Part shown: positions 1 to 64,000 of the stretch, piece after piece
Layout: each line of letters begins with the position of its first letter
Position numbering within the stretch: position 1 is the stretch's first letter
Assembly (NCBI GenBank): GCA_964016885.1
Contig: OZ024741.1
Span: 38,378,001 to 38,442,000 of the forward strand
Source of the DNA: Eledone cirrhosa
Taxonomy: Eukaryota
Direction: 5' to 3'
Length of the DNA: 64,000 nucleotides
Position numbers and translations under genes: made by a program
The notes under the pieces: model-generated
The model's database searches: none
What the model saw: only the letters and a program-made list of their open reading frames with translations
What the model was told of the DNA's origin: nothing

Positions 1-30826: not shown

Positions 30827-31013
30827 TGATAATGATAATAATATCAGTAAGGAAAGGAAAACATTTAATTATGTGGTAAATGTAGATAAGTATGGATGTT
30901 AGATTCACACAGTGTAGATATTGGGTTGAGTTGGGGGGATTTAATAACATGGTATAGTGTTACTGACACACACATACACACATACACCGCATGAATATAT
31001 TATGTATGTATGC

Positions 31014-31124
<111 letters not shown>

Positions 31125-31169
31125 TATATGTGTGTTGGGGTGTGTGTGTGTATATCTGTCTCTTTATTG

Positions 31170-31210
<41 letters not shown>

Positions 31211-31224
31211 CATATATATATATA

Positions 31225-31328
<104 letters not shown>

Positions 31329-31350
31329 TATATATATATATATATATATA

Positions 31351-31510
<160 letters not shown>

Positions 31511-31808
31511 TATATATATATGAATTATTCATTCATTATCAGTATGGCGTTTGCGTTCCCTTAATCAATCAACTTACCTTAATCAATCAACAGTAAACAG
31601 TAAACTGGACCAAGAACACCACATGACTCGTACCTTTCTAACTATGATGTGTCCCAGTAGTCAAGTACACAATGGAGTGTTGGAATATTAATTCATTAAT
31701 ATATATATATATAAATATATATCGGTATGTGGTTGACGGTTGTGAGAAAAGAGTACTCAATACTGAAGTAGAGTTTTAATATTCATTTTATTAAGGTTAA
31801 ATTGTAAG

Positions 31809-31885
<77 letters not shown>

Positions 31886-31888
<3 letters not shown>

Positions 31889-32326
31889 GATATTAAACAA
31901 ATGGAAACTATATTTATAAAACCATATTTATTTCATTATACATATTTCAGGGATACCATATTAAAAATATGGCATGCCTTCGTCAGATAAAATACAATAT
32001 ATAAACAGTTTTATGAATAATTTTGACGTACCATAAATATAAGCGACCATTAAGAAAAGAGGCTGGCTTTCTTAACGGTCGCTTATATTTATGGTACGTC
32101 AAAATTATTTATAAAACTGTTTATATATTGTATTTTATCTGAAGAAGGCATGCCATATTTTTAATATGGTATCCCTGAAATATGTATAATGAAATAAATA
32201 TGGTTTTATAAATATAGTTTCCATTTGTTTAATATCGTATATCTACTCCAAAAACTTGTCGAGTGCTTTATATCGGTTATAAAATATTTACTTGTTGTAA
32301 CCCAACATTTTAAATAAAACTTTTGC

Positions 32327-32330
<4 letters not shown>
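31886..32330. mobile_element. Fold-back element (arms about 170 bp), family B, hammerheads at 31929-31994 (-) and 32131-32196 (+)
   Basis: tattttat CTGAAGA aggcatgccatatt..aatatggtatccct GAA ATATGTAT A atgaaata. Arms span 31886-32239. Confidence 0.85.
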
Positions 32331-32403
<73 letters not shown>

Positions 32404-32406
32404 GAG

Positions 32407-32574
32407 AGAAGAGCTTCTACAGGACTAGAACTGTTTCATTCGTCGCTTCCTGATGATTTCTCACGAATGAAACAGTTCTAGTCCTGTAGAAGCTCTTCTA
32501 TATTAAAACAGTTATACTCTGCTATGTATTGAGTACCTTACTTACTGTGGTTACGCCCGATTGAACCGGGGATA

Positions 32575-32575
<1 letters not shown>
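32407..32575 (+). mobile_element. Fold-back mini-element, family A, hammerhead at 32445-32493
   Basis: gcttc CTGATGA tttctcacgaat GAA ACAG ttctagtc CTGT A gaagc; 37-bp arms. Confidence 0.85.
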
Positions 32576-32623
<48 letters not shown>

Positions 32624-32757
32624 AGATAAATCTACCAAAATATACGGTAGTGTCCAATCCGTATGAAGAACTCAATGTAATCCAAATATCATGAAAAAAG
32701 AAAAGATGTATTCAAATTTTTTTCGATTAAAAACACAGGAAAACAGAGTCAAGATAA

Positions 32758-33032
32758 ATTAATAAAAATCATGAATAAAAACAAAGAAACAGTTCCTTAT
32801 ATTAAAAAATTCATCATTTTACGATCGTTTCTAGGATATATATGTGTGTGTTGGTATGAAGACAGCATATATATGTGTAGGTATGTATATTCCCTCTGAT
32901 AGTTTGTAAACATTTTACATAGATCTATATGATATACATACCAACACACACATATATATCCTAGAAACGATCGTAAAATGATGAATTTTTTAATATAAGG
33001 AACTGTTTCTTTGTTTTTATTCATTATTTTTA

Positions 33033-33037
<5 letters not shown>
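32758..33037. mobile_element. Fold-back element (arms about 110 bp) with only the 3' half of a hammerhead
   Basis: Arms at 32758-32868 and 32937-33037. GAA ACGATCGT A aaatg is present; no CUGANGA found. Confidence 0.7.
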
Positions 33038-33087
<50 letters not shown>

Positions 33088-33236
33088 GTTTAAATTTAAT
33101 GGTTTACCACTGGGTAGAATTGGTCATTCTGCAATGTTAATCATGGCATAATATGAGAAAAGCACTGGACGTTATGCAACTCATCCATCGTTGATGTTGA
33201 ATCATGTTGGTGGTGCAGGAAGGGAGTAAATGTATT

Positions 33237-33525
33237 ATAAAGTGAAGGAGGACAAGTATGTTGAGTTTCCTTAATTATTTATTTCTGTAAACACTATGCA
33301 CATATGGTTGTGTCAAAAACATAAAAAACACTCTTTTTCTTTTCAGTTTTTTCTTTGCTTGTTTCCTTAAAGTTTACCAACATTCCGTTGGTATACATCT
33401 ACTAAGCAATTTACACCTGAAGATGTCACCGTCTTCTTACGCAACCTGGCCACTGAAATATGCATAGTGTTTGCAGAAATAAATAGTTAAGGAAATATAA
33501 CTTACTTGGCCTCCTGTCATTTCAC

Positions 33526-33530
<5 letters not shown>
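33237..33530. mobile_element. Old fold-back element with hammerhead at 33413-33470 (+)
   Basis: acac CTGAAGA ... GAA ATATGCAT A gtgt. Diverged arms at 33237-33303 and 33459-33530. Confidence 0.7.
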
Positions 33531-33565
<35 letters not shown>

Positions 33566-33643
33566 GTGAGGTTTTTTTTACAAAATGAAAAATAACCGAG
33601 GTGTCCTACACGAGTGAAAGTATAAAGAAAAAGAGATGAAATC

Positions 33644-33892
33644 GAAAATGCAACTGAAGTCTTATTTTTTTTTAAAATATATATATTTATTTGGTTCCTT
33701 TACCGGTTTCGCAGTTCTTCTGCTTTTCAAAAGGTGAGTTGAGATGGAGGGTCTGTGGTTTTTAGATGTGAGAAAAACCACAGACCCTCCATCTCAACTC
33801 ACCTTTTGAAAAGCAGAAGAACTGCGAAACCGGTAAAGGAACCAAATAAATATATAGATTTAAAAAAAAAATAAGACTTCAGTTGCATTTTC
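33644..33892. mobile_element. Fold-back element (arms about 120 bp) with U3-A8 variant hammerheads at 33697-33734 (-) and 33802-33839 (+)
   Basis: cctt TTGAAAA gcag aagaa ctgc GAA ACCGGT A aagg. Confidence 0.85.
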
Positions 33893-33932
33893 ATATATAT
33901 ATAGTGTTATGCTTTGGGAACAAATTCAGAAA

Positions 33933-33965
<33 letters not shown>

Positions 33966-33969
<4 letters not shown>

Positions 33970-34381
33970 AAAGTTCTATTTAAAGGTGTTAGGATACAAC
34001 AAGTAAATATTTTTATAACTGATATAAAGCACTCGACACATTTTTGGAGTAGATATACGATATTAATAAATGGAAACTATATTTATAAAACCATATTTAT
34101 TTCATTATACATATTTCAGGGATACCACATTAAATTATGGTATGCCTTCATCAGACAAAATACAATATATAACAGTTTTACAAATAGGTTTGACTATCCA
34201 GACAGCCTCCAAAAGTAATGGTTGTATTTTAAAGGGTACGTCAAACCTATTTGTAAAACTGTTATATATTGTATTTTGTCTGATGAAGGCATACCATAAT
34301 GTAATGTGGTATCCCTGAAATATGTATAATGAAATAAATATGGTTTTATAAATATAGTTTGCATTTATTAATATCGTATAT
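33966..34381. mobile_element. Fold-back element, family B, hammerheads at 34098-34162 (-) and 34272-34336 (+)
   Basis: Arms at 34053-34194 and 34240-34381. Homologous to 31886-32330 but with a different inversion point. Confidence 0.85.
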
Positions 34382-34619
34382 ATATATAAAGAATGAATAA
34401 TAATAATAATATATATATATATATATATGCTTGTCTGTGTGTATTCGTATTTTTTTTCCTGGTTTCAGGCATTAGACTCCATCCACACACATATGCGCAC
34501 ACACACACATATATATATATATTCATGTATAAACACATTTTTGCATGTGTGTTTGTATGTTTATATATGCGTGTATGTATATATAGAATGACGTAAATTT
34601 AGCTATATAAACGTCAACC

Positions 34620-35773
34620 ACACAGCCAAACGACAAACAAGCCAGCCAGTGAACCAGCCAGCCAGCCAGTGAATCAGCAAGCCAGCCAGCCAGCCTGTGA
34701 ACCAGCCAGCCAGCCAGTGAGCCAGCCTGCTAGTGAGCCAGACAGCCAGCCTGTGAACAAGCCAGCCAGCCAGTGAATCAGCCAGCCAGTGAGCCAGCAA
34801 GTCACGCCCAGCCAGCCAGCCAGCCAGTGAGCCAGCCTGCTAGTGAGCCAGACAGCCAGCCTGTGAACCAGCCAGCCAGCCAGTGAATCAGCCAGCCAGT
34901 GACCAGCAAGTCACGCCCAGCCAGCCAGCCTGTGAACCAGCCAGCCAGCCAGTGAGCCAGCCTGCTAGTGAGCCAGAGAGCCAGCCTGTGAACCAGCCAG
35001 CCAGCCAGTGAATCAGCCAGCCAGTGACCAGCAAGTCACGCCCAGCCAGCCAGCCTGTGAACCAGCCAGCCAGTGAACCAGCCAGCCAGTGATCCAGCCA
35101 GCCAGCCTGTGAATCAGCCAGCCAGCCAGTGAACCAGCCAGCCAACCAGTGAGCCAGCCAGCCAGCCAAAGAACCAGCCAGCCAGTCAGTGAACCAGCCA
35201 GCCAGCCAGTGAACCAGCCAGCCAATCAGTAAGTCAGCCAGCCAGCCAAAGAACCAGCCAGCCAGCTAGTGAATCAGCCAGCCAGTGAGCCAGCCAACCA
35301 GTGAGCCAGCCAGCCTGTTAACCAGCCAACCAGCCAGTGAATCAGCCAGCCAGTGAGCCAGCAAGCCACGCCCAGCCAGCCAGCCAGTGACCCAGCCAGC
35401 CAACCAGTGAGCCAGCGAGCCAGCCAAAGAACCAGCCAGCCAGCCTGTGAACCAGCCAGCCAGCTAGTGAATCAGCCAGCCAGCTAGTGAATCAGCCAGC
35501 CAGTGATCCAGCCAACCTGTGATCCAGCCAGCCAGTGACCCAGCCAGCCAGCCAGTGAATCAGCAACCAGTGAGCCAGCCAACCAGTGAGCCAGCTAGTG
35601 AGCCAGCCAGCCAGCCTGTGAACCAGCCAGCCAGCCAGTGAGTCAGCTAGCCAATGAACCAGCCAGCCAGCTAGCCAGTGAACAAGCCCGCCAGTGATCC
35701 AGCCAGGCGGCCAGACAGTGAACCAATTAGCCAGCCAACCAGTGAGTCAGCTAACCAGCTAACCAGTGAACCA

Positions 35774-35805
<32 letters not shown>

Positions 35806-35820
35806 TGAGTCAGCCAGACA
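34620..35820. repeat. (CCAG)n-based cryptic satellite with higher-order units
   Basis: CAGCCAGCCAGTGAAC repeats; marker GCAAG(T/C)CACGCCCAGCC recurs near 34797, 34906, 35031 and 35361. Confidence 0.92.
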
Positions 35821-36172
35821 GTGAACACGCTAACTAACCAATCAAACTACCAACCACCCAAACAACGAAACAATTCGCGTCTGAGAATGAAAGCAACAAG
35901 AAACAAAAGGGACAGACAGGTAGACAGACATACGTCCGGCTTCCACGGTATTTCAAAGAAAGGAAAGTGCCGCGAGCCATGTAAAGAAAACCTGAAGGTA
36001 TAAAGTTGAACAATCTGTGGAACGCCAGCAAAAACAATAGCAACAACAACATCAACAACAACGGCAACAACAATTATAAAACAAAACAAACGTCAAACTC
36101 ACATTACAACTAGTTTATGCGAAAGTCGTATACGTATATATGCATTACTAGTTTTGTGTGACTTTCAGCAAG

Positions 36173-36265
<93 letters not shown>

Positions 36266-36323
36266 GTGTGTATATATATATGTGTGTGTGTGTGTATGTA
36301 TATATATATATATATATATACAT

Positions 36324-36456
<133 letters not shown>

Positions 36457-36539
36457 TAGATAGATGTACATATATATATGTATACATATATATATATCTA
36501 TACATACATACACACATATATATATACATACATATACAT

Positions 36540-36570
<31 letters not shown>

Positions 36571-36690
36571 CACATATACATACACACATACACACACATA
36601 TATATATATATATATATACATACATACACACACACACATATATATACATACATATACGTACACACATATAGATATATGTACATCTATCTA

Positions 36691-36799
<109 letters not shown>

Positions 36800-37224
36800 A
36801 TGTATATATATATATATATATATATATGTACGTGTGTCTGTGAGAACATACATGTGTGTATGTGGAAATATTTGTGTGTATACGTATGTATGTGTATGTA
36901 TGTGTGTGTGGTTGTGCATTTCTGGCTGGGGTTAGTGGTAGAAGTAGTGGGGGGTTGGCGGCAGTCATGTGATGTGACACATTGCTTGTGTCTTTTTGAC
37001 ATTGCTTTCACTGATGGCTGCGTTGAGAATGGGACTGAATAAATCTATTGTTTGCCTGTTTCTTGGTCAATTACAGTCACGTTACCTCTGTGTACCTCTA
37101 AATACATACTCTTTAACATAGCTTTCCCCTCAACCTCTCTGCTTCCCTCACTCCTTTCATAAAACAGTTGCCATCTATCTGACATGGTCTTATGGACTTT
37201 GATGTCTATATATATATTATTATT

Positions 37225-37405
37225 TAGCAGTATCGGTAGAGGGTCGGACGCCATGCTTTCTAGCATAGAGTTACGGCCCTTGCCATTCTGATTTCAAATC
37301 CCAACGAGGTTAACTTTGCCTTTCATCCTTACGGGGTCGATAAAATAAAGTACCACTAATGCACTGAGTAATTGCTGGCCTTGTGCCAAAAGGTAGAAAC
37401 AATTA
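37225..37405 (+). mobile_element. tRNA-derived SINE (same family as the arrays)
   Basis: TAGCAGTATCGGTAGAG..TTTCAAATCC..TTTCATCCTTACGGGGTCGATAA..GGCCTTGTGCCAAAAGGTAGAAACAATT. Confidence 0.9.
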
Positions 37406-37581
37406 TATATATTACATTATATATATATGTATATATTCACATATGTGTGTGTTTGTCTGTGTGTGTGTATATATATATATATATGTATGTATGTATATGT
37501 ATATATATATGTGTATACATATGTACATATATATATATATATATGTATGTATATATATGTATATATATATGTGTATACATA

Positions 37582-37637
<56 letters not shown>

Positions 37638-37719
37638 TAGATATATATATATGTATATATATATGTATAATATATATGTATACATATATATACATATGTA
37701 TACATATATATATATATGT

Positions 37720-37800
<81 letters not shown>

Positions 37801-37802
<2 letters not shown>

Positions 37803-38812
37803 ATCAAGGTTTAGCAAATAATGAAAAAGTTTCAAAATAAATTTTAAAAAATTAACTTTACTTACTATAGTTACCTTTACCGAATCGGTTTCGAATCTCA
37901 AAAATAAACGGAGACCATACGGCCTTCGTTGCAAAGAAAGATTCTCGTCAGGAGGTTCTTTTCATTCGAAGAATATAAAATTCTTGAATTTAAATTACGA
38001 ACTAGCGCTATCCAAAACTGTTCCCGAGATGAGAGTAAATGAAGTGGAATTAATTTTTTCAAGGGCCGAAGTAAAGATAGAGGCAGAGGGAAGAAGGTCA
38101 ATCGGCCACCACTATCGCTAGCAGCAGTCGGAACGACCAAATTTTTTCTCAACATAGAGGAGTAGAGTAATAATAGGATATGTGTTCCTACACGCACAAG
38201 GCGCTAAGGGACACATGTATTGTCCAACCATATGCCAATATGGTTCAATGGCAGGTTAATAATTTAACGAGCCAGAACATATATAATCAAGGTTTAGCAA
38301 ATAATGAAAAAGTTTCAAAATAAATTTTAAAAAATTAACTTTACTTACTATAGTTACCTTTACCGAATCGGTTTCGAATCTCAAAAATAAACGGAGACCA
38401 TACGGCCTTCGTTGCAAAGAAAGATTCTCGTCAGAAGGTTCTTTTCATTCGAAGAATATAAAATTCTTGAATTTAAATTATGTTGAGAAAAAATTTGGTC
38501 GTTCCGACTGCTGCTAGCAATAGTAGTGGCCGATTGACCTTCCTCCCTCTGCCTCTATCTTTACTTCGGCCCTTGAAAAAATTGATTCCATTTCATTTAC
38601 TCTCATCTCGGGAACAGTTTTGGATAGCGCTAGTTCGTAATTTAAATTCAAGAATTTTATATTCTTCGAATGAAAAGCAACTTCTGACGAGAATCTTTCT
38701 TTGCAACGAAGGCCGTATGGTCTCCGTTTATTTTTGAGATTCGAAACCGATTCGGTAAAGGTAACTATAGTAAGTAAAGTTAATTTTTTAAAATTTATTT
38801 TGAAACTTTTTC

Positions 38813-38816
<4 letters not shown>
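37801..38816. mobile_element. Family C tandem (483-bp period) plus inverted insertion, three hammerheads: 37873-37956 (-), 38356-38439 (-), 38679-38762 (+)
   Basis: 37801-37995 is repeated at 38284-38478; 38479-38816 is the reverse complement of about 37819-38156. The translated remnant REQFWI resembles a GIY-YIG C-terminus. Confidence 0.85.
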
Positions 38817-38905
<89 letters not shown>

Positions 38906-38968
38906 ATGCATATATATATGTATATATATATACATATATATATATACATATATATATACACACACATA

Positions 38969-39006
<38 letters not shown>

Positions 39007-39238
39007 AGCAGAAGGGATATTCAATTTGTTGGTAATTCAACAAATATAAATGTTTATATCTGATTCAGAGCACTCGACAGTTTTTCTAGAGTATAATATT
39101 CAATGATATTAAATAAATGGAAACTATATTTATAAAAGCATATTTATTCTATTATATATATTTCAAGGGTACCAAATATATATATGTATGGATATATATA
39201 TATATGTCTAAATATATATATATGTGTGTGTGTGTATA

Positions 39239-39296
<58 letters not shown>

Positions 39297-39539
39297 TGTG
39301 TGTGTTTGTGTGTATATATATATATATAAATATATGTATATTTTAACTTTAATTATATTTCATATAAAATAATACAACTGGCTTTCCACAAAATACATAT
39401 AGTTAGCAACCCAAACACTTAATTGGGTTTATACTAACGTATAACCTAATGTTTGTTGAGTGAGATGGTTACCAGTCAGAGTTTAGCTTAAAGCTATCTC
39501 TGTTATTGTATTAAATATGTATATATATATATATATATT

Positions 39540-39592
39540 GTAAGTATGTATGTATACGTACATACATATATGTATACAGACGTACAGTAGCA

Positions 39593-39668
<76 letters not shown>

Positions 39669-40108
39669 CAGGTACACATACATATATGCACGCATCAGTT
39701 TAGCGGACGCTTATTATAACGCCGCTTTGTTCGTTTGTAAACAAACTGAACAGTCTGAATTTATGCCATACGGTGTTAAGGCAACCACGTCACCTTTTTG
39801 TTCAACACTGACACAGGAACGATGTACTAGTTTCAAGCTTGTTAGCTATCATCAGCACCGTATACCCATCTGCCAGATAGTTGAACGTTCGAAAGTATAT
39901 ACTTTCCTTATGAAAATTAACGGCTGAGCAGCCTAATTTGCATATTGAGTGAGTTAAATCGGTCAGGCATACCGAAAACGATAAGTTGAAATAAAATGAA
40001 AACGGAATTTCATTTCTCACTCTTAGTATGGCACTTACTTAAATGTAAGTATGTATGTTATAATAAGCGTCCGCTAAACTGATGCGTGCATATATGTATG
40101 TGTACCTG

Positions 40109-40156
<48 letters not shown>

Positions 40157-40260
40157 TGCTACTGTACGTCTGTATACATATATGTATGTACGTATACATT
40201 CATACTTACATTTAAGTAAGAGTGAGAAATGAAATTCCGTTTTCATTTTATTTCAACTTG
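39540..40260. mobile_element. Tandem/inverted mini-element, family D, hammerhead at 39819-39861 (-)
   Basis: acggtg CTGATGA tagctaacaagctt GAA ACTAGT A catcgt. 39541-39719 is inverted at 40058-40208. Homologous to 56547-57260. Confidence 0.8.
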
Positions 40261-40266
40261 TATATA

Positions 40267-40356
<90 letters not shown>

Positions 40357-40435
40357 TATATATGTATATATACATACATATATATATCTATATCTATATA
40401 TATATATATATATATATGTATACATATATAAATGT

Positions 40436-40505
<70 letters not shown>

Positions 40506-40952
40506 CGAAGGAAATGTGCTAAAGAACCAGGTGGACCATAACGCACCAAAGTTTATCCAGTATTTGTTTCCTCTTTTTCCCTTTTTTTTTTGGGGGGGGG
40601 GGCGGGGCGGGGTCTGTATTAATTTTCCGTTCTTTACTTTTACTTCGTACGATCTTTCATGTAGCTTGTATAAGACTTTTTGTTTCGTGGCGGTACCCTC
40701 AGAGTTAGCACGAGTATTTTTTTGCGGGACCCTGAATTATATTCTCGTACTAGTTTACTTTCTTGCTCTGGGTGGTTGCTGGCCCTGTGATTGGGGTAGA
40801 AACCTTTATTATTTCGTGGTAGTCTCTTTAGTATTTTGGCCCCCCCCCCCCCTTGTTGACCCGTCACCGTACGATACACGCACTTATACCTCGTATAAGT
40901 GTCCCTTTATTTCCGTCCTACCTATTTTATTTTTATTTATTTTTTATTCTTC

Positions 40953-40997
<45 letters not shown>

Positions 40998-41386
40998 ATT
41001 TATTTATCTATTCTTTTATTCACTGATTTGTTTAATTATTTATTTATGTATTTCTTTAGCCTAGCAATAGCGAGAGACTTAAGTCTTAGTAACCAGACTT
41101 TGCTTATTTTTTTTCTCTCTCAGCACTTTTTATAGTTTTACCCTCCATTGTTCTACTTATCGTTTCGACTTCCTCCCCCTCCCCCTCCTCAGTATCCTCT
41201 TTGACCTCACACCCAGCTGTAGCCGGCACCACCAACGCATGAATGGGTCTACTCCACCCCCTCTCCCTTCTTCTCCTACCGGCAGGTTCAGCTACCCCTT
41301 CCCCCACCAATTTGCCATCACAGATTTACTACTAACTTGTGATGTGACCAATCCTGGTGATTATCTCTTTGACCATATATGGAATT

Positions 41387-41480
41387 ACCCCTTGATAAGC
41401 TCGGCTATTTAAATACCAGAATCAATTTTCATTCAGTCCAGAATTAGCCGTCGAAACGGCTTGAGCTCAGCCGTCGGGGT
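41387..41480 (+). ncRNA. U3-A8 variant type-I hammerhead with long stem III
   Basis: acccc TTGATAA gctcggcta..tagccgtc GAA ACGGCT tgagctc AGCCGT C ggggt. Same family as the hairpin at 63015-63134. Confidence 0.75.
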
Positions 41481-41490
41481 CTTACTTGTT

Positions 41491-41536
<46 letters not shown>

Positions 41537-41540
<4 letters not shown>

Positions 41541-43284
41541 TTGCGAGGTTTTTGATATGAAATCGTGTGTCGAAACAAATATTGTTATACTTGGAGAGGA
41601 TCATATTATTGTAATAATATTGCCAGAATTAATAACAGAACACACTCACTGTTTGGTTGGTTTTCGTTTCTGTATCTTTTATATCAGTTAATTTATTCGG
41701 TCCTCAATGTTCACCAACGGTCAAAAATATAATATAGACACAAACACATATATATAGTCTACCAAAGTTCTTTCGTTGCACATCTGCAATATCATCAGTG
41801 GTACTATTATGTTCCTCCTGTTGTATTGTATGTCTACGCCATCTTTATTTAATCTGTTTATTTATTTATTTATTTTTATTTTCTTATCTGCGCATGCGTT
41901 TGCGTGTGTGTTTAGTTTTCGCGTTTGGGTGACTGTATTTTGGTTATTGTATTCTATCTTAGTTTACTAGTGTGTGTTTACATGTGTTTGTTGTTATTGT
42001 GCTTGTGTATATATTTATTTATTTATTTATTTATATTTCTCTTAGGTCAGTATTGTTTGTTTGGGTGTTGTTGTTATTCCATTCATTTTTTCTGTTTAGC
42101 TTTGTCCTTCTAAGTTCTATTTCACTCGCCTCTCTGATTTGCCTATCAGCTGGGTCATTTCTATGTTTAGATATTATTCTAATTTCTATGTTGTCTATGT
42201 TACCGTCGGGTTGTTGTCTGGCATTTTCGTATAGTACTGAACCGTTTTTTCATCCTTTTAGTTCCCCCCAGTGTTGGTCTATCCTTTCACCTATGCTACG
42301 AGCTGTCTCGCCTATGTATGTTGTTGTCATGTTTCTGCAAGTACCCTCTGTACATCTTATGCTATAGACTACGTTTCTAGTTTTACAGTTTATCCGAGGT
42401 TTACTTTACATATAATACTTTTCCTTTTAGTACAGTGGGTTTTCTTAAAAGGGTATGTTTTGCTGATCAGGGATTTTTTGGTGGTTCCTGGCTTTTGTTC
42501 CACCTTAATCTTTAAGTGGGTCTTTCTCAGGGCCTTTCTACACTGGTTAGCTAATTTCCCTCCGGGGGTATCGTCTACAAACATGACACTCTGGTATCTC
42601 TGGTTGTTGTACCATGAGGTGGCTTTCCCTATCTTATGTTTAGTCCTATCTAAGCTATTCCATGATTTGCTCCTGTATAATGGGCAAATTCCTTTCATGT
42701 CCCGTTCTATGAGGGTCTTATACTTCTCCGTGGCTCCTTCGTATACTCTGATTCTGTCTCTGCAGAGAACTGCATGCGGTTGATGAAGTGTTGGATGTGT
42801 CTTTCCATTTCTGTTGGGTCGCACATGCGGGACACGTTCTTCATCACTCGTACCAAGTCTGCGATCAGAATATTAAACTTAGCACTACTGGACATTGCTG
42901 AGTTTTTTAGTATCAGGTATTTGGAGGCCATGGGTTTAGCGTAGTCTGAGTGGAGAATGAGGGCTTTCTCGTCTATAGTGTTAATCCAGAGTTCCTAGTC
43001 TAATACAGGTAATCTATTGTTAGGGTGTTTGGAAGGGTAGTCGATAGTTACAGTTATACTCTGGTGTATGGAATTAGCTATCTGCTGGATGCTTTCCATT
43101 GTGCTACATTCTAAATCATACTTGTTAGTACTCTCTAGTGGTTGGTCAGTAAATGGTAAACATTGAGGACCGAATAAATTAACTGATATAAAAGATACAG
43201 AAGCGAAAACCAATCAAACAGTGAGTGTGTTCTGTTATTAATTCTGGCAATATTATTACAACAATATGACCCACCCCAAGTATA
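41537..43284 (-). mobile_element. 5'-truncated PLE (second family) with inverted terminal segment; hammerhead at 41760-41803 (-)
   Basis: RT thumb ITVTIDYPSKHP..RLPVLD and GIY-YIG VVYSIRC..YIGETARS. 41586-41716 is inverted at 43154-43284. Ribozyme: tacca CTGATGA tattgca gatg tgcaac GAA AGAACT T tggta. Confidence 0.85.
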
Positions 43285-43287
43285 TCC

Positions 43288-43321
<34 letters not shown>

Positions 43322-43654
43322 ATATATATACATGTATACATACATACATATATATATGTATATATGTGTATTATATATATACATACATAACTATATACAC
43401 ACATGCATAATACCTAAATACATACATTTATACATATAATCATATAGGCATATATACATGTGCACATACATACTTATATATATACATACATGATGGGTGC
43501 TACTCGATTTCGAGTATTGCTATCGCTTGATACTTAAGCATGAACAGCACAGACGTAGCTTTTTAGTCCTCCTAAGGACTTGCCTACCGCCAGCTATTCC
43601 ATGAAACACAAAATATGTCATGTTTCAAGGAACACCTGTGCTTGAAGCTTTTTT

Positions 43655-44345
43655 TAAGTGGGGAAAGGCTTACATACATAAATGTACAATTCATTAATGG
43701 AACAGAAAATATGTAAAACATTCCAAAACTTCTGCTTGTAATAACTACATATACACTTATGTTTTGTATCTGTACAACTACATATATACTTATACAGATA
43801 CAAAACATATACACATGCACACATATAACAGAAAACATCCATATCCACACATGCAATTACATCCATATTCGCGCATACATATCCGCATGCAGACATGCAT
43901 ATATATCTACCTAGTTGATGTTGTTTATATTTCAATGAGTCTTGTGTCTATCTTAGAAACCGACACTCTCTCTATTGGTAAACATTTATAAAATGATAAA
44001 ACCATAAGAACATACATACATACTTACACACACACACAAACATACATACACACATACATATATGCACAAGTATAGAGATGATGTATATGTTGGGACTGAT
44101 GACTCAAAGGAATACTGATGGAACCTAAAAATTAAAACCACTAGTAAATTAAAACAAAATCAACCTGATATTATTGTTTGGGACCACAGATTAAAAACAT
44201 GATTTATTGTAGAAATCAGCTGTCTAATCGATGTCAATGTAGTAAGAAAAAATACTAGAGAAGGAGGATATCTACGGACCATTGGTGAAGAGTGTGTGGT
44301 CTCTGTAACCAGAATACACAATCATTTTCACATTATTATTGAATC
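43655..44345 (+). mobile_element. R4/Dong-like 3' end with (CATA)n tail, followed by an endonuclease fragment
   Basis: Homologous to the 3' UTR at 54590-54880; the fragment reads NQPDIIVWD..VEISC. Confidence 0.7.
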
Positions 44346-44364
44346 CCCAGGATTGCCCCACCTT

Positions 44365-44620
44365 GCGGCACGTTGTGTCCTCGAGCATGACATTTTATTT
44401 CACGTTGCTCCTGTACTCTCAGGAGGAAAAATTAGTTGCGATGACTGTCGTGTTAAGTTGTATTGACTAGTTCCTTCACCTGGACAATGGTTGGTTGCGT
44501 GTTGAGGGGAGACAGATATGCTCCAGTAACTAATGCCGGTCTTTCACAAAACACCTGCTTGGGCTCATGTCCCGGAGAACTTTTCAGGTGCAAACCCATG
44601 ACTGAATGTTAACAACCAAT
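44365..44620 (+). mobile_element. Degraded SINE (second family)
   Basis: CGTTGTGTCCTCGAGCATGACATTTTATTTCACGTTGCTCC; similar to 55585-55835. Confidence 0.55.
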
Positions 44621-45039
44621 TCTCGAAGCACATCCGTGGCTCCCATTTTCAGATTTGGAAAGGATCTTCTCGGAAAATATTCCCCGACTGATGGGTGGTG
44701 GATGATATACGCACACAGAAGCTGAAAAACTATCGCAACATGCCATTAGAAGAAAAGCTGTATATATATTATGAGAAGGCTATGCATGGTTATATTGTTG
44801 GAAAGCGTCACAGTAATACTGACAAAGAGAACCAATGTAGTCGAATCTTGAACCAACAACCATAATGTTGGCTCTCATTTTAAAGGATATGCGATTGTAA
44901 TCGAGAAACAAGAAATAAGACGAAATACATGATGTGCTAAAAGGATTGAGATGCAGGCAAAACACCAACCGACATACACTGTGGAATTAACATCGAAGGT
45001 GTTACCAATACTATAAGCCAAAGTTTGCCTCAAACCAGG

Positions 45040-45308
45040 AGGATCATCAGGCCGGTGATTATTCCGGTTTCGTAGCGTGAAGCGACTGAGAGTACAAGAC
45101 CCCCACCCCCATGGAGAGGACGCCAGTTCATCGCAGAGTTAACCCTCCAGCTATTGCTGGTACTCATTTTCAGTTGAGTATATTAGAGCAAAGTGAAATG
45201 AAGTGTTTTGCTCAAGAACACAACACACAACTCATCCCAGGCAGGAATCAAACCCACAATATTATGATCGTAAGTCCAACAACCTTACCACTAGGTCACG
45301 TGCCCCCA
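45040..45308 (-). mobile_element. tRNA-derived SINE with conserved central domain
   Basis: A-box TGACCTAGTGG, B-box GGTTTGATTCC, then GTGTTCTTGAGCAAAACACTT..TGAGTACCAGC..GCGATGAACTGGCGTCC. Confidence 0.75.
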
Positions 45309-45967
45309 CAACTATAAGCAGCTGTCCAAAAATGTAAATGTCATATTAACCTTTCAGGCATGATGAATTGAGCAAAACATTGTGCAATACAATCCATAAA
45401 AAACCAGTCCTGATGTTAAAAAATATAAGATACGGGTATATAAATAGCATAATTATACGTTATAAGAACAAACCTTACTAGAATGTTCCTGTCAAGACCT
45501 CAGTAAAATGTATGAACAACAGTTGCTCGGGAGTGATCAACTATTTTACCACTCCAAGGCGATGGATTGCTGGAATTGTTAGAAGTATTTCTTCCAGGTA
45601 TTTGTTTTCTGAGCTGAAATCCCACTGCAGCCAAATTGTGTTGTAGATATAATCTGTCGCTCGGTTTAAGACCACTACATGGACCTTAGCTGCATTTAGC
45701 GAAGTATATTTTGTTGCAAACATTCCGGGCAGGTTAGATTTGTAGAAACAACCTTCCCTCTACCCTAACATCAGTCTCAGAGGCTCTGAAAACGATCATG
45801 AGTAATTCGCTTACCTCTCCGGCTAAACTCTTTCCCTCTTCCCTCTGTTTCACTCTTCCCCCACTCTCTTATATATATATAGTAATAATAATAAATTTGA
45901 AGACTAAAATCCAAAGAGGGCTCGATAAGGATAAATTTATATCAAATATATAAGAACCGTAGAGCAA

Positions 45968-46102
45968 ATATTTATTAAAATAACAGATTAAAGTTTAAGC
46001 AAAGAATCGCTGCTTTCACCCTTAGTTAGTTTCAGAAGATCCCGTTAAGGGTGAAAGCAGCGATTCTTTGCTTAAACTTTAATCTGTTATTTTAATAAAT
46101 AT
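45968..46102. mobile_element. Fold-back mini-element (about 58-bp perfect arms) with degenerate hammerhead
   Basis: Loop and right arm read CAGAAGA tccc gttaa gggt GAAA gcagc (U4 mutated). Confidence 0.75.
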
Positions 46103-46262
46103 ATATCTATATATATATATATATACATATACATATGTGTGTGTGCGCGCGCACGCGCGTGTGTCTGTGTAATCTAAACTATAATAAAGTAAGAAGCGCT
46201 GGACTGCATACGGTTAATGATTTTTTATCCACTTAGTAAAATAAGTTGGATTACTTTGAATA

Positions 46263-46447
46263 AATAATTGTTTCTAAATTTGGCACAAGACCAGCAATTA
46301 CCCAGTACATTACTGGTACTTTATTTTATCGACCCCGTAAGGATGAAAGGCAAAGTTAACCTCGGTGGGATTTGAACTCAGTCTGTAAAGGGACGTAACT
46401 ATGCTAGAAAGCATGGCGTCCGACCCTCTACCGATACTGTCAATCCA
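46263..46447 (-). mobile_element. tRNA-derived SINE (array family)
   Basis: Same core and tail as 30642-30826. Confidence 0.9.
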
Positions 46448-46841
46448 ACACCCTAAGGGTGGTTTTTCTGCTAGTTCCTGATGATGTGCAGGTATTTATG
46501 TATTGTGTATTGTGTGAATAATTGGTAATTAAACGTTTCTGGTTGATTTGTTGTTTACATATGCATTAAAGGTTATCGCCTGTATAAAAACGATCGTGGA
46601 TATTGAAAATGGATTTAATTTGATAACCATGGTTCTCTTCATTTTCAATATTTATGCTTTGTTACCCAGCATTTCCTCAACAGCAAGAACATTAACCTTC
46701 GGAAGAGTACTTCGATTATTTTGAATTACTTATGTGACTTTAAGCGTGCATTGAGCTTTCCTCACCTGGCGAAAAGTAATAGTAGAATATTCCATTATAA
46801 TCGACTACACATGCACACAAACACATGCATATATAGACAAT

Positions 46842-46872
<31 letters not shown>

Positions 46873-47184
46873 TGAGAGAGTGAGAGAGAGAGAGAGAAAG
46901 TGAAATTAGAAATAGCACGGAAAATATATTTAAGGGTCTGTCTTTCCTCTTTTTCCTTTCTTTGATTCGTCAAAGTGACATTATTGAAAAAATAAGAGAC
47001 ACAATTCTAAAATAAAAAAAAGACTTTTATAATGTATATAAAGTATTTAAAGTATAACCGGTTTCGATGTATCTTATCAAATGTTGAGTATTACACTTAA
47101 AAAGAACTAATGAGAATTAAAACTAAAAATTAAAGATTTAAAATTAAGAGGTAAGTTTTTTTTCCCATCGTCCTTGATGAGAAG

Positions 47185-47243
<59 letters not shown>

Positions 47244-47310
47244 AATGAAGTAATTCCATCGGAAAAGTCCAGGAAAAAAGAGTGCTCTATGTAAGCAACA
47301 GAGCTTAATT

Positions 47311-47529
47311 ATTATTATTATGTAATAAACAACATAAGGCAATTATTCCATTTACCAGTGGTTTCTTAAAAGCAAAAGGTTTTGCTTTCAATCCTCAGAA
47401 TGAAAAATCCTGGTTTGTTAGAAACAAACCAGGATTTTTCATTCTGAGGATTGAAGGCAAAACCTTTTGCTTTTAAGAAACCACTGGTAAATGGAATAAT
47501 TGCCTTATGTTGTTTATTACATAATAATA

Positions 47530-47530
<1 letters not shown>
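47311..47530. mobile_element. Fold-back element (arms about 108 bp) with hammerheads at 47349-47402 (-) and 47440-47493 (+)
   Basis: catt CTGAGGA ttgaaggcaaaa cc ttttgcttttaa GAA ACCAcTGGT A aatg. Confidence 0.88.
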
Positions 47531-47578
<48 letters not shown>

Positions 47579-49546
47579 GGTCTAGTGATTTTTAGGATAC
47601 CAGATGTGTGTGTATATATATATACAAGTTTCGCTACATACCAATAGCAATCAAAGTATAACAATTAAGTTGAATAAATTTATATTAATAGTTTTACTTA
47701 TTTATACGTTACCAAATCCTCTGTAGGCTGTAAATTTGATCAGCTCTTTCAGATGTGGTAAAAAATAATTTCTTAGGATTTGAAATGAAGAAGCTGGTGG
47801 TGCTATATACACTCTAGCGACACGAGATATTTAAAGAACCCAGTCAATGATGACAACGCCACCTTGTGTCTTTTAACAGAGGTGATAGGTGGTTCTTTTG
47901 CAACTCTGAGCTTCGCAATATCTCTGTTACAGCAGAAAATATGGACTAATCAATCACTGTGTAATCTGACCGCAGATTAGTGACTATGGCAACGTGTCAT
48001 GACATTCTCTTACTTTCACTAAATTATTCGTTCACATCATTAGCATCACTCTCCCTTCTTTTCTCTCCCCTCTCTCCCTCCAACTCTTTCTTCCTCTCTC
48101 TTTCTCTCTCTTTTTTATTAACATTTGCCTTTACAACTTACAAAGTTTATTCCGTCCAGACTTTCATAAAATTCATCAACACACAAATATATATATTAGT
48201 TCACAATCTTTGCTTTATTCACCTTCTTATGATTATTCTTCCATTAAATTCGGAATTTCCATGATTCATCCGCAATTTGAGGAATAAATATTTCGAATTT
48301 AGACAATAGATTCTTTCGTTTTCTTTTTTTTTTACATTAGTCAAGCTTTTCATCAAATTTAGAAGAACAGTTATGACTGAAATGATACTTTGTCGAGGTC
48401 TTCTCTAACGTCCCACAAAGTATGTACCATAAATCGCCTACCACACATCAAGATTCCACATTATCCCACATTGAATCCCTTATAATTTCTATTCTACTCC
48501 CCCTCTCTCTCTTTCATGTTTATTCTGTCCAAACTATCTCCAAACATACATCATATAGTATACAAGGTATACTTATTTCAACTTGTTATAATGATACATT
48601 TGTCTATCACAAATGACTCGTAGTTTCATTACATTGCTGATTCAAAAACTTTGAACGTCATTTCAAATCTTAGATTGATGAATGAGTCAATTTTCACGCA
48701 AAAGTTGCATTTATTTTCTGTATTCATTTCTTGTCAATGACAAAATTGAAGGGTAATTGGTATAGAGTTAACGTATTAATGAGATTTTGTCGAGTATTTA
48801 GCAAGGGCTAATTAGGTGTTCTTGGGTATAATCCACTTTAACCAAATCAGCTTCATTTTTAATACGATCGGAACACACATACAGACCCACATACAGACCC
48901 ACATACCTATACACACATTGCGAACTGTGCAGTGTAGCTGTCTGCAAAAATAATGTGTATGTATACATATACGTACCTATATATAACTTTGATACCTTTA
49001 ATAGGTTTCGGCCAGTATTGGCCCTGGCCATGTCTAACTTAATAGCACCACCTCACGAAGTCTTTAAAATCAGGATTTGGACACCATGGCCCACTCAAGT
49101 AGAGAGTTATTGTTTACGGAGAAAAATCCGTGTGTAGGAGGTTTATCCGGAATTTCTTGAAGGAATTTGTCGAAAGACTTCTATAATATAGTATAATATT
49201 GTTTAAATGAGCACAAAGAGCACAAAGAGATTCAGAAATCAACGAATACTCGTTATTCAGCCACCGACTGTAGTTTACGTAACGTTACGATAGTTTACAT
49301 GGGACCTGGTTTCGATGCATAAGGGTGGGACCTGAACTACAGCTGCATCAGTAGCTTGTAATGTTCTAACTACTATCAATAGATAAAAACAGGACGGATA
49401 TACGAAATACGGGAGTATCGACAAAAGGACAAAATAAAATGTCAAGAAAAAGACGTACAGTAAGAATTTGTCTGTAACAAGTAGACGGTTGCTGTGGCAA
49501 ACAAAATAATTAAAAAATAAAATAAAAATAATTGGAAAACAATGTG

Positions 49547-49627
<81 letters not shown>

Positions 49628-49739
49628 GTATATATATTCACATTACTTTTTATGGGGAAAAAATGCTTGTGAAGTGTTCTTTTTAGATTACCTCATTGGA
49701 ATCTACTCCTCTTTATATATATATATATATATATATAAT

Positions 49740-51595
49740 GTAGGAGGTGAGTTTTATTGTAGCACAATAAAGCAATGCAAATATCGGATAAGTAGCACTC
49801 AACAGTTTATAGGACTGGAGTATAAATAATATAAGATCAAAAGATGGTTAAAAGAGTTCCATGTATTTTATTATGCGCATTTCAAAAACAAATATCATCA
49901 TGGGATGATACTTGCGTTCTCATCAGATAAAATAGGAAGACATGATATGAAGTTTAAAAAACACTTGCGAGCAGTGAAGTGTTCAATCTACATATGAAAA
50001 ATAAAATAAGATGGATATATGAGATTGGGGAAAAAGAAAGAAGGAAGGGAGAAGGAAAAGGTAAAGAAGAGGAAGAAAGAAAATAAAGTATGACGGGGGA
50101 GGAGTATAAGAAGGAAGGATGAGAGAGGAGGAGAAATGAGAGAGAGAGAGAGAGATAGCCTTTAATACTGAGAAACACTGTCTTACAAAGAGAAATTTAA
50201 AAAATCGTTGTAAGATAATACATAATTAAAAAAAAATTTGAAATTAAAAGTTAATGAGGTTTATGAATGGTGATGTTTATGATTAAAGAAAGAGGAATTA
50301 AGAATAGTATTTATTTAAGGTTTATATATTGAAGGGTTTAATAATATGTGCGAAAAGGAATTTATTAATATGTATTATTAAAATAAAAATATTAAGGAGA
50401 TAAGGTGAATGAAGAAGAAATTAAATGAATTATGAACTTAGGGGTAGGGTCTAAGTTTGTTTCTATGTATTGTAATATGAAAAAGTAAATGATAGGTTTA
50501 ATACGAGCACGAAGGAGAGAAGAAAGAAGAACAATTAAGGAAGAAAAAATATATAACGTCAAAAATATATGTTTACAAAATTTACTAATGGTAATATTAG
50601 TATATAATAAAAATATAGTTTGTATGGCCAAGAATAGAGGGAAAATACTATAGTGAGTAATAATATGAATTAAGAAGTAATTGAGAAGTAAAAGTTACTG
50701 ATTAAAGATTAGAAATTAAAAAAGAAAAAAGGATAAAAGGAAAAAAGGATAAAAAAAAGAAGAAAAATAGGGGACCGCTAACGACATAGAATGAGTAAAT
50801 TGTATACTATAATATACCGAAATAAGGTAGAAAGCTGGGTATATTTGTAAAAGATATAAAAGCGTTTGAGGAAAGAAGATTTTAAACTAATTAGGTAGTG
50901 AGATAGCTGTATACTTTATGGAAAGTTCTATGGGATTTATGCAAGCAGAGCGAAAATAAATCCGTACGTCTATTTATTATAGAATTAAAATTAGAGATAA
51001 TGGTAAATTTCTCGGCTAGGCAGAGATTACATGTTCTGGATAGGGAAGAATTCCGGTAAGGAGAGGCGTTGTAAACCTTCCTCCAAGAAATGTTGTAGTT
51101 AATATTTTTTCTTTTAAGGACCATATGAGTTCTGAGAGTGCCGTGTTAGTTCTTTTAAGTTGGTATTTAAAAGACGAATTGTGATTATAAAATCTTGCTT
51201 TAAAGGAAGTGGGAGTGGAACCAAATTTTTATCAAGACATTGGTTATTAAGAGGACATTTAGTTCTAACAGGGCAATTACAATTACGATTAGAGAAATTA
51301 CCAGAGTTATTAACAAGTGACCTAGTATTATTTATAGAAGGAATTGGATTGGAGAAGTTATTTACGATAGGTGCCAAAGTTTCCTGATTTAGATTGGTGT
51401 TATGAACGTTCGACAAAGTTACATTTGACGTCGTATTTAAATTTACTGAATCTAGCCTAGAGTTAGCATTGACGCCGGGTTTACTATTGCTATTATTATG
51501 ACGCTCAGTGTTGGATGGATATAATTTATTATTTAATATTTTATTATTATGTTTAGAGATAATGTTAGACATGTTGGAAGTGGTGGAATAAGTGG
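49740..51595 (-). mobile_element. 5'-truncated PLE, third family (Hydra-clade-like); hammerhead at 49864-49934
   Basis: NCNCPVRTKCPLNNQCL and ISW..ASPY..CNLCLAEK..INRRTDLFSLCLHK. Ribozyme: tattttat CTGATGA..GAA ATGCGCAT A ataaaata. Confidence 0.85.
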
Positions 51596-51799
51596 TGGCC
51601 TTGTGCCTAAATCAGAAACCATTATTAATAATTAGGCTGCGGCAATGATGATGCACCGCATTAAAGGGATTTAGTCGAGCAGTTCTTAGTTTATTTATTT
51701 TGTTGTTTTTGTGTTCATGTCTAGTATTTATATTCTCAATGTCTTTTCGTAGGAACACAAACAGTAAACACAGCCACACGAATACGTACATACATACAT

Positions 51800-52522
51800 A
51801 TAACTCAGCACTGCTCCTTTGAAGGAGGTTGAGGAGACTAAAGATCTTGGTCTGCTGGTCGAATCGTCCTTCAAACCATCAAAGCATTGCATTCAAGCCG
51901 CAAACAAGGGAAGGGGCTCTCTTTTTCTTATTCGACGTTCCTTTACCAAACTCACTCCAGAAATGTTCAGGCCTCTCTATGTCGCCCTCGTGAGACCGCA
52001 CCTAGAATATGGCATCCAAGCATCAAACCCATATCTCATCCGAGATATCCATGACATGGAGAGAGTTCAACGACTAGCGACTCGAATGGTACAGGGTCTT
52101 CATGAGATCCCTTACGAAAGCGGGCTGCAGAAGCTGAACCTCTTCTCCTTGGAGCGTCGACGGCTACGAGGCGATCTCATTTTGGCTTACAATCTCTTCA
52201 ATGGCCATTACAATCTCCCTCAAGATCTCCTATTCACTCTGGCACTTGAAAGGGGTCTACGTGGACATGACAAAAAGCTGTTTCACCGCCGCTTTCGCCT
52301 AAATAGACGGAAAGCTGCTTTCTCGATCCGCATCTCTGGACCCTGGAATCGGCTTCCAGAAGAAGTAGTCAACGCGCCAACCACGCAGCAATTCAAGGCG
52401 AAATTGGACCGGTGTTGGACCACTGTGTTTCCGACTGTAAATTTTGCCCCTCTCTCCTCCTTACATGGCATCTGAAACATCTATGTTTTATTTTCTGCCA
52501 AATATATTGAATTGAATTGAAA
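51800..52522 (+). mobile_element. CR1-clade LINE 3' fragment (C-terminal part of the RT protein, 51819-52475)
   Basis: KDLG, LVRPHLEY, ERVQRLATR, LFSLERRRLRGDLI, LRGH, WNRLP; (ATTGA)n tail. Confidence 0.9.
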
Positions 52523-52619
52523 AATACATACATACATATATCCATACATACATATATATATATATACATACATACGTACCAACGTACATATATACACACA
52601 TATACATATATACATATAT

Positions 52620-53242
52620 GATGGCTGCCCCTCGTTATCGAGTATGGCCATTGCATGATATACCATTATTAATAATTATTAATTAATTCTATCGAGCAAT
52701 GCTTGTGCATGAAGATATTTTTTTAAATGAGGAAAGACTGTGCACTGAGCCAATCCCACTCTCTGAGCGACAGTAGCTATAACACGAAAAGAAGAAAATA
52801 TCAACATCATCGGTAACTACTGAGGCGCAGGTTTTATATCGGAGTTATCCCAGTTTCTTGAGTTGCCTTCTAGAAAAATGCCCTGACAAAGGCTAGGAGT
52901 CCTTCACTCCGAAGTGGTTTAAGCGCGCGATCGGGTGTCCAGCCTGATTATTTCTATGTCCCCGCGTATGTACACACACATGCACCCATGTATATACACA
53001 TATACATATACATACATATGTACATGTGTATATACATATTTACACACTTTTGGATGGCCGTTGACTCTTATGAGATCTTCCGCCCTTTGTCAGGTTTTGT
53101 TTTTTGTCCTGCAGGGTGTCCAAAATCACCCTCCTCACCAAGTAAACTTGGTGGGGTTGCCGGTTTAGTCGCCGACGACCCGACCATGCGACAGGTTGTA
53201 CTGGGTTACATGTTACCAATAGCACTCAAGAGTGACCCGACA
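52620..53242 (-). mobile_element. Non-autonomous RTE-derived element (about 620 bp)
   Basis: Homologous to 1-357. Terminal GCAATGGCCATACTCGATAACGAGGGGCAGCCAT also occurs at 19771-19805; related copies at 43492-43650 and 53935-54255. Confidence 0.6.
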
Positions 53243-54359
53243 TAAAATATATATACATATATACATACACATATACATACACATACACATATGCATATAT
53301 ACATACGTGCATACACACATATACACACACATATATATATATATATACATACGTAAACACACACACACACACATATATATTCAGGGATACATACATACAT
53401 ACAAACACTTATATACACATATATACATACGTACACACACACACACATATATACATGAATACATACATACATACACACACTTATATACACACATATACAT
53501 ATATATATACATACGTACACACACTCACATATACATATATACATACGTAGGCACACGCACATATATACATGGATACATATACACACTTATATACACACAT
53601 ATACATATATGCATACGTACACACACATATACATGAAAACATACATATATATACACACTTATATACACACATATACATATATATATATATACATACGTAC
53701 ACACACACATATACATACATATACATAATTACATGTTTATCGTCGTCTGTTTTTCGTGTACCATTACATACTGACATGGATTGGACAAGTTGTTTTGCGA
53801 CAATGTTTTACAGTAAAATGCCCCTCCTGGCACTACCCCTTTCGTTACACCTTACGACATGCGAGGATCTGTGTTCCCATCTTAAAACCCATGATACCTG
53901 TGGCAAATTCATACATACATACATACATACATACATGGTGGCTGCCAACTCGTTTTCGAGTACGGCCACTACTTTATATCCATGTAGGAGAACCCCTACC
54001 GATGCGCTGAACGAGTGTGACTTTTTAGTCCAGCCAGCGACTTGACAACTCTGGTAAAAACACTACACTTGTGACAATTATTGACACATAGTGCTGGGCC
54101 CATGGTACCATGTGACGACAAGTGCAGAGAGATCTCCAGATATAAAGCAATGCCTGTGCCATGAAGCTTTTATAGTGAGCAAAGGCACTGCACAAAGTCA
54201 GTCCCACTCTCTTAACCAAGATGATATTTACCAAAAAGAAGAACAAGTCAACATACATACATACATACATACATACATACATACATACATACATACATAC
54301 ATACATACATACATACATACATACATACATGTATACACACATACATACAGAAGGCATGC

Positions 54360-54880
54360 ACAGTAGTGGAAGTTAGCTGCCCAGCAGATGCCAATATAAT
54401 ATCAAAGATTAGCAAAAAAGAGAATATTTATGCAGAACTGATCAGAAATCTGCAGATACTCCACCCTGATTACACCTTCAGATTTATACCTGTGATTATT
54501 GGGGCACTGGGATATGTTAGTAACTGCCTCAATACAAATCTTGAGAAGCTAGGCTTCACAGGAACAGAAAGAACACAACCAGTTAGGAAATTACAAGTAC
54601 AATCCATTAACGGAACAGTAAAAATATATGTAAAACATTCCAAAATTGTTGCATCTAATAACTGCATATACACATGTACAGATACACACATACAACTCAA
54701 CACATCCACACATACAATAACATCCACACATGAATTCATGCATGCATGCATACATATCTACCTAGTTGATGTTGTGTAAATTCCAATTAGAGAGTCTTGT
54801 AACTATGTTAGAAACCGAATCTCTCTCTATTGGCAAACATTTGTGAAATTATAAAACCAGAAGAACATACATACATAATT
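54360..54880 (+). mobile_element. R4/Dong-like 3' fragment flanked by (CATA)n
   Basis: VEVSCPADANI..KKENIYAEL..FIPVIIGALGYV; ends AAACCAGAAGAA(CATA)n. Confidence 0.8.
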
Positions 54881-54992
54881 ACACACACACATACACATTC
54901 AAATCATTGGGTTGTAGTATAGGCTAATAATCTTATCAGTACACAAGTGAAACTCCGGAGTAACGAGACTCAACACTCAGCTATATAGAAAG

Positions 54993-55467
<475 letters not shown>

Positions 55468-55864
55468 TAATAACTCCAGAAAACTTACCTTTAGAGTGTT
55501 TTTAATCTATTGTAAAACTATACTCTTTGAGTAATCAATGAACCAAATTAATCTTTGGTTATATATATAAACCTTAAAAGCATGGCATGATGCGTTGTGT
55601 CCTTGAACAAGATACTTTATTTGACGTTGTTCCAGTTCACTCAGCTGTAAAAATCAGTTGCGATGTCATTGCCTTTTCCTTGGACTATATCGGTGGCATG
55701 AAGGGGGGGGGGGGGTATGTATGGGTGACTGCTTGTCTTCCACAAACAAACTTTGCTCGGACTTGTGCCTCGGAAAGGAAACATTCTAGGTGCAAATCAC
55801 ATTGTCACTCCTCACCGAATGGAGTCTTTACCCCTTGCAAGCTTTTCCCCCTATATATATATAC

Positions 55865-55913
<49 letters not shown>

Positions 55914-56489
55914 CAGTATATATGATTTTGATTTTAATTTTGATTTTAATTTCAAATCTTTAATTTTTAGTTTTTAACTCCTATTAATTCTTTTTAATTT
56001 TTATTTCAATACTCAACATATAATAAGATGAATTTTACCAATACATCGAAACCGGTAATACTTTATGTACTTTTTATACTTTATAAACATTTTTTTAAAA
56101 AGAATTGTCCCCCTCATTTTTTCAATAATGTCATCTTTTCAATAATGTCACTTTGACAAATCAAAGAAAGGATAAAAAAGAAAAACAGACTCTTAAATAT
56201 ATTTTCCGTGCTGTTTCCAACTTCACCTTTTCTATATATCCAGTGTTTTGTATAGAAGCTTACTTCCCTTTTCTAATATATATATATATACAACATGTTC
56301 AAACGATCAAATTTTAGTTTAGAATGATCTAAACTAAAATTTGATCGTTTTAACACTTTGTATCATGGCTCTGTAAAACACTTGAAAATTTGCATTGAGC
56401 CTTTTGTCATACCGGTAACCAGCTAGTACTTAGTACTAGCCTCCATATTTATAATTGTATTAAACATATATAAATATAAATATTCTTAT

Positions 56490-56546
<57 letters not shown>

Positions 56547-56551
<5 letters not shown>

Positions 56552-57257
56552 GGAAAAAATGAAACGAAATTTCATTTCTCACTCTTAGTACGGCTGTTAC
56601 TTAAATATAAGTATGTATACGTACATACATATATGTGTACAGACGTACAGTAGTATGTATATATATATACATACATGCACACATATATATATGTACGTAT
56701 GGGTTTACCGAACATTTATTATAATGCTCGGTTTGTTTGTAAACAAACAGCCCGAACTAAGCCGTACAGTATTTAGCAACCATCGTTGCCCTTTTGTTCA
56801 CAACTGACATATATGTATGTACATATACATACTTATATTTAAGTAACAGCCGTACTAAGAGTGAGAAATCAAATTTCGTTTCATTTTTTCCATTTATTGT
56901 TTTCGGTGCGCCCAGCCGATTAACTCAGTCGATATGCAAATTAGGCTGCTCAGCCGTTAATATGCATAAGGAAAGTATATACTTTCAGACGTTCAATCAT
57001 CTGGCAGGAAGGTATACGATGCTGACGATAGCTAATAAGCTTGAAACTAGTACATCGTTCCTTTGTCAGTGTTGAACAAAAGAGCAACGATGGTTGCTAC
57101 ACACTGTACGGCTTAATTCTGGCTGTTTGTTTACAAACACACTGAGCATTATAATAAATGTTCGGTAAGCCTATACGTACATATATATATATGTATGTAT
57201 ATATATACATGCTACTGTACGTCTGTATACGTATATGTATGTAGAGATACATACATA

Positions 57258-57260
<3 letters not shown>
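56547..57260. mobile_element. Tandem/inverted mini-element, family D, hammerhead at 57016-57058 (+)
   Basis: acgatg CTGACGA tagctaataagctt GAA ACTAGT A catcgt. 56547-56615 is inverted at 56828-56896, and 56615-56808 is inverted at 57066-57245. Confidence 0.82.
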
Positions 57261-57309
<49 letters not shown>

Positions 57310-57316
<7 letters not shown>

Positions 57317-57401
57317 GGGAACAGGTTCTTTTCACGACCTTTATACTAGTTACTCATGGTAGGAAGGGCAATGTCCATATCTATATTTACTGTATACATA
57401 T

Positions 57402-57479
<78 letters not shown>

Positions 57480-57598
57480 ATATGTATACAGTAAATATAT
57501 ATATATATATATACAATATATGTATACAGTAAATATAGATACTCCTACCATGAGTAACTAGTATAAAGGTCGTGAAAAGAACCTGTTCCCATTTATAT
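57310..57598. repeat. Inverted repeat centred on a (TA)n tract
   Basis: ATAAATGGGAACAGG..CATGGTAGGA is mirrored at 57543-57598. Confidence 0.8.
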
Positions 57599-57912
57599 GA
57601 GACATGAAATGATTTGAACTCGTATGTAGGTCTTCTCATATGTCCTTGTTAGGAATGGGTACTTAATCTAAAAGTTATAAAACATTTTCGAAACATGGAA
57701 CAAAATCGGCTGACGAGGTTCCTCTAAGTGTTTAGCTTCACCCTTCACTGACGGTCACAGTTCTTGAACATTGAACAGATGAAAAAAGAAAAGAGTAGAA
57801 GCAAATATCTACATGAAATTTGTGTCGAAAATGTTCTTAATATATTTACATTTTCTCTTCATATATTATATATCTACTGAAACTCTAGAACGAATCGATA
57901 TTATGTAAAGTA

Positions 57913-57990
<78 letters not shown>

Positions 57991-57998
57991 TATATAAA

Positions 57999-58203
<205 letters not shown>

Positions 58204-58274
58204 TAATATATATATATATATTTATACATATATATATATATTTGTTTTGTAAGGTTTCTGACATGACCCTCCCC

Positions 58275-58317
<43 letters not shown>

Positions 58318-58572
58318 TATACATATTAAATACATGCCTATTTACAGATGTAGCATTTTAGTATTTTCTAACTTGTTCACATGTATGCATTGCAATGTGT
58401 TGATGAATCTACCTACGTGGCATCGATCAAAAGGAAGTTACGTACCATTAGAGGTATCGCTCTACTGCCTTCAGGAGGCCGTTTCACACAACACACAGTG
58501 AATAGAAGGCACATTGATATGTCCATATATGTTTTGGAAGTCATGTAAATACAAATAAACACACACATATAA

Positions 58573-58612
<40 letters not shown>

Positions 58613-58613
58613 G

Positions 58614-58654
<41 letters not shown>

Positions 58655-58778
58655 ATGTATATACATATATGTATATATATATATATATATGTGTGTGTGT
58701 ATATAATTTGTTTAATTTATTTATATTTATATATATATATGTATATATATTTATATATATATATATTATATATATTCA

Positions 58779-58815
<37 letters not shown>

Positions 58816-59559
58816 CTCACTAAATTTATTTACCATAAGTAATTTCGCTTCACCATTAGGCTCAGCTAAAGCTCCACTTATTTTGCTTTATTTTGCTGCC
58901 TGCCATAAAACAAGGTGCAAAGGATCAGACGTTGTAGTGTCCTTTTCTTTTTTTTTTATTATTATTTTACCTGTAACTATATCAATCCATAAAGTACAGA
59001 GTATGATTATAATAATTTAAAAAATATCAATAAGAAAAAATGACTGAATCTATTCACTTCGAGACGTATCTCAATAGATACACACCGGCTCCACAGTTTT
59101 GCAATCTTTATTGTATATTGCAGCCCAGCACCCGTCCGATTCTTGAAGGGACAGTTGCTAGCCGGGAGCACACACCAAATATCTCGCATTTGCAAAACCA
59201 TCTTGCATTGGCTGAAACGAGTGCCGAATGGAAAAAAACTTTTGACACGAAATCACCAAAAAATTCGGTCACTTATCACGTGATCTTCTTCAACTTATTA
59301 AATTGTACTTGAAACATATAGCCATATGTTGCATAAAATTGAAATAAATTCTCAGCATCAGTTAGATGCGAGTTACAAGACGGCATAGCTACACATCTCT
59401 CCGCCCCTCTTAACTATTGAAAATCCTGAAACTTGTGAAACCGGTAAAGTTATACATTATTGTAAATAAACCTTCTTAAAGACTTCAATTGCAATTTCAA
59501 CTTCGTTTTCCTTATATCTTTACCGGTGTGGGATACATTAAAAAAAACACATTACTTTC

Positions 59560-59605
<46 letters not shown>

Positions 59606-59840
59606 TACAAGGACGATTTGTTAGCCCTTCATTACGTCTATTTATTGGTGACGCGCGTTTCGCCATTGATCAGCTCATGGTTTTAATGACAGAATCTGTC
59701 ATAACAACAACAAAGGTCCGACGAACTTTTGATTGCCGAGTCGAGCCAGATCGATACAGATCGAACCATGAGCTGATCAATAGCGAAACGCGCTTCACCA
59801 ATAAATAAACTTAATGAAGGCTTAAAAAATCGTCCTTGTA
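59606..59840. mobile_element. Old fold-back element with degenerate hammerhead (59715-59799)
   Basis: Arms at 59606-59682 and 59764-59840; ggt CCGACGA..GAA ACGCG.. TC acc. Confidence 0.7.
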
Positions 59841-59951
59841 TTATTATATTTACACTCTGTTTAGCTCTACACCTCGCTACAAACGTGAACCTAAACAACG
59901 AGTGCTCACCTGGGTGAATCTACAGTAACTTCGCGTTATACTCCCTGGATA

Positions 59952-60009
<58 letters not shown>

Positions 60010-60016
<7 letters not shown>

Positions 60017-60318
60017 AGATCAAAAGATGGTTAAAAGAGTTCCATGTATTTTATTATGCGCATTTCAAAAACAAATATCACCATGGGATGATACTTGCGT
60101 TCTCATCAGATAAAATAGGGAGACATGATATGAAGTTTAAAAAACTCTTGCGAGCAGTGAAGTGTTCAATCTACATATGAAAAATAAAATAAAATGGATA
60201 TATGAGATTGGGGAAAAAAAGAAGGAAGGGAGAAGGAAAAGGTAAAGAAGAGGAAGAAAGAAAATAAAGGATGACGGGGGAGGAGTATAAGAAGGAAGGA
60301 TGAGAGAGGAGGAGAAAT

Positions 60319-60398
<80 letters not shown>

Positions 60399-62540
60399 TA
60401 GCCTTTAATACTGAGAAACAGTGTCTCACAGAGAGAAATTTAAAAAAACCGTTGTAAGATAATACATAATTAAAAAAAAAATTTGAAATTAAAAGTTAAT
60501 GAGGTTTATGAATGGTGATGTTTATGATTAAAGAAAAAGGAATTAAGAATAGTATTTATTTAAGGTTTATATATTGAAGGGTTTAATAATATGTGCGAAA
60601 AGGAATTTATTAATATGTATTATTAAAATAAAAATATTAAGGAGATAAGGTGAATGAATAAGAAATTAAATGAATTATGAACTTAGGGGTAGGGTCTAAG
60701 TTTGTTTCTATGTATTGTAATATGAAAAAGTAAATGATAGGTTTAATACGAGCACGGAAGGAGAGAAGAAAGAAAACATTTAAGGAAGAAAAAATATATA
60801 ACGTCAAAAATATATGTTTACAAAATTTACTAATGGTAATATTAGTATATAATAAAAATATAGTTTGTATGGCCAAAAATATAAGGAAAATGCTATAGTG
60901 AGTAATAATATGAATTAAGAAGTAATTGAGAAGTAATAGTTACAGATTAAAGATTAGAAATTAAAAAAGAAAAGAGGAAAAAGGAAAAAAGGAAAAAAAG
61001 AAGAAAAAAGAAAAAATAGGGGACCGCTAACGACATGAGTAAATTGTATAATATAATATACTGAAATAAGGTAGAAAGATGGGTATATTTGTAAAAGATA
61101 TAAAAGCGTTTGAGAAAAGAAGATCTTAAACTAATTAGGTAGTGAGATATTAACTGTATACTTTATGGAAAGTTCTATGGGATTTATGCAAGCAGAGCGA
61201 AAATAAATCTGTACGTCTATTTATTATAGAATTAAAATTAGAGATAATGGTAAATTTCTCGGCTAGGCAGAGATTATGGCGTATCTAAAGATAAGTATAA
61301 TAACCTTATCCTTAAGGAACCAAGGAAGAATTATCGTAAAACTAACCATGACAATTTGGAATCTATACACTTGGAAGCTTCTGATGTCTAAACTTAGCAT
61401 CGAGAAAAAGACCGAACCATTCTTCCCAAGAACTCCGAGGATAAATCTTAAGGATCATAAAAGTAATTTTCGAACGGGATTGCCTGTTAGTACTAATCGC
61501 CCCCTCTAAATCAGATCTGGGGGTTGTTAGTAAATCCATCTTGGATAGAATTATCCCACAGGTTCGTTCTAATTGCTCTATTTCTAACTTAAATTTATGG
61601 ATTGGTACATCTGATGTAATTAACTGGTTCAATGACCTGAATAATAAAAACAAACAAAAATGTATTAAGTTTGACATTGCCAGTTACTATTCTTCTATTT
61701 CTCCTTCACTCCTCAACAACGCTCTATCTTTCGCATTTAAATATTCTGACATTACCACAGATGAACTTTACATCATTCTCACCGCAAGAAAAACTATCCT
61801 GAAATTCAACAACGAATATTGGACTAGAGCTGATACTTCCAACAATTTTGATATCACAATGGGTTTGACGGATTCAGCGAAATTGACGGACTTGGTTGGT
61901 ATCTTTATTTTGAATTCTTTAAATCGGAAAATTCCTCAACTTCGCGGTGGAATTTATCGTGACAATGCCCTTTTTACTGTCTTAAACTGTAACCTAGTTA
62001 ACCTTAATATTATTAAGAATAATATACTTGATCTATTTAAGCACCATAACCTAAAAATTGAATTTGAAAACAACGTCAAACTAGCTAACTTCCTGGATAT
62101 ATCCCTTAATCTTGACACCGGCCTATATTACCCTTACCATAAAGGCAATGAGAATCTAAATTATGTTAATTTTAAATCTAACCACCCCATTAACGTTAAA
62201 AATGCTATAGTCAGTAATGTTGAAAAAAGAATCTCAAATCTACCCTCTAATAAAGTTATCTTCGACGCTAATGCCAATTATTATAATAATACGCTTTCCA
62301 AAGCCGGTTATCCTGACAAAATTAAATACAGTAAAGAAAACAATCATCGAAGGACTTATAGTAAAATAGTTAGTTATGAACATTCCAATAACTTAAATAA
62401 AAGACCTAGATACAAAAATATGATTTGGTACAACGCTCATTTTTCTCTATCTATTACTAGTAATATTTCTAAACTATTTTTAGGACCTTAGATAAATGCT
62501 TCCCTCCCTCGCATATCAATAGTAAGATCTTTAACAAACT
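60010..62540. mobile_element. Hydra-clade-like PLE: 3' end on minus (60010-61275, hammerhead 60047-60117) joined to an inverted RT segment on plus (61276-62540)
   Basis: 60010-61275 is a close copy of 49826-51030, and the RT ORF follows on the opposite strand. Confidence 0.85.
61541..62491 (+). pseudogene. PLE reverse transcriptase fragment (catalytic YRDD reads YRDN)
   Basis: KFDIASYYSSI, FDITMGLTDSAKLTDLVG, GIYRDNAL, FLDISLNL, YVNFKSNHP, IWYN. Confidence 0.85.
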
Positions 62541-62725
62541 TGGGGAGAAGGGAAAGTCGATTAAATAGACCCAGTCTGTTACTGGTACTCTATTTTATCG
62601 ACCCCCGTAAGGATGAAAGGCAAATCTAACCTCGGCGGGATTAGAACGCAGAACTTAAAGGGCCGTAACTCTCTGTTACAAAGCATGTTGTCCGGCGCTT
62701 AACCGATACTGCCAACCACCACCCT
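62541..62725 (-). mobile_element. tRNA-derived SINE (array family, tail missing)
   Basis: Core TTTTATCGACCCCCGTAAGGATGAAAGGCAAA on the plus strand. Confidence 0.85.
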
Positions 62726-63014
62726 TACCCTAATTATTAATAATAACAAAAGAATAGAAAAAATATATATATTTGCAATCAATCTATCCATCCGCTTGTC
62801 CAGTTATTTCAGTATTTTAACCACCCAGTACCATCCCACCCGCCTCTGTAGACCGTCTCTTTTGTTGTATTTCTTATTCCTTATTTTATTTTCTGCAGTT
62901 CCCATCTTTGTCATCAACTCTCAGCTTCGACTGTCACTATTTCTCCAATTTTCTTCTTTATATGTTTATGCCCCCCCCCCTCTCTCTGTCTCTCTCTCTA
63001 TATATATATATATA

Positions 63015-63211
63015 GGAACAAGTATGACCCCGACAGCAGAACTCAAGCCGTTTCGACGACTATTTCTGAACATTTTAGTCCAGAAATAGCCGTCGAAACG
63101 GCTTGAGCTCTGCCGTCGTGGTCATACTTGTTCCGATTACCCACTCTACTACCCTAAGTATTGAGTACTTTGGTGCGTTATGGTCCAGCTGGTTCCTTAC
63201 CACAATTCCTT

Positions 63212-63215
<4 letters not shown>
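63015..63215 (+). mobile_element. Fold-back mini-element (arms about 54 bp) of the 41387 family, truncated inside the ribozyme
   Basis: 63015-63068 mirrors 63081-63134. The tail TGGTGCGTTATGGTCCA matches 40530-40550 reversed. Confidence 0.78.
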
Positions 63216-63255
<40 letters not shown>

Positions 63256-63376
63256 TTATATATATAATATAGGGCGACTGACTGAGGTGAAAGCAGCTAG
63301 TTGGTCAGTCGTCCTCTTGTGTTTGATTTTTTAGCCCCATGGATTTTATCTGTTATGTTCCTTTGTTATATTTCGA

Positions 63377-63434
63377 ATACCTGATGATATCACCGGATTC
63401 ATACGGAACCCGGTCATTGAAATGATCATAGTAT
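63377..63434 (+). ncRNA. Type-I hammerhead ribozyme motif
   Basis: atac CTGATGA tatcaccgg..ccggtcatt GAA ATGATCAT A gtat, followed immediately by AATAAA. Confidence 0.8.
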
Positions 63435-63630
63435 AATAAACCTTTCAAGGATTTACACCAGTCCAGCCTCCTGTTATTTTATAATAATTAACACCGTACT
63501 CGCACCACCAACTACACAAATGAAGACAGGTGAACTGCATTACGTTGAGTACTCTCCATAATATTACATCAAGATTTACCATACGGAATAACCAGCTCTA
63601 TCCAGTGGTGAACCAACAAACCTAAATAAA

Positions 63631-63684
<54 letters not shown>

Positions 63685-63778
63685 AATACTATCTAACCAC
63701 ATTTTTGCATATATATCTATGCTCACTACTCCCATTTTCTCCTTACCTCTCCTGTTTCTCTCGCTCACTCTCTCCCCT

Positions 63779-63826
<48 letters not shown>

Positions 63827-63830
63827 TCTT

Positions 63831-63867
<37 letters not shown>

Positions 63868-64000
63868 CTATCTTACCACCTATCTGCATATCTATCTATA
63901 CTCATTTCTCTCATTTTCTCCCTACCTCTCCTGTTTCTCTCCTCCTCTTCTTCAACCCATTATAAATATATCTGCAGGTGCCGACCAAAGTCTGTTATGT

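Follow-up and report, generated by a model that had tools for sequence, protein, structure and literature searches.

Positions 31886 to 34381 of the window, which is the whole 64,000-nucleotide stretch of DNA analysed here, raise the question of whether outward-facing inverted arms are a device or a trace of integration. A sequence-only reading had counted six separate fold-backs in 2.5 kb and proposed that their arrangement acts as a built-in ribozyme off-switch and as a source of double-stranded RNA (dsRNA). All six fold-backs were recovered with arm coordinates. In the most probable reading, six insertions, all 5'-truncated and drawn from five hammerhead-type families, are strung together in (TA)n, and their outward-facing hairpins are a likely by-product of integration and not a selected switch.

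The chain of six insertions

The chain is made up of the following features:

31811..31884, no strand: (TA)n target array
31886..32326, plus strand: HP1, 5'-truncated insertion assigned by its motifs to a Hydra-clade Penelope-like element (PLE); tailless inverted arm 31886-32057, tail-bearing arm 32068-32239 with the tail to 32326, arms 97-98% complementary
32401..32577, plus strand: HP2, second family, tail at right; arms 32407-32443 and 32463-32499, 37 bp each, 100% complementary
32624..33035, minus strand: HP3, third family, tail at left; arms 32754-32879 and 32916-33041, 91% complementary overall and 98% over the outer 105 bp
33085..33534, minus strand: HP3b, fourth family, tail at left; arms 33239-33303 and 33458-33522, 84%, the lowest arm similarity of the six
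33560..33892, minus strand: HP4, fifth family, tail 33560-33643; arms 33644-33763 and 33773-33892, 98% complementary
33967..34384, minus strand: HP5, older subfamily of the HP1 family, tail 33967-34049; arms 34050-34194 and 34235-34384, 95-98% complementary
32327-32400, 32578-32623, 33036-33084, 33535-33559 and 33935-33966: similar (TA)n arrays between insertions

The insertions occupy 2,231 of the 2,499 bp of the interval and are separated almost solely by (TA)n; the spacers consist of (TA)n or (TG)n plus a single stretch of about 30 bases of other sequence. Five repeat families are represented, with HP1 and HP5 belonging to one. Tails are found in all six insertions. The predicted fold of the whole plus strand contains all six fold-back helices. 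In a plus-strand transcript, the HP1 tail (32257-32299) is also predicted to pair with the HP5 tail (33995-34038). This pairing spans 1.7 kb, has the sense strand first, and involves a converging pair from two separate insertions.

The genome searched comprises 3.0 Gb in 1,796 contigs. HP5 shares 90% identity with HP1 and has the reverse orientation. HP1 matches the 3' end of two ORF-bearing copies (L031 and L032) at 97-98%, and these extend upstream for about 3.9 kb, reaching a frame-shifted ORF encoding a reverse transcriptase (RT) and, C-terminally, a GIY-YIG nuclease. Their frames hold YRDD and the GIY-YIG motif and have 50 homologs; the Pfam GIY-YIG match (E=0.006) is below the cut-off. 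Among named homologs of the parent protein, the best come from Argonauta hians (45% identity) and Octopus sinensis, in keeping with an octopod host although not proof of one. An RT followed by a GIY-YIG nuclease, the arrangement that defines an endonuclease-positive PLE, is linked here to the HP1/HP5-family 3' end. Both long copies are 5'-truncated, and both carry an upstream inverted tailless arm. HP1-family loci end at a single 3' base followed by (TA)n in 30/30 cases, and HP1-family insertions have (TA)n on both flanks, which would hide any target-site duplication. Upstream of one long copy, L031:844-1834 contains PIF1-like helicase frames (Helitron-like).

The L031 frame has DKT in place of DKG, a CxCX5C linker, no CCHH, and CxxC plus CxH in the nuclease. 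These motifs and the (TA)n target match the Hydra clade as defined by Craig et al. (2021, PMC8557442), and by sequence the HP1/HP5 family corresponds to the 3' terminus of a Penelope-like retroelement of the Hydra clade. The Hydra-clade PLEs described there, including Hydra-1_Obim, share all of these motifs as well as the C-terminal GIY-YIG, the 3' hammerhead, and (TA)n. They are generally <3 kb, whereas the parent here is at least 3.9 kb and has a long pyrimidine-rich 3' region. Compared by eye, the Hydra-1_Obim hammerhead (PMC8557442 File S2) is unlike all motifs here, so the families here are others.

All five fold-back families are multi-copy in the genome. First-look candidates numbered 777 for HP1, 650 for HP2, 696 for HP3, 1,542 for HP3b, and 31 for HP4, and at most 40 were scored for each. 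In the HP3 family, an upstream GIY-YIG frame similar to that of the HP1 parent is present in 2/8 loci (L257, L259). The 1.5-kb flanks of 14 HP2, 8 HP3b, and 14 HP4 loci contain a linker-like frame in the HP2 locus L245 alone, and through it HP2 is only weakly linked to an ORF. For HP3b and HP4, these flanks gave no ORF link, and both families are putatively Penelope-like by their anatomy. Where a parent was traced, the chain insertions are Penelope-like as judged from their coding frames. The anatomy, ribozyme type, and head-to-head layout of such PLE remnants are already published.

Junctions and the origin of the outward-facing arms

The antisense-first polarity is near universal in sequence that was not chosen by family. 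Among strict hammerhead motifs with a partner within 1.5 kb, the partner lies upstream in 59 cases and downstream in 1 (arms, not insertions, are counted). It is upstream in 31/31 cases in gene spans, 12/12 in the window, 5/5 in evenly spaced samples, and 11/12 in bystanders. A looser homology search placed 64 partners upstream and 5 downstream. Thirty loci picked solely by their last 112 bp, for which the upstream side alone was examined, include 20 with an adjacent upstream inverted arm. The combination of an upstream inverted 5'-truncated copy and a one-sided tail is present in 33 HP1-family hairpins and both long copies.

The inverted 5'-truncated pLTR insertions of endonuclease-positive PLEs described by Arkhipova et al. 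(2013, PMC3846280) and Craig et al. (PMC8557442) share the upstream head-to-head arm, the one-sided tail, the junction overlap or palindrome, and (TA)n targets. Head-to-head is given as the most frequent PLE arrangement in the former. Tails are described there as 30-40 nt, compared to about 80-155 nt here. Most copies here, unlike those insertions as described, are bare stubs, and 2.5 kb holds a chain of six. The formation of the inverted arms is treated in PMC8557442 as an open mechanistic question.

The 33 distinct HP1-family hairpins bear on that question. The outer end of the inverted arm is at -85 (85 nt short of the 3' end) in 29/33, and this fixed end fits a start site. The inner ends, read from local alignments to within a few nt, are variable and give 31 different junctions. 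The arms overlap by at least 1 nt at the junction in 23/33, joining mostly through short microhomology. The tailless arm extends at least 5 nt further 5' in 18/33, with a lead of 107 nt in L040 and 115 nt in L042; the tail arm extends further in 8, and the two end within 4 nt of each other in 7. In these 18/33, each arm holds sequence absent from the other. A whole hammerhead is missing from both arms in 2/33. Together with Naiads, which have inverted arms and are described as being without canonical hammerheads (PMC8557442), these two indicate that the geometry does not need a ribozyme.

The junction counts favour two-ended priming as the origin of the inverted arms, and it is from the junctions that we infer it. 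The element would nick both target strands and prime reverse transcription from each, and the two start sites would bracket the tail. The 3' ends of both cDNAs would then anneal and be filled in. Because each strand would start with antisense cDNA, the antisense-first order would be forced. In PMC11167929, both strands are extended and two start sites bracket or equal the tail. That study, on other families, also reports that the RNA templating insertion is uncleaved and that the ribozyme does not cleave when protein is absent. A narrow literature search that missed most subscription papers found, among its 20 best matches, no proposal that PLE inversions arise by two-ended priming.

In an alternative with the same by-product conclusion, a single nucleic acid would prime itself or snap back, and the hairpin tip would then be trimmed asymmetrically; self-priming on an antisense template is proposed in PMC3846280. 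The near-symmetry of many junctions (the 7/33 within 4 nt), the common subfamily alleles carried by most arms, and the short palindromes at HP2-family junctions would suit this origin, which is nonetheless unlikely. The tailless arm often reaches further 5', and the tail is found only on the other arm. Where each arm has private sequence, a single cDNA could serve as template for both only if a deletion came afterwards. A start site is also suggested by the constant -85 end, and the arms of HP1 differ at 3 sites for which both alleles occur in other copies. Minor shared alleles occur 18 times in both arms and 12 times in just one (some at alignment edges), so most hairpins look like one template lineage; the arm alleles do not decide between two-ended priming and snap-back.

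In the HP2 family (L240-L252), the beginnings of hairpin and solo copies alike fall only a few bases from stem I, and the hairpin junctions are short perfect palindromes near stem I, a pattern that the query may bias. A MITE-like unit copied as a whole hairpin was ruled out by the 31 different junctions. A tandem non-LTR retrozyme, judged by the available descriptions, was ruled out because the region has no head-to-tail array. A parent RNA hairpin as the cause of a junction cluster near -256 to -280 finds no support in the fold, and that cluster partly reflects the initial query.

The six-member cluster is probably explained by repeated insertion into a preferred (TA)n target. Since (TA)n remains on either flank of every insertion, a further one is likely to be attracted there. 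The whole window has 18 strict motifs, or 28 per 100 kb; the density is 6.5 in a set of twenty 10-kb samples at even spacing, and in gene spans it is 3.5. The (TA)n content is 12% in the window, 3.5% in the even samples, and 3.0% in gene spans. The immediate flanks (20 kb) have no strict motifs. Extrapolation from 13 motifs in the 200 kb sampled gives very roughly 2 x 10^5 strict motifs in the genome.

Hammerhead motifs and their masking

Between 31886 and 34381, 7 motifs satisfy a strict hammerhead descriptor. Applied to dinucleotide shuffles (n=300), the same descriptor finds 0 motifs in 297 and 1 in 3. The hammerheads of the chain, including one degenerate form, are:

32131..32196, plus strand: HP1 minimal type I hammerhead, core 32139, cleavage predicted after 32188
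31929..31994, minus strand: HP1 mirror hammerhead, core 31986, predicted cut at 31937
Plus strand only: HP2 whole hammerhead, core 32450, predicted cut after 32488
33806 on the plus strand and 33730 on the minus strand: HP4 hammerheads, U3-A8 core variant
34280 on the plus strand and 34154 on the minus strand: HP5 hammerheads
Plus strand only: HP3b degenerate hammerhead, core 33417, predicted cut after 33466, stem II not accepted by the descriptor

Transcription from either strand had been expected to make the antisense arm first and the sense hammerhead second. The first half holds throughout, as the antisense arm precedes the sense arm in 6/6 fold-backs and all face outward. The second half holds for only 3/6, since a motif is present on both strands in HP1, HP4, and HP5, on the plus strand alone in HP2 and HP3b, and on neither in HP3. 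HP3 is without a hammerhead because its junction took out core base C3 and the 5' strand of stem I. The predicted cut site of HP3b lies under the antisense arm.

Rfam gave no hammerhead match in the region at E<=10; the matches listed are miRNA-like only, are below gathering scores, and include no hammerhead. The motifs therefore rest on the strict descriptor and on family evidence. They have the features of minimal type I hammerheads, namely the conserved core, stems I and II, and a palindromic helix III. Across 16 families, core position 7 is variable, and the 3/8 pair is C-G in 14 and U-A in 2. The descriptor demands pairing, so stem variety is not an independent test of a hammerhead.

Metazoan PLE minimal hammerheads described by Cervera and De la Pena (2014, PMC4209133) are likewise of type I with a palindromic helix III suited to dimers. 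They also include the U3-A8 variant and opposite-strand pairs 100-700 bp apart, as here. Those hammerheads are described with a small palindromic helix III, whereas helix III here is 6-16 nt, and stem II in the HP3 family reaches 101 nt. This stem II, found in L257 and L259, folds as one long helix and is partly built from (TA)/(TG)/(CA) microsatellite-like sequence.

Folding supports the proposal that the hairpin sequesters the ribozyme. Forcing the hammerhead fold inside the whole insertion is predicted to cost about 89 (HP1), 51 (HP2), 75 (HP4), and 93 (HP5) kcal/mol, and modelled hammerhead helix probabilities fall to 0.0 inside whole insertions. In truncated HP1 transcripts, nearly all sense-arm bases are predicted to be paired upon emergence. 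A transcript through the hairpin is predicted to zip up, mask the hammerhead, and be long dsRNA. In isolated monomers, the predicted probability of helix III is ~0, except for HP2 (0.16). A single minimal motif from other families is described as having no detectable cleavage and dimers as having low activity (PMC4209133). The monomeric motif type is nearly inactive as reported in PMC4209133 and PMC11167929, so there would be little to switch off. As a monomer, the masked motif is probably weak in any case, and its sequestration, although predicted, is likely incidental. The claim of a built-in switch fares less well than that of sequestration, as the anatomy is that of published integrations and some forms are without a whole ribozyme.

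A selected off-switch, or a dsRNA or small-RNA locus co-opted by the host, is highly improbable as an explanation of the chain. The nearly universal geometry and the dense cluster of motifs in the window would agree with it, as would much dsRNA potential in octopus, which has the highest hyper-editing reported by Porath et al. (2017, PMC5625713). However, motif density follows (TA)n content, the five families are young and multi-copy with independent junctions, hairpins arise without ribozymes, and one of the six is without an intact motif. Host Pfam domains are also absent from 161/161 non-TE-body frames of >=55 aa in the window plus 10 kb per side (84 kb), where only RT and GIY-YIG were matched. 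This frame scan would miss short exons and skipped 70 further frames inside known retroelement bodies.

Introns, double-stranded RNA, and neighboring elements

Orientation in introns bears on a milder form of the idea, in which the geometry is mechanical but unpaired sense hammerheads cut host pre-mRNAs and are purged, while hairpin copies are tolerated. Gene spans were delimited by same-strand Pfam matches to spectrin, I-set, and myosin, giving 19 blocks with 1,395,100 bases in all; they are unannotated intervals assumed to be intragenic. They contain 49 strict motifs in 12/19 blocks, compared to 4 in 1.36 Mb of shuffled sequence. Near-paired motifs are 16 sense and 15 antisense, far-paired motifs 1 and 4, and unpaired motifs 5 and 8 (p=0.58). 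When 2 singleton sense hits are dropped as likely chance and 1 tandem antisense pair is merged, the unpaired counts become 3 and 7 (p=0.34). By homology, solo intact copies are 4 sense and 12 antisense (p=0.077) versus 16 and 12 for solo broken copies (Fisher p=0.06); these are raw counts that take in far-paired and clustered copies. The depletion of unpaired sense hammerheads expected by the sequence-only reading thus appears as a lean in the predicted direction that falls short of significance.

Purging of exposed sense ribozymes is quite unlikely on these data. It would be in keeping with the predicted sequestration, with the unpaired ratio set against the even paired one, and with the contrast between intact and broken solo copies, which is what such selection would give. 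Uncovered motifs number 13 in 1,395 kb of gene spans versus 8 in 200 kb of even samples, and near-paired motifs 31 versus 5, as would also be expected. Yet no contrast is significant, before or after clean-up of the unpaired set; the gene spans are unannotated, and partners lying far away are missed in control pieces of 10 kb. Splicing is not necessarily harmed by a cut within an intron, which also counts against purging. Monomer activity is, moreover, undetectable as described in PMC4209133. A narrow literature search that missed most subscription papers found, among its 15 best matches, no intron orientation test for PLE hammerheads. An annotated assembly would allow an intron orientation count that makes in vivo ribozyme activity testable.

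As a general idea, hairpins as substrates for dsRNA pathways or editing are plausible and partly known. Palindromic Harbinger repeats of Xenopus and the lizard Penelope are self-folding and give dsRNA without a neighbor, as the hairpins here would. Both the lizard Penelope and the palindromic frog repeat are heavily edited (PMC5625713). ADAR editing is demonstrated there, whereas the hairpins here are known from sequence alone, and the repeat analysis described there left out octopus. Antisense small RNAs to rotifer Penelope copies are described in PMC3846280. HP1 differences in 4 contig sets of unknown kind are of several types and common between runs, and were attributed to paralog variants rather than editing.

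A broader claim joins these strands: unpaired sense hammerheads would be purged from introns and hairpins would be self-muting, letting ~10^5 hairpins pile up as a main dsRNA source behind octopod hyper-editing. This is very unlikely. If true, near-perfect hairpins of 40-200 bp, on the order of 10^5, would feed the exceptional hyper-editing of octopods. RNA-seq would show whether hairpins feed editing.

Other elements of the window are of related kinds. A near-complete PLE with pLTRs lies at 10672-14127 on the minus strand. Its 640-aa frame contains RT and GIY-YIG, and its DKG and CX5CxxC linker are Neptune-like, not Hydra. A separate 400-aa frame ahead of it has no Pfam match. This PLE is flanked by a 290-bp direct repeat (9946-10235, 14079-14369) with a hammerhead in each copy. 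Seven further fold-backs (8071-8198, 37796-38814, 39539-40259, 47309-47533, 55127-55464, 56549-57257, 59606-59840) mostly carry hammerhead motifs of additional families. Two copies of another hammerhead-bearing element end (49829-51611, 60012-62491) are 95-98% identical and adjoin remnants of PLE-like ORFs, located on the minus and plus strands. LINE-like copies at 2354-6871 (plus strand) and 24817-29546 (minus strand) are ~73-80% identical and opposite in orientation, and the former has an RT match.
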